The notes below the pieces were generated by a model. The model did no database searches. It worked only from the letters and a program-made list of their open reading frames with translations, and had not been told where the DNA came from. A DNA stretch of 64,000 bases from a virus, in the IMG/VR virus record IMGVR_UViG_3300026488_000012, positions 96,001 through 160,000 of that record, one strand, 5' to 3'. The position numbers and the translations under genes were made by a program. Shown here piece after piece: positions 1 through 64,000 of this stretch (within the stretch, counting starts at the first letter, position 1; every line of letters starts with the position of its first letter).

Positions 1-1191
1 TTCAGAGCGATAACTGATCTATTTGAAAATACTAAAGATTTTGCTAATGACCCTAGTCTATTAGTAAAGAAATATCCAGATTTAATATTTAGCGGAAGAA
101 TAACTAAGGTTGTATCAGATAGAATAATAAGACCTGTTATAGTTATATCCGATAAGTTAAAATATATGGATAAAAAGGACCTTACTAATATAATTAAGTT
201 TAATATAAATATGTATGGAGCGTATCTATTACAGGCTATAAAAATATTAGCCAACATCTACAATGTCGACGTATCTATGTTATCCAGAGTAATGACTAAT
301 AGAAGTATGTTTAAGACTATATACAAAATTACTAAGGATATGAATCCGGGTACTGAGAGTAATGAAGATAATCTAACATCTATTATACTTAAAGAATATG
401 GTAACAAACTTACAGCTGGTATTTTAGATAACGATGAAGATGAGATAGATGAAGTAGAAGAGGATAGAGATGAGAAACCTTCTAGTAGGACTAAAACATC
501 CAGTAAAGTTGATTTTAAGACGGTAGACCCAAAATCACTAGGAACACCAGAAGAACTATTTAAAGTAATAGAACTTGATTTAGTTGTTAAGAAAGATGTA
601 GATGGCGATAAGTCAGAGATTAAAGTTAGTTTACCGTTTATCATAGCTCCTATTATAGTCTATACTGATTCTGAAACATTCCTTAGAAACGTTTTAGGTA
701 ATGAAAGTAAAGAATCTTTTTCATATAGATGGTTACAGTATAAATCAGGAGAAATTAATCTATCTGATTTAATATTTGCATCCGACCTAATTAGAGAGTA
801 TAAAGAAAATAAAATAAGGAATAAAAACGACGTAGCTAAACTTATACAGGATAACTTATATTCAGAAAGTATGCATAGTGTTATAACAAGAGAGGGTAGT
901 TTTGCTACTTATAATCAAATCTATATCTTTGATAGGTCAGATCAATACCTAGTAGAGGAGCTGATACAAGATAATTTATTAGACCCTGAAGTATGGCAAG
1001 ATTTAGCTTTATCTTTAAAAGCATTTAGTATCAACTTCGTAGACAACGACGAAGAAGCGTTATTGAATTATATAACTGATATGCCTACTTATAACGTATT
1101 AACCTTTAGACAGATTAAAAAAGATACTAATAAAAACGATGACTTAATAGAGCTTATGAAAGCTATGTTAGTTAATAAAAATCCATTTTAA
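1..1191 (+). CDS. Virion head protein, phiKZ gp89-like; 5-prime truncated by the window edge
   Basis: Frame 1 is open from base 1 (FRAITDLFENTKDF...RIIRPVIVISDKLKY-MDKKDL), so the gene starts before the window rather than at 166. The GAYLLQAI segment and the position before the inner-head cluster recall phiKZ gp89-family proteins. Confidence 0.55.
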   Translation, partial: FRAITDLFENTKDFANDPSLLVKKYPDLIFSGRITKVVSDRIIRPVIVISDKLKYMDKKDLTNIIKFNINMYGAYLLQAIKILANIYNVDVSMLSRVMTNRSMFKTIYKITKDMNPGTESNEDNLTSIILKEYGNKLTAGILDNDEDEIDEVEEDRDEKPSSRTKTSSKVDFKTVDPKSLGTPEELFKVIELDLVVKKDVDGDKSEIKVSLPFIIAPIIVYTDSETFLRNVLGNESKESFSYRWLQYKSGEINLSDLIFASDLIREYKENKIRNKNDVAKLIQDNLYSESMHSVITREGSFATYNQIYIFDRSDQYLVEELIQDNLLDPEVWQDLALSLKAFSINFVDNDEEALLNYITDMPTYNVLTFRQIKKDTNKNDDLIELMKAMLVNKNPF

Positions 1192-1207
1192 TAGAAAGGA
1201 ATAAACG

Positions 1208-2221
1208 ATGGCTACTTTTAGAAAATATAGACGTCCAAGTAGAAGTTACAATAAAAAAACAGTTTTTAAAGTTCTAAGCAAGGACCAGATAGAGTATATG
1301 TTAAACCTGTTAAAAATGGAAGGACCTATTTATCTTAAAACTATAGAAGAACTTAAAGATATAGCTAAGAAACATAATCTAACCATCTTAGCTGGTATGG
1401 GTGTTAGAAAAAAATTTAAGAATGATTACGAGGTATTAGACTTTTTAGAAGAACTTGTTAAGATATTTATAAAATATAGCGATGATATAAAATCCAAGAT
1501 AGATGAAGAGTTACCTGAGACTATAAATCTTTACTCAGATAACCTTAACATTTCTACAGCTGTGTATCTTCTAACTATTATAAGCGATATACTATACATG
1601 CCTAGGTTATTAGACACGATTATAAGTATGTATGATAACGCTTTAAATAAAAAAGTTACTCTTTTTAAAGTAAGGGATAAAGTATTCCTTAACAAGATAC
1701 TATTTAACTTAGAGGAACTATATATTAACGATATGTTAAACAGTAAAAACATAAGCGCTATTATTGATAGTATAGGTAACTATCCATCTACTAACGTATT
1801 AAGTAACTCTGTTCCACTTAAGATAAGGAATGAGATAATCTCAGGAATTCTTGGTAGTAACAAATTAGGTAAAATCTTATCTACTATACTATCAAGCTTT
1901 AAAGTAGCTTCCAGTGATAAATATACTCTACATTACGATAGTTTAACAAGAAATAAAAACCTTAAAGCAGGGTTTGCTGGTAATCCTATTTATTACATTA
2001 GGAAAATTATAGCTGATTTAGAAATTAACAGATATGAAAAAAGAAAACTGGAAAAGAAAAAACTTGAATTACAGTTACAGTATATAAAAGAGAAAGCTTC
2101 TAAAGAAATGGACCCTAAAAAAGCTGAAATTTATAAAAAGCAAATAGAAATATTAGAAGATAAGATTGAAAAGTTAGAAGCTAAACAACGTATGTTCGAA
2201 GATAAGTTATCTAGAAAATAG
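1208..2221 (+). CDS. Virion head structural protein, phiKZ gp90/gp92-like
   Basis: SD aaagga. C-terminal coiled coil INRYEKRKLEKKKLELQLQYIKEK...IEILEDKIEKLEAK resembles the C-terminus of this phiKZ head-protein family; located in the head cluster. Confidence 0.55.
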   Translation: MATFRKYRRPSRSYNKKTVFKVLSKDQIEYMLNLLKMEGPIYLKTIEELKDIAKKHNLTILAGMGVRKKFKNDYEVLDFLEELVKIFIKYSDDIKSKIDEELPETINLYSDNLNISTAVYLLTIISDILYMPRLLDTIISMYDNALNKKVTLFKVRDKVFLNKILFNLEELYINDMLNSKNISAIIDSIGNYPSTNVLSNSVPLKIRNEIISGILGSNKLGKILSTILSSFKVASSDKYTLHYDSLTRNKNLKAGFAGNPIYYIRKIIADLEINRYEKRKLEKKKLELQLQYIKEKASKEMDPKKAEIYKKQIEILEDKIEKLEAKQRMFEDKLSRK

Positions 2222-2232
2222 AAAAAAAGGAG

Positions 2233-4581
2233 ATGATGATGAAATTTTTAGATATGGACGCTACAGTAGATGACGCTACTGTAGCGTCTTCTTATAACGA
2301 AGAAGACTATATAATTAAAGACGTAGGTGAAGCCCTTGTTTTACTTAAAGCGGTAGATGATGTTCAAACAGGATTAGAAGAGATAGATGCAACTGAGAAT
2401 GCATTAGGTAAATCGATGGAAGCGTTAGCTTTAGCTACTGAGCTATGGATGGAGTATTCATCGATAAGTCCTGGTTTGGAAGATAGTTATGCTATAGAAG
2501 ATAAAACTAATAAGCTATTCCAACTTACTGACGAGTTAAATATAGAATTACCTCCATCTGCGGGTATGTTAGACAGCGATAAGGATGACGAAAGTAACAC
2601 TAACATCATCTTTAAAATATTAAAGGGTATATGGGATTTTGTAATTAGGATAGTTAGAGGATTTATAAGTCTTATACGTAGAATAATTAGAGGATTTATA
2701 ACTATAGTTAAAAAGATATTCGGTATAAATGACGTCTATGAAAAAGCAGAGAAAAAGAAAGAAGAAGATTTATCCAGACTTGCTGGTGGAGGAGGAGGTT
2801 TCTCCATAGGAGGCGTATCTAGATCAGGAGGTAGTTCTAGTAGCGAAAAAGCTGAGAAGGTAGTAGAAGAAAATAAAACAAAAACAGAAGAAGCTAAGAA
2901 GATATCTGAAAGCGTAGATAAAGCAACCGAGACTAAAAAACCAGAAGAAGCAGATGTGACTAAAACAGGTGTAAAGTCTATAGACGAAGCTATAGAGGAA
3001 TTAGAGAAAATGCCACAAGAGTTTAAAGACGATATATTAGAAGCAGCTAACGACATAGTTAGAAGAACTAAAAAATTAATCTATGAACACTTCAGAGCTA
3101 CATATAGCGGTACCAAGTATAGCATAAAACATATACAGACTTCTTTAGCATTTCCATACATACATGCTTGTTATCTAGCCGCTACTATTAACACATATGT
3201 AGATGTTATAGAATCTCATAAATACGTTAACGGTAGGACAACACTAAACGACTTTATTTCCAGTATAAACGGTAGATTAGCAGAAATAGAAAAAGTACTA
3301 GATGAAAAAAGGATACGTTCTTTTATAACTAACGATGAGTACAGTAACATATATGAGCTTATAGATACGTTAAATAAAGTATTAGGTTATACAGATACTC
3401 GTGAGTTTGCTAATGGTAGAACTATAAGAGGTGAGTTATCTGTTTTAGACTTACTATTTATTCTTATGGGATTCTTGGAAGAAGAGGCTGGTTACATAAT
3501 GGATAACAAATTCACAGAAGTTGTAAGTCCTATTAATGAAGCATTTAGAGGAAGTTTAACTCCTTTAATTAAATTTGAACATACAGCTGGTGATAGTTTA
3601 AAGAATTTAGAAAAAGAGATATTTAACAAGATAGGGTTTAAACTTGTGGATAATAAATACTACGTAGGTAAGATGGGAGATGTTAGACGTTATCTATCAG
3701 GTTCTTTTGAAAAGATAAAAGATAACGAAGAAATAAAGATAGATGTTCTGTCTATAAACGGTAATATACTACATATATTCGTAATTCCTAAAGAGGTTAA
3801 TCTTACGATAGATTACGAACCAGAGTTTATGAAAATGAGGATAAGCTTTAGTACCTTAATGAAGGAACGAAAAGGTGATTTAAAACTAATTAAAAAAGAT
3901 TTAAGAGAGTATATAAGATATATAAAAGACGTTAATGATTATTTACAAAGTTTCTTTGCTACTGTACGTGTAGGCAACTTTGTCATAACGGAAGATTTAT
4001 TCGATTATGATAGTATAACGTTACCAGGGTACGAAAATCCAAGAACTTATGAAGACATTAAAAGTATATTTGGTTATTTACAAAAGGTAAGTTTTCCTAG
4101 AATAAGAGACGAATTAGGGCTAGGAAAAGTACCTATAAATATGGTAGAGGATATGTTGGAAAACAGTATTTTAGCTAATTTAGACAAGTTAGAGAAGACA
4201 GTTGAAAGACTTGATAAATTAATAAAACGTTCTATTAAGTATACGTATAAATTAAACGTTAGAAAAAGTAAAGAGGAATATAAGAAAAATCCTATTTATG
4301 TAGATGGTAAGCCTATGTCTTATAACGAATATCTGGAATGGAAGAGATCAATTATAAATGAATTAACAGGTCTATATGTTAATGTCTCCGTTAGTATAAA
4401 ACAGGTTATATCTTCAGTACTAACTAAGTTTATTAAAAACATAGTTATGATGGCTGTTACTGATTTAAGAGTGATATTAGATAACCCTAATTTAATAAAG
4501 GCATACTACATAGACTTAGATGCAGAGAAAGCGTTTTTAGACAAATATTATAAATACTTAGAGGAAAGGGAGAAAGTATGA
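2233..4581 (+). CDS. Inner head / ejection protein, paralog 1 (phiKZ gp93-gp97 type)
   Basis: Acidic propeptide with G-x-E motifs (TGLEE, PGLED) followed by the amphipathic helix IIFKILKGIWDFVIRIVRGFISLIRRII; N-terminus MKFLDMD is shared with the next two genes. Confidence 0.65.
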   Translation: MMMKFLDMDATVDDATVASSYNEEDYIIKDVGEALVLLKAVDDVQTGLEEIDATENALGKSMEALALATELWMEYSSISPGLEDSYAIEDKTNKLFQLTDELNIELPPSAGMLDSDKDDESNTNIIFKILKGIWDFVIRIVRGFISLIRRIIRGFITIVKKIFGINDVYEKAEKKKEEDLSRLAGGGGGFSIGGVSRSGGSSSSEKAEKVVEENKTKTEEAKKISESVDKATETKKPEEADVTKTGVKSIDEAIEELEKMPQEFKDDILEAANDIVRRTKKLIYEHFRATYSGTKYSIKHIQTSLAFPYIHACYLAATINTYVDVIESHKYVNGRTTLNDFISSINGRLAEIEKVLDEKRIRSFITNDEYSNIYELIDTLNKVLGYTDTREFANGRTIRGELSVLDLLFILMGFLEEEAGYIMDNKFTEVVSPINEAFRGSLTPLIKFEHTAGDSLKNLEKEIFNKIGFKLVDNKYYVGKMGDVRRYLSGSFEKIKDNEEIKIDVLSINGNILHIFVIPKEVNLTIDYEPEFMKMRISFSTLMKERKGDLKLIKKDLREYIRYIKDVNDYLQSFFATVRVGNFVITEDLFDYDSITLPGYENPRTYEDIKSIFGYLQKVSFPRIRDELGLGKVPINMVEDMLENSILANLDKLEKTVERLDKLIKRSIKYTYKLNVRKSKEEYKKNPIYVDGKPMSYNEYLEWKRSIINELTGLYVNVSVSIKQVISSVLTKFIKNIVMMAVTDLRVILDNPNLIKAYYIDLDAEKAFLDKYYKYLEEREKV

Positions 4582-5894
4582 AATTCTTAGACTTAGACTC
4601 TCAGTATAGGGAGAGTGAAAGAATTGTTTTAAAAGAAGTAGAAACTGCAAAAGAGTTACTAAACGACTACCTTGAACATAGTCTAAGTGATATAGAACTT
4701 AAAAGGGAAATAAACTCAGGTATAGAGGAACTAGATTATTTATTAACGCTTATAAATAAAGAAGGAATAACAAGTCCTTCTGTTTTTGCTTATACTGGGA
4801 TTAATATATCATATGGTACTGAAGATGCCGATGCTATGGTTGAATCAGCTAAGAGAATAGCTAAAGGTATATTTAAGTTTATTTTAAAGATTTTAGATAG
4901 GATATTAACGTTTGTTTCCAGTTTCTTTAATAAAGGTATATCATTAACAGAGAAATTATATCTGGCAGCTATTATACGTTACAGAGATATATTAGGTAAA
5001 AAAATAGATGAAAAGAATGGAAACAAAAATCAACCTCTGGATTTAAAAGAATTTAAGTTTAAATCTATAGTTAAGTATAAGGACTTCTTTATACTAACCG
5101 CATTAAAGAACAACAATACTATAGACCCTACTATGACTATGGAATATGTTAGGTCCACTCTAACTCTTTTTACAGATAATGTTATTACGTTTGATAATAC
5201 AGTAGATAGTCTAAACAATATAGTCAAAGGTATGAAGAACGACACAGTTAACGATAATACTTTAGTAGGTTATCTTGTAGAAAAGAATAAATCGATTATA
5301 CACGCATTGAGTCCTTTAAAAACTATGTTTAATAGAAATGACCTACTTAAGAAAATAATAGAAGAGGGTATGAAAAATAGAAAAGATGGTTTTGAAGTAT
5401 TTGTTATACCGTTTCCATTAAAAGGTATAGAAAACGGAAGTGTTAAATATCTTAAGGTATCTATCGTTAAACCTGAAACTTTATCTAAAATGAAAGCAGA
5501 TGAAATCAAAGGTCTAGACGACTTATACATAACAAAAGAGGAAGCTCTCGAATTAAGTAAACTCGGTATTAACATAGATAAGGTAGAAAACATTAAGATA
5601 AAATCTATGTCTTACAATGAAATCGATAACGTAGTAACTGCGTTTCAGGAAGCTAGTGAGAAGATTAAGAAGAAACTAAATGGGGATAAGATAGTTAAGA
5701 AGATAGAGAAACTAAGAAAAGCTACTATAGCAGTAGAATCAGGTAACTTCGATAGTAAGACATCTGGGATTAAAGTACAATATTATAATGCTGTACTAAA
5801 AACAGCAGTAGCGTTATTAGAATCTAGTAAAGAAATATATAAAAGCGGATATTGTGAGTCTCTTAAAAACTACATTATGGCTCACGAATATTAA
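4578..5894 (+). CDS. Inner head / ejection protein, paralog 2
   Basis: MKFLDLD start, SGIEE and YGTED motifs, then amphipathic helix IAKGIFKFILKILDRILTFVSSFF; ATGA overlap with the upstream gene. Confidence 0.65.
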   Translation: MKFLDLDSQYRESERIVLKEVETAKELLNDYLEHSLSDIELKREINSGIEELDYLLTLINKEGITSPSVFAYTGINISYGTEDADAMVESAKRIAKGIFKFILKILDRILTFVSSFFNKGISLTEKLYLAAIIRYRDILGKKIDEKNGNKNQPLDLKEFKFKSIVKYKDFFILTALKNNNTIDPTMTMEYVRSTLTLFTDNVITFDNTVDSLNNIVKGMKNDTVNDNTLVGYLVEKNKSIIHALSPLKTMFNRNDLLKKIIEEGMKNRKDGFEVFVIPFPLKGIENGSVKYLKVSIVKPETLSKMKADEIKGLDDLYITKEEALELSKLGINIDKVENIKIKSMSYNEIDNVVTAFQEASEKIKKKLNGDKIVKKIEKLRKATIAVESGNFDSKTSGIKVQYYNAVLKTAVALLESSKEIYKSGYCESLKNYIMAHEY

Positions 5895-5959
5895 AAAATT
5901 CTTTAATAGGAAAGTCGACATATTTTGATATTTTAAATCAAAAAAACAAGGAGAACAAA

Positions 5960-7498
5960 ATGAGATTTTTAGATTTAGACTTAAGAGATGACAGATTCAT
6001 AGGTAAAGATGATATCGACCCAGCTATCGTGGCGTTAGAGATCGGTGCAGGACTTAACGACCTAAATATGGAAATGGTTAAACTTGAAATGTTAGGTAGA
6101 GCTGAAGAAGCACTTGCTGAAAGTATTGATTTAGACGAACAAATCGCAGCACAAGGTGTTGCTAATAAAGCTACAGTAACATACGGTATTGAAAGTTTAG
6201 CTATTACTGCGACATTTCTAGGTGTAGACATTCCTGTAGAAGAAGTAGCTGCAGGTATTGAAGACAATGACCAAGAAGGAGCAGCTTCTACTAAGAAAGG
6301 ATTCCTAGATAAAGTTGTTGAAGGAATTAAAAAAGTAATTAAGAAAATTATAGAGTTCGTTAAAAAACTTGTTGATAAAGTTAAAAGCTTTTTCGAAAGC
6401 AAACAACTAGAAAATGTAGCTAAAAAAGCTGAAGAAACTGCTGAGAAACTAGAAGAGAAAGGTGTTACTGAAGTAAAAGATTGTAACCTTGATGACGAAG
6501 ATGTAGAGAAAGCATTCTTTAAAGTAGTTAAAGAAGTACCTGAATATCTATACGCTGGTGGTAAACTAGAATCTATTCCTGATGTTGAAAAAATGGTTAA
6601 CTGGTATGTTGATAAAGAAGTAGTTAACTTCTATAAAAAACTACACGAAATGATTAAAAACTTCAACCCTAAAGGTGCAATGGGAGATTTATTAAAGGCT
6701 CTTAAAGAAGCAGAGACTGGCTGTAACAACAATACTGAAGAGAAATGTAAAAAGAATTCTGAAGTATCTAAACAATTTAAAGACTTAGTTGCAAAAACAA
6801 TTAAACTTGCTAAAGATTTAGATGTGAAATTCACAGGTATTAACAAATTTGTCGTCGATGAACTTAATGGTAAAGCAGGTAAAAGACTTGCTAAACTTGA
6901 AAAACAAAATGGAATTAAATATAAATCAATTCTAATTCCAGGTAGTACAACTATTACAGCTGATGACAAAAATAGGGACGAAATTAAACTTAGAATACAA
7001 GGAACTTTATACCATATTCCATCTGATATTGACGCTGTTGCTGAAGAATTCGAAAATAAAAAATTCAGTAAAGAAGCAGTTGAGAAATTACTGAAATTAA
7101 TTAAATGGCAAACAGAAGCTATAGATAAAGAATTTACTATCAGCACTGAAAAACTTTACAAAAACGTTAAACCTTTAAGTGTTAAAGAACTAATGGATTA
7201 TAGTAAAGTAACTGAGTTCTATAGAGAGCAGGCTAGTAGTATCGCTACAGACATTAAAAATATATCTGATAAGGTCAAAGCAGAAATAGAAGATATAGAA
7301 GAAAAATTAAATACAGAAATGGGTAAAACAGGTGCAGGTACTAAAGCTGATATTCCGATACTAAGCAATGTAAAAAGTATAGTACAGGCAGTCGGTGACA
7401 AGACTTCTACGTTTACTAAAGATACAGGAAAAGTTACAAAAGCTATATCAGCTTACGCTGAATTACCAAAAGTTTGTTCAAAAATTTCTCTTGATTAA
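5960..7498 (+). CDS. Inner head / ejection protein, paralog 3
   Basis: MRFLDLD start, YGIES and AGIED motifs, amphipathic helix FLDKVVEGIKKVIKKIIEFVKKLVDKVKSFF; SD aaggag; followed by a terminator. Confidence 0.65.
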   Translation: MRFLDLDLRDDRFIGKDDIDPAIVALEIGAGLNDLNMEMVKLEMLGRAEEALAESIDLDEQIAAQGVANKATVTYGIESLAITATFLGVDIPVEEVAAGIEDNDQEGAASTKKGFLDKVVEGIKKVIKKIIEFVKKLVDKVKSFFESKQLENVAKKAEETAEKLEEKGVTEVKDCNLDDEDVEKAFFKVVKEVPEYLYAGGKLESIPDVEKMVNWYVDKEVVNFYKKLHEMIKNFNPKGAMGDLLKALKEAETGCNNNTEEKCKKNSEVSKQFKDLVAKTIKLAKDLDVKFTGINKFVVDELNGKAGKRLAKLEKQNGIKYKSILIPGSTTITADDKNRDEIKLRIQGTLYHIPSDIDAVAEEFENKKFSKEAVEKLLKLIKWQTEAIDKEFTISTEKLYKNVKPLSVKELMDYSKVTEFYREQASSIATDIKNISDKVKAEIEDIEEKLNTEMGKTGAGTKADIPILSNVKSIVQAVGDKTSTFTKDTGKVTKAISAYAELPKVCSKISLD

Positions 7499-7503
7499 TA
7501 AAC

Positions 7504-7531
7504 TAGATAACGGACTATAGTCCGTTATCTA
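7504..7531 (+). terminator. Intrinsic terminator, perfect 28-bp palindrome
   Basis: tagataacggacta|tagtccgttatcta directly after the stop codon, followed by a T-rich tract. Confidence 0.8.
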
Positions 7532-7569
7532 TTATCTTTTTTCATTGAGAAAACATTCAAGGAGTTTAT

Positions 7570-8106
7570 ATGTTAAATATGTTAAAAAAAACTAATAACG
7601 CGATTACGCCGAAAGTAATTAATTTACCTTTATTTTTTAAATTTAAAGACAAATACGAGAATCCTTTTATAAGTAATTTTTATTACGATATGACAGATAG
7701 TATTGTAATGGGATTAGCAAAGACGTTAGAGTTAATAATAAATGATGAAGAGCTTAATGGATATATTTTTAAAAATAAACCGTTTATAACTAATAATGCT
7801 TTAAGTAAATTAGTCGACACAGTATACACTAATACTACGGATGTATTTGCTAATGATTATAATTTACAAACAGAATTCAAAAATGTATTAAAAGATTTGT
7901 CTAAGGTATTTGAAAACAATATAACCAGTAAAGACCACTGGGAAGTGTATATACTAAAGGTAATTAACCTCTATAATCAGTCTACATTAAAACTCTTTGA
8001 TAAGTGTAGAAGTCTTAACGATGATTATAAACACTACAACGATGTTCTAGTGTATCTATTAGGACAGCTTACAAATAGAGAAATAATAGAGAGTGTAGTA
8101 GGATAG
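7570..8106 (+). CDS. Hypothetical protein
   Basis: 178-aa ORF with SD aaggag; no recognisable motif. Confidence 0.7.
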   Translation: MLNMLKKTNNAITPKVINLPLFFKFKDKYENPFISNFYYDMTDSIVMGLAKTLELIINDEELNGYIFKNKPFITNNALSKLVDTVYTNTTDVFANDYNLQTEFKNVLKDLSKVFENNITSKDHWEVYILKVINLYNQSTLKLFDKCRSLNDDYKHYNDVLVYLLGQLTNREIIESVVG

Positions 8107-8161
8107 TCCTACTACACTTATATGCTTTTGTTTTTGATGAAAACACTATTAGGAGTTATCT

Positions 8162-9916
8162 ATGATTATAGCTAGAGTACCTTTGAACAATTTAGAATAT
8201 ACTATATATAAACCACTTATAACATCGGTTGTTAAGTCTTTTTCTATAAAATACTTAAAAGACCCTGATCCTTATTTAACATTTACAGCTGATGCCGATG
8301 TTTTCGGTTCAGGTATGTATGATACCGATTACTCCACGCAATACCAGAAAAGATTTATAGACGTAACATATGAGGTCAGACATGATGATGAAGGCAGTAT
8401 CGTTAATAGTATTAGATTTAACGACGGTTTAGTTTTATTCGACGATAAAGATTTGAAATACTTTAAAATCTTTGGAGAACCTATATCACATACTTTTAAT
8501 TTAACACTTAAGATAAGAAGTAGATTTAAAAATGAACTTAAGCAATTACTTAACCATTTTCAGATGGGTCAGATAGATGATGTTAACTATTTAGTAACAG
8601 ATGCAGATGTATTTTTCTCCATACCTAATAACCTATTAGACTTAGTTAGAAATATCTGCTATTTAAAGTATAACGACGAAGAACTATGGTTCAAATATTT
8701 TACTAAGTTTTCTACTATAGAACTTGATTTCTTAAATAGTAAATCAGGGAAGAAACAACTGCCTATATATCGTATAAAATATAAGGATTTAGCTATCCCA
8801 TTTTCAGCAGAGTTCTTAGATAAAGAAATAGAAAGAGAAGATGGATGGTTTTCTATAGAGATAGGTCTAAGGTTTAATTTAGACATAATAACATCTTTAA
8901 AAGTTCAATATCCTATACTAGTAGCTAACAGACCTATAGAAAAGAGGTTTATAATAATACCAGATAGACTTATAGAGTCAGTAGCATTACCTATAGAAAG
9001 GTCTCTTTACAACGATAAACTTATAAACACTTATTTGGAAAGAGTTAATAACCTCGTTTATAAAAAGATGCGAGAGTTAATGAACACTATAGATGTTGAT
9101 AAGTACATTAAAATATTTAAAGACATAGAAGACGATTATGATATCTTATTCGATTATAAAAAGAAGATAGAAGAATTACATAGCTTAGATAAGAATGTCA
9201 CTAATTATAACAAACTAAAAGAATTAATATTGGAAGCTATACATAAAGATATTAGTAAATACCTAGATACGTTCTATAGATTAAAGAACAATTTAAAAAG
9301 GGTATATCCTATCTATGATATTTGGAGAAACTATCTTACTTATAACGGGTATGAAGTTATTAACGTTTTATTATTACGTATTAGTCCTCGTTCTATGGTT
9401 TACCTTAATCTATACGAGTTATTAAACTTAGGATATAGTAAGGATGTTATTGACTACATCATCGACAATCATAGCTCAGAGATATTTAAATTAAAGGGGT
9501 CGGTATTTCATATGGAAATCTATATAGACGATTTACCATATAAGTATCTAGAAATAGTTAAGGAAGATACATATATAGAAGATTTAGATTTAGAGCTTAA
9601 GAGAGGAGATTTGATAGATAAAAGGATATTAGATCATAATCTAAATAACGAGGATCGTGTATATATAGACTTAAGACCAGTTTATCATTTGGTTATACGT
9701 ATCGCTAATGATTTTAGAAATATTAACTATAAAGTCAATACTGAGTATTTTAGTGTCTTAGGTCAGTTCTTTGCTATTAGAGACATAGAGAACTATTATC
9801 TTATGTCAGATAGGTCTATAATGAAAACAATCAACGCTTTAACTATAACGGCATTATCCGCTAGAGAAATGAGTCCTTTACTGTTAGAAGCTGTAAAAGA
9901 TATGAATAAGGAGTAA
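8162..9916 (+). CDS. Putative virion structural protein (phiKZ-like tail/neck region)
   Basis: 584-aa ORF with SD aggag; function inferred only from its position after the head cluster. Confidence 0.45.
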   Translation: MIIARVPLNNLEYTIYKPLITSVVKSFSIKYLKDPDPYLTFTADADVFGSGMYDTDYSTQYQKRFIDVTYEVRHDDEGSIVNSIRFNDGLVLFDDKDLKYFKIFGEPISHTFNLTLKIRSRFKNELKQLLNHFQMGQIDDVNYLVTDADVFFSIPNNLLDLVRNICYLKYNDEELWFKYFTKFSTIELDFLNSKSGKKQLPIYRIKYKDLAIPFSAEFLDKEIEREDGWFSIEIGLRFNLDIITSLKVQYPILVANRPIEKRFIIIPDRLIESVALPIERSLYNDKLINTYLERVNNLVYKKMRELMNTIDVDKYIKIFKDIEDDYDILFDYKKKIEELHSLDKNVTNYNKLKELILEAIHKDISKYLDTFYRLKNNLKRVYPIYDIWRNYLTYNGYEVINVLLLRISPRSMVYLNLYELLNLGYSKDVIDYIIDNHSSEIFKLKGSVFHMEIYIDDLPYKYLEIVKEDTYIEDLDLELKRGDLIDKRILDHNLNNEDRVYIDLRPVYHLVIRIANDFRNINYKVNTEYFSVLGQFFAIRDIENYYLMSDRSIMKTINALTITALSAREMSPLLLEAVKDMNKE

Positions 9917-9919
9917 TAA

Positions 9920-11176
9920 ATGGGATTGTTTAATGATGGAATCGATTATGAAAGTTATACAAGGTCAGTTATAAATGAAAACGATAAACAAATAGACACT
10001 GGTATAGCCATAGCGGATAAAACTAACTATAACTATATATTCGAATCTCAAACACCTATAGATTCGGTTATAAATCAGTTACCTGGTTATGTTATTAAAG
10101 TAACATATTTTAACAAATCACAAGGTAATGCTGAGGTCTACGAATATCCAGATTTTACACTTGATGACTTAATAGTTGAATATACAAAAATAGACAATAT
10201 GTCTTTATACTTAGAGTCTCCTATAGAAGCTACTGAGTTAAACAATTACGAGGGTACTGGTTATATAAAATCTCGTATAGAACCTCAACCAGGGGATTTC
10301 TTTTTAGCTAAGTTATACGACGGTAGATTAGGTTTATTTGTAGTTACTACTACAGACGCTATAACTTATAACTTTAGTAGGATATTTAAAATAACATTTA
10401 AGTTTTATTTATTCCCTTCTGATAAGGATTTAAATAAAATAGAAAAGAACACAGCATTAGAGTTAATAGCTGATGATAAATTAAACAGCTCTAGAGAAGA
10501 AATACTCTATGAGAAGTCCAGATATATAACGATTAGAGAAGTTATAAAAAGAGAGAATGAACTATTAGAAATATGGAAAAGAAGATTTATAACATCGTAT
10601 AATAACTATAATATAGGTTTCAGAGATGAGAACGGTTTCTTGGTAGTAGACCCGTATTTTGAAAAATACGTCGTATCTTTGATAGGATTAACTAACATTA
10701 AAGACGTAACTTTAACTAATTTAAATATGGAAGAACGTTCTATATTTGATGTTATCTTAGATAGAGATAAGATTGCATATGGTCTAATGAAACACTACAC
10801 CATAGAACCTGCTATAGATACGTTCTTCACACCCTTCTTGAAATCCTATGCTTATAATCAAATGGATAAGATAGTTAGATTAACTAAAGATGAGAATGAA
10901 CCATATTACGTATTTTCTAAAACACTATATGATAATTTAATACCAGAGGATAATGATGAAGAAGTGGTATTTGATTCTCCTATAGAATTAGGAGTTTATA
11001 GCGTTATTAACGATATTAACATCGATTTGAATATCCTAGATGAAATCTTAGATGAAATAAATGAATTAATAAAATCTGATAATGAACGACATATGTATTA
11101 CAAGATCCCTGTGGTTATTAATATTTTAAGATTTTACAAATTTAAGAATAACTATACTAACCATTTTCTATTTTAG
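9920..11176 (+). CDS. Putative virion structural protein (phiKZ-like, neck/tail)
   Basis: Motif IEPQPGDFFLAKLYDGRLGLFVVT resembles conserved phiKZ-like virion proteins of this region; SD aaggag. Confidence 0.5.
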   Translation: MGLFNDGIDYESYTRSVINENDKQIDTGIAIADKTNYNYIFESQTPIDSVINQLPGYVIKVTYFNKSQGNAEVYEYPDFTLDDLIVEYTKIDNMSLYLESPIEATELNNYEGTGYIKSRIEPQPGDFFLAKLYDGRLGLFVVTTTDAITYNFSRIFKITFKFYLFPSDKDLNKIEKNTALELIADDKLNSSREEILYEKSRYITIREVIKRENELLEIWKRRFITSYNNYNIGFRDENGFLVVDPYFEKYVVSLIGLTNIKDVTLTNLNMEERSIFDVILDRDKIAYGLMKHYTIEPAIDTFFTPFLKSYAYNQMDKIVRLTKDENEPYYVFSKTLYDNLIPEDNDEEVVFDSPIELGVYSVINDINIDLNILDEILDEINELIKSDNERHMYYKIPVVINILRFYKFKNNYTNHFLF

Positions 11177-11185
11177 GAGTTAAAA

Positions 11186-11785
11186 ATGTTACCAAGAAAT
11201 CATCCATTGTTTAATAGTAGAGCTACTATTATGGAGATACTTACTAAAAATAAATACTTTGTGAAAGTTCCACGTATTTATTTATATTCTCCAGAAGAGT
11301 TAAAATACTTTGGTATGCATACCACTGAAATTAATGGTCGATTTGATAAAAAATCGAGTTTAGAACTAACAGACAGTTATAAGTCCCTATTAGAGATAGC
11401 GGATATAATCAACGACGGTATGCCTGTGCTTGTAAAAGAACCTGTTAAGTATATACCTAATATATACGAAAAGTTAACAGAAGTTATAGATATATTAAAA
11501 AACACGCCATTCCCTAATGAAGAAGAGAGAGAAGAACTTCTATTTAAACTGGAGATAGCGTTAGAAAAAATAGTTAAAGAGAACGGTGAGTATATAGGGA
11601 AGATTATTAACGATAATGATAGGTATACTAATTATACTAAACAAAGATTCGGTAAATTTATGACACCTAGAAGTATAGAGCATAAAGTTAAAATTGATAA
11701 TAATAATACACCTACTGACACTAATAAAGGACTAAATAGAAGATATGGTATGTATAAATTAAATCTCGATGATATAGAGGGTTAA
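11186..11785 (+). CDS. Hypothetical protein, conserved in the phiKZ-like structural region
   Basis: 199-aa ORF with SD aggag; stop codon lies inside the terminator palindrome. Confidence 0.6.
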   Translation: MLPRNHPLFNSRATIMEILTKNKYFVKVPRIYLYSPEELKYFGMHTTEINGRFDKKSSLELTDSYKSLLEIADIINDGMPVLVKEPVKYIPNIYEKLTEVIDILKNTPFPNEEEREELLFKLEIALEKIVKENGEYIGKIINDNDRYTNYTKQRFGKFMTPRSIEHKVKIDNNNTPTDTNKGLNRRYGMYKLNLDDIEG

Positions 11786-11796
11786 CCCTCTATATC
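11771..11796 (+). terminator. Intrinsic terminator, perfect 26-bp palindrome
   Basis: gatatagagggtt|aaccctctatatc followed by a T-run; contains the TAA of 11186..11785. Confidence 0.8.
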
Positions 11797-11845
11797 TTTT
11801 TTATATTTTGGTTTCCTATGAACTAATAGAGATAAAGGAGTATTT

Positions 11846-13258
11846 ATGAGTATTATTAACGTACCGTTGGAAAAACATATACAACAGGTTATATCTAGTT
11901 CTTGGAAATTAGAATTTCCTACATTTTATCTATATTTACATACAGAAGAACATGACTTAGTTATAAAACAGATAAAATTCATCGACGTGGTAAGAGATTT
12001 TTATAACAATTTTACAGATGTTATTACGGTTGAGTTTATACTTCCTAAAGGAGACTATAATAAATTTATTCTTCCTAATAAGGATAGGTTAGAATTTACG
12101 TTATGCGTAAAAAGAGAAGATAACATATTTAAAGATAAACTAAGATGTAGAAAATATAAAGGAGTTGTTTTAGACGCAGGTAGCGAACAAAAAGAAACAA
12201 TAGCAAGTTTACATAACATAGCAGATAGTGAAATGCTTAATAAATCCGATTTTGTATACGTTAAAGCACAGTTAGTGATAGGAGAGTTATTGTTCTTTAA
12301 ACAGACTGAAGTCTACGGGACTTATAGAGATACACCTGTTGGTATATTAGGTAAACTTATAGCTAATGAAGTATCTAAAGCCTTAAGTAAGAAAATGTAC
12401 TTATACATAGCTCCTGGTAATAATGATGTACATAGGATAGTCATATCACCGGTTGTTAAATTACACGAGTTACCAGCTTATCTACAAGAGAATTATGGAC
12501 TGTTCTCGGGATTACCTAACATATATTTTAGTAAAACATCTGAAAAACATACAAACTGTCCCGATTGCCCAGTTGTATATGTATATCCTAAAGCTTATAG
12601 TTTAGAAGGTCCTAGATTACGTATCTATAACTCGGCTAGAAGCATTATGGATTACAACGATATGAGTTTTAAAAAGGTAAAAGGAGGCGATGTTGAGGTA
12701 GTAGCGTCTAAGGTAGATGTATCTAAGACAGGATTTGAACATTTACTACAAGAAGAGGTTGGATACTACGGTATAGATGTTTCGGATGTTTTTAAAGATT
12801 ATGTCGAAGATAATGGTTCTTTAAACACCAAAAACTGTTCAGATAAGTTTAAACAAAATATAGACGATTTACTAAAGATAAAAATGTTAACTTTAGATAA
12901 CGATGTATTAGGAGCTAAAACTAAGAAATATGTAGGATATACGTCTAACGAATACGCCATGGCTCAAATGCTTAATAGTAAAAAAACAACCAAAATGAGT
13001 ATAAGTATTAAAAACTTTGATGGATTATGGGATAGAGGTGCTTTAGAAGAAGTTGTTTATCCAGGTATGGGTATAACTTATCTTTATTCGGTATCTGATA
13101 CCATTAACGGTAATAAGGTCTATAAAATAAAAGCTCTACAGGGTGGAATTGATCAAATGCATATATCCTACGATGTTTTAAATAGAGAACTTACCAGTGC
13201 ATTAGTTTTAGATGTTTTAAATCCTGTGGTCGTACAGAAAGAGAAGAGGAACAAATAA
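11846..13258 (+). CDS. Putative tail/baseplate protein (possibly hub-like)
   Basis: 470-aa beta-rich ORF with SD aaaggag; DVVRDFYNNFTDVITVEF and LPAYLQENYGLF segments recall phiKZ-like baseplate proteins. Function is inference. Confidence 0.35.
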   Translation: MSIINVPLEKHIQQVISSSWKLEFPTFYLYLHTEEHDLVIKQIKFIDVVRDFYNNFTDVITVEFILPKGDYNKFILPNKDRLEFTLCVKREDNIFKDKLRCRKYKGVVLDAGSEQKETIASLHNIADSEMLNKSDFVYVKAQLVIGELLFFKQTEVYGTYRDTPVGILGKLIANEVSKALSKKMYLYIAPGNNDVHRIVISPVVKLHELPAYLQENYGLFSGLPNIYFSKTSEKHTNCPDCPVVYVYPKAYSLEGPRLRIYNSARSIMDYNDMSFKKVKGGDVEVVASKVDVSKTGFEHLLQEEVGYYGIDVSDVFKDYVEDNGSLNTKNCSDKFKQNIDDLLKIKMLTLDNDVLGAKTKKYVGYTSNEYAMAQMLNSKKTTKMSISIKNFDGLWDRGALEEVVYPGMGITYLYSVSDTINGNKVYKIKALQGGIDQMHISYDVLNRELTSALVLDVLNPVVVQKEKRNK

Positions 13259-13272
13259 TAAAAGGACAGAAG

Positions 13273-13620
13273 ATGGAACTGAGGAAGAACGATAAAAATG
13301 AATATGTTATTATTTTAGATAAGAAAGATATTGATGTAGTTATAGATATATTTAAATCCATAACTCCTAACTATGATAGGTATTTACCACTGCAGAATGA
13401 TGATTTATGGTCTAGATTATTATTAAGATATACTGTAGATAGAGTCTTAGACAAGTTAGAGCTCAATAAGAATATTCCTATCCTACTTACTATAATAAAT
13501 GGTAACAGCAAGTTTATAGTCTCTATTACAGACGTAGAACAAAACTATGATGAGAACAACATGGTAAGAGGAATAATGTATGGAGAGATAATTAATACAA
13601 AAATAGTTAAAGAAGTATGA
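13273..13620 (+). CDS. Hypothetical protein
   Basis: 115-aa ORF with SD aaagga. Confidence 0.65.
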   Translation: MELRKNDKNEYVIILDKKDIDVVIDIFKSITPNYDRYLPLQNDDLWSRLLLRYTVDRVLDKLELNKNIPILLTIINGNSKFIVSITDVEQNYDENNMVRGIMYGEIINTKIVKEV

Positions 13621-13641
13621 GGAGTAATTACTCCTCATACT
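13614..13641. terminator. Bidirectional terminator between convergent genes, perfect 28-bp palindrome
   Basis: agtatgaggagtaa|ttactcctcatact overlaps the stop codons of both 13273..13620(+) and 13628..14215(-). Confidence 0.7.
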
Positions 13642-14215
13642 CTAATAAATCATAATCGTCATCTTTGTCTTGTTGTTCTACTTCCTTACTCTCTTCAAGC
13701 AAGCTACCATATCTCTCTTTTATCATATTGTAAAACTCTATTACGTTTTTTATATCTCTTGGATTAACTTTAACAATCTTACTTATAGCTTCTAGTACAG
13801 GTTCTAATTCCTTTTCAGCAAGTACTCTGTTATTCTCTACTGTTAGGTTATAGTTGTTAACTATTGTTGCATAACTTATCTCTTCTAGTGGAGTGTTAAC
13901 GTTATCATAATCTCCTAATAACGGAGGTACTGTAAATAACTTTTCATTAGTCTTATCATCTACTACTATAAATGGTCTTTTAGGATCGCCTGCGATATTG
14001 TAAAAGTTTATAAAGAACCTTCTATTATTCTCCTCGTTATGTTCAACTTTACCTAATAAGTATGGTAGGATATATTCTACAAACACAGATTCACTAACTC
14101 TGTTTAAGTCTTCATCACTTTCTACTTCTACGAATTTCTTTATTTCTTCAGCAGATGAAGCTATCGCTTCCTCTAAAAGATGTAAATATTTCTTGTTGAT
14201 TTCAGGTTTCATCAT
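13628..14215 (-). CDS. Conserved phiKZ-like hypothetical protein (about gp62-like)
   Basis: YILPYLLG...FYNIAGDPKRPFIVVDDKTNEKLFTVPPLL; minus-strand position upstream of the SbcD gene, as recalled for phiKZ-like genomes. Confidence 0.5.
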   Translation of the reverse strand: MMKPEINKKYLHLLEEAIASSAEEIKKFVEVESDEDLNRVSESVFVEYILPYLLGKVEHNEENNRRFFINFYNIAGDPKRPFIVVDDKTNEKLFTVPPLLGDYDNVNTPLEEISYATIVNNYNLTVENNRVLAEKELEPVLEAISKIVKVNPRDIKNVIEFYNMIKERYGSLLEESKEVEQQDKDDDYDLLEYEE

Positions 14216-14243
14216 TTAGTCCTTTACTTTGGTTGTAATGTAG

Positions 14244-14645
14244 TCATCTTAGTAAATATCTGTCAATATTTATATTATCATTAGCACTGATCTCTATTAT
14301 CTCAGATAGATAATAAGTCTTATTATTCTCGTATGTAGCAGCTACTTCTATACCTATTGTTCTTGGTTTGTTATCGTTTTCTTTTATGTTTACACTAACA
14401 TTTACTTCTTTAAAATATAGAAGATAATAATCTGTAAGAGCTTCTTTTATTCTAGATACTAACTCACTATCATCGTTTTTGTAATTCTGATATATCCATT
14501 TAAACGATTTTATTTTACCGTAGAATGTTACCGATTGAGAATAGTCTGATGTTACGAAATATAGAAATATCTTTTCCATTAGAATAACTGGATCTTTTGT
14601 TAAACCAAATATAGTCATAGTTGGTAATAGATTTTTCATTTTCAA
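14244..14645 (-). CDS. Conserved phiKZ-like protein, possibly gp25-like baseplate wedge fold
   Basis: FVTSDYSQSVTFYGKIKSFKWI...IKEALTDYYLLYFKEVNVSV; size and C-terminal beta hairpin fit a gp25-like fold (inference). Confidence 0.4.
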   Translation of the reverse strand: MKMKNLLPTMTIFGLTKDPVILMEKIFLYFVTSDYSQSVTFYGKIKSFKWIYQNYKNDDSELVSRIKEALTDYYLLYFKEVNVSVNIKENDNKPRTIGIEVAATYENNKTYYLSEIIEISANDNINIDRYLLR

Positions 14646-14663
14646 ATCCTTTAGGAGGTATTT

Positions 14664-15782
14664 ATGTTTAGATTTTTAGTTTTATCGGATATACATTTAG
14701 GTCATAACAAAACCCCTACAGAGTTCATAACTCATAACTTAAGAATATGGTTTAAAGATTACGAACATTTGTTTAATATAAATAACTTAGACGCTATATT
14801 TATATCAGGAGATGTTTTTGATAGGTTATTGTCTCCTAATAGTATAGAAAGTATGGAAGCGTATACGTGGTTATCAGAGTTAGCTAAGTACTGTAGTGAA
14901 AACAATATAAAGCTTAGAATACTAGAAGGTACACCAAGCCATGATTGGAAACAGACTAAATTACTGTATAAGATTATTGGAAATTTACATCTCGATATAG
15001 ATTTTAAATACTACGAAGATGTCGATATTGAAGTAATAAGAACTGATAATGCTGAAGTTTCTGTTCTATATATACCGGACGAGATAAGAGAAACTAGTGA
15101 GGAAACATATGAGCTAGTTAAATCAACACTCAAGAAGCACAATATGGAGAAAGTGGACATAGTAATAATGCATGGAGCTTTTAATTATCAATTACCTGTT
15201 AAAGGATTAGATTTCTTACATAATGAAGATGATTATCTATCCATAACTAATGATTTAGTAATTGTAGGACACATTCATAACCAGTCTATTTTTAAAAACA
15301 ATAAGTATAAATCGTTTATACTATGTCCTGGTAGTTTTGATAGGTTAACATTCGCAGACGAAGATATCAAGAAGGGTGGTTGGTTAGTTGAAATAAATGA
15401 AGACGGTGTGAATACTATGTTTTTGGAAAACAGATTAGCTATTAATTTTAAAACAATAGATATTTCAGATAAGAATATAAACTCTTATAAGAAAATAATA
15501 GAATCCATACCAAAGTATTCTAATATCAGACTTATAGTTAACGAAGAGAACAACGTTAATGAACTTGTTAAATACGTAAAATCCGTTAGACCAGATATAA
15601 ACATAGTAGTTAAGGTAAATAAAACAAAAAACAATAATGAGAATAAAGTAGAGAATGTGTCACATACCTTTAAGATAACAGAAGATAATATAAGGGAATT
15701 GATTTATGAAGAATTAAAAAATGATAATTACGATAAAGAACTGCTTAATGAAGAGTTAGACTTGATATTAAGCTCCTTATAA
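14664..15782 (+). CDS. sbcD: SbcD/Mre11-family DNA repair nuclease (metallophosphoesterase)
   Basis: Phosphoesterase motifs SDIHLGH, ISGDVFD, EGTPSHD, MHG, GHIH, plus CPGSFDR. Confidence 0.9.
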   Translation: MFRFLVLSDIHLGHNKTPTEFITHNLRIWFKDYEHLFNINNLDAIFISGDVFDRLLSPNSIESMEAYTWLSELAKYCSENNIKLRILEGTPSHDWKQTKLLYKIIGNLHLDIDFKYYEDVDIEVIRTDNAEVSVLYIPDEIRETSEETYELVKSTLKKHNMEKVDIVIMHGAFNYQLPVKGLDFLHNEDDYLSITNDLVIVGHIHNQSIFKNNKYKSFILCPGSFDRLTFADEDIKKGGWLVEINEDGVNTMFLENRLAINFKTIDISDKNINSYKKIIESIPKYSNIRLIVNEENNVNELVKYVKSVRPDINIVVKVNKTKNNNENKVENVSHTFKITEDNIRELIYEELKNDNYDKELLNEELDLILSSL

Positions 15783-15825
15783 TAATATTTAATTAATTTG
15801 TATATAGAGTAACAAGGAGTAAATA

Positions 15826-16674
15826 ATGGATGTTACAGTATGGACAGGAGATATACTTCCTATAAATTACCCTACCGAAGCTGTTATTTTATCTTACGAG
15901 AAAAGACGAGGTGATTATGATTATTTACTTATTAATTTCACTACTTTAGTAAGAAATTTTATTACTGCGTTAAATCCGGTAGAGGATATATCTGAAAAGA
16001 GTAAATGGAAGAAAGAAATATTAACAGGAAATAGGTATAAAGATAAAATAAAAAATCTGTTTATAAAAGATTTAGAGATATTCCTAAATATCCTAAACGA
16101 TAAACATCTGAAGGTTAAATTTTATTATAGAAAAGATATCGACCATAAGAAGATAAAGAAATGCTATAACAATTATAAGTTGTTGGAGGAATTAAATTTC
16201 AATAACCAGATATCTGAAGAATATGCTAAATCCTTTGTAAGATATGTAACCGACGAAGCTGTTGTAAAGATAGAACCATTACCACAACCCGATCCTTCGG
16301 TTAATTATCTTATACTAACACATAATTCCATAGATTTGATAAGATTTCAGTATAAGAAATATGTGAATCTAATCGAATCTTTTACAGGAGACATAAAACC
16401 TTACACTTTATGGTATACTAAATTATCTAAATTCGGAGACCATGATTTATCTATTATACCATTTAACTATATCACTCTAGCTATATTTGGTTGTAATAAC
16501 TATGTAAAACCAGGTAAGATTAAACTTAAGAAACATATATATGGGATAGCTAAAAAGATGAAGTGGACAAGTTCTACTACCTTAAGTAAAGTAAAACTTG
16601 ATTTAGAAATAAAGGATCCTATGCTTTATAAACTACTCAATGAACAGATAGGTAAATGTTACAAGAATATTTAA
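15826..16674 (+). CDS. Conserved phiKZ gp66-like protein (possibly degenerate PIN/5-prime exonuclease-like fold)
   Basis: Synteny after sbcD; YLLINFTTLVRNFITAL resembles the first strand-helix of PIN-like folds (weak). Confidence 0.4.
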   Translation: MDVTVWTGDILPINYPTEAVILSYEKRRGDYDYLLINFTTLVRNFITALNPVEDISEKSKWKKEILTGNRYKDKIKNLFIKDLEIFLNILNDKHLKVKFYYRKDIDHKKIKKCYNNYKLLEELNFNNQISEEYAKSFVRYVTDEAVVKIEPLPQPDPSVNYLILTHNSIDLIRFQYKKYVNLIESFTGDIKPYTLWYTKLSKFGDHDLSIIPFNYITLAIFGCNNYVKPGKIKLKKHIYGIAKKMKWTSSTTLSKVKLDLEIKDPMLYKLLNEQIGKCYKNI

Positions 16675-16721
16675 AGAATTCTATTTGAGCTGAATTTAAT
16701 AAAAACAAAAAGGAGTTATTT

Positions 16722-17354
16722 ATGGAAAATAAAGTAAGGTTGATACCGAAATCAGTATTTTTAAGATTAAGAAGACTTACACTGTTGGATAAAGTCGGTG
16801 ATAAAGAGTATATACTAAACTGGGGATACAGAGATGGTTATGTATCTTTGGGTGTTATAGACAGAGAGACTAACAGAAGTATTAAAGATGCTAGAATTGC
16901 TTTGAATACTGTCCTTCTAAGAACAGTTGTTCAATATTTAAGAAAAGTAATAGATAGTCAGGAAGAGATAAGTTATACGATAGAGTCTAAAAGTAGGGAT
17001 TTTAACAACAAGGATAATAATAGTTTAATAATTAAAGGTAAATTACATATCGGTAAAAAGAAAGTTAAAGACCACTTAATTAACTACATAATGTTGGAAA
17101 ATGGGGTTAAATACCCGTTTAAATTATTACCAAGCAAGTATTATGTATTCTACAAAAATGGAGAGAAGCTTAACGATTATACAGAGCTTAGTAACTTCTT
17201 TACAGAAGCTTATATAAAAGAACTTAATAAGATTTTGGACGAGATACCGCCGTTTACAGAAGAAGATGTATTTGAAGTTAACCTAAACTTTAATAAAAAC
17301 GACAAGACTGACAAAAATAATAAAACAAAAGAGGAGGATGATGATTTATTTTAG
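16722..17354 (+). CDS. Conserved phiKZ gp67-like protein with acidic C-terminus
   Basis: Synteny between sbcD and the gp68-like gene; C-terminus EEDDDLF resembles acidic tails of DNA-binding/replication proteins. Confidence 0.45.
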   Translation: MENKVRLIPKSVFLRLRRLTLLDKVGDKEYILNWGYRDGYVSLGVIDRETNRSIKDARIALNTVLLRTVVQYLRKVIDSQEEISYTIESKSRDFNNKDNNSLIIKGKLHIGKKKVKDHLINYIMLENGVKYPFKLLPSKYYVFYKNGEKLNDYTELSNFFTEAYIKELNKILDEIPPFTEEDVFEVNLNFNKNDKTDKNNKTKEEDDDLF

Positions 17355-17378
17355 TTATGGAGGATAATTCCTCCATAA
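17355..17378 (+). terminator. Intrinsic terminator hairpin
   Basis: ttatggagga-taat-tcctccataa immediately after the stop codon. Confidence 0.7.
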
Positions 17379-17380
17379 TT

Positions 17381-17486
17381 GGTAATATTTTTAATTTTAA
17401 CTATATATATTGTTATCTTACTAAAATGCAATAAAACTACAAGATTAGGAGGTAAATATGAGTAATGAATTTTACAAAATTAAGGA
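17381..17486 (+). repeat. 106-bp direct repeat, copy 1 (early promoter + RBS + first 10 codons)
   Basis: Identical base for base to 25946-26051; 75 bp of it also occurs at 30132-30206. Confidence 0.95.
17414..17421 (+). promoter_or_regulatory. Putative early (virion RNAP) promoter core TATCTTAC
   Basis: One mismatch to the phiKZ early promoter core TATATTAC, with an upstream T-rich tract. Recurs at 19035, 22760, 25979 and 30158, with variants at 28299, 42703 and an exact TATATTAC at 46632. Confidence 0.6.
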
Positions 17487-19014
17487 CGTATATAAAGATA
17501 CAAGTGTCCTTGTTAGTTACAAAGATAAGGAGATAGAATTTCCGATAGAGATTCTAATTAATCGTAGAAGTAGAGATAGTTACGATAAAGGCATGTTTAC
17601 CGTACTCAATAAGTACGTAGACTGGAAAGGAGTCGGTTTTAAAGAAAAACTATTTAATAGAAATGTAGAAGTGTATAATAATATCCTAGAACTCACTAAC
17701 TACGACCATATAACAGCAGAGGATTATAAGGTGGTTGGTCCTATCTTGGATATGTTTAATTTTCAAGAAGTTAAAGATTTCATAAAGAAATACAATATTG
17801 TAACACCGTTATCTCATTTAGACGATGAGTTTAACTTATCTATAGAGATAAACAAAGAAGGTAGTAGAGTTCAAACTTATCTCAAGGAGGATTATATAGA
17901 GCTTGTTGCGTTATTGACTATTATTAAGTCGGTTATAGGTCCTATCGGAATGTACGCTGAATTCAATACCGGTAAAATACCAGAGAATTATAGAGAGCTA
18001 ATTCTAATCAATTTTCTACTGGAGCATGAGATATCAGAAACCCCTCCATTTAAGAAGTTAATAGGGTATATAGAAAAACTTGTTAAGAACATAGAGACGA
18101 ACGAGGAAGAGCTTAACATACGCTTAATTAAAAGGGGTATAGATAAGGAAAATCTCATCTATAGTATACTTGGAGGAGTGTTGTTTACTAAACTTTGTCT
18201 AAGAAACGAGATTAACGATACTGAGGATAAGAGTATAATAAATACTCTTTATAGTTACGTTAGTAATAAATTAGAGATTAAGAATACTGCTACTTCTAAT
18301 ATCAGGATTAAGAAGTATTATATAAGTAGCCAGGATGGCGAAGATACTGAGAGTATTATAGAAAGCTATAGGATACCTACTGAATTAACACAAGGTTGGA
18401 TAGAGGAGTTCAAATTTGCCACTAGCGATATACGTAGGATGTATAGGTTTTATACAGGTAAGGAACCAAGTGAAGAATTAAAAATGTTTGAACATGCCAT
18501 ACATAGTATATCTCCTAAAGAAATACCAGAAGTAAATATCAAACTAGCGTTTATTATATTAAAGAAGATTATAGACCCGAGAGCTTATTTGTATGTAGAC
18601 GCTAAGAATATTAAAAATGTATTAACAGTAGCAGCTACTGTGGCTTGGGAATTAGATTTCCAAAACATGTCTTTGGTATTGTCTAGTCAAAAAGCACCTG
18701 GTGGTATTGGTTTTAGTATAAATAGTAAAACAAAACTTGATTCAATTACTAAGGAATTGTTAGCAAAGGAATTTCCTCTTAATGTTTACAATTTTAATAA
18801 AAGAAAGAATATCATAACTAAAGTGGATAATGTTGTAGAGAAATATATAACAAAGATTGCCGAGAAGATGTTAACTACTCAGTATTTATGTATGTTACCA
18901 GAAAATATTATAGAAGAAGTAACAGGTAGTAGAAAGAGGATAATAGAGGTTCCTACGTCTATTAGAAGTATACTAACAGAGCTACTAATTAAGATAGAAT
19001 ATACAGTTAATTAA
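17458..19014 (+). CDS. Non-virion RNA polymerase promoter-specificity (sigma-like) subunit, phiKZ gp68-like
   Basis: 518 aa; synteny sbcD-gp66-gp67-gp68-gp69-gp70; YLKEDYIELVALLTIIKSVIGPIG and ESIIESYRI segments recall gp68 family proteins; shares its leader with the nvRNAP beta genes. Confidence 0.7.
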   Translation: MSNEFYKIKDVYKDTSVLVSYKDKEIEFPIEILINRRSRDSYDKGMFTVLNKYVDWKGVGFKEKLFNRNVEVYNNILELTNYDHITAEDYKVVGPILDMFNFQEVKDFIKKYNIVTPLSHLDDEFNLSIEINKEGSRVQTYLKEDYIELVALLTIIKSVIGPIGMYAEFNTGKIPENYRELILINFLLEHEISETPPFKKLIGYIEKLVKNIETNEEELNIRLIKRGIDKENLIYSILGGVLFTKLCLRNEINDTEDKSIINTLYSYVSNKLEIKNTATSNIRIKKYYISSQDGEDTESIIESYRIPTELTQGWIEEFKFATSDIRRMYRFYTGKEPSEELKMFEHAIHSISPKEIPEVNIKLAFIILKKIIDPRAYLYVDAKNIKNVLTVAATVAWELDFQNMSLVLSSQKAPGGIGFSINSKTKLDSITKELLAKEFPLNVYNFNKRKNIITKVDNVVEKYITKIAEKMLTTQYLCMLPENIIEEVTGSRKRIIEVPTSIRSILTELLIKIEYTVN

Positions 19015-19080
19015 TTTGTAAGTTTTATTAAAACTATCTTACTAAACTGCAACAAAACAAAAAAAAAACAGGAGGTAAAT

Positions 19081-20565
19081 ATGAATCCAGAAGGACTATT
19101 TAATCAACCAACAGTTCCAAATTTTACAGTGGAACAATTCTATATCATCCCTACTGAGGGATATAAAGATATGGTCATTAGACCGATTAATCTTAATGTA
19201 GACCGTGAGGATTTAAACAGGATAGTAGACTTATTAAAGACTAAACTATCTGGCTATGACGTAAAAATAAACCCGCTTGAGTTGTCGGGTATGAACATTA
19301 TAGAACCCGGGGACAAAGTGCTTCCTACAGAAATACCAGGCGGATGGGGTCAACCAAGAGGTGTGTTTCTACTAGTGATTAAGTATACTGACGCTGTGAC
19401 AGGTGTAGACGAGATGGTGTATTTAACAGGATTTACCGATACGCCTAATTTCAATCCAGTTACAGGTGCAGTCGATGAGAGCATGTTACTATATCCTAAC
19501 ACTATGGTAATACTAACAAAAGTTACAAATGTTGACAAATTTGGTAACCCGTATACTTATTATAGGGTTACTAATACATTAAATCTTGAGTACGATATCA
19601 GTACAGGTGAGTATTACACTATTGATGATCTAACCAACGCTAAGTTTATGTTAAGACCTGTGGACATTATGAGAAAAATAGAAGATTTGGAATTATCAGG
19701 AGACGCTATTTCTAGCGCAAATACTTCTTCAACTACTAAAATTATATCGGCTATTAAGAAACCCGACTTATTACCAACTATACATGTCACAGAGACATTG
19801 AACGGTCTTATAACGGGCGCGATTATGACCGATGGTACAAATGTTTATGATACATTAAAAGCAAGCGATAGCGTACTCGATCCTACATCCATTCTTCTAT
19901 ATAACTCATTTATTAAATCGTTATTAAGGATAACAAAAGGTCGTATGTATTTTAGTATTAAAGAATTAGCATTGTTGGATAATTCTGTTTTAAACAAAAT
20001 AACAATCATAAGACAAGTAGGGCAACCTACTATGGAAATGCCTGATATACTAACAAGTAACGTTTCTGAGGAGGTATATATACCTACCATAGAAGCTAAG
20101 TTATCAACTATGATAAGAGACATGGTATCAACGCTAATAACAAAGAACATGCTAATGTCCATTACATTCACGATGACTAACGCCACCATAGACGGTAGTA
20201 TTTACCTCACGCCTATTCACGCTACTCCTGTAACAGGAGATCTCGATGTTAAGTACTTGGTAAACAAGTTTAAGTTAGAGTTTGAGCAATTAGTGGTCCC
20301 TGCTATAACATATAATAATAGTTTAGTGTTGAATATTAACGTTTATGCTAGTATACTTGGAGAAACCAAAATCTCAATATCTGTGAACGGTGGACCTGAG
20401 ATATTGTTTATATATCCTACGTTCGCAGATAATCTCTATAACTCACTATTATCAGACGTTAATAAATTTAACGAAGTCACCAGCAGTTATAAAAATATTG
20501 TAGATGTCGCTCTTGGTGAACTCAAATATATGACAGATTCTCAAACAGCAAAAATTGTACAATAA
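19081..20565 (+). CDS. picA: phiKZ gp69-like protein (PicA, phage-nucleus protein importer candidate)
   Basis: Immediately after gp68-like; IPGGWGQPRGVFLLVI...YLTGFTD...GAVDESMLLYPN matches my recollection of the gp69 family. Confidence 0.55.
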   Translation: MNPEGLFNQPTVPNFTVEQFYIIPTEGYKDMVIRPINLNVDREDLNRIVDLLKTKLSGYDVKINPLELSGMNIIEPGDKVLPTEIPGGWGQPRGVFLLVIKYTDAVTGVDEMVYLTGFTDTPNFNPVTGAVDESMLLYPNTMVILTKVTNVDKFGNPYTYYRVTNTLNLEYDISTGEYYTIDDLTNAKFMLRPVDIMRKIEDLELSGDAISSANTSSTTKIISAIKKPDLLPTIHVTETLNGLITGAIMTDGTNVYDTLKASDSVLDPTSILLYNSFIKSLLRITKGRMYFSIKELALLDNSVLNKITIIRQVGQPTMEMPDILTSNVSEEVYIPTIEAKLSTMIRDMVSTLITKNMLMSITFTMTNATIDGSIYLTPIHATPVTGDLDVKYLVNKFKLEFEQLVVPAITYNNSLVLNINVYASILGETKISISVNGGPEILFIYPTFADNLYNSLLSDVNKFNEVTSSYKNIVDVALGELKYMTDSQTAKIVQ

Positions 20566-20584
20566 AAAAAAAAAGGAGTTAACA

Positions 20585-21775
20585 ATGGAAAGAATAAATG
20601 AGTTTTATAAAGATATATTAGAAGCTTTAGGTTTAGTTGTAGATGAAAAAGGAAGAATATTCGTTAAAACGGGTAAAACTCTTACCCCTCTTGTCATGGA
20701 TGGTTTACAATTTGTGTTACCTACTAAAGAGAATATAGAAAATCTTATAATCAAAGATGAGAACGGTAAATATAAAGCTGCTTATAGATTTTTCAATCCA
20801 GCATACGAGGACCCTATTAAAGGAGTAGATGTATCTCTTAATAAACTAAGAGAGATTATGTATAGAAGATTAGAGAATAGAGTTGTTTCCATTATGGAAG
20901 TATTAATAAATATCGCTATGGGCGAAGCAGCTAGCCCAGGCGCTATAGAATTTATAGAATTACTAAACAGGTATAAAAACTCAAACATTAAGAAACTCGT
21001 AGATACGGGTATCTTAGATGCATTAAGAGCTCTCTATAAAAACAGCACCAGCTCTAAAAATCCATTAGATAATTTCTTACATATATATCTTCAGAAAGGT
21101 ACTACCATCAATAATGAAAAGTATAATAAGATAGCTTCTACTCAATTCCATATGTATAATAGACTCATAGACTTTAAAGTAAAGCAAGACGATATTAATG
21201 GAATTAAATTAAGAAATAAAGACAAAGGAGCTATTTTATCAGGATACGAATATATATTCAAAGATGTTGATGAGCTCATTAAAGGCATCATCATAGGTAG
21301 TAAAAACAATGTAGCACCTGGACTACATTCATTATTGCTAACCTATGACAAATTAGTCGATAAGACTAATAAAGCTATAGAAGATATTAAGGAAGATATT
21401 GAAGAAGAATTGTTTGTAGAACTTAAGCTAAGGAAGTTGAAAATAAATGTAAATGATTTAGATAAGTTCTTAACTGAACTCAAGGAAGATTTAAAATTCA
21501 TACCTAAAGATTCTGAAATCGAGCAAATGATTCAGCAACAAACTACTATAGGTTATGTAACGCCTAATAGAAAAACAGTACAACCTAATCAACAAACGAC
21601 TCAATCTGAACTAGACCCTGTTGAACTTGCTGCTATGGAATCAGTAAACGAACCTGTGACTATGACTGGCGGATTCGTTAATCCTATGACACCGGTACCT
21701 CAACCACAACAAATGAATAATATTCAATCACAAGTAAGTAACCAGGGTGATTATGATCCTGTACTAATGATGTAA
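20585..21775 (+). CDS. phiKZ gp70-like protein with Q/P-rich C-terminal tail
   Basis: True start is probably ATG 20585 (SD aaggag) rather than the upstream TTG at 20555; RFFNPAYEDPIKG motif and synteny. Confidence 0.5.
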   Translation: MERINEFYKDILEALGLVVDEKGRIFVKTGKTLTPLVMDGLQFVLPTKENIENLIIKDENGKYKAAYRFFNPAYEDPIKGVDVSLNKLREIMYRRLENRVVSIMEVLINIAMGEAASPGAIEFIELLNRYKNSNIKKLVDTGILDALRALYKNSTSSKNPLDNFLHIYLQKGTTINNEKYNKIASTQFHMYNRLIDFKVKQDDINGIKLRNKDKGAILSGYEYIFKDVDELIKGIIIGSKNNVAPGLHSLLLTYDKLVDKTNKAIEDIKEDIEEELFVELKLRKLKINVNDLDKFLTELKEDLKFIPKDSEIEQMIQQQTTIGYVTPNRKTVQPNQQTTQSELDPVELAAMESVNEPVTMTGGFVNPMTPVPQPQQMNNIQSQVSNQGDYDPVLMM

Positions 21776-21792
21776 ATTAATATAAGGAGACA

Positions 21793-21990
21793 GTGATGAG
21801 ACAAACTATGACAGTTGATAATAAAGGAAATATCATTCTGCTTACAGAGAGGAATAATAACCTCTCTGTTAATTACAAAAATATAAAGTACAGTAACTTT
21901 TCAGAGTTCATGAAAGACGCTTATGGTGTCGATGAAAATGCTTCATCTATAGATGAAGCTATGAAAGCGATTGAAAAATATAATAAATAA
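21793..21990 (+). CDS. Small hypothetical protein
   Basis: 65 aa, SD aaggag, followed by a terminator. Confidence 0.65.
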   Translation: MMRQTMTVDNKGNIILLTERNNNLSVNYKNIKYSNFSEFMKDAYGVDENASSIDEAMKAIEKYNK

Positions 21991-22016
21991 CACGTGACTA
22001 TATAGTCACGTGTTAT
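21987..22016. terminator. Terminator between convergent genes, perfect 30-bp palindrome
   Basis: ataacacgtgactat|atagtcacgtgttat followed by a T-rich tract. Confidence 0.75.
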
Positions 22017-22026
22017 GTTTATTTTT

Positions 22027-22383
22027 TTATTCTTTATATTTAACGAGATAATCGTTATATAGGTCTTGTAGTATCTCACCTTTTATTATCTTAAGTTTTG
22101 TAGGTAGCTTACCTCTTTCAAAATCTATCTTAAAATCATAATTACTTAGATTGTTTATTCTAATATTAGGATAGATATATACATCAGGTATTTTAAATTT
22201 AGTCTTAATAAGTCCTCTTAAGTCTCTTATCCATTTATAAACTTCATATGGTTCTATTGTTACTATATCAACCATATCGTCCGTTATATAACCGGATGCT
22301 ATTATATTCTCCCAGTAATTTAACAATCTTTCATCAAGTTGAGGATTATTATAATTAGTATAATCAGATAAAACGGATAACAT
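22027..22383 (-). CDS. Conserved phiKZ-like small protein (possible LysM/baseplate-wedge-like)
   Basis: IEPYEVYKWIRDLRGLIKTKFKIPDVYIYPNIRINNL pattern; minus-strand gene between gp70-like and nvRNAP beta. Confidence 0.4.
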   Translation of the reverse strand: MLSVLSDYTNYNNPQLDERLLNYWENIIASGYITDDMVDIVTIEPYEVYKWIRDLRGLIKTKFKIPDVYIYPNIRINNLSNYDFKIDFERGKLPTKLKIIKGEILQDLYNDYLVKYKE

Positions 22384-22423
22384 ATCTAAGTCCTTTCTTT
22401 TTTTAATTCACTAAAAAAGAAAT

Positions 22424-22455
22424 ACATCTATGAGACCGTTAAGTCTCATAGATGT
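22424..22455 (-). terminator. Terminator hairpin after 22455..22691
   Basis: acatctatgagac-cgttaa-gtctcatagatgt, 13-bp stem, followed on the minus strand by a T-rich run. Confidence 0.65.
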
Positions 22456-22691
22456 CATAGTTTCTCTTCTAGATTACTTACAATAAAATATGTACCGTTT
22501 GTCTCTACATTCTCTTCTAAGTGTGTTATTACACCGCATATATCTTTAAATTTAGTATTAGGTGCATAGTACATCCAACCATCTTCTCCTGGCTTTAAGA
22601 ATCTCAATAACACCCTACTGTCGTTTATTGGTTTATTTGTTTCAAATTCTACTGTAAACTTAGCTCCTGTAACTGATTCCAAATGTAACAT
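22455..22691 (-). CDS. Small hypothetical protein
   Basis: 78 aa with strong SD taaggagg on the minus strand. Confidence 0.7.
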   Translation of the reverse strand: MLHLESVTGAKFTVEFETNKPINDSRVLLRFLKPGEDGWMYYAPNTKFKDICGVITHLEENVETNGTYFIVSNLEEKL

Positions 22692-22813
22692 ACATACCTC
22701 CTTATTGATTTTTTTACACCTTATTAGGTATATCTTAATTTTTTTATAAATTTCATTTATATCTTACTGAGATGTAATTAAATAAACAAAAAAAAAGAAA
22801 AAAGGAGTTGAAA

Positions 22814-23359
22814 ATGAGATTCTTATTTATTTTAATTTATACGTTAACCCTATATGGGAAAACAATGAATACGACTGAAATATCAGTCGTACATAAAGAT
22901 AGGAGACTGGTAAATGAGTATTATCAAGAGTTAAAAAACCTGTCTGATGACCAGAAATTCTGGTTGAGTGAGGTGTACAAGACCTGTCTAGAGTATGATC
23001 TAGGTTATACTTGCGTAGCGATAGCTTGGGAAGAATCCAAGTTTAATAAATGGGGAGATAACGAAGCAGGTGACTACGGTTTAATGGGTATAAACCTATA
23101 CTGGTACATGATAGACAACGGACTTAATTATAGAAACAAATATAGGAGAATAGAAGTCCGCACTAGGTTAATAAGAGATAGTTACTATAACTTAAGGTAC
23201 TCTATATCTAAGCTTATAAAATTAAGAAAGAAGCATAAGAACAACTGGTTTAAAATATGGGGTTGTTATAACGGAGGTACAACCCCTAACTATTACTATA
23301 GTAGAAGAATATTGAATAGAATTTATGCTTTTAGAAAATGGTTAAAGACAAATAACTAA
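22814..23359 (+). CDS. Lytic transglycosylase (SLT family) with N-terminal signal peptide
   Basis: Catalytic-Glu motif AIAWEES, GLMGIN, and WGCYNGG; hydrophobic N-terminus MRFLFILIYTLTLYG; ATG 22814 follows SD aaggag. Confidence 0.8.
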   Translation: MRFLFILIYTLTLYGKTMNTTEISVVHKDRRLVNEYYQELKNLSDDQKFWLSEVYKTCLEYDLGYTCVAIAWEESKFNKWGDNEAGDYGLMGINLYWYMIDNGLNYRNKYRRIEVRTRLIRDSYYNLRYSISKLIKLRKKHKNNWFKIWGCYNGGTTPNYYYSRRILNRIYAFRKWLKTNN

Positions 23360-23373
23360 AAAGGAGGGTAAAG

Positions 23374-23613
23374 ATGAATAGAAGATATAAAATACTTCTA
23401 ATGGCGTTAATAGTTATCCTAAGTGTATTATTAGTGATGTATGAAGACACAGAATATAAAAAAGTTAAAAAAGGGGAGTATGAGTTACAGTGTCTAATAA
23501 GAGATAAAGGATGGGTCACCATAGACCCGTCTAAAGTTGACGGACACGATCCAGAATCAGACTGTTGGTCTTTTACTAACGGATGGGCTTGTAACTGTGA
23601 AGTTACAAAATGA
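23374..23613 (+). CDS. Small membrane-anchored protein with Cys-rich C-terminus
   Basis: N-terminal TM segment ILLMALIVILSVLLVM; C...WVTIDP...CWSFTNGWACNC. Confidence 0.7.
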   Translation: MNRRYKILLMALIVILSVLLVMYEDTEYKKVKKGEYELQCLIRDKGWVTIDPSKVDGHDPESDCWSFTNGWACNCEVTK

Positions 23614-23644
23614 CCCCCCTATCTTTTTTCTTTTTATTATATAC

Positions 23645-23717
23645 TGAGATTCAATATTTACCTCCTAATTTTATAGTTTATAGACTATAGGGATATCCCT
23701 ATAGTCTATGTTTTTTT
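23645..23717 (+). ncRNA. Candidate antisense sRNA complementary to the nvRNAP-subunit RBS
   Basis: 23654-23679 is the reverse complement of the leader aaactacaagattaggaggtaaatat (24/26 identity) and sits directly before a terminator whose U-tract is on the + strand. Ends are approximate. Confidence 0.4.
23680..23709 (+). terminator. Intrinsic terminator, perfect 30-bp palindrome with GGGATATCCC core
   Basis: atagactatagggat|atccctatagtctat followed by gttttttt. Confidence 0.8.
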
Positions 23718-23800
23718 AATAGAATTTTGTGTTGTAAAATATTTCAATTACATTATATTAATTAGTAAAAAAGGACAAACTAACTAAAAGGAGAAGCAAT

Positions 23801-24415
23801 ATGAGCAAAAAGACAGTGATCGGGATTGTAGGGTATGATAATTGTGGTAAAGATACTTTTGCCAGATATCTAAAAGAAGAATTAATTAAAACTTACAACA
23901 GCAGAGTCGAAATACTACATTTTGCAGATATCTTAAAGAAACTTGTTTCTAATATTTTGGAAACAGATATTGATACAATTGAACGGTTTAAGAAAGATAA
24001 TGGTATTAAACCTATTAATATTGTATTTGACAATAGTAGCAGAGAATACACAATGAGAGATTTTATAATTAAAATAGCTAAGACTGTAGTTAATGTTTTT
24101 GGTATTGATATTTTTGCAAGAGTAGTAGAACGAAATATACTAGAGTCTGAATCGGGTATATTTATTATACCAGATGTAAGATTCTTAATAGAAGCAGAGA
24201 TAATGAAAAAAGAGCTGGGAGGTATTTTAGTAAAGATAAATTCAGATATAGATGGTTGTAATAACACAGGTTATGAGTATGAAATATCGTTAATAGAAAA
24301 ACATGGACTTATAGATCATTATGTCAAGTTTAAAAATTTAGAAGAATCTATAAGAGAGTCTAAACGTATAAGTGTAATAAACGAAATAAAAAATAAATTA
24401 AAGGATGAACAATGA
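23801..24415 (+). CDS. Deoxynucleoside monophosphate kinase (T4 gp1-like)
   Basis: P-loop IGIVGYDNCGKDT, HFADILK, and IIPDVRFLIEA. Confidence 0.8.
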   Translation: MSKKTVIGIVGYDNCGKDTFARYLKEELIKTYNSRVEILHFADILKKLVSNILETDIDTIERFKKDNGIKPINIVFDNSSREYTMRDFIIKIAKTVVNVFGIDIFARVVERNILESESGIFIIPDVRFLIEAEIMKKELGGILVKINSDIDGCNNTGYEYEISLIEKHGLIDHYVKFKNLEESIRESKRISVINEIKNKLKDEQ

Positions 24416-24972
24416 GTATATCATATATAGTAAGATTTATAAATGGTGGAGAAGAGTGGTTTTCAGTTGTTGTGGATGAGGATAACGAAGCTAACTTTAA
24501 GAATGGTTTAATAAAGACAGGTGATAATAGACTTTTTGATGATGAAGATACGGTCATACTCACATCTAAACTTGATTTAGATGGAATCGCACATTTATTA
24601 GACGTGTGTATGTCTGATAGTAATGGCGGTAGAGATCATATCCTAATGAATACAAGACTTGTAAATAAAAACGATCGCATAGCAGATGTACACGTGTCTA
24701 TACTGGTTTACCTTACTATAGGAGCTCTAGAGATATTAGAAACACTATTAGGTAAACCGAATATTAATATAGATGAACTTATAAATGCTATAGACGATGG
24801 TGATGACGAGGTTATCGATATGGTGTACTCGTTAGTAAACACTATAGCTGCGTTAGATGCTTTAGAAGTATTAGACGAGATGATTAAATATTATCCTATG
24901 TTGATGAAGTATGAAGAAACGATTAAAACAGTGAGAGAACACTGGAGAGAGTTATATGATAAAATTATGTAA
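24412..24972 (+). CDS. Hypothetical protein
   Basis: 186 aa, ATGA overlap, SD aagga. Confidence 0.7.
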   Translation: MSISYIVRFINGGEEWFSVVVDEDNEANFKNGLIKTGDNRLFDDEDTVILTSKLDLDGIAHLLDVCMSDSNGGRDHILMNTRLVNKNDRIADVHVSILVYLTIGALEILETLLGKPNINIDELINAIDDGDDEVIDMVYSLVNTIAALDALEVLDEMIKYYPMLMKYEETIKTVREHWRELYDKIM

Positions 24973-24984
24973 AGGAGTATAGGT

Positions 24985-25854
24985 ATGTTGTTTAGTTATT
25001 CAGAGAAAGATATAGGAGACTATACTAAATGGTCTCCTATAAAAGAAATAAAAGAGCGTGTAGGTAATTTTATTTTTGCTATTGATAAAGATGGAGAGCT
25101 ATACGGATATCTAACGAATGAAGATAACAAGACTTATAAAGCTGTAAATAGGGAAGGTTACTTTATAAAAGAGACGATTGATTTAAGTTTTACATTTGTT
25201 ATCTCTAATATAGAGGATGAGATTAATGATTTATTAGCTAATCCTAATGTTTTTATTAAGAGAATAAAGGATGAGTTATACGACAACAGAGATGAGATAA
25301 ATAGTGGTGATGGTCATATTTTAAACGATAGTGTTATTGTAAAATTAAATACGGAATATCCACTGATAGATGACGATGAAGATGAATTTAAAGAATCCAC
25401 TCTGAGTAATACGTTAGCACAGTTAATAAAAGCAGGTCTTATTTTTTCTTTAGTCTTTACAAAGTCGTTAGGAGATACGAGTAAACCTGTAATATATGAT
25501 AAATTAAGTGTTGATAATAGAGAGATTATCCTTCCTCACTACGAATATAATTCTTCTGTTTTAATAGTTGATATAGATGAAACAGATAAAAATGTAATAG
25601 TACTTGGGAAAGGCTTAAATTTACATATTGACTCTAAAGTTGAAAAGCTACCAAAGGATTTATATTTCTTATTACATGTTTATCTAACTAAGTATGCTAA
25701 TATTACAAAGGATAATCCTCTTAGTATTATCCTAACTAAAGAACTTATTAACGAATATGTATCTAACATATATAGTGTAGAACCATCGGAAGGATTATTA
25801 GTTAATGAAATGTCTAGAGTAGATATAGAGACTAACTTAGGTATAAGTATTTAA
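24985..25854 (+). CDS. Hypothetical protein
   Basis: 289 aa, SD aaggag. Confidence 0.7.
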   Translation: MLFSYSEKDIGDYTKWSPIKEIKERVGNFIFAIDKDGELYGYLTNEDNKTYKAVNREGYFIKETIDLSFTFVISNIEDEINDLLANPNVFIKRIKDELYDNRDEINSGDGHILNDSVIVKLNTEYPLIDDDEDEFKESTLSNTLAQLIKAGLIFSLVFTKSLGDTSKPVIYDKLSVDNREIILPHYEYNSSVLIVDIDETDKNVIVLGKGLNLHIDSKVEKLPKDLYFLLHVYLTKYANITKDNPLSIILTKELINEYVSNIYSVEPSEGLLVNEMSRVDIETNLGISI

Positions 25855-25919
25855 ATATTTTGACGGTTATTCGGGTTATATAGTAATATATATTATGAAC
25901 CGTCATATTCTTAGTGAGT

Positions 25920-25945
25920 CCTATAGAGCGATATCGCTCTATAGG
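25920..25945 (+). terminator. Perfect 26-bp palindrome (terminator-like) abutting repeat copy 2
   Basis: cctatagagcgat|atcgctctatagg; the 106-bp repeat starts at the next base. Confidence 0.65.
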
Positions 25946-26051
25946 GGTAATATTTTTAATTTTAACTATATATATTGTTATCTTACTAAAATGCAATAAA
26001 ACTACAAGATTAGGAGGTAAATATGAGTAATGAATTTTACAAAATTAAGGA
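25946..26051 (+). repeat. 106-bp direct repeat, copy 2
   Basis: Identical to 17381-17486, including ATG AGT AAT GAA TTT TAC AAA ATT AAG GA. Confidence 0.95.
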
Positions 26052-28263
26052 TATTATAAATAGATACGCAAAGTATTTTAAAGATAACAACTCTGAGTTA
26101 AGACTGAGATATGAGTTATTTTCAATTCACGCGCTTAACCCGTTTGTTATATATAACTCTTCTCCAAGAGGATTGATGATGGCGTCGCATGTATCACAGA
26201 TACTTGTTATAGATAATCCTGAGAAAGACATAATACAGACGCCTACTATGAATGATCTTAGTAGATATGTTATATCTAAGAAGTTTCTACATGATGCAGA
26301 GATAATTGATGTAATAAGTAGATATAGTAATCCATCCATAGGTAAAGAGGTAGAGTATGATATCATCTATAGAAGACTAGATGACGGTAAGGTTGACGTA
26401 ATGAAAATACCATTATTTAATAAATTTCACACCTATTTTGGATTCCTATACAAATTCCTATTAAATCATAGAGAGTTATACCCGGGAACAATAGTTAAAA
26501 AAGATACATACGTAGCAGTACCGCCTACTGTTATAGATGTTGATGACGAGGGCAATTTTGACTATGGGTTTGGTTTAAATGCTAACGTAGCAATGATAAC
26601 TATACCGGAGACTGCAGAAGATGGTATAGTGATATCCGAATCATTCGCTAAGAAACTTAAATTTAAGACTATAGAGAAAAGAGTTTTATTCGTAGAACCT
26701 GATGAGGTATTACTTAATCTTTATGGAAATGATGAACATTATAAGCCTTTCCCTGAGATAGGAGAGGAAATAAACCCAGACGGTGTTTTAATGGCAAAGA
26801 GAAAGATAGATGATGAGATAATAATAGGACTATTGTCTAAGGATGAGTTAAGAAGAGTTAATCCTATGTTCGACGAGGCTGTATATTGTAAAGGAAAAGT
26901 TATAGATATTAAAGTCTATAAAAATTATAAGAACAAGATGATACCTATGGAACCAGACGAGTTTATTAACAAATATGTACAGGGTATGAGTGATTACCAT
27001 AGAAGAATAGTTGATATATACAACGTTCTTAAAAGATCAGACCCTAACTTAGAAATGACTCCACTGTTTATAAAATATGTATCGAACAGTATAGGTTATT
27101 TAGAATCAGAAGAGTATAGAAGAAAGAAAGTATATAGAAAGGAGGAGATAGAACTTTACAGAATAGAAATAGAAGTAGTTAGGGAAATAATACCTACTAA
27201 AGGATTTAAGTTGTCAGACTTCCACGGGGGTAAATCTGTGATAGTGGATGTATGGAAAGACGAAGATATGCCAGTAGATGAATTTGGAAATAGAGCTGAT
27301 ATCATAGCTGACCCGTCTGCTACCGTATCCAGACTTAACATAGGTAGGATGTACGAGAGGTACATAAAGGCTGCGTCCAGAGAAGCTAAGAGACAGCTTA
27401 TAAATAAAATAAGAGAGTTACTTAATCTAACTGAAGTATCTTCTCAAGATGTCGATATATTATCAGACGAACAAGTAGTTAATTTATTTAAAGAATATGT
27501 AATAGAATTTGTAAATATGTTCGATACTGAACAAAAAGCTGCTTACAACCAAGTATTACAGGGTAATGATATTGTCTCTATGAGAGAGATAATTAAAGAG
27601 ATAGTAGATGAGGAGTTCTATATCTATCTAACTCTGGATAATCCGAAAAGAGCTTATGAGATAGTGGTAGATATAGAGTTGTCTAAATTTAAACCTCCAT
27701 ATGGTAAGGTTAAGTTCAATTATTATGGTACTCCTGTGGAAACTAAAAATCCGGTAATGATAGCACCGATGTATTACATACTTCTATCTAAAATAGCAGA
27801 TGACTATCTCGTAACATCTTCTGCTAAGTTAAATCATTTCGGTACTCCTATTACTGTATCATCAGTGGATAAACACAGGTTACCGCATAGGAATTCTCCT
27901 ACAAGAGTATTAGGAGAGACTGAAACTAGACTATATGCGTCGTATTGTGGTAGAGAGTTTCTAGCCGAGTTAAGAAATAGAAATTCGTCTATAGAACAAC
28001 ACGCTACAGTCTATAGAAATATATTAAACGCAGATGAACCTACAGATATAGATGATGTTATACCGAGAGACGTTTATCCGTATAAGAACGATAGACCTCT
28101 AACTATGTTAGAAGCATTATTTCATTCAGTAGGACTGGATTTGAAATATACGGAAGATATAGATTTACTTCACGAGCCACAGCAATTAAAGACTAATGAA
28201 AATCTCGGTGATGATATAGAAATATACGAGGAAGATAAATCATCTTCAGATAGAGAGGGTTAA
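26023..28263 (+). CDS. rpoB: Non-virion RNA polymerase beta subunit, C-terminal part (phiKZ gp71/73-like)
   Basis: NSSPRGLMMASH, TAEDGIVISESFA, GFKLSDFHGGKSVI, SRLNIGRMYE and RVLGETETRL are beta-subunit catalytic-region motifs. Confidence 0.9.
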   Translation: MSNEFYKIKDIINRYAKYFKDNNSELRLRYELFSIHALNPFVIYNSSPRGLMMASHVSQILVIDNPEKDIIQTPTMNDLSRYVISKKFLHDAEIIDVISRYSNPSIGKEVEYDIIYRRLDDGKVDVMKIPLFNKFHTYFGFLYKFLLNHRELYPGTIVKKDTYVAVPPTVIDVDDEGNFDYGFGLNANVAMITIPETAEDGIVISESFAKKLKFKTIEKRVLFVEPDEVLLNLYGNDEHYKPFPEIGEEINPDGVLMAKRKIDDEIIIGLLSKDELRRVNPMFDEAVYCKGKVIDIKVYKNYKNKMIPMEPDEFINKYVQGMSDYHRRIVDIYNVLKRSDPNLEMTPLFIKYVSNSIGYLESEEYRRKKVYRKEEIELYRIEIEVVREIIPTKGFKLSDFHGGKSVIVDVWKDEDMPVDEFGNRADIIADPSATVSRLNIGRMYERYIKAASREAKRQLINKIRELLNLTEVSSQDVDILSDEQVVNLFKEYVIEFVNMFDTEQKAAYNQVLQGNDIVSMREIIKEIVDEEFYIYLTLDNPKRAYEIVVDIELSKFKPPYGKVKFNYYGTPVETKNPVMIAPMYYILLSKIADDYLVTSSAKLNHFGTPITVSSVDKHRLPHRNSPTRVLGETETRLYASYCGREFLAELRNRNSSIEQHATVYRNILNADEPTDIDDVIPRDVYPYKNDRPLTMLEALFHSVGLDLKYTEDIDLLHEPQQLKTNENLGDDIEIYEEDKSSSDREG

Positions 28264-28273
28264 ATCCCTCTCT
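28252..28273 (+). terminator. Terminator hairpin
   Basis: agagaggg-ttaaat-ccctctct overlapping the stop codon. Confidence 0.65.
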
Positions 28274-28325
28274 TGTTATTTCAAATTTTTTCATTTATGT
28301 ATTACTAAACTGTAACAAAACAAAA

Positions 28326-28446
28326 AACCTCTCTACCAAGTACTGCTCCTCTGGTGTGAAGGAGAAGGTCGAGACTAACCCCGGTGGTATAAGGGGAGTC
28401 AGAAGACCTTCTCGACGAAGAGGAGACGTGGAACGGTAGAGAGGTT
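28326..28446 (+). ncRNA. Unassigned structured RNA leader, copy 1
   Basis: Four nested helices (12, 7, 9 and 4+4 bp) with compensatory changes relative to copy 2 at 46661-46794; conserved loops AGUACUG, AGAA, GACGA, GUGGAA. Confidence 0.8.
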
Positions 28447-28460
28447 AAAAGGAGTAGATA

Positions 28461-28967
28461 ATGAAAAAAATTAAAGTGGAGTACGATTATAAAGAAATTT
28501 CTTCCCCTGATATTGACGTTATAAAGGAGATAAGAATTGGCGAGAAAGTAGTCTCGCCAATAGCAGTAAAAGGAGTAGAATCCATTAGTCCCAACAGATT
28601 ATTTAGCAATGTAACTAGTGCAAGAGCAATAGTTCTTGCTTATCTTTTTGAGGATGAGATAAATAATTTGTTGCCTTACCCTATGATGATTTTCGATAAT
28701 AGAGGAACAAATGTGGTCGCTACGGAAAGAGAGGAAGATGAATTTCTCTCTTATGATTATGTAGATATGACAGGGGTTAATTGTGGAAGAAGTCAACCGA
28801 CTTATAAGATATTTGAGTTAACCGGGGACCTAATGACCGATGTTTATCACATCATTAACCCTCCGGTGAGGATAGATTATATCTATCCTAAGTTTAGAGC
28901 GGATATTCTTTATTTAGGGAATCAGGCGTTCGCTCTACTTGATGTAGAATTTATAAAACCATATTAA
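28461..28967 (+). CDS. Hypothetical accessory protein downstream of the structured leader
   Basis: 168 aa; SD aaaaggag directly 3-prime of the RNA basal helix. Confidence 0.7.
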   Translation: MKKIKVEYDYKEISSPDIDVIKEIRIGEKVVSPIAVKGVESISPNRLFSNVTSARAIVLAYLFEDEINNLLPYPMMIFDNRGTNVVATEREEDEFLSYDYVDMTGVNCGRSQPTYKIFELTGDLMTDVYHIINPPVRIDYIYPKFRADILYLGNQAFALLDVEFIKPY

Positions 28968-28968
28968 T

Positions 28969-28986
28969 GGGAGTTTATAAACTCCC
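28969..28986 (+). terminator. Intrinsic terminator, perfect 18-bp palindrome
   Basis: gggagttta|taaactccc followed by T-runs. Confidence 0.7.
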
Positions 28987-29102
28987 TTTAATTTCTTCTT
29001 TTTTTTTTATTTTAAACATATATATATATATGTATGTATTTCGAACTGATTTCGTGTATATACTATTAAAACGCAATAAAACAAAAAAAAAAGGAGTTAA
29101 AA

Positions 29103-30107
29103 ATGGTACTTAATCAAAATTTAGCTGATCAAAATTCAGTAAGTAGAGTAAAAAGATGTACAGTTTGTGGAGCAGTATACGGTCGCTCCATAGGAACGCT
29201 GGAAAGATGTGATATCTGTGGCGGTATACTCATAGACGCGACACAAGATGCTTTTCTACAACAAAGAATGAATCAAGGATTCGCGCCATCATATTCGTAT
29301 ATTCCAAATACGCCTAATCATATACCTGGACATATGAATATGTCCAGTAATTCTAATTTATATACACCTCATGTAGGTAATAAAACATTCTTGAAGGACC
29401 TATATGAAAACGGTCTCATCGATACCTATGTGAAAGTCACTTATAGTTTTCAAGAGGCGTACGAGGATAAAAATTGGATTTTACACTACGGTTATGGTAC
29501 AGGTATGTATGGTCTAAAAAATGAAATCACACAAGTAGAACAAGGTGATGTTGGTAGAGATTCATTAACGCTAGGAACGTTGTTTAATGACACAGTAACT
29601 TTGTTAAAAGAAGTGGTACTTGATGAGGATAGTAAAGGAACACTGGATATAGATGCCAGTGTTACGTATATTCGTGGAGACAATAATATAGACAGTATAT
29701 TACAGGTGATTGAATTAGATAACGACGGCGAAAAAGCATTGACCGCAAGTTTAATAAGTGAGGAAAGCAAATGCATAGACGGCGTTTATAAAAAAGCTAT
29801 GCTTCTCACCGTTTATTATTTAAATAGAGAATTAATATTAAGTAATGAAGTCTCTATTACTATCGAAGACGTTGAGTTGGAAGATGGTAATAGAGTACTT
29901 TATATAAGTTCTGATAACTCAAAAACTGTAAGAAGAGTTAACTTTAGAGAAAACACAAACAGTATTTATATCTACGATAACATTAATCTTCTACCAGAAG
30001 AGATTAAATATGTTTACAGTTTAAGGTTAGTAGATAGTGAATCTTACAAAATCGCAGTTGACAGTTTAAAATTAAAAGTAAACTACAGAGTAAGAAAGAC
30101 TACATAG
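29103..30107 (+). CDS. Hypothetical protein with N-terminal zinc ribbon
   Basis: CTVC-x13-CDIC pair near the N-terminus, then a P/N/H-rich linker; SD aaggag. Confidence 0.65.
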   Translation: MVLNQNLADQNSVSRVKRCTVCGAVYGRSIGTLERCDICGGILIDATQDAFLQQRMNQGFAPSYSYIPNTPNHIPGHMNMSSNSNLYTPHVGNKTFLKDLYENGLIDTYVKVTYSFQEAYEDKNWILHYGYGTGMYGLKNEITQVEQGDVGRDSLTLGTLFNDTVTLLKEVVLDEDSKGTLDIDASVTYIRGDNNIDSILQVIELDNDGEKALTASLISEESKCIDGVYKKAMLLTVYYLNRELILSNEVSITIEDVELEDGNRVLYISSDNSKTVRRVNFRENTNSIYIYDNINLLPEEIKYVYSLRLVDSESYKIAVDSLKLKVNYRVRKTT

Positions 30108-30119
30108 TCTTTCTTACTC
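30088..30119 (+). terminator. Terminator hairpin
   Basis: gagtaagaaagacta-ca-tagtctttcttactc followed by a long T-run. Confidence 0.75.
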
Positions 30120-30131
30120 GTCATCTTTTTT

Positions 30132-30206
30132 TTTTTAATTTTAACTATATATATTGTTATCTTACTAAAATGCAATAAAACTACAAGATTAGGAGGTAAA
30201 TATGAG
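30132..30206 (+). repeat. Leader repeat, copy 3 (75 bp)
   Basis: Identical to the core of 17381-17486, ending at ATGAG. Confidence 0.95.
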
Positions 30207-32241
30207 AATAGGCGTTAGAACACTTTATAGATTACCATTAAAAGACATAGTTGAGTTAAGAACTAATTTAACATTAGTATTCGAAGACGGTATAGAGATA
30301 CAAGCTACGTATAAAGAGGTTATAATATTTAGAGCATTAACAGATTTTCTTACCAAATGGGAAGTACCCATTACGTCAGATATGTGGTTAAGTAACTTCT
30401 ATACGAAAGGTTACTTCAGTAAGGATACTTACTTAGAAATGTATTCTCTTATGTATCAGAGAATCGTTAAACTAATTCTTGAACCGCAAGGAAGATATGG
30501 AGAACATTCCGAGGTATTAAAAGACATATTCAAATCTGTTAATATTTTCGTAAATGAGATTGTATCTAAGATACAGGATTATAATATAGGTATAGAGATT
30601 ATAGATATTTTACCTATAGCGTTAGACGAGGAACAGCTGTTATCTATTATGGAAGTAGAGAAAAATCCTACACAAGAATCTATCGAACACACGTATCAAG
30701 TGTTAGATAAAGTTATACATAAACCTGAGAATAGTGGAAAAGTTATGAGACTCGTTTATGATTCAGGTATGGTTAATCTCAATCAGCTAAGACAGCTATT
30801 CGGTAGTAGGGGATTCTTAACAGAGATAAATTCACAGATATTTAAGAAACCTATGATAAATAGCTTTACATTAGGTTTTAGGGATATGTATGAAGCTATT
30901 ATAGAGTCAAGAGCGGGTGCGAAAGCTCTTAACTTATCTACAAAAGCTATTCAGAAATCTGAGAAGACAGCAAGAGAATTTCAGTTAGCTACTATGCCTG
31001 TCGAAGAAATAGTTTACGGTGACTGCGGTAACAGAGACTATATGGAGATAACTGTAAGACCTAAAGAAATAGATGAAGATGGTAATGTAGTACACCAAGG
31101 AGACCTTAAAAACCTGTTAGGTTCTAAGTTTTTAAACGATAAAGGAGAATGGGAAACAATTACTCCTGAACATAAATATTTAGAAGGACAGACTATTAAG
31201 TTAAGGTCAGTATTACACTGTAAATTAAGAAACAAGAAGCAAATATGTACTGCGTGTTATGGAGACCTCGCTTATGGTATGTTTTTACATCAAAATGTGG
31301 GACATATAAATACTACAAACATAACAAGGGATATTTCACAGTCACTACTATCTACTAAACACTTATTAAAGTCAGCATCATCCGCTCCACTTAATCCACA
31401 TCCATCTGTATTTGAGTTCTTTAACCTTAAGGATGAGAAGCTATTTATAAAACCTGAGTATATAGCTAAAAAGAACAAAAACAAAATTTATATACTTGTA
31501 CCACAATCACAGGCTAGAGGGTTAAGAGGAATAAATGATATCAATATCCTTAACGTCAATATTAACAAGATATCAAGAATAACTAACATCGCAATAGTGA
31601 TAGAAGATCCAGAAGGTAATAAAGAAATACATCCGGTGTCTATACTATCGGATAGAAGATATGGATTTTTCACATTCGATTTTATCAGATATATAAGAAA
31701 GAACGGTTATTTTGTAATGGCAGAGTTTCCTGATTTTTATGCTATCGATATCTCAAACATCGATAGGAAGCTACCTATTATAAAATATGAGAGAGCAGAG
31801 TTTGACTTTAATATCTTAAGCGATGAGTTTAGTAAGCTTATAGCGGATAAGAAATACGTTATAGTAGGAGGTAAACGTAAATCTGAATATACTCCTGAAG
31901 TATTAGTTCAGAAACTATTTGACTTACTTAACAAGAAGCTATCTATAAATATTAAAAAGATAGAAGCTATGGTTTACGGATTTACTGCTTATAACTTAGA
32001 CCAAGATAACTTCGATTTAGGAAGAAACTCCGAATATATGGATGTTATCGGATTGAAGTATGCTATAGATTATAGGTCTATAGGGGGAAGTTATGACTGG
32101 AGTAGATTCACTACTAAAATATATTCTCCGTATATGTTCTTCCCTAGAAATAAACCTGATCATCCATTAGACGTATTATTCAAACCTAACGAAGTATTAA
32201 ATTACTATAAAAACGCATACCCATTAATAAAGGATAAGTGA
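30202..32241 (+). CDS. rpoC: Non-virion RNA polymerase beta-prime subunit, C-terminal part (phiKZ gp74-like)
   Basis: QLRQLFGSRGFL, ESRAGAKAL (bridge-helix region), zinc site LHCK...ICTACYG, and QSLLSTKH (trigger-loop region). Confidence 0.9.
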   Translation: MRIGVRTLYRLPLKDIVELRTNLTLVFEDGIEIQATYKEVIIFRALTDFLTKWEVPITSDMWLSNFYTKGYFSKDTYLEMYSLMYQRIVKLILEPQGRYGEHSEVLKDIFKSVNIFVNEIVSKIQDYNIGIEIIDILPIALDEEQLLSIMEVEKNPTQESIEHTYQVLDKVIHKPENSGKVMRLVYDSGMVNLNQLRQLFGSRGFLTEINSQIFKKPMINSFTLGFRDMYEAIIESRAGAKALNLSTKAIQKSEKTAREFQLATMPVEEIVYGDCGNRDYMEITVRPKEIDEDGNVVHQGDLKNLLGSKFLNDKGEWETITPEHKYLEGQTIKLRSVLHCKLRNKKQICTACYGDLAYGMFLHQNVGHINTTNITRDISQSLLSTKHLLKSASSAPLNPHPSVFEFFNLKDEKLFIKPEYIAKKNKNKIYILVPQSQARGLRGINDINILNVNINKISRITNIAIVIEDPEGNKEIHPVSILSDRRYGFFTFDFIRYIRKNGYFVMAEFPDFYAIDISNIDRKLPIIKYERAEFDFNILSDEFSKLIADKKYVIVGGKRKSEYTPEVLVQKLFDLLNKKLSINIKKIEAMVYGFTAYNLDQDNFDLGRNSEYMDVIGLKYAIDYRSIGGSYDWSRFTTKIYSPYMFFPRNKPDHPLDVLFKPNEVLNYYKNAYPLIKDK

Positions 32242-33746
32242 TGATGATAATTAAAACTAACCAGGGGTTTATCGTTAGACCCTCTGGCGAGGATATTTTT
32301 GATTTATTACCTAAACTTAAATTCTTCTTAAAGAAGTTCACTACCTATAGGTTAATAGTTGATAAAAAGAACAGGACCAAGAAACTTGAAGTAGATAGAA
32401 CTTTTTATTTACAGGATTTAAGAAATAGTAGGTTATATTTCATAGATACGGTCTATAAACAATTCAAAGGTTACTTTAAGAGAGAAATAACAGAAGAATT
32501 AATTAGAGAAGATTACGATGTAAGAGAATTAGGTAATGTAGATATAAATCCTAAATATTTACCAAGAGAATACCAAAAAAAATACATAGAAATAATAACG
32601 AAAACTAAACTACCAAGAATACTGGTAGATTTACAGACAGGTAAGGGTAAGTCGTTTATAGCTACTTACTCGGCAGTTAAAAGAGGTAAGGTCTTTGGAT
32701 TTTTATTATTACCAAGGTACATAGATAAATGGATAAAAGATATAACAGAGTACACTACTCTTAGAGAAGATGAGATATATGTGGTAAGAGGAAGTGGTAG
32801 TCTTAATGCTTTAGCATATCTAATAGAAGAGGAACTAAGTAAATATAAAGTTTTTATATTCTCTCTTACAACTATGAGAGAATACCTATCTAATTATTTA
32901 GACATAAATGAAGAGTTCAGGTATGAATTAGAACCAAGTGAGTTATTACCTTTCCTTGGTATAGAAACACTTATCTCGGATGAGATACACCAGGAGTTCC
33001 ATAATGTATTTAATTTAACTCTTTTATTAGACCCTAAATTTTTATTAGGATTATCTGCTACATTATTACCAAGGGATAATAGAGAGAAAGAAATACAAGA
33101 GAGTTTCTTCCCAGAGGATTATCGAGTATCTAACATTATAAAGTATGATAGGTACATAGACGTGGTAGCAGTAGAGTATAATTTAGTAAATCCTAATAGA
33201 TATAAGCGAGTTGAAACATCTAGAGGGTACTCACATACTAAATTTGAGCAAACTCTTATGAAGTATAAGCTAACATTAAAGAGCTATTTTGAATTAATAT
33301 ATGCGTTATTAATGAGATACTATGTTAAGCCAAAGAAAGAGGGAGATAAAGCTCTTATATTTGTAACTACTGTGGAGCTTGCTAAGAAGTTAAGGGATTA
33401 CTTAAGATCTAAATTACCCGACCTTAAAATAGAGAAATATACTTCCGAAGACCCTTATGATATATTGTTCAACTCTGATGTTATTATATCTACATTAGGT
33501 AGTGCAGGAACCGGAGTGGATATACCTAATCTTAGAGTAGTTATACAGACGGTATTAATAAAATCAGCTAAGACTAATATACAAGCATTAGGTAGACTTA
33601 GAAAACTAAATGATAGAAACGTAACATTTATCTATATATTCTCTCCTGATATAAGGAAACATCTTGAATATAATAGAGAGAGAATAGATGTCTTCAGGGA
33701 TAGAGTGAGAAGTCTTAAATTTGTAAGATATCATAAACTTATTTAG
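32238..33746 (+). CDS. Superfamily 2 (DEAD/DEAH-like) helicase, phiKZ gp75-like
   Basis: Walker A QTGKGKS, DEIH, motif III SAT, GTGVDIPNL, QALGRLR. Confidence 0.9.
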   Translation: MMMIIKTNQGFIVRPSGEDIFDLLPKLKFFLKKFTTYRLIVDKKNRTKKLEVDRTFYLQDLRNSRLYFIDTVYKQFKGYFKREITEELIREDYDVRELGNVDINPKYLPREYQKKYIEIITKTKLPRILVDLQTGKGKSFIATYSAVKRGKVFGFLLLPRYIDKWIKDITEYTTLREDEIYVVRGSGSLNALAYLIEEELSKYKVFIFSLTTMREYLSNYLDINEEFRYELEPSELLPFLGIETLISDEIHQEFHNVFNLTLLLDPKFLLGLSATLLPRDNREKEIQESFFPEDYRVSNIIKYDRYIDVVAVEYNLVNPNRYKRVETSRGYSHTKFEQTLMKYKLTLKSYFELIYALLMRYYVKPKKEGDKALIFVTTVELAKKLRDYLRSKLPDLKIEKYTSEDPYDILFNSDVIISTLGSAGTGVDIPNLRVVIQTVLIKSAKTNIQALGRLRKLNDRNVTFIYIFSPDIRKHLEYNRERIDVFRDRVRSLKFVRYHKLI

Positions 33747-33749
33747 ATA

Positions 33750-33777
33750 CAGATACTCGCGTAGGTGCGAGTATCTG
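33750..33777 (+). terminator. Terminator hairpin
   Basis: cagatactcgc-gtaggt-gcgagtatctg after the helicase stop. Confidence 0.6.
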
Positions 33778-33813
33778 ATGAAATATTTTCTTTTTTCATA
33801 TAAGGAGTTATAT

Positions 33814-34410
33814 ATGGCTGATTGTAAAATATGTTTTAGTACAAATGAGGTAGCCGAGTTATACGAGATTATGCAGAATAAAACTAACTTATCGGTAAAT
33901 GAGTTAAAGGAGATTATAGCTAACAAAGCTGGTGTGAATTCCTTATGTAAAATACTTAATGAATTCTTAGATACTATAGAAGGTAAACTACCGGATGATC
34001 TAAGTATTAAAATAAAAAACAAGATACCTGATATAGATTCAAAAATATCCGAGGTAGATGAAACAATTAGAAGGGTTAATGAGAAAATAGAAGAACTGGA
34101 AGAAATTAAGATAGATAAAAAAGACCTTAAAGAGTTTGAGAAGGTTAAGAATTGTTTTAATTCTTTAAAAATAGTTAGGGAAAAGGTAGAGGTTAAAGAT
34201 GGTGTATTTGAGTTAGAAAATACACCAACATTTCTTCTTGGTAACCCGTTCTTAAATAGCGACTATATAGTAAATTCCTCAGATGGTGTTTATTTCTTAG
34301 AAAAAGAACCATCCTTGTTATATGGTAAGAAGTTCTTAACAGAGTCTAGTCTTAATGGTTATATGTATGTTAAGTACTTTACATTAATAACAGATTGTGA
34401 AGATATGTAA
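33814..34410 (+). CDS. Coiled-coil protein, first gene of a putative fibre/decoration module
   Basis: ATG 33814 follows SD aaggag (ORF-track start 33778 lies at the hairpin edge); heptad region ISEVDETIRRVNEKIEELEE. Confidence 0.6.
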   Translation: MADCKICFSTNEVAELYEIMQNKTNLSVNELKEIIANKAGVNSLCKILNEFLDTIEGKLPDDLSIKIKNKIPDIDSKISEVDETIRRVNEKIEELEEIKIDKKDLKEFEKVKNCFNSLKIVREKVEVKDGVFELENTPTFLLGNPFLNSDYIVNSSDGVYFLEKEPSLLYGKKFLTESSLNGYMYVKYFTLITDCEDM

Positions 34411-34429
34411 ATGATGAAAGGAGTAATAC

Positions 34430-35080
34430 ATGGCTAATAAACTTATTTTTTTACCTGTCAAAGAGATTAAGTCAAAGTTAGTAGAGAAAGTAGATATATT
34501 AGAGTTCAGGGAACTCCAACAGAAAGTTGATGAGTTAGATAGAAGATTAAAGAATTTATTAGAAACTGACTTAGAGAAATTATCAGAACAAGTCGATAAA
34601 ATAGATTTCGATAAATTAAAAGAGTTAGAAGATGAGTTATCAAAAATTAACTCATTACTTATATCGGAAGATGAGTTAATAAAACAACAGATAGAAAAAG
34701 CTATAGAGGATTTAGATTTAACAGAAGTCGAAGAAGAACTAAAAGCTTACGTAGATGAAAAATTTACAAGAGTTCTAAAAAATGCTGAGAAAGTTATTCC
34801 AGTACATATGGAGATAGACACTACTGATTTTACTTTAGACTTAGATTACAAGGTAAAACATATAGTAGAGTTGGGTGTTCCTATATTCTTCTATAACGAA
34901 GATGAAGATATAGTTATCGTTGATTATGTTACTGTAGACAATGTGACGCCTACTACAATTAAATTGTTAGTAACTGATGAACTTGTAGAAAAACTTAAAG
35001 AAATATCTGATAGTGGGTATAAACTTTACACTAAGTTTAATTATGTGTCTAAATTAGCTGATGTTATGGGATTAGATTAA
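34430..35080 (+). CDS. Coiled-coil protein, putative fibre-associated
   Basis: Long heptad N-terminal half (LQQKVDELDRRLKNLL) plus a short beta-rich C-terminus. Confidence 0.55.
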   Translation: MANKLIFLPVKEIKSKLVEKVDILEFRELQQKVDELDRRLKNLLETDLEKLSEQVDKIDFDKLKELEDELSKINSLLISEDELIKQQIEKAIEDLDLTEVEEELKAYVDEKFTRVLKNAEKVIPVHMEIDTTDFTLDLDYKVKHIVELGVPIFFYNEDEDIVIVDYVTVDNVTPTTIKLLVTDELVEKLKEISDSGYKLYTKFNYVSKLADVMGLD

Positions 35081-35100
35081 AATTATAAAGGAGATAAGTT

Positions 35101-35988
35101 ATGGTTGTTTTAATGTTCAAGAATTTAGATATACCAGATGGATTCACACATAAGTCATCTGACTGGCAGATAGCTGAAGATAAGTATTTTAAAAATATAG
35201 TAGCTGAATCTAGAAACGATACTAAAAACTTAACATCTATTTTGTTCGATGTTGATTTAGACCCTGATAAGAAGTATTATGCAAGAGCTAGAGTTATTAT
35301 GGATTATGGTCCATCGGATTGGTCTGATATAGATATAATACAAGCTGAAGACCTCAATAAAGTTGATTTAGATACAGATATACCTTCAGTAGTAGCTACA
35401 CCAGAAGTTTCTGTTAATTTCCCCTATGATAAAGTACCTCCTAGTATGTTTACCATAACTACGTCAAATATGTCTACTAACAGCAATGCTAAACACATGT
35501 CTACTGATTGGTTCATAACAGATATAGACGGTAACTTAGTATATATTAATATTGATGACCAGACTAATCTGACATCTTTATTCGTAGATGATATCTTGTT
35601 AGAACCAGATAAGTTCTATAGAATAAAAGCATCGCATAAGTCATCATCCGGAGATATATCTGAGTTAGGAGAGAGATTAATTTACGTACCAGACGCCAAG
35701 GAGATAGAACTAGCAGAAAGATTCAATACTGCTAATGTTAGAAAAAATGGGTTAAAAGTAAATCTAAAACCAGTAGACGATGTTGAGAATATATATGTAA
35801 AAGTATGGATGGTTGGAGATAACAACGCAGTTAAAGCATATGAAAATATTGAAGATATTTTTTCTTTTGTTATACCAGGTGATTACTTTACATCAGAGTT
35901 AGGTAAATATCTTGTAGAAATACAGTATGAATATATTAACGGAGAGAAATCTAATATTAAATATTTCCCATTAACGGTAACAGGATAA
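35101..35988 (+). CDS. Ig/fibronectin-III-like repeat virion protein
   Basis: Two internal repeats (HKSSDWQI...KKYYARARV and HMSTDWFI...KFYRIKASH); paralogous to 62976-64000. Confidence 0.6.
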   Translation: MVVLMFKNLDIPDGFTHKSSDWQIAEDKYFKNIVAESRNDTKNLTSILFDVDLDPDKKYYARARVIMDYGPSDWSDIDIIQAEDLNKVDLDTDIPSVVATPEVSVNFPYDKVPPSMFTITTSNMSTNSNAKHMSTDWFITDIDGNLVYINIDDQTNLTSLFVDDILLEPDKFYRIKASHKSSSGDISELGERLIYVPDAKEIELAERFNTANVRKNGLKVNLKPVDDVENIYVKVWMVGDNNAVKAYENIEDIFSFVIPGDYFTSELGKYLVEIQYEYINGEKSNIKYFPLTVTG

Positions 35989-36060
35989 CCTGTTACCGAA
36001 ATAACTATTTATTTTTTGATAGGGTTTTTACCTATCGAAAAAACAAATAAAGGATAAACA

Positions 36061-36903
36061 ATGGCATTAATTCTTACATTAGAAGATTTAAATCAAGAAC
36101 AAAGTATAAAACAATTAGAAACTAACAAGGTTAGTATTACTACTTTCAATACTACTGTTAACCAAATTGAAAGTGAAATTTCTGAACTTAATAAAAAGTG
36201 TGATGACAACCTGGTAACTGCAAAATCGTATGCAGACGAACTAGTGAAAAGTCTTAAAGAGAATGAAATTGCTGCTCTTCAGTCAGCTATTGATGTGCTT
36301 AACGGCGATGTTAATACAGAAGGTTCTGTAGATTTCAAAATTTCACAAGCTATTTCTAAACTTGTAGATGGCGCACCAGAAGCACTTGATACACTTAAAG
36401 AAATCGTTGACTTTATCAAAAATACTGAAGTAGATGTTGAAAATCTTATCGATGCCGTTAACGCTAGAGTAGATAAATTAGTGGACGGTGCTAGTGCTGA
36501 CTACAACACACTAGGAAAAATTGAACAAAGAATTAAAGAACTTGCTGCTAAAGAAGCAGAAGATATTAACAAACTAGAAGAGAAAATCGAAACAGTTGGT
36601 TCTAGCCTACCAGTTTATAAATATGACGCTGGTCTACCGCTTAACAAAGAAGACGATGTATACACATTTGAAACTACTTATATTCCAAATGGTGACATTT
36701 TAGAAAATAGAGCAATGATTTACTTCACTGATGATATCGGTAACATTATTAAAGTTGCTGACGCTACTGTATCTAAAGTAGATGGTAATCCTAAAAAATA
36801 TAAAGTTGAACTACCTAATGACTTCATTACTAGATTCGCTACAGAGTTAGGACAATCTAAAGTTTCAGTATCATATTTCTGGAGAAATATCGATAATCAA
36901 TAA
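36061..36903 (+). CDS. Tail/head fibre-like protein
   Basis: LVDGAPEALDTLKEI motif typical of phage fibre coiled segments, with a second degenerate copy LVDGASADYNTLGKI. Confidence 0.6.
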   Translation: MALILTLEDLNQEQSIKQLETNKVSITTFNTTVNQIESEISELNKKCDDNLVTAKSYADELVKSLKENEIAALQSAIDVLNGDVNTEGSVDFKISQAISKLVDGAPEALDTLKEIVDFIKNTEVDVENLIDAVNARVDKLVDGASADYNTLGKIEQRIKELAAKEAEDINKLEEKIETVGSSLPVYKYDAGLPLNKEDDVYTFETTYIPNGDILENRAMIYFTDDIGNIIKVADATVSKVDGNPKKYKVELPNDFITRFATELGQSKVSVSYFWRNIDNQ

Positions 36904-36914
36904 TAAAAACATTT

Positions 36915-36947
36915 GACACCCAACGGTAATAACTACCGTTGGGTGTT
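36915..36947 (+). terminator. Terminator hairpin
   Basis: gacacccaacggta-ataac-taccgttgggtgtt, 14-bp stem. Confidence 0.75.
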
Positions 36948-36969
36948 GTTTAAAAATAAAGGGTTAGCT

Positions 36970-37185
36970 ATGTTCAATCTTATTTTAGTTAAGTTAAAAA
37001 TGATTATAGAATTCCTAAAGTCTGATTTTTGTATATTATCAGTATACAGGAATTGTAGTAATGATGAAGAAAACTATATAGAAGTGCTTAATAATAAGCT
37101 AGAATGTTTCTGGAAGTATGTTAAGTTAAAAAACAGTATAGAAAAAGACGACTGTAAAACAATTATTATATTAAAACTAGATTAG
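36970..37185 (+). CDS. Small hypothetical protein
   Basis: ATG 36970 is preferred over TTG 36913, which would translate through the terminator. Confidence 0.45.
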   Translation: MFNLILVKLKMIIEFLKSDFCILSVYRNCSNDEENYIEVLNNKLECFWKYVKLKNSIEKDDCKTIIILKLD

Positions 37186-37209
37186 GGAGTAAAAATACTC
37201 CCTAATCTA
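37178..37209. terminator. Bidirectional terminator between convergent genes
   Basis: tagattagggagta-aaaa-tactccctaatcta spans both stop codons. Confidence 0.7.
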
Positions 37210-38694
37210 AAATTCTAATTCCATACTATCTAAATCTTCATCTCTCATACATGGTTTATGATCCTCGCTTTCTCCCGGTATAGGTGCTTTATTAGGATAT
37301 ATGAATTCCAACATAAAGAATTTCTTTTCATCTGGTATAGTAGTAGGTATCCTATGCTTACCTCTCTGAACTGTTAATACTGGTTTCTTGTCCTTCTTAG
37401 CTATATGTATATATAACTCTAAATCTATTTCTTGGTCTAGTCTTTTACTACCATCGTAAAAACCTTTATTAGCTATGAATTTAACAAACTCTAATGGAGG
37501 TAGACCATTACTTAATAATCTCTTAGCGTCTGTAGAAATCTGATGTGGTGTTACGAATAAAATCTTTTCTCTATTAGCATAGTTCCTAAACATTTTAAAT
37601 AGATTTTTTAAATCACTACCGGTTGGTCCTCCTTGTGCTAAACCATCTTTTTGTATTTGACTTAAATAATCTACAAATACAACCTGTACGTCATATCCAG
37701 ATAATTTATAACTTTCTATTTTGTCTTTTAATTTTCTAGGTGTTATGTAGTTAGGGTCCATTCTTAATATTTTAACACTGAATCCATTTTTAGTTAGTTC
37801 TTTCTTAATATAATCCTTCATCTCTTCTTCTGATACATTATTAATATCTACTACCTCACTCTCGTTAGTTATTTTAAGATATCTATATATAAATTCAAAT
37901 ACATTCTCATTTTCGTCTTCTAGACTAAATAGAATAGCTAATGGTTTCTTATTTTCAAATCTTATAGCGGGTTTATTTAAAGTTACTATCTGCGTAAATA
38001 AACTAAATGTAAAACCTGACTTATAGTTATGTTGCAGACCCGCTATAGTTACAAATTCACCTTTTCTTAACCCTCCTTGAGTTGTTTCATTAAGACAACT
38101 CCACCCTGTTTTAAATACATGTTCGTCTTTTCTTCTATCTTTAATCCTCTTTATGACGTTAAGTATTATGTCATCATCGCTTTCTAAATCTATTTCTTCA
38201 ACCATAGCGTCATCTGTTCTTCTGTTTAATGTTATCAACTTTAGAAACCTATCTATCATCTCTTGTAAATTCCTATCAATTTCATCTATGGTTGATTCCG
38301 TCTTTATCTTGTATAGATTAACCTGTAGTATTTTAATAATCTCACTTCTCTTTATAAAATCATCTATTGTTCTTTTAAGGTACTTAAGAGAACTTTGTAA
38401 CTCTTTTCCATCTTCTATTTTTCTTATATTCTCTATACTTTTTAGTATATCCTGTCTATTGGATAAAATAAGTTTTATATTTTCATAGACAGCGTTGTTT
38501 TCCTCTATGTCATCTACTATTATTTTATCGAGTATGTTCATTAATTTACCGTATATGTCGCTATCACCGGAATATGTTTTAATATTGCTTTCTTCTAATA
38601 TCTCAAGTATCTTCTTTGCTCTCTCTATATTTTTATCGTTTTTTTCTTTTAATAGCAAAACAATAGTATTAACTAAGATGGTTAATCTATCCAT
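37207..38694 (-). CDS. dnaB: DnaB-like replicative helicase, phiKZ gp118-like
   Basis: LNETTQGGLRKGEFVTIAGLQHNYKS (phiKZ-type Walker A), VFVDYL, FVTPHQIS, QEIDLELYIH, RGKHR. Confidence 0.9.
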   Translation of the reverse strand: MDRLTILVNTIVLLLKEKNDKNIERAKKILEILEESNIKTYSGDSDIYGKLMNILDKIIVDDIEENNAVYENIKLILSNRQDILKSIENIRKIEDGKELQSSLKYLKRTIDDFIKRSEIIKILQVNLYKIKTESTIDEIDRNLQEMIDRFLKLITLNRRTDDAMVEEIDLESDDDIILNVIKRIKDRRKDEHVFKTGWSCLNETTQGGLRKGEFVTIAGLQHNYKSGFTFSLFTQIVTLNKPAIRFENKKPLAILFSLEDENENVFEFIYRYLKITNESEVVDINNVSEEEMKDYIKKELTKNGFSVKILRMDPNYITPRKLKDKIESYKLSGYDVQVVFVDYLSQIQKDGLAQGGPTGSDLKNLFKMFRNYANREKILFVTPHQISTDAKRLLSNGLPPLEFVKFIANKGFYDGSKRLDQEIDLELYIHIAKKDKKPVLTVQRGKHRIPTTIPDEKKFFMLEFIYPNKAPIPGESEDHKPCMRDEDLDSMELEF

Positions 38695-38805
38695 TAACTA
38701 CTCCCTTTATTTAATAACTTTCAGTTCACAGAATTAACTCTAAATACAATTAATGTTAAAGATATTGGAGAGTTTAAAATGAAACCAGCTTAAGGAGATA
38801 TAAAA

Positions 38806-39693
38806 ATGCTTAGGAATTTGATATTCGTTCACGATTTTGAGTATGTGGAAAAGATAACTAAAATGTTACAGGATAAAAATTTTTCTGGAGTATATTTAAT
38901 ACCTATCGAAGATGTTAGGAGATTGCTTTTATTAAATATAGCTAATCCTGTTTTTCACTATGAGTTCGTAAATGACAATATGAACAGGTTTGATAAATTT
39001 GGTAAGAAGGGTATTGATTATACAATGCTTGACTATACAATAATGAGAAATATGAAAAACTTATTAATTAGTTTTCTGGAAAGAGTAACCACTAAAGGAA
39101 TAAAGCATTACTTAGATACACTATATGATAATATATTAAATGGAAAATATAAGAAGGTAAAGACCGAGTTTATTACTACAGAAGATGAGGATAGAATTAT
39201 TACTAAACTAAACGAATACGGTATACCAAGACTAATAGACAAATACATGAATGAGGCTGCTGATATAACTGATTATCGTAGTCTAATGGTATTAATATGG
39301 AGTATCATAGACATTATTAAAAATTACATCTATGATATCAAAAACAACGAGATAGTGGGATTAACTAACAATATATTATCCGTTAATATTAAGAATAACG
39401 TAGAAACAGCCTTCGTAATAGTCAATTATCCATACCTGTATAGGCTAGCAGGTATGATAACAGAACTGATACATAATAGATTTAATATAAAAGAAGAGGT
39501 TAGTAGATATACACCGGTTTACGTAACTTATTTATTGTTAGATCTAGTGTTAAGAAAAAACAAAAATGTAAGAGAGTTCATAGAGAGTAAATCAAACTTT
39601 AATGACGTCGTTAATACCAGTGGTTATATGATGTCTGATTATTTTTTAAATTGCCCTATTATTACAACTGAATTCTCAAAAATTATTAGATAG
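38806..39693 (+). CDS. phiKZ gp119-like hypothetical protein
   Basis: Located between dnaB and the major capsid gene as in phiKZ; SD aaggag. Confidence 0.45.
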   Translation: MLRNLIFVHDFEYVEKITKMLQDKNFSGVYLIPIEDVRRLLLLNIANPVFHYEFVNDNMNRFDKFGKKGIDYTMLDYTIMRNMKNLLISFLERVTTKGIKHYLDTLYDNILNGKYKKVKTEFITTEDEDRIITKLNEYGIPRLIDKYMNEAADITDYRSLMVLIWSIIDIIKNYIYDIKNNEIVGLTNNILSVNIKNNVETAFVIVNYPYLYRLAGMITELIHNRFNIKEEVSRYTPVYVTYLLLDLVLRKNKNVREFIESKSNFNDVVNTSGYMMSDYFLNCPIITTEFSKIIR

Positions 39694-39738
39694 TATCCTC
39701 GAGATATATTGATTATCAATCTTATACAAGGAGAAAAC

Positions 39739-41865
39739 ATGTTAGATAGATTAATACAAAACTTAGCAGAGAGAGTAGAAGACGCAAAGTCTCTTAACCC
39801 AAATCTGTTCATGGATAAACAAATTACTCAAGAAGTTGTAAGTGCTGGTTTAGAAGATGCTATGGATGAGAACATAATGGTTGCTGAACTTGTTTCGCTA
39901 GTTAAGACAAACTTGCTAAATGATATAGCTGATGGTATCGAAGATTTAACACCTGTTCAAAGAGATTCAGCAGCTATGATTTTACCATTTGTTAATGATC
40001 CTAAGACTGCTATTAGTAAATTGTTTAGTGCGCCTAAACAAGATTTCGATGGTGACGATATAGATGCAGTTGTTGATAGTTATAAATATGCAGCTGAAGA
40101 TACAGTTAACGTAGGTATCGAGTATTTCGATATGCAAAATGTTACTACATCAGTAGTGTTTAACGTTGTATATAACACGTTCGCACCTAAGCAAGATGAG
40201 TTCGCTGAATTATTCTTCCCGATGGTAGCTGTAGACCCTATGACAGCTGGTGCTAAAATTAAAGCTAGAATCATTAACCTATGGAAAGAATATAAACTTA
40301 ATGGCGACCCGACACCAGCAGAGGATAAAATCCAAGAATTCCCACTAATTAAAGCTATCTATAATACTGACTTATTAACAGCTGACAGAATTAAACTTAT
40401 ACCAGTTGTAAGAGATAGTTATTCTAGTTATCTATTTACAGATGTTAAATGGAACGAAAACTATATGGATGAAACTGTAACTACAGCTCCTATTAAATTT
40501 GGTAGAAAACTTAACATTATTAGTATTTCTCAAAATGACAAAATGCTTGCTGAAGGTGGTGCTGACTTTACAGATGGTATCGAGTCTTCTATTAAAGTAC
40601 GTGAAGTATATTTCAAACTTAGTGGTAAAGATAAAGATGGAAACGACGTAACAGAAGTATTTAGATTTAGTCTTAAAAATAGAAACGCATTCCTAAATGA
40701 AACTATCCAAGGTAACAATAAACAAATGGTGTTAAACTTCGATGAAGATAAATTCATTATGCTAACACCGGATACTAAAGCTATTGATGAGAATGGTAAT
40801 GAAGTAGATTCAAAAATTATGGAAGCTTTACCTAGCAACCTAAAAATCAATCTTGACCTAGCAATTAACGTAACTGCTAACGTAGCACTAGGTGACGTAG
40901 CTGCATATTTCAATGGTTTAACTATTAAAGATATTACTACAAAAGAAGGTGTTCCTGTAACTCCTGAGAGTGATGAATATCAAAAAGTTAAAAAAGTAAT
41001 CGATACAGTACAAGCAGGAGGTATCGTACTTGATGTATACGCAACTCTTGCAAATGCTAAAAGAACAGGAACAAGAGTTCTTACAAGAAAAGTTGCTGTA
41101 GCTGTAACAGTTCCATATAGAACTGGATTTACACAAACATTACCTATCGTTCAAACTGGTAATGACGGAGACCCTGTAGACCTTATTTCACAAATTATGG
41201 GTACAAGAATGAAACTTAACGCATATGCAGTTAAGACAATTACAGAATTCATCAACGATATGAGAGCTAACCCATACCAAAGAATCCAAGGTATTTCACA
41301 TTACTATGTAGACAACTTCTTCTTTGAAGATACTATTAACCTACAAGAAATTGCAGACAGTATTAGAAGTTCAGAAAAAGCTGAAGATGTTAGATCAGCA
41401 TTAATTAACAAAATTAAACTTATCGTATCAAATATGGTGGTACAATCTAACTATCTAGCAGCTAGACAAACTCTTGGATATACTGGTCCTGTTGATGTGC
41501 TAATTGGTACACATGCTTATATTAAAAACAATATCTTTGGTGATGTTACAAGTGAACAAGTAGGTGGATTCAGATTTAACTATGGTGCAACTATCTTTGA
41601 AGAAGTTAAAGATAAAATCATCATTTCACTTGGTGTAAGAAATAATAATGGTAGAGATATTGACCCACTTAACTTTGGTGTATGTCTATGGACTCCTGAA
41701 CTTGTTATTAATACTAGAAAAACAGTAGCTAAAGGTGTTGTACAAGAAGTAAATACTTATCCAAGATTCTTACATTACATTAATCTTCCTATTATCGCAG
41801 TATTGAACATCGAAGGTGTTGATGCTATCGCTAGCAAAAACATTTTCCATACACAAACTGTTTAA
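39739..41865 (+). CDS. Major capsid protein, phiKZ gp120-like
   Basis: ATG 39739 after SD aaggag. Propeptide with AGLED/VGIEY cleavage-type motifs; KQDEFAELFFPMVAVDP, LNFGVCLWTPEL and PRFLHYINLPII resemble phiKZ-type MCP; synteny dnaB-gp119-MCP. Confidence 0.88.
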   Translation: MLDRLIQNLAERVEDAKSLNPNLFMDKQITQEVVSAGLEDAMDENIMVAELVSLVKTNLLNDIADGIEDLTPVQRDSAAMILPFVNDPKTAISKLFSAPKQDFDGDDIDAVVDSYKYAAEDTVNVGIEYFDMQNVTTSVVFNVVYNTFAPKQDEFAELFFPMVAVDPMTAGAKIKARIINLWKEYKLNGDPTPAEDKIQEFPLIKAIYNTDLLTADRIKLIPVVRDSYSSYLFTDVKWNENYMDETVTTAPIKFGRKLNIISISQNDKMLAEGGADFTDGIESSIKVREVYFKLSGKDKDGNDVTEVFRFSLKNRNAFLNETIQGNNKQMVLNFDEDKFIMLTPDTKAIDENGNEVDSKIMEALPSNLKINLDLAINVTANVALGDVAAYFNGLTIKDITTKEGVPVTPESDEYQKVKKVIDTVQAGGIVLDVYATLANAKRTGTRVLTRKVAVAVTVPYRTGFTQTLPIVQTGNDGDPVDLISQIMGTRMKLNAYAVKTITEFINDMRANPYQRIQGISHYYVDNFFFEDTINLQEIADSIRSSEKAEDVRSALINKIKLIVSNMVVQSNYLAARQTLGYTGPVDVLIGTHAYIKNNIFGDVTSEQVGGFRFNYGATIFEEVKDKIIISLGVRNNNGRDIDPLNFGVCLWTPELVINTRKTVAKGVVQEVNTYPRFLHYINLPIIAVLNIEGVDAIASKNIFHTQTV

Positions 41866-41879
41866 TACGTAACTAACAA

Positions 41880-41909
41880 ATAACTTAGTGGGATATCCCA
41901 CTAAGTTAT
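41880..41909 (+). terminator. Intrinsic terminator, perfect 30-bp palindrome with GGGATATCCC core
   Basis: ataacttagtgggat|atcccactaagttat followed by a T-run. Confidence 0.8.
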
Positions 41910-41949
41910 CTTTTTTTATTTGATTACAATTTTAATAAAAGGAGTATTT

Positions 41950-42660
41950 ATGGCTAAAGTTAGATTAAATAAAAAAGAAAATAATACACAGACAAAGAGA
42001 CAAGATAAAACGAATAAAGAAGAAAACAAAACTCCCGTTACAGAAGAACAAAAAGCTATGACTAACGATAACGAACAGGTGACGATAGTTAAAGACGAAA
42101 ATACAAATAAGGTAGAAGACAATAAAGAAGTTAAACAAGAAGAGACTGAAACTACACCAGTTAAACCTATAAAGTATAGGACTATTAAGTCTAATATGAT
42201 AGCAAAAGTATTTAAAGATATAACTTTAGAAGAAGCGATTGAGGAAGGTAAAAAATATCCTAACTTGAAAGATATCGCGGAAACTTTCGATAGATATATT
42301 AAAAACTTCAATATGAAAGATGGAGTGTTAACAGCAAGACTCAATTATGGTATTTATTCAGTTATGAAGACTACTATAGAAAAAGATTATAACGAATTTT
42401 TACCTAGATTTAGATTTATTAATATGTTAATCTGTAAAGGTAAAACTGATAAACTTAATTCTGTAAGACTACTTTCACACGACTTTAACTGGAAATGGGG
42501 AGGTACTGAGTTTAGAAGGTTTTCTTATCTTGTAACAGCATTAACTGCTAAATGCGAATACGGTAATAAAAGATTAGAAAACGTTATCTCTATTTCTAAG
42601 TTAGTTAAAAAATTTACAGGAAGAACAGCAGAGAATTTACAGAAATATTTTACAGCGTAA
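41950..42660 (+). CDS. Hypothetical protein with low-complexity K/E/N/T-rich N-terminus
   Basis: ATG 41950 after SD aaaggag; follows the MCP gene. Confidence 0.6.
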   Translation: MAKVRLNKKENNTQTKRQDKTNKEENKTPVTEEQKAMTNDNEQVTIVKDENTNKVEDNKEVKQEETETTPVKPIKYRTIKSNMIAKVFKDITLEEAIEEGKKYPNLKDIAETFDRYIKNFNMKDGVLTARLNYGIYSVMKTTIEKDYNEFLPRFRFINMLICKGKTDKLNSVRLLSHDFNWKWGGTEFRRFSYLVTALTAKCEYGNKRLENVISISKLVKKFTGRTAENLQKYFTA

Positions 42661-42679
42661 GGGATATCCCTTACGCTGT
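42652..42679 (+). terminator. Intrinsic terminator, perfect 28-bp palindrome with GGGATATCCC core
   Basis: acagcgtaagggat|atcccttacgctgt containing the TAA stop. Confidence 0.8.
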
Positions 42680-42745
42680 GTATTTTTATTTATTTATATC
42701 GTTATCTTATTAAAAAGTAAAACAACAAAAAACAAAGGAGCTAAC

Positions 42746-43795
42746 ATGTTAGATTTTAATAAAGTATTTGATATCGTAAAGTACGAGTATACAGAAGAAA
42801 AAGAGTATGGAGATTATATCTACAGTACAGGGGACGAATCTATCTCTATAAACGAAGATGTGATTGCGCCATCTATAAGAATTAATTTCTATAAAAACTT
42901 TAAGGAAGACGTTGGTGTTTATGACGGGGTTATATTAATACCTGTTACGTATAGAGAAAAACCTATATCCAGTAGATTTAGGGAGGAAGGGTTGTATATG
43001 GTAAAAACCATTACATATAAGAAAATGTCTAGAGTAGAGGTTGAAAGATTGATTAAGTATTACGAAGAGTTAAGGGATAACGATAGTAGAAAAATAGCGG
43101 AAATAATAGCTAAGCAGGTAGATAACTACTTTAATTATAAAGTAACCATAAGAGAGATAGACTTCATAAGCAAGGATGACTTAATGCATTTTGGTGTATT
43201 GAATTTTAGTAACTATATTATAAGATACGGGTCTATGTACGATGATAATGACGATGTTATTACAGGTGATATGAAGTTCGTATCCGTAACTAATGATAAT
43301 ATAAGTAAAGAAAGAGTATATACCTTAAATATAGAAGGTAATCAGATAGATATACCTCAGTTCTTTAGAGATGAGTTAAAAAAGGATGTAGAAGAAGGGG
43401 TGTATTTAGCTACTAATAAGAAGTTGATAAAACTACCATATGCTAATATCCTATCTTATAAGGCTATTAACGAAGCGTGGAAAGCAGTTAAAAAAGAGTT
43501 AGAAGATTCAGGTAGAAGAATAATAGAGGATATGATAGATGTAAGAAAAACAATCATTAACATGGTGTTTCAGAAGCATAAAATCGTTTACGATATAATA
43601 AAACAGAGAGAGGAACTTAAAGCTATGTATACTTTAAACGAACAGAAAAAAGAACTGGAGGAGATTAAACTTAATAGTACTGTATCTAAAGCTAATTTGG
43701 AATTAGAAGTAGCTGCGAGAAAAGCGGAGTTAACTGAATACCAGAGTATGAGTAGTTTTGTTACGTCGCTATTTAAGATGTTGGGTATACTTTAG
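42746..43795 (+). CDS. phiKZ gp122-like hypothetical protein
   Basis: 349 aa with C-terminal coiled coil; directly upstream of the gp123-like RNAP gene; early-type leader. Confidence 0.45.
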   Translation: MLDFNKVFDIVKYEYTEEKEYGDYIYSTGDESISINEDVIAPSIRINFYKNFKEDVGVYDGVILIPVTYREKPISSRFREEGLYMVKTITYKKMSRVEVERLIKYYEELRDNDSRKIAEIIAKQVDNYFNYKVTIREIDFISKDDLMHFGVLNFSNYIIRYGSMYDDNDDVITGDMKFVSVTNDNISKERVYTLNIEGNQIDIPQFFRDELKKDVEEGVYLATNKKLIKLPYANILSYKAINEAWKAVKKELEDSGRRIIEDMIDVRKTIINMVFQKHKIVYDIIKQREELKAMYTLNEQKKELEEIKLNSTVSKANLELEVAARKAELTEYQSMSSFVTSLFKMLGIL

Positions 43796-43860
43796 AAAAA
43801 AATTAAAGTATGTTTATCTATGAGTACATATGATGTCTAAAATTAAATTAGGAGGTAAAT

Positions 43861-45540
43861 ATGAACAAAGTACTAAAATCTGTTCTTAATGACAAAAATA
43901 AGAAACATATGAACAGAGTGGTAATGGAGGGTATACCTAAACACTCCATATTAAAAGCACCTGAGTTTGTAGATGCATTAATACGTGATAACATAAAAGA
44001 GTTAGATCCATCTATTAAACTCGTTTATAAAGGATTTAGGTACTTAGATCCTAGAGAAGAGTATGAGACTGATAAAATAGGTACGAGTTATGATTTAGCT
44101 ATGAACTATCTGTATAAGATAGAATTACAATTTGAGTTAGATGGTGAACCATTTAACCGTATATTAGCGTTACCATTTGTAGAAGAGAATGGTAGTGTAA
44201 TTAAATTATCAGATACACAATATGTTATGTTACCAGTTCTCACTGAGTATGCTATCAATCCTACCGGTGGTAAAGTATTTATTAGATTGTTAAAAGACAA
44301 ATTAAACTTTATGAGACAGGATAGACCGTTCATAGTTAATGGTATCCTAACAAGCTTGCCATATATATATGCTCACACATATAAATTAAAGAGTAATGGT
44401 ATATTCGATAAGGTACCGTTAGGTTTATATTTATTCTATAAAGATGGTTTATTCGAGACCTTTAAAAAGAGAGCAGGTGTAGATGTAATAATTACTGACA
44501 AAGATGAAGAAGTTGAAAAATTTAGAGAGACTCACGATGTATACGAAGTAACAGGTAAGAAACCTAAGATGGTTAAAATATCTAACTATAGACCTCCTAA
44601 GTTTAAAGTTCTGTTACCTAAAGAACATAGTAAGAACTTATTCGCTAAATCATTAATAGCTAACCTGTTATTCGCTTTTGAATTATATTCAGATTTTGTT
44701 AATTTGTATTATAAGGTTCATTATGACTCTTTAGAACAAGAGAGAGGATTTTGGAAATTATTACTGGCTAAAATTATTTTCAAAGATGCATACGAAATCG
44801 ATAAACTTCTAAGTAACATTCAAACACACTTAGACTTGTTAAAGACGTATTTAGACGTGACGGTTAAGAGTAGGTTGGAAGAATTAGGGATTTATCTAAA
44901 CGATTTCTACGACCTTATAGCTTATGTCATGGAGAATTACCATAAGCTTGTCATTAACTCAGAAAAAAGATCTGGAGATATAGAGAACAGATATATAGAA
45001 GTTCTCTATTACGTGCTATTCGATATTATAGCGGGTATTAATAAGACGTTCTTTAAGATAAACGAAAACTTCAGAAACAAACAAGCTACTATTAAGAACA
45101 TAAACAGTATATTTAATCAGGAGTTATCCCCTAAGAAGATTTATTCGATTATTAAAAATGGGGGAACTAACTTAGCAATTATGGGGATAGACTACACCGG
45201 AGATAACTTATATCCTAAGATATCTTCTATATTAGAAGATCAAAATAGAGGTAGAGGTGTTAAGAGAGATAAGGATAACGCTTTTCCTCCATACATAAGG
45301 AATATAAGAGCTGAGGATATAGTTTTCGGTTCTATCTTATATCTACCTAAAAAATCTCCTACTCCGAGATTAAGAATTAATCCTTATATAGAGATTAATC
45401 CTAATAACGGTAAGTTTATAATTGATGAGTATAAAAACTTTATTGATATTGTTAACAGTATGTTAGAAGGTAAATTAGAGGATGATGAACTACTCGATAG
45501 GATTATTGTAGATGAAGACGATAAAGTAGAAGGAGCCTAA
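43861..45540 (+). CDS. rpoB: Non-virion RNA polymerase beta subunit, N-terminal part (phiKZ gp123-like)
   Basis: GFRYLDPREEY, LALPFVEENG...LSDTQYVMLPVLTE, IFIRLLKDKLNF, and GSILYLPKKSPTPRLRINPY; two genes after MCP as in phiKZ. Confidence 0.8.
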   Translation: MNKVLKSVLNDKNKKHMNRVVMEGIPKHSILKAPEFVDALIRDNIKELDPSIKLVYKGFRYLDPREEYETDKIGTSYDLAMNYLYKIELQFELDGEPFNRILALPFVEENGSVIKLSDTQYVMLPVLTEYAINPTGGKVFIRLLKDKLNFMRQDRPFIVNGILTSLPYIYAHTYKLKSNGIFDKVPLGLYLFYKDGLFETFKKRAGVDVIITDKDEEVEKFRETHDVYEVTGKKPKMVKISNYRPPKFKVLLPKEHSKNLFAKSLIANLLFAFELYSDFVNLYYKVHYDSLEQERGFWKLLLAKIIFKDAYEIDKLLSNIQTHLDLLKTYLDVTVKSRLEELGIYLNDFYDLIAYVMENYHKLVINSEKRSGDIENRYIEVLYYVLFDIIAGINKTFFKINENFRNKQATIKNINSIFNQELSPKKIYSIIKNGGTNLAIMGIDYTGDNLYPKISSILEDQNRGRGVKRDKDNAFPPYIRNIRAEDIVFGSILYLPKKSPTPRLRINPYIEINPNNGKFIIDEYKNFIDIVNSMLEGKLEDDELLDRIIVDEDDKVEGA

Positions 45541-45571
45541 TGCTCCTTTAAATTAAAATAAGGAGGCAAGT

Positions 45572-46081
45572 ATGGAAAATTATAAAATTATAGAAGATTA
45601 CATAAAAAAGATAGAAGAACTATCCGAACGTGATATGATACCAGAGGATAAAATAAATGGAATAATTAATTCTATATGCTCTCTTATCCTAGAGTTATAC
45701 AAAAAATCCTATATAAAACCCGATAAGGAATATTTACTTAGTAAAGGATCCTTACGCGATCCGGGTTTCGGTAAAGAAAGGGTTGACATTTTTATAGCTG
45801 TTAAAGATGGTGAAATAAAACTTATAAAGAAAAATATGTTTGGAATGGACGAATATAATTTAATAGAAAACTTCGCAAACGAGTTTAATTTTTGCAAGGA
45901 GTTTAAAGATTATTTACTAAATTTTGTTAATAGCGAAGTTGACGATGTTCGCGATATGGAGCTTCTACTAGATGTTCTGAGATTTATAAAAGATGTACTA
46001 AAAAATGGGTATATTAGAAGAGAGAAAAAAGTAAACAGCATTATAAATGTTGTTTTAGAGACATTAAAAGAAAATGATTGA
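45572..46081 (+). CDS. Hypothetical protein
   Basis: 169 aa, SD aaggagg. Confidence 0.7.
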   Translation: MENYKIIEDYIKKIEELSERDMIPEDKINGIINSICSLILELYKKSYIKPDKEYLLSKGSLRDPGFGKERVDIFIAVKDGEIKLIKKNMFGMDEYNLIENFANEFNFCKEFKDYLLNFVNSEVDDVRDMELLLDVLRFIKDVLKNGYIRREKKVNSIINVVLETLKEND

Positions 46082-46092
46082 AGGAGGTAGTA

Positions 46093-46551
46093 ATGAAAAG
46101 ATTAGTATTAACTTGCAATGGTAGAGGTGTGGTAGAGGCTATTTATGATAAAGACGATAAAATAGATAACTATATAAAAGAAGAACTAGATGGTAGTTCA
46201 GATAAATTGTTTACAGAAGTAAACTTAGAAGACTCAGGTGCTAACATAGTCAATGGTTATTTAAGGATACCTATTAAAGATGTAGATGGTAATTTTAATC
46301 CTGAAGAAAAACGTATGATGGTAGAAGTGGTAGAGTGTGAAGAGAGTCTTACTGTAAAAATTACTAATAACACTACTAGAAAAGATATGGACAAGTTATT
46401 TAAGGAGGAATGGGAAAAAGTAAAAGACTTAAACCTAGGATGTAAAAAGGTAGAAACAGATAATTCTAAGTCTATAATCTGTGATAGTTATAGATATAAG
46501 GTATCATTAGTGGATGACGATAGTATTTCCACTATAATTACAGTTGATTAG
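46093..46551 (+). CDS. Hypothetical protein
   Basis: ATG 46093 after SD aaggagg. Confidence 0.65.
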   Translation: MKRLVLTCNGRGVVEAIYDKDDKIDNYIKEELDGSSDKLFTEVNLEDSGANIVNGYLRIPIKDVDGNFNPEEKRMMVEVVECEESLTVKITNNTTRKDMDKLFKEEWEKVKDLNLGCKKVETDNSKSIICDSYRYKVSLVDDDSISTIITVD

Positions 46552-46580
46552 TAATAGAATATCGAGTTTAATAAACAGTT

Positions 46581-46612
46581 AAAAATAACCGGGAGTTATC
46601 TCGGTTATTTTT
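46581..46612 (+). terminator. Terminator hairpin
   Basis: aaaaataaccggga-gtta-tctcggttattttt followed by a T-run. Confidence 0.7.
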
Positions 46613-46631
46613 TTTTATTTTTTTATAATTA

Positions 46632-46639
46632 TATATTAC
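46632..46639 (+). promoter_or_regulatory. Early promoter core TATATTAC
   Basis: Exact match to the phiKZ early promoter core, preceded by a T-rich tract, about 20 nt before the structured leader. Confidence 0.65.
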
Positions 46640-46660
46640 TAAGATACGTGATTAAAAAAA

Positions 46661-46794
46661 AACCCGTAAGTCCTTTTTGAAAGAGTACTGCTCTCCTGGA
46701 GAAGGAGGAGACTACGACTTATCCCGTTGTTCTGTGGGAAGTCAGAAAGTCTCCTCGACGAAGGAGAGATGTGGAAAATCAAGAAGGCAGGGGT
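46661..46794 (+). ncRNA. Unassigned structured RNA leader, copy 2
   Basis: Same four-helix fold as 28326-28446 with different but complementary stem sequences. Confidence 0.8.
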
Positions 46795-46808
46795 AAAAGG
46801 AGCCAAAA

Positions 46809-48995
46809 ATGGCTAAATTAATAGTGAAAAGAGATAGAATTGTATTTAAAAAAGAAACTATCTTAGAAAATAGATCTTTGACAATTAAAGGTCTAAAAAG
46901 ATTTCTCAACAAGAGAAATCTTAAAATAAAAGAAAAAGATTTAAGCGCAGCATATGCTGCGTATACTGGAGAAAATTCTCCAGTTAAAGTTCCTGTTATA
47001 ACAGGGAAAAGAAGAAAAGGAGTTGTTTCTAGGGAAGAAAGAATCCCTAGAAACACTCCTGTTAAAAGTCTAAGGGGGGATATCCTCCCTAAAAAAGTCT
47101 CTTTAAAAGAGAGACTTAAAGCGGCTGTGAAAAAAGCAAAAGAAGACGGTCATAGATTCGCAGCCGTTAGAACCGCATACGGTCTTATCGAAGTTCGTAG
47201 AAGAACGAGCTTTGATGAGACCTATGAAGTTTTTATGGAGGTCTTTAAAGAAAAAAGGGCTGAAATACTAGCGTATGAAAAAGCGCTAAGTGAGGACTTG
47301 TCCCATCCTCACTTAGCGAAACATTATATTAAAGAGTTTGGGGACAAAATTATCCCATACTTTAAGCTGGTTGATACAATGGCTTTATCCTACGGTATGA
47401 ATCCAAGGAACGTGTGGGATTCATGCGGAGTATGGGGAATATCTCCTGACCTATTCCTATTCAAGATTGGTGACAAAGAACATCTTCACAACATAAAAGT
47501 TGTGAAGATGTTCGTGGAGATAGCCCTAGAAACTTTAAGAGTTAGGGGGAGGGTGGATCGTATTCCAAGTATATTCCACCCATCAGTATTTTTCGAACAA
47601 AGAGAAAGAATGAAAGAATACAAAGAAAAAATTGATTCTAATATAGTCTATCCAGGGATCGAAGAGTATGAAATATTTATCTCGATCTTCTGGAGACTAT
47701 ATAAAAAATACGGAGTAGACGGAATTCCGTCACTACGCATTACCCAGTTAATGAACTGGGATGAAACCTGGGATGAATTACTGGGTTGGAAAGACGAGGA
47801 TCTATTACCTCTAACGCTAATGTTAATAGATTCGGACTTCTACTCCATCGATAAAGTTAAAACCGGTGAGGGTAGAAGAGGCGGCTATTATAAGATAAAT
47901 TTCAGAAAACTAAATAACTGGAAGAAACTTAGCAAGAGGGAAAAAGCTAAGTTTCTTCCAGCGCCATTAGCTTGGAGACTCCTATTCAATAGGAAAGCTC
48001 CAGATGGAATCGAATTTCGTGATCCTAATCCTGTTAACTTCACGAGAGCTTCTCAAAGGGCTTTTCGTGAGTTAGCAGAAATCATCAAACGCGACGACAG
48101 GGGATATTTTGCTGCTAACATTAAAGCAGCGTATCACCTTAGTCTCGCGTTTGGTGATATGAATACAGTGAAAAGATGGCTAAACGCACTAGGATTGAAA
48201 GTGGATGCGCTAGGCATTCACGACGCGTTCGTAAACGCCCACCATTTCTTAAAGCTTAAATATAAAGAAAAATGGGCGGCGCTCCTAATCAAATTCCCTG
48301 GGCTCAGAAAAGTTACATGGGCTTTTAGGGAGTTTGAGAGGGAGTTTGGACGCGTAGCAACTAAAACTGAAATCAGTAGCTATGCCGCGACTAAAAAATA
48401 TAGGAATGTAAAATTAAAAGATGTCGCGGAGATAGCTGCTGAGTTAAAATTATCTCAGAGGGAATTTGAGGATTATCAAAACTTTTTCCTCAAAACCCCT
48501 GAGAAAAAATCTACTATGTTACCAAATGTGGTTGTCGAGAAAGGTGAATATAAATTTAGAAAACTCGATGACCACGATAAAATAGGCCCGTTCTTAGGGT
48601 TGTTGACAGACTGTTGTCAACACCTCCATAACGCAGGTGACACATGTGCTAAGGCGGGATGGAGGGACCCTGAGAGCGGGTTCTATGTCGTCGAGAAAGA
48701 CGGCAAAATAGTTGCACAATCTTGGGCGTGGAGAGGTAAAAAAGGCGAGCTTTGCTTTGACTCTATAGAAGGGCTCGGTAATGTTAATGTTAATATAATT
48801 GCCGAGCTATATAAAGAAGCAGCTCGTCAGTTAGTCGGCAAAATGGGGATCACTCGCGTGACTGTGGGTGATACCTCATATGGCTTAACTGAGGATGTAA
48901 AACAAATCCTCGGTGGAGTCAACCGCGAGTCAGCGGTCATGATCAAAAAGGTGTCTTATACAGACGCTGATGATCAGTGGCTCTTAGCCGACTAA
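46809..48995 (+). CDS. Large accessory protein with basic N-terminus and probable GNAT-fold C-terminal domain
   Basis: C-terminal GFYVVEKDGKIVAQSWAWR-GELCFDSIEG-IIAELYKEAARQL-ITRVTVG follows the strand/helix order of GNAT acyltransferases; base composition visibly more GC-rich than core genes. Confidence 0.5.
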   Translation: MAKLIVKRDRIVFKKETILENRSLTIKGLKRFLNKRNLKIKEKDLSAAYAAYTGENSPVKVPVITGKRRKGVVSREERIPRNTPVKSLRGDILPKKVSLKERLKAAVKKAKEDGHRFAAVRTAYGLIEVRRRTSFDETYEVFMEVFKEKRAEILAYEKALSEDLSHPHLAKHYIKEFGDKIIPYFKLVDTMALSYGMNPRNVWDSCGVWGISPDLFLFKIGDKEHLHNIKVVKMFVEIALETLRVRGRVDRIPSIFHPSVFFEQRERMKEYKEKIDSNIVYPGIEEYEIFISIFWRLYKKYGVDGIPSLRITQLMNWDETWDELLGWKDEDLLPLTLMLIDSDFYSIDKVKTGEGRRGGYYKINFRKLNNWKKLSKREKAKFLPAPLAWRLLFNRKAPDGIEFRDPNPVNFTRASQRAFRELAEIIKRDDRGYFAANIKAAYHLSLAFGDMNTVKRWLNALGLKVDALGIHDAFVNAHHFLKLKYKEKWAALLIKFPGLRKVTWAFREFEREFGRVATKTEISSYAATKKYRNVKLKDVAEIAAELKLSQREFEDYQNFFLKTPEKKSTMLPNVVVEKGEYKFRKLDDHDKIGPFLGLLTDCCQHLHNAGDTCAKAGWRDPESGFYVVEKDGKIVAQSWAWRGKKGELCFDSIEGLGNVNVNIIAELYKEAARQLVGKMGITRVTVGDTSYGLTEDVKQILGGVNRESAVMIKKVSYTDADDQWLLAD

Positions 48996-49012
48996 CCTCT
49001 CCTTTTTTTTTT

Positions 49013-50329
49013 CTAAATTATGTCATTCAGGTCTAATTTAACAAGATTTAGACTTGAGTCGTGCATTGCTTTCATACTTGAATTAAGTACTTTACCGAAC
49101 ATATCTATAACCATTAGCGCTATACCGTTTTCATAATTTTTCATATCCTCACCCATACATACTTTACATCTACCGTGTTTGTCTAGTTTACAGTACATAG
49201 GGGTTCTTAGTTGTACTAGTTTACCTATATATTTTTTAGCTTCTTCTTCAGTAGATATCAACACAGGCTTACCTTGTTTTAATATATATCTACCTTTTAA
49301 TTCTTTATAATTCATATCCGTAACATTTAAGTTATAATACATTTTACTACCGCAGTCTGTATCTAATACTTTCATATCGATAGTTGCTCTCAATCCCTGC
49401 TTAGCTCCGTATCCACCTTTCTGAGTTTCAAATCCCCTTTTAAAACTACCCTCTCTAATATCGTTATAGAGAACTGTTATTTTTTCATCATCTATATCCC
49501 ATCCCTCTGCTAATGATTCAGGAACAACATGTGCTTTACCATCTTTAAAATAAAAACTACCTCCGTGTCCATAACTCAGATACATCTTTTTCATAGCGTT
49601 TAAGACTTTACCTTTTACATATGTTTTAATAGTAGGATCGTCTTTTAGATACTCTTTCTCATATTCTAATAACTTCTTATCTATCTCAGCTACCTTATCC
49701 AGTTTTTCTAATACATTATCTCCGTATTTTTTCTTGTATTCGTTTATTAATTTCTCTCTGTATTCTTTAATGTTAGGAGGAGGTTGCGTGGTCTTTTCTG
49801 TAGATGACACTGCTATCAATCTGTTTAATCTTGACAAATAGATAACATAATCTACGAACTTCTCGTACTCAGCTATAGTTATATGTGTTTTACCTTTTTT
49901 CTCTATCTCGTCGTTAGATATAAGAAGATTCTTAATGATTGTATCTTCTATATCGCCTACTGTGAATGGTGCGTTAATATAAGCTACCTTATTATTAAAA
50001 GGTTTATAGATTACTATAAAGTTAGCAAGAAGTCTACCAAATGTAGTATCCATGTCTTCATCTATAAAAGGTAAGAATCCTTTAGGTAGATGTAAAGGTG
50101 TTTTAGGCTTTAGTAAAGGTTCGTTACTATAATCAGTATTCAATTCTAAAAGTTCGATTTCATTAGTTTCAGTATTCTTTATTTTTCCATAAAAAACATT
50201 ATCTTCCACCTTTACGAATTCATCTTCTGTACCATCTGGTAATAATGATAGCATATCGACTAACCAGTCGAAGTTTAATGGATAGTCGTTTTCAAATGCG
50301 TATTTTAAGTATTTTAAAATATTATTCAT
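49013..50329 (-). CDS. rpoC: Virion RNA polymerase beta-prime subunit, C-terminal part (phiKZ gp80-like)
   Basis: TTFGRLLAN, IREGSFKRGFETQKGGYGAK (bridge helix), DCG, and zinc site RTPMYCKL...CKVCMG, SMKAMH. Confidence 0.88.
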   Translation of the reverse strand: MNNILKYLKYAFENDYPLNFDWLVDMLSLLPDGTEDEFVKVEDNVFYGKIKNTETNEIELLELNTDYSNEPLLKPKTPLHLPKGFLPFIDEDMDTTFGRLLANFIVIYKPFNNKVAYINAPFTVGDIEDTIIKNLLISNDEIEKKGKTHITIAEYEKFVDYVIYLSRLNRLIAVSSTEKTTQPPPNIKEYREKLINEYKKKYGDNVLEKLDKVAEIDKKLLEYEKEYLKDDPTIKTYVKGKVLNAMKKMYLSYGHGGSFYFKDGKAHVVPESLAEGWDIDDEKITVLYNDIREGSFKRGFETQKGGYGAKQGLRATIDMKVLDTDCGSKMYYNLNVTDMNYKELKGRYILKQGKPVLISTEEEAKKYIGKLVQLRTPMYCKLDKHGRCKVCMGEDMKNYENGIALMVIDMFGKVLNSSMKAMHDSSLNLVKLDLNDII

Positions 50330-51395
50330 CGAGGTTCCTTTCTATTTCAAATACTTGGTATAAAAGGTTTTTATTTCTATCGTCTGTTAATACTGTTTTA
50401 TACTTGTCGTAAACTTCATTAACTATTTTTAGCATTTCTCTTTGACCAGGTAACTCCGTAGTCGAAATAAATATTAAGGTGTCGTCTTTGCTATTGTTTA
50501 TACTTTCTTCTATACTGTTTTTTAGAAATCTGATATTGTTATACAGGTTTAGAGTAAATATATCGAACAGATAACCTCTTATAGTAGGTATAATTGCTGT
50601 AAATGCATGATAGTTTATTTCTTTTAGACTATCTATAAGAAGTTTTCTAATCTTGGTTAATTCAGAATTGAATCCTGATTTATTAAATAGTGAGTCAGTA
50701 TACATAAGGTCTGTTATCATTGAGTTTAAAACAATCGAACTTTTGTAATCATCGTAGAAATTATTAACAAATTCGTATACTAGTAATAGTTTATCAGTGT
50801 CTACATCGTCGTAATTCAGGTAAGATGTATCTGTTTCGTTAGCTAATTTAACTACCATATCCTTTAGAACATTTAAGAATGTACCAGTATAATCTTTAAT
50901 CAGTTTGTAATATTCATCAACGTTTAAATCAGGTATATAGTAACTGAATATTCTATACATAATTTCGAATTTATCCAAATAATCATTGTTAAACAAATCA
51001 GAGAAATACAGAGCGTCTATGTCTGACATAGTTTTTAGAAAATAAACACATTCTAAAATATTGACGAAGAAATTAAAATGTTCAGAGTAAGATTCATTTA
51101 CTAAATCGCTATCTTCTATTTTAATACCAATAGACTCCAGTAGTTTAATCGTATGTGATATTAATAGTTCCATAAATAATAGGTTAGCTTCTGGTTGGTA
51201 GATATTACTATGGTCTAAATTTATAAAATTGTAAACATCTAAAGCATAATCTCCATATCCTAATAAATCAAATGTTCTAATAAGTCTTCTTATATTAAAG
51301 ACAGTTAACGGAGTGAAGTTGTTTGTTATATATTCCTCCAGTTCATTGTCTATAAAATCATTTTCTAATTCTGAGTATTCCACGACTTTTTCCAT
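50322..51395 (-). CDS. phiKZ gp79-like protein (putative virion)
   Basis: Co-transcribed upstream of the gp80-like gene. Confidence 0.45.
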   Translation of the reverse strand: MEKVVEYSELENDFIDNELEEYITNNFTPLTVFNIRRLIRTFDLLGYGDYALDVYNFINLDHSNIYQPEANLLFMELLISHTIKLLESIGIKIEDSDLVNESYSEHFNFFVNILECVYFLKTMSDIDALYFSDLFNNDYLDKFEIMYRIFSYYIPDLNVDEYYKLIKDYTGTFLNVLKDMVVKLANETDTSYLNYDDVDTDKLLLVYEFVNNFYDDYKSSIVLNSMITDLMYTDSLFNKSGFNSELTKIRKLLIDSLKEINYHAFTAIIPTIRGYLFDIFTLNLYNNIRFLKNSIEESINNSKDDTLIFISTTELPGQREMLKIVNEVYDKYKTVLTDDRNKNLLYQVFEIERNLDE

Positions 51396-51476
51396 TTAAA
51401 AATCCTTTTTATGGGTTTGAATCATTTGATGTCGACCCTAGTAAATAAAGGAATAAGTTAGTAAAGGAGAAAAAAA

Positions 51477-52022
51477 ATGAGTAAAAAAGAAGTTAAAAAA
51501 GTAGCAAAAGAAAATAAAGAAAGCAGATGGGAGGATGTAAGAGAAACTTATGAAAATGCTGTTAAGATATATCTGGTCTCTGTGAAAGCTATGACAGATG
51601 TCTATAATAAGTATCTACCTATTATAGAAAAACATCCAGAACTTAAGAAATTGTTAGACGGTGGTGCTAAGACGTTGGATGGTATAAGAGTATTGATTAA
51701 TAAAACTGCTCTAAGTCACATAACAGAAGTTAAAGATGATAGTGATGAAAAGACATTCACGATAGGTGATAAAGCGTATACATTTAGAAAGGGTGTAATA
51801 GACGAGAATAACGATAATGACGTAGAGATAGCAGTTAGAGCTATGTTAGCTTATCAACAGCTTATATCTAGCATATACGCAGTAGTTAAGAACACTATGA
51901 CTGTATTTCTATCTGAGGTTGAAAAGATTCTTAATAGTATAGATGATAATAAAATTAAAGAAGAATATGGTAAAATGTTAGAAGTAGATAAACAAGAATT
52001 TATAGAGACAGCTAATAACTAA
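51477..52022 (+). CDS. Hypothetical protein (phiKZ gp78-like by position)
   Basis: 181 aa, SD aaaggag, divergent from the gp79/gp80 pair. Confidence 0.5.
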   Translation: MSKKEVKKVAKENKESRWEDVRETYENAVKIYLVSVKAMTDVYNKYLPIIEKHPELKKLLDGGAKTLDGIRVLINKTALSHITEVKDDSDEKTFTIGDKAYTFRKGVIDENNDNDVEIAVRAMLAYQQLISSIYAVVKNTMTVFLSEVEKILNSIDDNKIKEEYGKMLEVDKQEFIETANN

Positions 52023-52039
52023 TAAAAAAGGAGTAACTA

Positions 52040-53533
52040 ATGGACAATGTTAAAAAAGATAATGAGAATGTTACTCAGGTAGTAAAGGAGAAATTACTAC
52101 CTGATGTAGCTAAAGAGAGACTTAAAAAGTTAAAAGACATATATAAAGACGTCAAAGATGAGTTATTAGTTGTTTTACCTGGTGAGTTATATAAAAAATT
52201 AGAATCATTTGTAGAGAATTTCGAGTATTTAGAAGAAGATGATTTTGCTAATATACCTGAAGATTTACAAATACTATTAATTAAATTACCAGAGTTTATG
52301 GAATCTGTTAAATATAAAGATGTAACATCTAAACCTCTAACAGAAGAGGTTAATAATAAGATAGTAAAAGATGATAAAGAAATAGGTATCAAACATCCTA
52401 AAATTAAATCCGGTAAAAGTAAACAATCTTTCCTATTAGAGTTACAAGAGGGAGTAGGTTTAGGTAAAATTACTAAAATTCCATTATGGAATAGCGGGTT
52501 TTGGATTACTATAAAACCGCCTAAGACTGAAGATATAGTAAATCTTCAGCTTAAGTTAAGTGAAGAAATGGACCGTATAGCTTCACTCACTACGAATTTA
52601 GCATTTAGTAATATCACTACTGTGTTCCATAAAATCGTCTTTGAGTATGTTATGGAAAGGATAGCTGACAGTAGTTTAGATGTACCTAAAAAAGAGCTTA
52701 TTAATTATATCTCGTTATTAGATTTAGATACTATTTTGTTAGGTGTATTGCAACAGGTTTACTATAATGGTTTTGATCTTTATCTACCTTGTAAAAATAA
52801 TTATAATACAGAAAAGGATGATGAGGTTAAAGTTAAGAACAAATGCAGCTACGTATTAGAAGCCAAGGTTGATTTATCTAAATTACTATGGGTAGATATG
52901 AGTAAGATACCTGAAGAGGCTCTAGTTATAATAGCTAACTCCATGCCTAAATCTGTTACAGTAGCGGATATTAAAAAATACAAGTCTATACTTAACCGAG
53001 GTATAGATAATAGAGTTACACTGACTCTTAACAATGGGAAAACTATTAGAATGGATTTAGAAGTTCCTAATCTTAAAACGTACTTTAATGTAGGGGATAT
53101 CTTCATACTTAAACTTAACAAAATCGTTAATGAACTTATGGAGAATGGAATATTAAAGAATGAGAAAGACAAAGCAGTGAATGTCGCTACCAAGACGTTG
53201 TTCCTGAGTATTTATAGTCATTTTGTAAAAGCTATTAAAAACGGAGATGTTGAGTTTACCGATAGAGATGTTATAAATGAAGCGTTAGAAATCATCTCTA
53301 GTAACAATAAAGATACTAATGAAATAATAGAAAAGATAAATAACTTCATTACTAAATCCTCTGTTACTACTATAGGGTTACCTAACTTCGTATGTCCGGT
53401 TTGTAAAGAGAAACAAGAAACAACTGATACATTTGAAAATATAGTTCCTTTAAATATGGTACTCTATTTTTTTACTTTATGGACACACCGCTATATGAAA
53501 TTACTGGAGGAAGAAAAAGAGAAACAAAAATAG
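52040..53533 (+). CDS. phiKZ gp77-like protein, possible baseplate hub assembly protein (T4 gp26-like)
   Basis: IPLWNSGFWITIKPP, LDLDTILLG, YLPC...KCS, and C-terminal CPVCK zinc knuckle. Confidence 0.5.
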   Translation: MDNVKKDNENVTQVVKEKLLPDVAKERLKKLKDIYKDVKDELLVVLPGELYKKLESFVENFEYLEEDDFANIPEDLQILLIKLPEFMESVKYKDVTSKPLTEEVNNKIVKDDKEIGIKHPKIKSGKSKQSFLLELQEGVGLGKITKIPLWNSGFWITIKPPKTEDIVNLQLKLSEEMDRIASLTTNLAFSNITTVFHKIVFEYVMERIADSSLDVPKKELINYISLLDLDTILLGVLQQVYYNGFDLYLPCKNNYNTEKDDEVKVKNKCSYVLEAKVDLSKLLWVDMSKIPEEALVIIANSMPKSVTVADIKKYKSILNRGIDNRVTLTLNNGKTIRMDLEVPNLKTYFNVGDIFILKLNKIVNELMENGILKNEKDKAVNVATKTLFLSIYSHFVKAIKNGDVEFTDRDVINEALEIISSNNKDTNEIIEKINNFITKSSVTTIGLPNFVCPVCKEKQETTDTFENIVPLNMVLYFFTLWTHRYMKLLEEEKEKQK

Positions 53534-54084
53534 AGAAGAAGATTAGGAAAATAAGTAACGAGTACTATCTGAAGCTTAATAGACTTATCTCTAAAAGAAA
53601 ACTTAATCTCTATAGAGAGTATATAAAGCTCTCTTATAGAGAACTTTTTAATAAGATATTTACTATCTTATCTAATTTCATAGGAGATAAGGAATTTAAG
53701 AATACACAAGAAGCCGAGTTATACAGAAGAAAATTTTTAGAGGGGTTATATAGAGAAGGTAACTTAAAACCTGACCAAGATATAGACCCCATGGTCTATA
53801 GACAGATTTATGATGTCCTACATAGAGAACCTGTTGATTATAATCTTAAGGTATCTAAATACCCTAGATACGCTATGGATTATATCGCAAGGGAATTAGG
53901 TCAAATGCTTGGTATCTCTTATAAAGAGTTTTTTAAACTAACTCTCGAAGAATTAGAAATAATTCTGGAGATTTCAGATTTAAAATTAAAAATAGAAGAA
54001 ACGATGAACGAAGAGATGATGCGTGAAGTTGAGAAGTTAAATAATGAAAGTAGTGATGATAAACTTAATCCTTTTGAACTTTAA
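53479..54084 (+). CDS. Possible baseplate/tail assembly chaperone
   Basis: C-terminal LGISYKEFFKLTLEELEIILE resembles assembly-chaperone motifs; 55-bp overlap with the upstream gene makes the start uncertain. Confidence 0.35.
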   Translation: MDTPLYEITGGRKRETKIEKKIRKISNEYYLKLNRLISKRKLNLYREYIKLSYRELFNKIFTILSNFIGDKEFKNTQEAELYRRKFLEGLYREGNLKPDQDIDPMVYRQIYDVLHREPVDYNLKVSKYPRYAMDYIARELGQMLGISYKEFFKLTLEELEIILEISDLKLKIEETMNEEMMREVEKLNNESSDDKLNPFEL

Positions 54085-54094
54085 GGAATAAATT

Positions 54095-54871
54095 ATGAAC
54101 AAGTTGAATTTTACAAAGGGTATAGTTAACATACATAAAGGCGTCTATACTGAAATAGACGCTATTCTAGATACGAGATACGCGGTGTTGTCCAGATATT
54201 TTCCAGATATCGCTAAAAAGATAGAGACTAATAAAACCGGTCTAGAGTATTATCACTCTAGACCTATTGATGAATTTTTTAATCTTCCATATGAAGTTTT
54301 TAATTTATTTTATAAAAGAAGAAATAGAGAGGTTCTTAAAAATGCTAAAATTAATGCTGTTATACATTTTCTTAATTTAACCTTAGCTGATTTGTTAAAT
54401 AAGAGAATAAATTCAGAACAAGGTAATTCTATAGTTAATTTAGTGGTCAATACGTATCCGTACCTTCTTAATAAATCAGAGATTAATCTTATGGAGAATG
54501 CTATTAAGTTAAAGCTGACATATCCTACTATGGTTAATGTGAAATTCAGTTATATACCATACCATAAACTAACATCCAGATACATAGATGAGAACTTTGG
54601 TTTAATGGTTATGTATAACTACATAGAGTGGTATAATATAAGAGGTTACCTAAAGGATATAACCCCTAACATACCGCACGTTAAATTAATAACACCTGCG
54701 TTAATAGATAAGGCATTAGTATTTAAAGATAACAAGACATACGAAGACTATTTTAAAAGTATGGAGAAAGCTACAATGACATATATAAATTTAGAATTTT
54801 CTGGAATAGAAATATTTAACAGCTTACATTTAGTGCAGTTAAAAGATCAAATGTTAAAGGATGAGAAATGA
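54095..54871 (+). CDS. Conserved phiKZ-like protein with degenerate HAD-like motif I
   Basis: VYTEIDAILDTR near the N-terminus. Confidence 0.4.
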   Translation: MNKLNFTKGIVNIHKGVYTEIDAILDTRYAVLSRYFPDIAKKIETNKTGLEYYHSRPIDEFFNLPYEVFNLFYKRRNREVLKNAKINAVIHFLNLTLADLLNKRINSEQGNSIVNLVVNTYPYLLNKSEINLMENAIKLKLTYPTMVNVKFSYIPYHKLTSRYIDENFGLMVMYNYIEWYNIRGYLKDITPNIPHVKLITPALIDKALVFKDNKTYEDYFKSMEKATMTYINLEFSGIEIFNSLHLVQLKDQMLKDEK

Positions 54872-55470
54872 CAAAAGAAGGACTGAAAAGACTCATAGAC
54901 GAACACTCTATAGAATTAGATAAGGAGAGTGAGAGAGTTAATGTTTCGCCTATCTATACGGACTACTATTATGTAATCAAACCTATAGAAGAAGGTTTAT
55001 TAGTAGAATCTTTAATACCGTATGATAACAGTATGTTCGTTGTGAATACCGATGATAAGCTAGATAGAGTAATATTAGTTAACAAATTACCAGAGAGTAT
55101 TGATAAAAATTATATAAGAGATGAGTATCTTAAAAATTTAAAAGCAGATAATATTACAGATGTTACGGAAATTATTGATAAGTATGTATCTAGATATAAA
55201 GTAAGAATAGACGTAGTCTTAGAATTACTTACTACTGCATTAGGTATATTAGAAAAAGAAGGTATTAAGAAAGTAAAAGATGAATTAGAGAATCTAAAGG
55301 ATTTATCAGAAAAGATAGACACTATAAACAGATTTGATATAGAAGCTATGAAGAAAATCTATAATGGAGAAGGATTAGAAGTACTCGAAAATTTAAATAG
55401 ACAAGTAACAGATTTAATAAATACTTTAATTACAAAGATGAACGAAGTTACTACAGATACTTCTAAGTAA
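54868..55470 (+). CDS. Hypothetical protein
   Basis: 200 aa, ATGA overlap. Confidence 0.7.
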   Translation: MTKEGLKRLIDEHSIELDKESERVNVSPIYTDYYYVIKPIEEGLLVESLIPYDNSMFVVNTDDKLDRVILVNKLPESIDKNYIRDEYLKNLKADNITDVTEIIDKYVSRYKVRIDVVLELLTTALGILEKEGIKKVKDELENLKDLSEKIDTINRFDIEAMKKIYNGEGLEVLENLNRQVTDLINTLITKMNEVTTDTSK

Positions 55471-55499
55471 AATCAGCCATATATAATTCGTATAGAAGA

Positions 55500-55528
55500 G
55501 ATACAGTGGGTTTTTTACCCACTGTATC
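55500..55528 (+). terminator. Terminator hairpin
   Basis: gatacagtgggt-ttttt-acccactgtatc. Confidence 0.7.
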
Positions 55529-55563
55529 CCATTTTAAATTCAAATACAAAAAAGGAGTTGAAA

Positions 55564-55953
55564 ATGAGATTCTTAGAGAAAATAAAATATTGGGAGGACT
55601 TAGAAGTTGAATTTGAGAAATTAAAAGACCAGTTTTGGTCTGTTGTAAAAGAGCTGAAATTCTGGAAAAACAGAGTTAAGGAGCAGGAGCTCAAGATAAA
55701 ATCTCTAGAAAGAGAGAATAAAGCTCTTAAAGCAATATTAGAAGAAGTTTACAAAGAATTAGATAAACTACCCAAAACAAGAATAAAGGTAATAGAAAAG
55801 GTAATAGAGAGACCAGTTATAAAGAGAATAATGGTTAAAGAACAGGATGATAAGAATGTTGAAATAGAAGACAACATTAAAGAAAGGGTTAATAGGAAAC
55901 TATTAAAAAATATAAAGGAGAGAATTGAAGAGAGATTAAATATGTACGCATAA
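55564..55953 (+). CDS. Small coiled-coil protein
   Basis: ATG 55564 after SD aaggag; heptads QELKIKSLERENKALKAILEEV. Confidence 0.65.
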   Translation: MRFLEKIKYWEDLEVEFEKLKDQFWSVVKELKFWKNRVKEQELKIKSLERENKALKAILEEVYKELDKLPKTRIKVIEKVIERPVIKRIMVKEQDDKNVEIEDNIKERVNRKLLKNIKERIEERLNMYA

Positions 55954-56021
55954 ATTCTCTCTTCTTTTTTTCTTTACTAAACCATCTGTTGCTAACACTA
56001 AAAACAAAACAAGGAGTGATT

Positions 56022-56765
56022 ATGAGAGAAGTTTACGACATGATTAATATATACGACGTTACAGACACGGATTATAGAGACCATGAGATAATGGATTTCT
56101 TAGAAGAGATAAATAACACTAATCCTAACACAATTTACAAAGATGATGATAACTATATTATAGCATTTGAGAAACCATACAAAATTAATGACGGAGATAG
56201 ATGTTCTATTAACGTTTTACCTTGTATAAATATCAATCTCTATAACAAAATCTTGAATATGATTAATTCTGAAATAAAAAGAGAAGATATTGATTTATCT
56301 GCTTGGTTAAATAAAATTAATCCAGTAGATAAAATTATATTATTTCAAGAAGTTAATGGATTAACAGAACAACCATTTAGTTATAGGGTAGAAATGATAA
56401 ATGTTATTGAAGAACTATTAGAAATTAAATACGGAGATAAAGCTAGAGATAAAGCTATTGAAATAGTTAGTCAAGTGTTACCAGAGGATTTAACAGATGA
56501 AGAATTAATTAATAAGAGAGATGAACTTATAGATATATTTGCAGATATTTCAGTTTTTGCTATAGGTGCTCTACTAAAATTAAAAGCTAATCCTATTTGT
56601 GTTCTTGATGAAGTGTCTAAAGTTATAAATAGTAGACAGGGTGAGATTATAGATGGTAAATTTACAAAATGCAAAACACAAGAGTGTGTAGATAAGTGGT
56701 ATACTCCTAATTATAATAAATGTATAGGCACAGGGAATATTACAGATGACGAAACTAGGGATTAA
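56022..56765 (+). CDS. MazG-like / PRA-PH-like nucleoside triphosphate pyrophosphohydrolase
   Basis: FQEVNGL...IEELLE, DELIDIFADISVFAIG, and LDEVSKVINSRQG...DGKFTK; ATG 56022 after SD aaggag. Confidence 0.7.
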   Translation: MREVYDMINIYDVTDTDYRDHEIMDFLEEINNTNPNTIYKDDDNYIIAFEKPYKINDGDRCSINVLPCININLYNKILNMINSEIKREDIDLSAWLNKINPVDKIILFQEVNGLTEQPFSYRVEMINVIEELLEIKYGDKARDKAIEIVSQVLPEDLTDEELINKRDELIDIFADISVFAIGALLKLKANPICVLDEVSKVINSRQGEIIDGKFTKCKTQECVDKWYTPNYNKCIGTGNITDDETRD

Positions 56766-56919
56766 AGAACGTCTTGATCTAATCTCCCTTGTGCTTATAA
56801 TAATTATGTTCTTTCTTTCCTTTACTGGACAGTATGATAATGCTCTAATATTTATTATGTTCTTATTTGTTTATATTAGAATTATTTATATAAGAGAAAT
56901 TATAAAGGATAGAAAATGA
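56746..56919 (+). CDS. Small two-TM membrane protein (not in ORF track)
   Basis: MTKLGIKERLDLISLVLIIIMFFLSFTGQYDNALIFIMFLFVYIRIIYIREIIKDRK, 57 aa, overlapping the upstream gene end. Confidence 0.55.
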   Translation: MTKLGIKERLDLISLVLIIIMFFLSFTGQYDNALIFIMFLFVYIRIIYIREIIKDRK

Positions 56920-57127
56920 GAATAAACATAAGAGATAAGGTAGACTCATTAAGTTACATAACAGGATTAACCTTTACGATCGATACATAGTTACGGAGTA
57001 CAATGGTAAAACACATTATAGTTAAAAGTATACTTATTTGTTCGATAAAGATAATGTAATAAACGAGGAGTTAACATCAGATTTAATCAAGGAGGTTGAG
57101 AATGGAAGAGAATGTAATACCTATTGA
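56916..57127 (+). pseudogene. Possible decayed small gene
   Basis: ATGA-coupled start MRINIRDKVDSLSYITGLTFTID, then a shifted frame IVTEYNGKTHYS*KYTYLFDKDNVINEELTSDLIKEVENGRECNTY* with one internal TAA. Confidence 0.25.
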
Positions 57128-57323
57128 GATTGAAATCCTGTTAAAAGAGAAGTTTCCGTTAACAGAAGAGATTTTAAAAGAAGATATTAGTGTTAACCAT
57201 ATAAAGATGTTTTTAATGGATAATGATGTAAGAGGTAAAGATGCTAGAAAATATGCAAAGGCATATTACGAGAAACTTGAAATATTCAAACATGACTTAG
57301 AAGTTATGGGTTCTAAAAGTTAG
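57102..57323 (+). CDS. Small hypothetical protein
   Basis: SD aaggagg; about 73 aa. Confidence 0.6.
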   Translation: MEENVIPIEIEILLKEKFPLTEEILKEDISVNHIKMFLMDNDVRGKDARKYAKAYYEKLEIFKHDLEVMGSKS

Positions 57324-57359
57324 GAAAGACACGAAATGAATGTTAATAGAAAAGTGTTT

Positions 57360-57395
57360 AGATACAGATATGGGGATAAAACCCGTATCTGTATT
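57360..57395 (+). terminator. Terminator hairpin
   Basis: agatacagatatggg-gataaaa-cccgtatctgtattt followed by a long T-run. Confidence 0.7.
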
Positions 57396-57457
57396 TCATT
57401 TTTTTTTTTCATTTATATATAGTTAAACTGTAACAAAACAAAAAAAAGGAGTTAAAA

Positions 57458-58453
57458 ATGGAAAAAATATTAAAACTAAGATATACCCATAGAACTATTC
57501 ATAATGAAACAGGGTTGTTTTACAACCCTAAAACTAAAGAGTTCGATATCGTCTGGACCGATCCAGACGGTATATATACGTTAAATGATAAGGTTATTCC
57601 AACAAAAATTAAAAGGTGCTGCGCAAGTGTTAAAGTTAGGGTAGAATTACCCGATGATTGGTTATATGTTGGGAAGGTGAAGAGACTGGATATTAATAGA
57701 GTTGCTTTTTACCATCCGAGTCTCAAAGACGATTTGGGTGGTTATTATACTGACTTTTTATTAATAAATATAAAAAATAACGTCGCATATGCTTTTAGCG
57801 GCGTTATATGTTCTCATACTGGGCTAAGCGGATACGCTGATGAAATAGATTTCACTCAGTACTTACTTACTGGTAGTGTTTATAAATCAGTGATTAAACA
57901 TGAGAAAATTAGAATTGAAAAAGAAGGAGTATGTATAACATTCCCTCGTAAACCAGGAATTAGAAAAGAACTGTTAGCGTGTCTATATTATAGATTCGAC
58001 TCGCTGGTTTACACAGGAAACGACAGAAGGAGACTGGGAGGGTTGTATAGTTTTGTGGATCGTACGACAAATAAGGTCCTTATAATAGATAATGTATTTA
58101 ATCCAAAATATATATTAATTAAATCAGTCCACTCACTCGAAGAATACGAGTGGACTTTCCATTTATACAGAGATCAGGAATTACTCAAGAGGACCGGTCT
58201 CCCGTATAAATGGAAAGGAGATACCCTAATAATATATGATAAAGTGCCTGTAGCTATTAATAATACTACAAGTGTATACGGGGATGAGTATATGCTCTGG
58301 AATAGAACTTGGGTTAACAGTATATCATTAATCGAGTCCATCGATAAAGAACTTATCGATGATTTGGAAGATTACGCCAAAAAGCTCATGAGTTCAGGAA
58401 GTAATGAAACTACAGAAGATATAGAGGAAATTGAAGAAATTACAGAGGACTAG
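57458..58453 (+). CDS. Hypothetical accessory protein
   Basis: 331 aa, early-type A-rich leader, acidic C-terminal tail. Confidence 0.7.
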   Translation: MEKILKLRYTHRTIHNETGLFYNPKTKEFDIVWTDPDGIYTLNDKVIPTKIKRCCASVKVRVELPDDWLYVGKVKRLDINRVAFYHPSLKDDLGGYYTDFLLINIKNNVAYAFSGVICSHTGLSGYADEIDFTQYLLTGSVYKSVIKHEKIRIEKEGVCITFPRKPGIRKELLACLYYRFDSLVYTGNDRRRLGGLYSFVDRTTNKVLIIDNVFNPKYILIKSVHSLEEYEWTFHLYRDQELLKRTGLPYKWKGDTLIIYDKVPVAINNTTSVYGDEYMLWNRTWVNSISLIESIDKELIDDLEDYAKKLMSSGSNETTEDIEEIEEITED

Positions 58454-58472
58454 AGGTTTTAACCTCTAGTCC
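58447..58472. terminator. Terminator between convergent genes
   Basis: ggactagaggtt-tt-aacctctagtcc. Confidence 0.7.
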
Positions 58473-58482
58473 CATCTATCTT

Positions 58483-59475
58483 CTATTTTTTTCTTTCAAA
58501 ATTGTCTCTTATTATGTATCTAAGCGACTTGACGTTACTCTCTAAATTAAATTCATAGTAGTTGATTAGGTTTCTATAAAAATTATCATTACTCATAGGT
58601 TTGAATGCAGATATGAAGTTCTCTATATCGTCCCATATACTCCTTTTCGATATCAAGTTACTGAGAACCTCTGACTCTTCCATTAGTTTCTCCAACTCAG
58701 GTATAAGCTTAAGTTTTTCTTCTGTGTATTTTTTAGTTATTTTAACTATATTTTCAATTGTTTTTATATCAGGTATTACTACTAACTTTTTCCATTCTAA
58801 CATGGTTTTACCAACTATATACAAGTTAGGTATCAATGTTAACTTGCTAAAATAGCTACTGGTTATATGCGGTAACAGTAACTTTAACGTATTCAATTCT
58901 TTTTTCGATAACTCCTTTTTCTTAGTTAATTCTAAAGCATCTTCGCTTAACATTATAATAAATCCAGGCATCTCTAAGAAGTTCGATCTCTTTATAGGAT
59001 GTCCTATAGGTATGATCGTTAGATATTTAACTTCAAATTTATCCTTAAATATTTTCTCCATAATGTATTTTTTAAGCTTTTTCTGATAAATGTTTAATTC
59101 TATCTTGGTATACCTATTCGTAACTTTGATAATGTCTTTAAACGTAGATGATTTATATACCTCGTCTATCTTAAAATTATCATCTTTAATTTCGTTAGTT
59201 AACTTAATTAAATCATTTCCTATATGAGTAATCCTTTTTATAATATCTGGATTTATTATATGTAGGAAAAACTCTTTCCATTCGTCATTGTTTTTAAGTT
59301 TTATATCTATTCCTAGTTCCTTATATGCTAAAAATATAGCGTATATAGGATTTTGAACGCCTATGTTGGTTGTTGGCTTTATCTTCTTACTAGATAGTCT
59401 ATTCAACTCTAATAGTAACTCATCGATATCGTTCGTAACCGTTAACTTAAGATGTCTAACTATGCTACTAAACAT
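58483..59475 (-). CDS. Hypothetical protein
   Basis: 330 aa, SD aaggag on the minus strand. Confidence 0.7.
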   Translation of the reverse strand: MFSSIVRHLKLTVTNDIDELLLELNRLSSKKIKPTTNIGVQNPIYAIFLAYKELGIDIKLKNNDEWKEFFLHIINPDIIKRITHIGNDLIKLTNEIKDDNFKIDEVYKSSTFKDIIKVTNRYTKIELNIYQKKLKKYIMEKIFKDKFEVKYLTIIPIGHPIKRSNFLEMPGFIIMLSEDALELTKKKELSKKELNTLKLLLPHITSSYFSKLTLIPNLYIVGKTMLEWKKLVVIPDIKTIENIVKITKKYTEEKLKLIPELEKLMEESEVLSNLISKRSIWDDIENFISAFKPMSNDNFYRNLINYYEFNLESNVKSLRYIIRDNFERKK

Positions 59476-59688
59476 ATTAACTCCTTTTTTTTTTTACTTG
59501 GCTGACTTAGCTTCAATAGAATCCTTGTATGTAATTAGAACTATTTATAAATAATATGTAATGGACGCTAGCTTAAGAGCTGAAAGAATCATAGGTAGTA
59601 GGAATACTAAGATTCTCTCGGTAGGTAGGATTTGTAAGCAGGTATATAAAAATGATAACTGTAGCGTAAAACAAGTAACAAAAATCTG

Positions 59689-59715
59689 ATACTCGGAGAA
59701 ATACTCTCCGGGTAT
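59689..59715 (-). terminator. Terminator hairpin after the DNA polymerase subunit gene
   Basis: atactcggaga-aatac-tctccgggtat just beyond the stop codon at 59724. Confidence 0.55.
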
Positions 59716-59723
59716 TTTCTTTT

Positions 59724-61376
59724 TTAATAAGCTTCTGCTAATTCCTTTAAGGATGGGAAGTTAAACATATTTCTACAGTATTGAACAGAATTAATAGGTC
59801 CAAACATAAGGTTAATATTCTCTATCTTAAATTCAGATTTATTTTTACCTTCTATAGCTAATAACTCTCTATGAGTAGTGTCTTTAGATACATTAGCTGC
59901 TCTAATATTACTCGGATAACTACTAACTGCGTCTATATCACATATATGTGTTCTTATGTTAGTTCTTATAAAGTTACCTTCTTCTAAAGCATATGCTCCA
60001 TTATCTATTATTCTATACCCAGGTAATGTAACTATCCATTCGTCTAATCCTAATAATTTATCCTCTGTATCTACGTTACTAGGTTTAACTCCTAATACGT
60101 ATCCTTTACTTAATACGAAAAAGTAATATGCGTCTATTATCCTTTTAGGACCACTGTTAAATATGTCGTAATGACTTACTCCTAATAATAAATCTATAAC
60201 GTATTTTAAATCCTCTGTCTTGTCGTCTAATACTAACATAGACATAGTATCCCATATATTGTATATGATGTATTCTAATGGTTTATTCTTAACCATATAG
60301 ATATGCCATTCGGCTCCTTGGTTAACAGAACCTGTATCGAATTTTAATTTTTGAGCTACTCCTTCTTCTTTAAGGATGTTATCCAGACTATATCCTCCTG
60401 GAACAGTAGCTCCTCCTGCTCTAACGTATCTATGAGCAGCCATAGCGTCTATTATATAAAAGTTACTGCTACTCTTAACGGTACTCCATATCTCTTCAGG
60501 GTTTTTCGGTACAACTCTACCAGATGCAGTTACTTTAGTCTTAGTCCCCTCTTTAAAGTTAAAATACTTATACTTACTCGGTATCTTATCATAATGGAAT
60601 ATATCAGCAGGGTCTACCTCATATTTCCTTAACGTATCTAATATTTCAGGTATATCGTAATTTATATTCCAGATAGCTAATAAATCTATATCTAAATTAT
60701 TAGCTTGTTTAAATATCCATTTTAATAACTCTAACTCATTACTAAAGATTTTAAACTCTAAAGGAGTATTTTTTATATCTACGTCTGGTATATATTTATC
60801 ATACATCTGCTTTAGTTTAGTTATAGGCTCTTTTTCTTTCCATATAAGCTTACTTAGTATTCCTACGAATATCCCTTTTTTACTAGCTAAAGAAGCTACT
60901 ATTATTTCATCTGTTAGTATGTTTTTCTCAATGTCGAATGCTGCTACTTCGTTGAATGTAACAGTATCGTATTTAGATAAATATTTATGTTTTATTATAG
61001 TTCTAGCATCTACATCTATACCATATAAATAAGGAGATTCTTTTAATAATCTTAGGTTAGGTTTTCCAGTATATACATATTGATCTCCTAAACGTCTTGC
61101 TATATTTTCTGCTAATCTACTCTGAGTGGATTTAAACTCGTAGGTTCTATCTTTCAACTCTACTTCTTTTTTCTCTTTGTGGTTTCTAAACATCTCTTTA
61201 GTTATCCAGAAAGGTCTTTGGAAGTCTTTAACTATTCTTATATCTCTTGTTACTTTACCGTCAGGGTGTATGAGTTTCTCTCTGATTATATGTGTATCTT
61301 CTCCAACTTCTCTCTCTGAGAAATGTTGTACTAACTTAGCTTCTCTCTTTATGTTTGTTAATTTCGCCTTATCCAT
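59724..61376 (-). CDS. Split family-B DNA polymerase, proofreading exonuclease + motif A subunit (phiKZ gp82-like)
   Basis: Exo I AFDIEK, Exo II WNINYD, Exo III YNIWD, and PolB motif A DIDAVSSYPSNI near the C-terminus; motifs B and C are absent. Confidence 0.8.
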   Translation of the reverse strand: MDKAKLTNIKREAKLVQHFSEREVGEDTHIIREKLIHPDGKVTRDIRIVKDFQRPFWITKEMFRNHKEKKEVELKDRTYEFKSTQSRLAENIARRLGDQYVYTGKPNLRLLKESPYLYGIDVDARTIIKHKYLSKYDTVTFNEVAAFDIEKNILTDEIIVASLASKKGIFVGILSKLIWKEKEPITKLKQMYDKYIPDVDIKNTPLEFKIFSNELELLKWIFKQANNLDIDLLAIWNINYDIPEILDTLRKYEVDPADIFHYDKIPSKYKYFNFKEGTKTKVTASGRVVPKNPEEIWSTVKSSSNFYIIDAMAAHRYVRAGGATVPGGYSLDNILKEEGVAQKLKFDTGSVNQGAEWHIYMVKNKPLEYIIYNIWDTMSMLVLDDKTEDLKYVIDLLLGVSHYDIFNSGPKRIIDAYYFFVLSKGYVLGVKPSNVDTEDKLLGLDEWIVTLPGYRIIDNGAYALEEGNFIRTNIRTHICDIDAVSSYPSNIRAANVSKDTTHRELLAIEGKNKSEFKIENINLMFGPINSVQYCRNMFNFPSLKELAEAY

Positions 61377-61417
61377 ATGTATCCTTTTTATGAAGTATTA
61401 AAATATAAAGGAGTAAG

Positions 61418-61873
61418 ATGCCTGAATTTAAATTAGATAAATCAGAGTATAAATCCAACAACTGTTGGTTATTCAGTACTGTATTTATAATAACCTTAAC
61501 CGTTATGGGTATAAGTCTATTAGAGTATTTAAAAAGAAGTAAGGTAGACCATGATGTTTTAATTTTGTCTATTCTTCTTATAGTTGGTTTCTTATTAATA
61601 CTTCTAAGTTTTATTTATCTTACTAATAAGAAAGATGAATCTAAATTAAATTTGAAAGAGACTGAACTCAATACTAAAAATCTTACTAATCTAAAAATGA
61701 AAAGTCTGGGACTTAGAACTAAACTACTAGACGAACGATTGCATAAAAACGAAATAATGAGTATTAGGAAGAATACAAGAGATAGGAAGATAAAATTTAG
61801 AACAGACTATAAATATAAATATCTTAATCTAAGTTACGATAGAGTAAATAAGATAAGATTAGGAGGAATATAG
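61418..61873 (+). CDS. Membrane protein with two N-terminal TM helices and a basic tail
   Basis: WLFSTVFIITLTVMGISLL and VLILSILLIVGFLLILLSFIYL. Confidence 0.7.
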   Translation: MPEFKLDKSEYKSNNCWLFSTVFIITLTVMGISLLEYLKRSKVDHDVLILSILLIVGFLLILLSFIYLTNKKDESKLNLKETELNTKNLTNLKMKSLGLRTKLLDERLHKNEIMSIRKNTRDRKIKFRTDYKYKYLNLSYDRVNKIRLGGI

Positions 61874-61889
61874 ATAAAAGGAGTAATTT

Positions 61890-62588
61890 ATGGAATTTGA
61901 TAACATGTTTGAAGATGTTACTAAGAAGTATGAGAAGAAAGTAAAGAACAATACTAAATCTAGACCTAAGCAAATTAACCTGTTTAAAGAAACACCTAAT
62001 AAGAAGGAATTGGATTTAGATAAGTTAAAGTATAACAATGATGTAGTAATATTACTATACGATAAAGATGTATCGTTACCAGAGCATATCGTAGATAGAT
62101 TTAAAACAATTCTAAATACTATAAAAGAAAAAGGTCTTAACATAAGAGGTATGTGTAAGAATATAGATATACTGTTAAAACTATTTAAATATAACATAGA
62201 CAAGAAGAAGATGAGATTGATTAAACCTTGGAAAAAGTTCTGTGGCACGGATAAAGACATTAAAGAATGGACTCCTAGTAATACTAACATAGAATTAGCT
62301 GCTAATTATATTAATAACTTCGATAAGTTACCACCGGCTGTGAAATATATAAACTCAGCACTTCTAACATTATTATTCTCTTATACTGGCGAAAACTTAG
62401 CTAAATATATAATAGTATATGACCCTTATTACAAGAATCCTGCTAAAGATAAATTAGATTACAATAAGTCTAAGGATACGTTTAACCTATACAGGTTAAA
62501 TAAAAACATGGATGGATTGTTGAATATCTATAATATAGCGAACGAAGATGATTATAAAAACTTGTTGGAGTTAATGGAAAAAAAGTAA
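61890..62588 (+). CDS. Probable degenerate SLOG/DprA-like protein
   Basis: LIKPWKKF, LAANYINNFDKLPPAVK, YIIVYDP and LLNIYNI follow the pattern of phage DprA-like SLOG proteins, but the Gly-rich motifs are eroded. Confidence 0.4.
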   Translation: MEFDNMFEDVTKKYEKKVKNNTKSRPKQINLFKETPNKKELDLDKLKYNNDVVILLYDKDVSLPEHIVDRFKTILNTIKEKGLNIRGMCKNIDILLKLFKYNIDKKKMRLIKPWKKFCGTDKDIKEWTPSNTNIELAANYINNFDKLPPAVKYINSALLTLLFSYTGENLAKYIIVYDPYYKNPAKDKLDYNKSKDTFNLYRLNKNMDGLLNIYNIANEDDYKNLLELMEKK

Positions 62589-62878
62589 CTAAGTTTCATA
62601 ACTACACTTTTGTTATCAGTGACGATGATTCCCTGAAATTACCATCTATACTTAATGAAGTTGATAACATTTTAGATAATGCTAATACGTATGATGACGT
62701 AGTTATAGGGTTCAAAGAGTTATTAAGTAATAAAAACGCTTATGATATCCTGAGTAGTATGGATGAACTCACGTATGTCATAACCATAGAGTTCAAACCG
62801 TTAACTAATGAACTATTTGAATTTCTAATCAGAGAAACAGGTAATAGTTATCCTATAATAGACTTTACATACAGGTAG
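62585..62878 (+). CDS. Start-less 97-codon ORF in the -1 frame of 61890..62588 (frameshift extension or split by a sequencing error)
   Basis: VTKFHNYTFVISDDDSLKLPSILNEVDNILD...IIDFTYR*; no ATG/GTG/TTG until codon 59; begins at the A_AAA_AAG heptamer and ends in a terminator. Confidence 0.6.
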   Translation, partial: VTKFHNYTFVISDDDSLKLPSILNEVDNILDNANTYDDVVIGFKELLSNKNAYDILSSMDELTYVITIEFKPLTNELFEFLIRETGNSYPIIDFTYR

Positions 62879-62899
62879 GGGGGTTTCTCCTATCTGTAT
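62869..62899 (+). terminator. Terminator hairpin
   Basis: atacaggtagggg-ggttt-ctcctatctgtat overlapping the TAG of the -1 frame ORF. Confidence 0.65.
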
Positions 62900-62975
62900 A
62901 TCATTATTTTTTAATGTTCTCATCGGGATATAAGGCGGGTATCAGTTGAATTATCTAGTAGATAAGGAGTAATCT

Positions 62976-64000
62976 ATGTTTATTTTAAAGATAGATCCTA
63001 TTAAAACTAACGGCGATATAAAGCATGAAAAGACTAGCTGGCAAGTCAGCTTAAGTCCTGATTTCAACGATGATGATGTTGTTTTTCAATCGTTAGAGGA
63101 TACTGAGAACCTTACGCAGATAAGAGTTCCTTTACCACTGACAGAGAACGATTTATATTATACAAGAACTAAGATACATTTCTCTGATGATACTGAGAGC
63201 GATTGGAGTAGACCTAACATAGTAACTAGAAATGCAACAGGCTTTACATTTTCAGATACGGTATTGGTTACTCCTGAACTTAGTATAGACTTTGATAAAA
63301 GAAATGCTCCTTTAGGAGGATTCACAGTAAAGACAACACCTTTTACTCTGTTTATGGGTATAGGTAAGCATAGAAGTACTAACTGGATAATAGAAGATAC
63401 TTCTGGTAACACGATATGGAAAAGGTTAGATGATAAACATAACTTAACAGAGATACGTATACCTTCTAACATATTAGAACCAGGTAAAATGTACACAATT
63501 AAAGCTTGTCACATCTCAGATACTAACGCATATAGTAACTATGGTAAGTTAAGAATTATTACAAATCCTGATTTAGTAAGAGACCCTATCTATCAGTATG
63601 ATAAAAATATCTCTTTACTTAAACTATTTGAAACTAACACTGCGTTATTACAGTTATTAAGAGACTACACTCCTGTAGATGACCTATTGAGTAAGATTAT
63701 TGAACTAAACATAGAATCAGGATTGAAATCTAATGTTATAGACAAGCTAAATAATAAGCTTAGCATACTGAGAGGATTTATAGATAAGTTAGTGTTATTA
63801 GGAGATATAGACGATGTTACTGAGGAAGATATAGAGAGAGCTGAAGAGATTACTAGCGATATATTAGGTATACTAGACGAAATAAAAAGTACAGTATATA
63901 AAGATATCAGCGATAATGAGATTTCAAGTATTAAGAAAGTATTGACGAATATACCTAATCGACTTAGAAGTATCTTGGAGTTAAAAAACACTAATGAGAC
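62976..64000 (+). CDS. Ig/FN3-like repeat virion protein fused to a helical region; 3-prime truncated (not in ORF track)
   Basis: ATG 62976 after SD aaggag, open to the window end: MFILKIDPIK...HEKTSWQV...HRSTNWII...LEPGKMYTIKACHIS; paralogous to 35101..35988. Confidence 0.75.
   Translation, partial: MFILKIDPIKTNGDIKHEKTSWQVSLSPDFNDDDVVFQSLEDTENLTQIRVPLPLTENDLYYTRTKIHFSDDTESDWSRPNIVTRNATGFTFSDTVLVTPELSIDFDKRNAPLGGFTVKTTPFTLFMGIGKHRSTNWIIEDTSGNTIWKRLDDKHNLTEIRIPSNILEPGKMYTIKACHISDTNAYSNYGKLRIITNPDLVRDPIYQYDKNISLLKLFETNTALLQLLRDYTPVDDLLSKIIELNIESGLKSNVIDKLNNKLSILRGFIDKLVLLGDIDDVTEEDIERAEEITSDILGILDEIKSTVYKDISDNEISSIKKVLTNIPNRLRSILELKNTNE

Follow-up and report, generated by a model that had tools for sequence, protein, structure and literature searches.

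What does an inverted copy of a phage's own polymerase leader do when it stands directly before a strong terminator, and does it act on the mRNAs that it matches? The DNA analysed here, which we call the window, is a stretch of 64,000 nt, bases 96001-160000 of a 179,975-bp IMG/VR virus contig (30% G+C, ~66% complete) from a hydrothermal-vent metagenome. The phage is a phiKZ-like jumbo phage of the lytic type, and a nucleotide search of deposited phages gave no match to it. An earlier note on this DNA had proposed that the locus specifies a ~70-nt antisense sRNA, either standalone with its own promoter or derived from a 3′ UTR, that is aimed at the shared ribosome-binding site (RBS) of the nvRNAP subunit mRNAs. 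Coordinates are those of the window unless stated otherwise.

Complementarity of the locus to the polymerase leaders

The 26-nt leader AAACTACAAGATTAGGAGGTAAATAT is present in three exact copies on the + strand, at 17434, 25999 and 30178, and on the minus strand it is found at 23654-23679 with two mismatches, a match for which 100 shuffles give an expectation of 0. Read on the + strand, the segment 23654..23679 (hereafter the anti-leader) is the reverse complement of the leader with two differences, and in its targets the Shine-Dalgarno sequence and the first two start-codon bases fall within the stretch covered. Direct reading of the pairing confirmed the earlier count of 24 Watson-Crick pairs, one G-U pair and one A.C mismatch, with 16 contiguous pairs across AUUAGGAGGUAAAUAU that begin at the Shine-Dalgarno sequence and extend into the AUG by two bases. 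The three 26-mer leaders, all on the + strand, belong to the gp68-like gene 17458-19014 (leader at 17434..17459), the RNAP beta-type gene 26023-28263 (25999..26024) and the RNAP beta/beta-prime-type gene 30202-32241 (30178..30203). Two shorter matches that had also been pointed out proved exact: 18 nt at 43845..43862 (+), at the RBS of gene 43861-45540, and 13 nt at 19070..19082 (+), at the RBS of gene 19081-20565, which adjoins the gp68-like gene. The anti-leader is in addition a 17-nt complement to a gene that lies beyond the window (61767-61782 of the phage genome, G000).

Searches with the proteins bear out part of the gene labelling used in the earlier note. The product of ORF 17458-19014 matches PHIKZ068 as well as a gene of KTN4 whose annotation is nvRNAP subunit, ORF 26023-28263 has an Rpb2 domain and RNAP-beta PHROG matches, ORF 30202-32241 matches an RNAP beta-type PHROG, and ORF 43861-45540 matches a PHROG labelled 'polymerase'. 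The name 'PicA-like' for the gene at 19081, by comparison, reflects only its position beside the gp68-like gene.

Duplex energies were computed for 23645-23679 against all 174 translation starts of the phage genome. The three genes with the nvRNAP leader gave predicted duplexes of -32.6, -32.6 and -32.4 kcal/mol and four further genes with AGGAGGTAAATATG gave -28.7, -25.3, -24.7 and -22.5 kcal/mol, while the remaining genes reached -19.7 kcal/mol or weaker, with a genome median of -11.2 kcal/mol. These seven genes stand apart from the background as a target set, and the seed is complementary to the translation-initiation regions of mRNAs that are encoded elsewhere. An exact antisense match of more than 12 nt to a translation start was found for two of the 42 segments that lie upstream of a terminator, the anti-leader (18 nt) and 55471-55486 (16 nt); in the shuffled control one segment in 2520 reached 16 nt. 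The second of these (+) consists of the first 16 nt past the stop codon of ORF 54868-55470, 11 nt before a hairpin at 55498-55530, and is the exact complement of the start region 33808-33823 (+), which contains the ATG (33814) of ORF 33814-34410; the predicted duplex has an energy of -29.5 kcal/mol. Both of these ORFs are without an assigned function.

Among the 359 genes of two genomes (174 in this one and 185 in its relative G001), the anti-leader is the sole inverted copy of any gene's 26-nt leader. Its homology is limited to the transcribed leader, whereas the direct copies sit in a repeat of 75-106 nt that starts just past an upstream hairpin and continues through the promoter and the leader into the first codons. 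Outside the 26-mer, the intergenic region matched no other part of the genome significantly. These limits bear on an explanation that we consider a serious contender, if one with less than an even chance, namely that the anti-leader is an inert scar without regulatory effect. It would have been left behind when the terminator-promoter-leader cassettes recombined or suffered a deletion, or would be what remains of the 5′ end of a gene once encoded on the opposite strand, and it would lack an effect because it is poorly expressed, masked in a long mRNA or too scarce. A copy that ends at the limits of the transcribed leader, without the promoter and the coding part of the direct repeats, argues against a scar; a copy that carries two mismatches next to perfectly homogenised targets, and that has no promoter, argues for one. 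Since it has two differences while its three targets are identical, the anti-leader has not been homogenised together with them.

Antisense oligomers of 9-12 nt directed at the RBS of the phiKZ nvRNAP (055, 068) and PicA (069) mRNAs block synthesis and abolish plaques (PMC12571901), so that a complement of the nvRNAP leaders, if expressed, would hardly be neutral. Were it of no use, a transcribed 26-nt sequence complementary to essential RBSs should carry a cost (PMC12571901), yet the same sequence is found in two samples, which again speaks against an inert scar. Among the contigs of two DNA runs, a Logan contig covered 17457-25975 without any difference, indicating that the locus is not an assembly chimera, and no variant within 23600-23720 was among the best-supported differences listed for these runs. 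An inversion between inverted repeats was also considered and dropped, because perfect identity extends over just 16-18 nt and no strand-changing joint was reported in the contigs of the two runs.

Operon, terminator and promoters

Directly after the anti-leader, as had been claimed, stands a strong intrinsic terminator on the + strand (23679..23717). It consists of a 14-bp hairpin at 23679-23710 with a 4-nt loop and a GGGATATCCC apex, followed by a T7 tail. With its T-tract on the + strand, the hairpin in its present arrangement is a genuine terminator of that strand, as opposed to sequence upstream of a minus-strand gene, which counts against the scar as the remnant of such a gene. Upstream, an early (vRNAP-type) promoter at 22740..22785 (+; site 22764; 33.1 bits, rank 23 of 28) drives an operon that contains a lytic transglycosylase (SLT domain) gene at 22808..23359 (+), with a likely start at ATG 22814 and a product 70% identical to its G001 homologue, and a 79-aa ORF at 23374..23613 (+). 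The latter has an N-terminal hydrophobic segment and was called a membrane protein; a search of 5.8 billion proteins gave no homologue. The stop codon of this ORF is at 23613, and downstream of the operon's early promoter there is no other + strand terminator before 23679. Because the terminator at 23679 is the only one on the + strand after the operon genes, the anti-leader lies in the operon's 3′ UTR. A 3′-UTR-borne antisense segment, the alternative named in the earlier note, fits this anatomy.

The remaining 3′ UTR (23614..23653, +) consists of C6, a T-rich tract and the supposedly promoter-like TATATACTGAGATTCAAT; it resembles the T-runs that follow the terminators of the cassettes and holds no recognisable promoter. 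Across 27 gene-terminator pairs of the genome the hairpin usually overlaps or adjoins the stop codon, its start lying at a median offset of -3 nt from that codon's end, compared with 65 nt here, and a distance of at least 60 nt occurs in three of the 27 pairs. Several of the phage's terminators share the GGGATATCCC apex or have (C)AGATAC arms, a sign of related palindrome families that could mediate recombination in either orientation. A likeness between the anti-leader's hairpin and the one before 26023 (CTATAG..GATATC..CTATAG) was set aside; it is suggestive, but such apexes are common among the terminators of this phage.

Folding predicted the seed to be mostly unpaired in RNA forms of 72 nt and 104 nt (P(paired) ~0.2). 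In the full-length 933-nt mRNA the prediction changes to pairing with a coding sequence (P(paired) 0.77), long-range predictions of this kind being weak. These folds also bear on a cis-acting 3′ UTR, in which the anti-Shine-Dalgarno segment would pair with one of the operon's own RBSs, as a 3′ UTR segment of icaR of S. aureus reportedly does with the RBS of its own mRNA. Folds of 378 nt and 933 nt do pair the segment with sequences internal to the operon, but the predicted partners (23472-23481 and 23211-23224) are coding sequences and neither is an RBS. Moreover, the 15 best duplex targets include neither gene of the operon, and the extended complementarity is specific to the nvRNAP leader. 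Pairing in cis with the operon's own RBSs is thus unsupported by both duplex ranking and folding, and we regard it as highly improbable.

To score promoters we used a matrix for early promoters derived from the phage's own repeats. Over the whole contig it returned 28 sites of 29.5-47.7 bits, every one of them on the + strand and, with few exceptions, 30-45 nt upstream of a start codon, with the next best match at 13.6 bits; sites in the window include 17418, 19039, 22764, 25983, 28302, 29063, 30162, 42707, 46636 and 57420. The motif is bipartite, with TTTnnAA, a spacer of ~12 nt and TAT(C/A)TTACTAAA-n-TG(C/T)AA(C/T)AAAAC, and it is similar to the AT-rich element, with its centre near -10, by which the vRNAP early promoters of jumbo phages are defined (PMC7598289). 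All three 26-mer leaders stand behind 44.5-bit copies of this motif, and these nvRNAP genes are therefore early genes. If the transcription start site lies ~10 nt past the conserved block, as in those jumbo phages (PMC7598289), the 26-mer would cover nearly the whole 5′ UTR.

A second promoter-like motif, G(T/A)AT-N4-TGA(A/T)TTAAAT, was recognised upstream of non-early genes on both strands, with its TGA 27-32 nt before the start (for example upstream of 7570, 8162, 11846, 16722, 33814, 41950 and 43861 in the window). Its information content is low, yet it is position-locked and strand-biased (TGAA 36 versus 18; TGATGA 6 versus 0), and it is reminiscent of the late TATG(+1) element of phiKZ. 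A Gibbs sampler run on the non-early upstream regions locked onto the post-terminator T-runs, and a TGA-anchored model was used instead.

Neither motif was recovered before the anti-leader, where the earlier note had seen a promoter-like stretch resembling the one at 22764. The early-promoter matrix scores this stretch at -43.8, and its core alone is matched or beaten at 2429 genomic positions. Although 23617-23662 has the 9-mer TACTGAGAT and CAAT in common with the promoter at 22764, it misses the most informative positions of the early promoter: there is no upstream TTTnnAA, ATACT replaces TTACT, and T replaces a near-invariant G. At the candidate TGA site the second motif scores -3.6, whereas its training sites all reach at least 3.0; 12.8% of genomic TGA sites do as well as the candidate, and a sigma-70 scan found no sigma-70-like site upstream of the anti-leader. 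Both phage matrices and the sigma-70 scan thus failed to find the promoter of its own that a trans-acting base-pairing sRNA would have unless it is released at a defined processing site.

These scores weigh on the standalone form of the proposal, a ~70-nt sRNA gene made up of its own promoter at ~23632-23653, the seed and the terminator. Besides the shared 9-mer and CAAT, it can draw on a distance from CAAT to the 26-mer that is nearly that of the cassettes, on a weak hairpin and T-run over the stop codon of the 79-aa gene that could end the upstream mRNA (-13.5 kcal/mol, z -1.45), and on a T-rich tract similar to those that follow the cassette terminators (3-6 of 500 shuffles). Set against this, the early-promoter matrix is sharply bimodal and the candidate falls on the wrong side of the gap between 29.5 and 13.6 bits. 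With neither recurrent promoter class present upstream and no sigma-70-like site, a separate sRNA gene is unlikely, and we give the complete standalone unit little credence. Overall, the earlier proposal keeps its complementarity, its terminator and its homogenised target leaders, all of them real and far in excess of what chance would give, and its targets form a specific set; what fell away is the ~70-nt sRNA with its own promoter.

Possible antisense action from a 3′ UTR and known systems

From the sequence we favour, tentatively and with somewhat less than even confidence, a 3′-UTR-borne anti-RBS that really pairs with the polymerase leaders. In origin it would be an orphan inverted nvRNAP leader, most likely from recombination among the repeated terminator-promoter-leader cassettes. 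Because it lies between the operon's stop codon and the intrinsic terminator, the anti-leader would be made with the tail of the operon mRNA, as the last ~65 nt of a ~940-nt early mRNA or of a processed fragment, and not from a promoter of its own. Predicted to be single-stranded beside the terminator hairpin, the segment would pair along 26 bp with the gp68-like, beta-type and neighbouring leaders, with a contiguous run of 16-18 pairs across the Shine-Dalgarno sequence and the AUG. Such a duplex would block 30S binding and so damp or buffer the synthesis of polymerase subunits.

The anti-leader's sequence and position, its terminator, the promoter of its operon and its in silico target specificity are direct observations. 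In favour of antisense action we count the uniqueness of the copy, its transcribed position 5′ of the terminator, its leader-matched limits, its clean targets and the second similar case. We infer transcription of the segment, pairing in vivo and any benefit to the phage. Against antisense action stand the absence of visible conservation, the different leaders of the nearest genomes and the setting in a variable island, where recombination scars collect; the predicted masking of the seed by coding sequence in the full-length mRNA argues weakly in the same direction. Since the operon promoter is among the weaker early promoters, the antisense segment would be sub-stoichiometric to its many targets. 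The stronger claim of a natural antisense regulator, in which a single 3′-UTR anti-leader occludes the homogenised leaders and sets the level of the whole nvRNAP, we consider rather unlikely. If it is true, the homogenised leaders would serve more than equal expression, by giving one regulator many identical targets, and, together with the second case at 55471-55486, 3′-UTR anti-RBS segments would form a recurring layer of control in this phage.

CpxQ and SroC are bacterial base-pairing sRNAs that derive from 3′ UTRs. As in these, the seed here is located just 5′ of the intrinsic terminator of a parent mRNA, without a separate promoter, and the targets are translation-initiation regions of mRNAs encoded elsewhere. 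The differences are that the usual seed has 7-12 nt compared with 26 nt here, and that the present element is phage-encoded and would set one seed against a family of homogenised leaders. We know of no phage-encoded RNA that controls a jumbo phage's own RNA polymerase. Among phages, the c4 RNA of P1 and P7 is a trans-acting antisense repressor of Ant synthesis (PMC8546580), and the likeness lies in a phage-encoded antisense that acts in trans on a ribosome-binding region and restrains an important phage protein. However, c4 is a processed, structured RNA of 77 bases from a temperate phage and lies in the same operon as its target, whereas here the operons differ and the phage is a lytic-type jumbo phage. 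An Rfam 15 scan that included the phage C4 family found no known family, its only return being a 13-bit chance match to a snoRNA (E 0.61). In mechanism, then, the element would resemble 3′-UTR-derived sRNAs and, among phages, the c4 RNA of P1 (PMC8546580).

The synthetic PNAs used against phiKZ (PMC12571901) act by the same principle and on the same targets (the RBSs of 055, 068 and 069), but they are man-made 9-12-mers, whereas the anti-leader is a candidate genome-encoded counterpart. If antisense action is true, the anti-leader would be the natural counterpart of these lethal oligomers and phages would pull the same lever themselves. Few virulent phages have any predicted sRNAs, and a dRNA-seq study of phiKZ predicted one sRNA of 75 nt that a northern blot could not confirm (PMC8244752).

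Relatives, the variable island and recombination

Closest to this phage are two contigs from vents, G001 (185 kb) and G002 (186 kb), whose core proteins are 24-52% identical to its own, and our searches found no relative closer than ~50% protein identity. A single-protein scan with the beta-type protein returned nothing and a two-protein alignment scan nothing above 47%; no close homologues were found for the kinase-like and 79-aa neighbours of the anti-leader. The leader pattern was absent from viral contigs, and a metagenome scan with it gave two chance matches in unrelated coding DNA. In the source sample (run X1) a relative ~86-87% identical is present at 4-8x depth, for example over window positions 26499-26988 and 30490-30909. 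Both G001 and G002 use other nvRNAP leaders, with partly shared start regions of polymerase-related genes (AAACCAAACAAAAGGAG in G001 and AAAAGGAGTCCAATATG in G002), and neither contains a 3′-UTR complement of a leader.

Gene order near the polymerase genes is collinear with the relatives save for 21796-25854, an island that is found only here, between a 396-aa gene and the beta-type gene, and that is absent from that place in G001. At 70% identity to its G001 counterpart, compared with 24-52% for core proteins, the island transglycosylase suggests horizontal exchange between co-occurring phages. Contigs like G001 reach ~178x in the same sample. Accessory DNA of this kind, with a transglycosylase gained by horizontal transfer, is a setting that favours the inert scar, and because the two nearest genomes lack the leader and the locus is a variable island, a scar is about as likely as antisense action.

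The cassettes, too, actively recombine, which further favours a scar: there are exact repeats of 106 nt and 124 nt, and in a contig from the second sample (X2) position 17380 is joined to 25946 via the 106-nt repeat, skipping 8565 bp. This joint may be either a deletion or mini-circle form, as in the exchanges at PeSLs of T4, or an assembly collapse. The PeSL cassettes of T4-type phages combine an early promoter with a stem-loop and lie at the borders of variable genes, where recombination shuffles modules (PMC2839356, PMC4122927). The 75-106-nt repeats described here share this build, being repeated units of an early promoter and a stem-loop terminator, and the anti-leader likewise lies in a variable island. 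PeSLs differ in having sigma-70-like promoters, as opposed to the phage's own vRNAP-type motif. The anti-leader element, for its part, is a hairpin with an inverted leader and without a promoter, and PeSLs are not known to occur as inverted partial copies. If the anti-leader is only a scar, it shows that repeated terminator-promoter-leader cassettes scatter orphan copies of the leader, and the finding is then an ordinary one.

The earlier note had reasoned that an intact minus-strand gene at this place in relatives would make the element the leftover leader of a deleted gene, and what the relatives contain comes close to this. Downstream of the transglycosylase operon, both G001 and G002 have a convergent 711-aa gene on the opposite strand, the start of which abuts a hairpin. 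Deleting the body of such a gene would leave an inverted start region plus hairpin, as expected of a scar, but the homologue of the 711-aa gene in the present phage (G0) has a different leader. Beside the hairpin upstream of the 711-aa gene, G001 and G002 also carry extra copies of their own nvRNAP-type leader, in sense orientation and before tiny or small ORFs. Orphan leaders therefore arise without an antisense role, which is a further argument for a scar. We rejected these copies as a case of co-variation between seed and target, because they are sense copies before small ORFs and not 3′-UTR complements.

The layout in G001 is also the main reason to consider a functional unit on the minus strand, made up of hairpin, leader, RBS and a mini-ORF, that would serve as a ribosome-loading or decoy site or encode a leader peptide. 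On that strand the anti-leader's RBS offers just TTG AAT CTC AGT ATA TAA, that is, TTG plus four codons and a stop, as the earlier note had stated and direct reading confirmed. G001 has the same arrangement: a hairpin, 25 nt, its own nvRNAP-type leader, GGAGG, 6 nt, TTG plus four codons and a stop. However, no promoter of either class was found on the minus strand, all 28 early promoters being on the + strand. The counterpart leaders in G002 precede real ORFs of 43-50 aa, so the mini-ORFs of G001 look like decay, and the likeness to G001 was spotted post hoc. We attach very little weight to a minus-strand unit.

All three genomes have a non-coding region of ~0.9-1.2 kb upstream of the 711-aa gene (L008:6806-8020, or 89795-91010, in G001; ~170400-171150 in G002; about -26119..-25219 relative to the window in this phage). 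In G001 it contains many long palindromes and T-tracts, along with orphan nvRNAP-type leaders before ORFs of 5, 15 and 21 codons. The region could be an origin or packaging region.

Follow-up and report, generated by a model that had tools for sequence, protein, structure and literature searches.

What is the GC-rich segment that separates promoter from ribosome-binding site at positions 28326–28446 of this phage DNA? The window analysed here, 64,000 nucleotides in all, comprises bases 96001–160000 of a 179,975-nt IMG/VR virus record that is rated 66% complete and belongs to an uncultured jumbo phage. The genome has a GC content of about 30% (28–34%) while that of the element is 50–55%, so that the GC-rich island described by the original prediction is indeed one. 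It forms a leader of some 120 nt, an irregular hairpin with about 45 stacked pairs, which recurs ahead of five unrelated genes, each time in the interval from promoter to ribosome-binding site. The phage encodes split subunits of a multisubunit RNA polymerase. One of these, an Rpb2 domain 6 protein (the RNAP β-like gene, 26023–28263), lies directly upstream of the cassette that carries the element; another (30202–32241) has a β-subunit match in PHROG and shares only about 26% identity with the corresponding proteins of cultured jumbo phages of the phiKZ type. The closer relatives, with 60–63% identity in the β-like subunit, are metagenomic contigs only, some of them labelled as hydrothermal vent. 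To our knowledge, post-transcriptional control in the phiKZ-like jumbo phages is almost unexplored.

How many copies of the element are there? A covariance model (CM R1), built from the three most similar distinct copies, detects five in the whole contig of about 180 kb, four of them distinct, and finds further homologs in a related contig. The two copies on which the original prediction was founded lie in the window, on the plus strand, where it had placed them, and every helix that it listed is present as written. They are designated here copy C (28326–28446) and copy D (46672–46789, or 46662–46794 with an outer extension); copy D consists of a core at 46672–46787 plus an outer 4-bp extension. 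The conserved loop strings occur at only these two places in the window, against chance expectations of 0.21 and 0.00 matches. The other copies lie elsewhere in the genome: copy B at 3114–3231, the more divergent copy E (92 bits) at 62621–62742, and copy A, split over both contig ends (G000:C1:1–119 and 179798–179975; seen in L001, L005 and L009). Copies A and C show 100% identity, which takes in the promoter and also half of the terminator upstream. Since this identity reaches to the contig ends, the assembly evidently broke inside the repeat; the two ends that carry the cassette may be joinable or may represent separate copies.

In both window copies the minimum free energy (MFE) structure is a rod of stacked helices, P1 to P4. 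In copy C, P1 pairs 28326–28337 with 28435–28446, P2 pairs 28346–28352 with 28419–28425 and P3 pairs 28362–28370 with 28405–28413. Beyond these, P4a (28373–28376/28397–28400) and P4b (28379–28382/28393–28396) lead to a terminal loop at 28383–28392. Internal loops interrupt the rod. Next to P1, AGUAC (28339–28343; 46684–46688 in copy D) faces its partner GGAA (28430–28433). Between P2 and P3 there is an asymmetric loop whose 5′ strand, a bulge followed by GAAG, occupies 28353–28361 and lies opposite GACGA at 28414–28418. Between P3 and P4a, an AGAA strand (28401–28404) stands opposite two variable nucleotides (28371–28372).

Is this fold under selection as RNA? The MFE is −60.7 kcal/mol for copy C (z = −6.99) and −54.3 kcal/mol for copy D (z = −4.49); in each case 0 of 200 shuffled sequences folded as well. 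Among the three distinct copies that resemble each other most, both sides are changed in 12 pairs and 95% of the cells are paired. In an alignment of six sequences, the four distinct copies of the contig together with two homologs from the related contig L070, 24 of 36 pairs are changed on both sides and 91.5% of the cells are paired. When the partners were slid against one another only 36–54% were paired, and none of 500 shuffles reached the observed covariation score. In P1, 10 of the 12 pairs are changed on both sides. The ‘full’ covariation claimed originally from two copies needs amendment to this extent: two copies alone are insufficient, and the covariation is shown by the 24 double-sided pairs over six sequences.

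The folds contain 2–6 G–U pairs, and in eight of eight sequences the forward strand forms the more stable fold when compared with its reverse complement (in L070a, for example, −39.5 versus −23.9 kcal/mol). Taken together, the compensatory changes, the G–U pairs and the strand asymmetry indicate selection on an RNA fold in the same sense as the genes. We rejected an antisense or DNA-level function, since none of the reverse complements folds as well as the forward strand. We conclude that the element is a structured RNA of the sense strand and, with little doubt, a genuine cis leader. The rod has a predicted energy of −48 to −60 kcal/mol and the fold is predicted to persist at 70°C, at −19 to −27 kcal/mol. 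It leaves both the Shine–Dalgarno (SD) sequence and the AUG single-stranded: the SD is unpaired in the MFE structure of all four distinct copies, at 37 and at 70°C.

Are the loops better conserved than the helices, as had been proposed? Moderately so among the four distinct copies, where 56% of loop columns are invariant and 40% of stem columns (p = 0.10). The proposal does not extend to the L070 homologs, from which GAAG/GACGA and AGAA have gone. On the other hand, AGUA opposite GAA is invariant in eight of eight distinct homologs (the four copies here, two in L070 and one each in L063 and L064) and is the sole internal module kept in all of them. It is flanked by regular helices on both sides, the covarying P1 on one and a distal C–G pair on the other. 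The MFE structure prefers a UAC/GUG pairing in this basal loop, which we rejected in favour of AGUA/GAA with a C–G closing pair because the changes in copy E break it. Three coordinated base changes in that copy leave the closing C–G continued by two Watson–Crick pairs (U–A, U–A). The earlier assignment of AGUAC/GGAA to the bulged-G loop-E module has thus been strengthened, both by the invariance over eight homologs and by the changes in copy E.

The conserved pattern supports identification of AGUA/GAA as a loop-E (bulged-G) motif. As in loop E and the sarcin–ricin loop (SRL), AGUA is set against GAA, a C–G pair closes the distal side and a Watson–Crick helix abuts the other; here the motif is one module of a larger RNA and not a family in itself. 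Motifs of this kind are classic protein-recognition surfaces, as in the SRL with the elongation factors and in loop E of eukaryal 5S RNA. In the 23S SRL a GAGA tetraloop caps the motif, whereas in the leader an arm of about 85 nt (P2–P4) takes the place of the cap. Only L063 has a CGAGAGG hairpin, a separate one elsewhere in the RNA.

The loop between P2 and P3 is less uniform. In copies D and B it has a 3-nt bulge, GGA, with GA opposite GA (GAAG versus GACGA); these two copies, with their Watson–Crick stem, 3-nt bulge and candidate G–A/A–G pairs, resemble a K-turn in sequence. Unlike a K-turn, the loop has a bulge of 5 nt in copy C and of 5–6 nt over copies C and E, carries an extra base on the non-bulged strand and is absent from L070. 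We term it K-turn-like only, on account of the longer bulge in copies C and E and its loss from L070. A pseudoknot between the GUUGUU apical loop and either the 5′ tail or the GACGA strand was also considered, and rejected as fitting only one or some of the copies.

Is the leader confined to this phage? In L070, CM R1 detects two homologs (6447–6565 and 9869–9986; 42 bits, E about 1e-9). Both keep P1, AGUACUG / AUGUGGAA, the 9-bp P3 and a GUUGUU-type apical loop, and both are without the GAAG/GACGA and AGAA loops. A second model, CM R2, applied in targeted searches of 401-nt intergenic stretches, gives modest support for homologs in L064 (19.6 bits) and L063 (17.3 bits). The L063 copy, identical in L073 and L074, lies upstream of a 43%-identical ortholog of the 728-aa gene that follows copy D; P1 and AGUAC / ACGUGGAAC are retained there, but the interior that they enclose differs. 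L064 keeps AGUA/GAA, AGUCAGAA and a GUUG loop. Throughout the family the basal helix and, next to it, the AGUA/GAA loop-E module stay constant, as does a GUUG-type apical loop in most members; only the lineage of this phage has the K-turn-like loop and the AGAA loop.

Other orthologs of the 728-aa gene carry leaders of another build. In L068 (identical to L071; 9860–9985), L069 (9815–9990), L075 (8690–8830) and L076 (3040–3175) these are structured, 130–190 nt long and different in architecture, each closed by a basal helix, and none has a match in Rfam. A GUUGYUA-type hairpin loop is kept in the L068 and L069 leaders. The L077 ortholog has no structured leader, and in L072 (IMGVR_UViG_3300009873_001528, about 9110–9290) tandem units of about 22 nt, gaaatgttgttgaaatgtttct, stand upstream of a distant homolog of the same gene. 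The element is absent beside the RNAP β gene of the relatives with 60–63% identity. A search for related loci with single proteins or with a two-sequence alignment returned no relatives, and one with a 21-sequence alignment only two. Matches outside the phage clade in loop-string pattern scans of viral, metagenome and genome contigs are at chance level, none of them scoring with CM R1, and blastn against cultured phages revealed no similarity.

How is the leader placed within its transcription units? Each copy is preceded by a terminator-like hairpin and then by a promoter-like motif, TTATATATTACTAA, with a GTAA box. At copy C, on the plus strand, the hairpin of the upstream RNAP β-like gene (28252–28273) has its 3′ half within the repeated cassette. 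The early-type promoter motif TTATGTATTACTAA (28295–28308) is followed by the GTAA box and an A-rich spacer; the leader starts 17 nt past the motif. P1 ends at 28446, the SD sequence GGAG begins at 28451 (28451–28454), and the 168-aa ORF runs from its ATG at 28461 to 28967. At copy D, on the same strand, the motif TTATATATTACTAA is at 46629–46642, GGAG at 46799–46802 and the 728-aa ORF at 46809–48995. Over the copies the leader starts 17–20 nt past the promoter motif and ends 4–6 nt ahead of GGAG, bearing out the position between an early-type promoter and an SD that had been described. Copies B and E sit behind variant promoter motifs. The TTATATATTACTAA-type motif presumably resembles the early promoters of phiKZ-type phages. 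Fourteen sites in the contig match a strict search for it, and looser variants lie ahead of further genes. The phiKZ-type early promoters are strongly conserved (PMC11512511).

Only five units carry the leader. At least nine promoter sites run through an A-rich spacer of about 20 nt straight to the SD, without the element. Because motif, spacer and SD remain intact at these many sites, the element looks like a cassette placed inside the A-rich spacer between promoter and SD. The recurrent motif (TTATATATTACTAA, a GTAA or GCAA box, A-rich spacer, AGGAG) stands ahead of many genes, within the window at 28295–28308, 46629–46642, 29056–29085 and 30150–30180 among others in the contig, and a terminator-like hairpin ends nearly every unit.

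The five downstream genes are unrelated to one another. They encode proteins of 138, 255 and 168 aa, the conserved 728-aa protein and a MYG1-like protein. The last, behind copy E (G000:C1:62761–63609; L010 1641–2489), is of the MYG1/UPF0160 type (Pfam PF03690, E = 1.6e-25). The 728-aa protein belongs to a family conserved in jumbo-phage contigs from vents, whose members share the invariant motifs TDCCQH and QSWAWRG; Pfam offers no match for it, and the leads towards PcfJ- or GNAT-like proteins are weak. Its paralog at G000:C1:30804–32729 has the promoter and is without the leader. The unit of copy C is monocistronic, since a terminator-like hairpin (28969–28986) comes directly after the 168-aa gene and a separate promoter-like motif precedes the gene beyond it; copies D and E are each followed by a single gene and then by genes on the opposite strand. 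A 15-codon upstream ORF that starts at the AUG of AUGUGGAA occurs only in copies D (46769–46816) and B (G000:C1:3212–3259). A leader peptide was rejected on this ground: without conservation in copies C and E, the ORF probably has no function.

Does the leader belong to a described RNA family? At the gathering score Rfam gives 0 matches in the window and in seven related loci. At E ≤ 10 both copies and their relatives match nothing real, the best sub-threshold hits being chance miRNA or lncRNA models, in agreement with the original failure to place the element in any riboswitch or ribozyme family. Our search of the literature turned up no description of such a leader.

What, then, might it do? 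We favour a reading, to which we assign a probability of roughly 0.4, in which the leader is a cis-acting 5′-UTR domain that stabilises or insulates its mRNA and is recognised by a protein. At a more general level, the leader probably sets the stability or the translation of its mRNAs. According to this proposal, it would make up nearly all of the 5′ UTR in a minority of the promoter-proximal transcription units. The RNA would fold co-transcriptionally into a closed, very stable rod, in this lineage probably bent at the K-turn-like hinge, that would take up all of the 5′ UTR but a short A-rich tail and the ribosome-binding site. Such a rod could shield the 5′ part of the mRNA from 5′-end-dependent decay and insulate the ribosome-binding site. 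Lying a single helix from the SD, the loop-E module would offer a docking site to a host or phage protein, which in turn could tune the translation or the lifetime of the leader mRNAs.

Several observations sit uneasily with parts of this proposal. A single-stranded tail of 10–15 nt, as we infer for the 5′ end, would weaken the case for a classical 5′-terminal stabiliser, and a simple stabiliser has no need of conserved internal loops. Loops exceed stems in conservation by a moderate margin only. A search for a candidate binding protein in the 66%-complete contig found no L7Ae, L25, KH, S1 or RNase III. The unrelated architectures of orthologous leaders speak for a structural role of a general kind more than for a specific operator.

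The main rival to the stabiliser and protein-operator mechanism is RNase processing, which we consider unlikely: a duplex cut by host RNase III or another endonuclease would leave a 5′ end at a fixed point, with effects on stability or translation. There is no shortage of duplex, with about 25 stacked pairs in P1, the loop-E stack and P2 and about 17 more in P3 and P4. The copies are several and share conserved internal loops, as the T7 sites do, and they lie between an early-type promoter and the first ribosome-binding site, which is where the RNase III sites of T7 early R0.3 and of the lambda N leader are found. But large asymmetric loops interrupt the helices, loop E (the only internal module common to the family) is not a known determinant of RNase III, and the contig contains no RNase III gene, although the host enzyme would suffice. 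In favour of a riboswitch, whose internal-loop pocket would bind a small molecule or an ion and so change downstream expression, one can cite that the 5′ UTR is structured and covaries, that some unpaired bases are conserved and that Rfam offers no match. Were the rod to open, CUCC in the CU-rich 5′ strands of P2 could even base-pair with the SD sequence GGAG. The MFE structures at 37 and 70°C, however, contain no terminator or SD-sequestering alternative, and the four distinct copies have neither a U-tract terminator after the element nor a helix that sequesters the SD; this makes a riboswitch improbable. The great stability of the rod, the unrelated downstream genes, the loss of the K-turn-like and AGAA loops in L070 and the differing architectures of orthologous leaders all point the same way. 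Might the nascent leader instead bind the phage RNA polymerase, in the manner of HK022 put, and alter elongation or termination? The element lies directly downstream of promoters, in cis by position, in a phage that encodes its own multisubunit polymerase. Yet the unit of copy C ends at its own terminator, the next gene having its own promoter, and copies D and E serve single genes, so that antitermination of this type has nothing obvious to act upon; we give it little credence.

Action in trans has a slim chance. A decoy or small RNA derived from the leader could titrate a host factor, such as a loop-E binder, CsrA-like GGA binders or a defence sensor; five copies behind a recurrent promoter motif would give a high dose, and GGA is found in unpaired positions. 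5′-UTR-derived sRNAs have been reported in phiKZ-like phages (PMC11512511). But no terminator or known processing site precedes the SD, an ORF always follows directly, and the GAGA loop that defines the SRL is absent, its place being taken by the arm of about 85 nt, which contradicts the SRL-like decoy entertained originally. The internal loops raise a different possibility, itself improbable: in this phage lineage the K-turn-like hinge might dock the loop-E loop on the AGAA loop and so create a compact core that is catalytic, ligand-sensing or exoribonuclease-resistant. In its catalytic variant such a core may represent a new self-cleaving class that trims the 5′ ends of early mRNAs; for the resistant variant the viral xrRNAs are the analog. 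Were docking real, the function would be autonomous to the RNA, which would then not be a passive protein site. The specific case of a self-cleaving ribozyme, with the two loops docked as loops B and A of the hairpin ribozyme, we regard as scarcely credible. AGAA is indeed the loop A strand of the hairpin ribozyme, and the loop-E and AGAA loops lie 7–9 bp to either side of the hinge-like loop. However, the strand opposite AGAA consists of two variable nucleotides (GA, AC or AA) without N-GUC, no Rfam ribozyme matches at E ≤ 10, and the hinge and AGAA loops that would make up the core are missing from the L070 homologs; the new ribozyme that had been suggested finds no support. Equally hard to credit is a recombination cassette without any RNA function, like the PeSL elements of T4. 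From half terminator through promoter to leader, copy C and the contig ends show 100% identity, and the cassettes flank unrelated ORFs; this arrangement does suggest PeSL-like shuffling of the cassette, but covariation, G–U pairs and strand asymmetry contradict shuffling as the sole explanation.

As a thermostable RNA cassette set on chosen promoter-proximal genes, the leader would offer a handle on the way in which early expression is graded in phages of this type. Its compact and modular build, its great stability, its loop-E module and its candidate K-turn make it attractive for structural work. It might also find use as a 5′-UTR insulator or stabiliser part in thermophiles or AT-rich hosts. 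More widely, metagenomic jumbo phages hold RNA families that have yet to be named: at least four further leader architectures precede the orthologs of a single gene.

How does the leader compare with known systems? Its position and form recall the T7 R0.3 and lambda N leaders, in which repeated irregular hairpins with conserved internal loops also lie between an early promoter and the first ribosome-binding site. Those leaders have neither the loop-E module nor the GC-rich thermostable design, and share no sequence similarity with the one described here. According to works listed in PMC3997798, 5′ stem-loops stabilise bacterial mRNAs. Like the ompA, papA and aprE stabilisers referenced there, the leader sets a stable fold close to the 5′ end and leaves the SD beyond it free. 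The stabilisers are simple hairpins a few nucleotides from the 5′ end, whereas the leader extends over about 120 nt, contains conserved non-helical modules and probably has a 5′ tail of 10–15 nt. In phiKZ and 201phi2-1 an sRNA upstream of a gp182-like tail gene is likewise a structured 5′-UTR element of conserved position (PMC11512511); unlike the leader it precedes another gene, is present in a single copy and is defined by premature termination. The T4-type PeSLs (PMC2839356, PMC4122927) similarly consist of a repeated terminator and early promoter that flank unrelated, variable ORFs, but they are without a structured leader, whereas here the leader itself covaries. The general kind, the leader structures of phage early mRNAs, is already known; within it, the element described here constitutes a new RNA family that Rfam does not contain and that is built from known modules.

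Follow-up and report, generated by a model that had tools for sequence, protein, structure and literature searches.

What is the strongly structured stretch at positions 46661-46794, directly in front of a 728-aa gene of unusual base composition, and does its structure belong to DNA or to the message that follows? The locus lies in what we call the window, the whole 64,000-nt stretch of DNA that was analysed, which covers bases 96001-160000 of a 179,975-bp IMG/VR contig of 30.5% GC. An earlier note, made from the letters of the window, had seen the same fold at 28326-28446 and proposed a portable RNA element attached to accessory early genes, whose mRNAs would share a fate. Here we find that the stretch belongs to a set of five copies, of which four differ from one another, of an uncatalogued structured RNA about 120-135 nt in length, and that the element forms the + strand 5' untranslated region of the downstream mRNA.

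Five copies of one structured RNA

The genome that carries these copies belongs to an uncultured phiKZ-like giant (jumbo) phage from hydrothermal-vent samples, and the DNA runs that contain it are hydrothermal-vent metagenomes. The major capsid protein of the phage is of the PhiKZ type (E 8e-95). Its multisubunit RNA polymerase is split, and the beta piece shares about 30% identity with its counterparts in cultured phiKZ-like phages. A single query with the phiKZ nuclear-shell protein gp54 returned no match in the phage, and we therefore do not call it nucleus-forming. The first ~60 contig bases, which fall inside one copy of the element (copy E), recur as the last ~66 bases. Because the end repeats the start in this way, the ends of the assembly probably join, giving a ~179.9-kb circle or a terminally redundant genome; once contig positions 179880-179975 are joined to 1-137, the break lies within a block of ~190 nt that is identical between the units of copies A and E. 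The CheckV completeness of 66% is probably too low, since two relatives of 185-186 kb have terminal repeats.

Further copies were sought genome-wide, as the earlier note had suggested, with a covariance model built from four copies and run on the whole 179,975-bp genome. The search (cmsearch) returned five matches with E values from 1e-29 to 1e-33, all on the + strand, and each of the five copies stands before a different, unrelated gene. Copies A and B were seen both by fold and by the model: the element of copy A spans window positions 28326-28446 (model match 28316-28465), and that of copy B, the locus in question, spans 46662-46794 (model match 46660-46813, 157.9 bits). The covariance model places copy C at 3.1 kb of the contig, copy D at 62.6 kb and copy E across the contig junction. 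When contigs of four DNA runs were compared, copy A was found unchanged in a second vent sample.

The fold shared by these copies is one long, irregular, kinked hairpin that forms independently. Minimum-free-energy structures of 46661-46794 and 28326-28446 have their helices and loops in the same order, in agreement with the earlier note, at -53.6 kcal/mol (z -4.4) for copy B and -59.7 kcal/mol (z -6.0) for copy A, and RNAalifold on this pair of copies gives 33 common pairs, 9 of them changed on both sides. Across all elements the folding energies range from -51 to -60 kcal/mol; in silico the fold survives heating to 70 C, where -22 to -27 kcal/mol remain, and is marginal at 85 C. In copy B, on the + strand, the predicted helices run from P0 (46662-46665/46791-46794) and P1 (46672-46680/46779-46787) through a loop of AGUAC and GGAA (around 46684-46688/46771-46776) to P3 (46691-46697/46762-46768). 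A GGAGAAG/GACGA loop then separates P3 from P4 (46705-46713/46748-46756), and P5 (46716-46719/46740-46743) and P6 (46722-46726/46735-46739) follow, with an AGAA loop at 46744-46747. The earlier note had described the basal helix as entirely different in sequence and as carrying an added bulge, and both features are present: P1 is CCUUUUUGA/UCAAGAAGG in copy B and AACCUCUCUACC/GGUAGAGAGGUU in copy A, and in B an outer helix, ACCC/GGGU, closes across an asymmetric loop. Copy D has a base of the same type as copy B, and P1 consists of 9-12 strong pairs across the copies.

The RNA-level fold is clearly kept by selection. In a model-guided alignment of the five copies, which represent four independent versions rather than five because A and E are identical across the element, standard pairs occupy 97.3% of pair cells, and 15 of 37 consensus pairs have changed on both sides. 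This covariation rests on four paralogues of a single genome, and since paralogous copies exchange segments, the independent events are fewer than the cells. Even so, none of 500 shuffles reached the observed level of pairing and covariation, and sliding the 3' partners by 1-3 columns left only 43-51% of cells paired, with 0-3 both-side-changed pairs. Nine G-U cells are compatible with the + strand only; a good fold is also obtained for the reverse strand, which is true of long hairpins in general. We read the element on the + strand because of these nine cells and because, in every copy, the promoter lies 5' and the gene 3' on that strand.

Conservation is distributed unevenly along the hairpin. 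There are four versions of the P1 sequence and three each for P3 and P4, and the three purine-rich internal loops (AGUA/GAA, GA..GACGA and AGAA) are invariant. AGUAC and GGAA, which adjoin P1, are identical in 5/5 copies, and the distal part, GACU / CCCG.UG, is also without variation. Thus the helices drift by compensatory change, and the three internal loops are fixed. In the first of these loops 5'-AGUA-3' lies opposite 5'-GAA-3' with helices on both sides, which is the signature of a loop-E/bulged-G (sarcin-ricin) motif at the level of sequence. Beside P3, GA occurs on both strands in all copies, an arrangement compatible with a K-turn. The 3-nt bulge of a canonical K-turn has its match in B and C only (GGA); A, E and D have bulges of 5-6 nt there, and between the GA pairs and P4 one strand counts 2 nt and the other 3 nt.

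Two further ideas about the element were tried and rejected. A leader peptide is one of them, an AUG within the element being confined to the B/C-type core. The other, that the terminal loop pairs with the 5' tail, was rejected by eye, as a conserved complement is absent.

A predicted transcription unit of its own

Each copy sits between a TATATTAC-type promoter and AAGGAG + ATG, and a terminator-like hairpin lies upstream of each (named for A, B and D). Because such a hairpin precedes it, each copy is taken to form its own transcription unit. Upstream of copy B the preceding unit is closed by a terminator-like hairpin with a 14-pair stem and a T run (46581..46612, + strand). An exact TATATTAC core follows at 46632..46639 (+), and the first paired base of the element, 46662, lies 22 nt past it, close to the distance of about 20 nt given in the earlier note. 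The inferred start of copy B, 6 nt after the core at 46646 (+), is an A where the other cassettes have a conserved G; from there, 16 A-rich, single-stranded nt would precede the hairpin as a 5' tail. For copy A the core is TGTATTAC at 28298-28305 (+), with the inferred start at G 28312. By analogy, transcription would start 13-17 nt before P1 across the copies. In AR9, the early promoter used by the virion polymerase has an AT-rich core with the start G 6 nt later, and the early promoters of phiKZ and phiR1-37 have the same core-to-start spacing (PMC5312081). On this analogy, the promoters of the element-bearing genes would be of the early, virion-RNAP type.

The element-bearing units belong to a larger set of about 28-30 cassettes in this genome, all on the + strand, with a core TAT(A/C)TTAC, then TAAnnT, G, an A-rich leader, AAGGAG and ATG. 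The leader from G to ATG measures 26-36 nt in ~21 cassettes vs 145-163 nt in the five that bear the element.

Two observations on these cassettes stand apart from the element. A second cassette flavour, TATCTTAC-TAAAnTG-CAA vs TATATTAC-TAAnnTG-TAA, occurs at 17414, 19035, 25979, 30158 and other sites; it drives RNA-polymerase subunit genes with near-identical leaders, and both flavours are found only on the + strand. At contig 70305-70465, an exact TATATTAC, an A run and GGAG are followed by a pyrimidine-rich stretch of ~140 nt with 50% GC, in which an obvious ORF start is absent.

At 57380..57472 (+) lies an empty-site twin, in which a promoter and A-rich leader like those of A and C run straight into AAGGAG + ATG. 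The leader of this cassette is 28 nt long, and when it is aligned to A and C the ~121-nt element is the only large gap. The twin matches these cassettes in promoter and leader and differs in lacking the element, which is therefore a discrete insertion into a leader of the standard type. The copies also bear marks of exchange. The promoter-element block is identical in A and E, and copy B is a mosaic, with a core from C (P3, P4 and both junctions identical) and flanks like those of D (10/12 at the 5' flank, 19/26 at the 3' flank). The portability claimed in the earlier note is thus upheld by five copies before unrelated genes, by the empty-site cassette and by the mosaic structure of B; the module may spread among cassettes by recombination within the genome.

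Separately, in an ~80-90% relative (run X3, 2025 samples) a contig matches the window only from 46794 on and is unlike it before that point. This relative may carry the 728-aa gene without the leader, as judged from one contig in which 30 letters are seen.

At its 3' end the structure of copy B closes at 46794, and the Shine-Dalgarno sequence aaaaggag follows immediately (46795-46802), as the earlier note had it, with the ATG at 46809-46811 (+); the element does not sequester this site. In copy A the corresponding sequence lies at 28447-28454 and the ATG at 28461 (+). Folding of full leaders, taken from the inferred start through the first 30 nt of the gene, gave the element as an independent domain, its helix ending 4-8 nt upstream of GGAG. 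At 37 C the unpaired probability of the Shine-Dalgarno sequence was 0.60 for copy B and 0.67-0.94 for the other copies, and values for the ribosome site span 0.6-0.97. Because the hairpin ends before GGAG without pairing to the site, the element probably does not act by hiding the ribosome site. The stretch from the element to the ATG contains no terminator-like site.

Copy B also has a short hairpin of local pairing (GAGCC....GGCUC, 46799-46815), in which part of the Shine-Dalgarno sequence pairs with the start-codon region. The unpaired probabilities there are 0.6 and 0.4; copy D is similar, and A and C have none.

Genes behind the leader

The five downstream proteins, all encoded on the + strand, are mutually unrelated. 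Copy A leads a 168-aa ORFan (window 28461-28967), copy B the 728-aa gene (window 46809..48995), copy C a 255-aa ORFan (contig 3247-4014), copy D a 282-aa MYG1-family protein (MYG1-like nuclease; contig 62761-63609, Pfam E 1.6e-25) and copy E an ORFan of 136-138 aa (contig 134-544). The earlier note saw no obvious similarity between the 728-aa and 168-aa proteins, and BLASTP finds none (best E 0.61). PHROG, NCBIfam and PADLOC gave no match for any of the five, and Pfam none for 4/5, the exception being MYG1. The description of these genes as accessory fits the absence of database families bar MYG1, their atypical composition and the terminator-promoter unit that each possesses.

The compositional shift reported for the 728-aa gene is likewise borne out: it runs at 37-47% GC vs ~30% in its flanks, and none of the 157 ORFs with 120 codons or more is richer in GC. 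Within that set the five genes rank 1, 2, 5, 11 and 68 (one-sided Mann-Whitney p = 0.001), and the leader is thus attached by preference to genes of foreign composition.

For the 728-aa protein we found a single full-length homologue, at 47% identity. An exhaustive search with residues ~360-728 gave 2,125 relatives at E<=1e-3, whose matches all fall in the C-terminal half, and no Pfam or NCBIfam family was found for the protein, this half included. With 40 relatives as the alignment, AlphaFold modelled residues 370-728 at pLDDT above 90. In a Foldseek search with the last ~170 residues, every top match was a GNAT acetyltransferase, at E 4.5e-3 and weaker and with TM by target of 0.5-0.6. The C-terminus is thus predicted to have a GNAT-like fold, which is an assignment of fold only. 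A CCQ motif is invariant across the family to which the C-terminal half (window 47880-48995) belongs. The N-terminal half is unique, and its model is poor.

Function and comparison with known systems

A common fate of these mRNAs, in stability, timing or localisation, had been put forward in the earlier note and is a reasonable supposition. As to how it might come about, the reading we prefer, with a probability of about 45%, is that the cis leader serves as a shared protein-docking site that sets translation and stability of a few early messages. The element would be a common docking site for a host protein or for a still unnamed phage protein, and the bound protein, at the edge of the 30S platform, would set the translation, and hence the lifetime, of a small mRNA group. 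The mRNAs so served would come mostly from compositionally foreign, recently acquired genes. We favour docking because the conserved parts are unpaired purine loops and because every copy has its helix up against the ribosome site. There is precedent for such an arrangement: operators directly 5' of the Shine-Dalgarno sequence, as in thrS and rpsO, compete with or trap the 30S subunit, and a K-turn bound by L7Ae in a 5' UTR represses translation. Against docking, Pfam-level searches found no L7Ae, RNase III or RegA family in the phage. The fixed loops could equally be suited to RNA-RNA tertiary contacts or to recognition by an RNase.

Recognition by an RNase leads to the next reading, in which the element is an mRNA stabiliser or an RNase III-type processing site. 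Here the quasi-continuous helix of ~37 bp would either block 5'-to-3' or endonucleolytic decay or be cut as an RNase III-type substrate, and in both cases the downstream message would keep a protected 5' end, as at the RNase III sites between early genes of T7. In favour of this, the helix is extended and very stable (-51 to -60 kcal/mol, and still -22 to -27 at 70 C), it is repeated before several early-type genes, it leaves the ribosome site free, and foreign GC-rich genes may need a longer-lived message. In structure it also has what an RNase III site calls for, at least about two turns of coaxial duplex interrupted by internal loops: its stacked helices comprise 37 pairs in the consensus. 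However, stability alone leaves the invariant loops beside drifting stems unexplained, the 13-17 unpaired nucleotides 5' of the hairpin (from the inferred start) are poor for 5'-terminal protection, the phage is without RNase III, and ~21 other early cassettes manage without the element. We regard this reading as rather unlikely, and as the most credible of the competitors.

A more specific proposal is that the element acts as an address tag on virion-polymerase messages, read by an RNA-binding protein of the phage lineage or by a co-opted host binder of K-turns or loop E, so that the expression of new genes is sorted, timed or protected. Were this true, the element would be a plug-in expression adaptor for domesticating foreign genes; we consider it distinctly unlikely.

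A little more doubtful again is a co-transcriptional signal, in cis, for the phage RNA polymerase, such as put-like antitermination, pausing or processivity. The element does always lie 13-17 nt past the inferred start of a phage-polymerase promoter, but its position is equally constant relative to the Shine-Dalgarno sequence. Furthermore, copy B at least leads a single gene, no + strand terminator was detected inside the unit, and the element resembles neither put RNA nor any Rfam cis-regulator.

The 5' UTR position directly before the Shine-Dalgarno sequence, the conserved unpaired nucleotides in the internal loops and the hydrothermal-vent habitat of the source would also suit a switch that senses a ligand or temperature (a riboswitch or RNA thermometer) and controls downstream translation. 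Docking is favoured over switching because P1, with its 9-12 pairs, is not built to switch; these pairs are strong, and the fold is predicted to persist to 70-85 C. In the five leaders there is no alternative pairing with the Shine-Dalgarno sequence and no U-tract terminator after the element, and a multi-helix junction and a pseudoknot pocket are absent. The five genes (MYG1-like, GNAT-fold and three ORFans) show no common metabolic or transport theme, and zero riboswitch families score at E<=10. A switch is therefore very improbable. Least probable of all is a selfish or passive DNA repeat (a MITE/REP-like palindrome or a recombination scar) without RNA function, which would account for the terminal inverted repeats (P1), the discrete insertion relative to the empty site, the identity of A and E and the mosaic B, but whose termini here vary yet stay complementary around conserved interior loops, the opposite of a transposase-recognised element, with G-U pairs that favour one strand, 5/5 copies pointing one way and occupying a constant position between start and Shine-Dalgarno sequence, and no target duplication readable in the A run.

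Several known systems share features with this leader. The early genes of T7 have RNase III processing hairpins between them (R0.3, R0.5, R1.1 and others), which influence message stability and translation. Like these, the element belongs to a family of irregular, internal-looped hairpins repeated before early phage genes, within the mRNA. Unlike the T7 sites, which are ~60 nt long and lie in one polycistronic transcript, the element is 120-135 nt long and has its own promoter each time; there is no sequence relation, and the element's loops carry loop-E and GA-type signatures.

With regard to protein-binding operators, the element resembles the thrS and rpsO leaders, the T4 RegA and gene 32 sites and engineered K-turn/L7Ae switches in that the structure stops a few nucleotides short, on the 5' side, of a Shine-Dalgarno sequence that is left free. 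Its conserved unpaired purines suit protein recognition, and one element serves several mRNAs, as one element type does in the RegA regulon of T4. In contrast to such operators, it has no RegA or L7Ae homologue in the phage to pair with and, before unrelated genes, no autoregulatory logic.

The arms P2 of the lysine riboswitch and stem I of the T-box combine loop-E with a K-turn, and in the element, similarly, AGUA faces GAA and lies in series, along one arm, with a GA/GA internal loop that carries a short purine bulge. A loop-E and a GA/GA loop in series predict a sharply bent rod. Neither family is found at E<=10, however; the element stands alone rather than in a multi-arm aptamer, and it is without the specifier or antiterminator parts of a T-box.

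The PeSL (promoter-early stem-loop) cassettes of T4-type phages flank non-essential variable genes and carry marks of shuffling by recombination in the identity and mosaic make-up of the copies; each combines a sigma-70-type promoter with a stem-loop that terminates transcription (PMC2839356). The present cassettes likewise repeat and recombine at variable accessory genes, as in the A/E block, the B mosaic and the empty twin. Unlike in PeSL, the hairpin of the element lies downstream of the promoter and inferred start, has no U tract and covaries at the RNA level, and the real terminator of the unit is a separate upstream hairpin.

Among jumbo phages, AR9 offers a parallel, with its own multisubunit RNA polymerases, an early promoter of the same type, unusually long leaders and shared leader motifs. 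These motifs are reported as predictions, with no function assigned, in the 5' UTRs of early and late transcripts (PMC5312081, Fig. S3). In 201phi2-1, small RNAs derive from 5' UTRs by premature termination (PMC11512511); unlike those, the element-bearing leader contains no terminator. Given the AR9 motifs and the 201phi2-1 small RNAs, structured leaders in jumbo phages are to be expected in principle. The leader family resembles T7 hairpins, PeSL cassettes and operators in kind and is a member of none; the family itself is not known to have been described.

Jumbo phages with their own RNA polymerases run an expression programme largely independent of the host, and to our knowledge almost nothing is known of post-transcriptional control in them. 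A compact covarying module on five unrelated genes, together with a natural cassette without the element, offers a handle on how early messages are tuned or protected, and on how phages plug acquired genes into their programme. As a self-contained 5' UTR part that is thermostable in silico, it could also serve expression engineering. The weight of all this is limited in that the family so far comes from one uncultured genome.

Searches beyond this genome accord with that restriction. Rfam 15, applied to the whole window at the gathering threshold, gave no match, and at E<=10 copies A and B drew chance-level hits only (best 18.4 bits vs 62 needed). In IMG/VR, four exact patterns of conserved loop and stem letters had 0 matches; a looser pattern hit at least 117 stretches, and the covariance model matched in 0 of the 80 loci fetched. 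Pattern searches of JGI metagenomes and GTDB genomes gave 9 and 11 chance matches, respectively, of which 0 fitted the model. A blastn search with window 46000-49000, the element included, against 50,697 phage records returned nothing. The covariance model found no copy in ten related IMG/VR phage records, seven with RNA-polymerase-beta identities of 41-47% (among them two complete 185-kb genomes with terminal repeats) and three with 31-33%; closer relatives, at 60-63% in RNA-polymerase beta, lie in ENA/JGI contigs.

One relative, IMGVR_UViG_3300026488_000011, has two intergenic repeats of ~290 nt (L160:5826-6117 and L162:5819-6091) that are unrelated to the leader element. They have no Rfam match at gathering, stand out at 63-66% GC in a relative of 33% GC, and combine long conserved blocks with 11 compensatory pairs; they may be another uncatalogued structured RNA.
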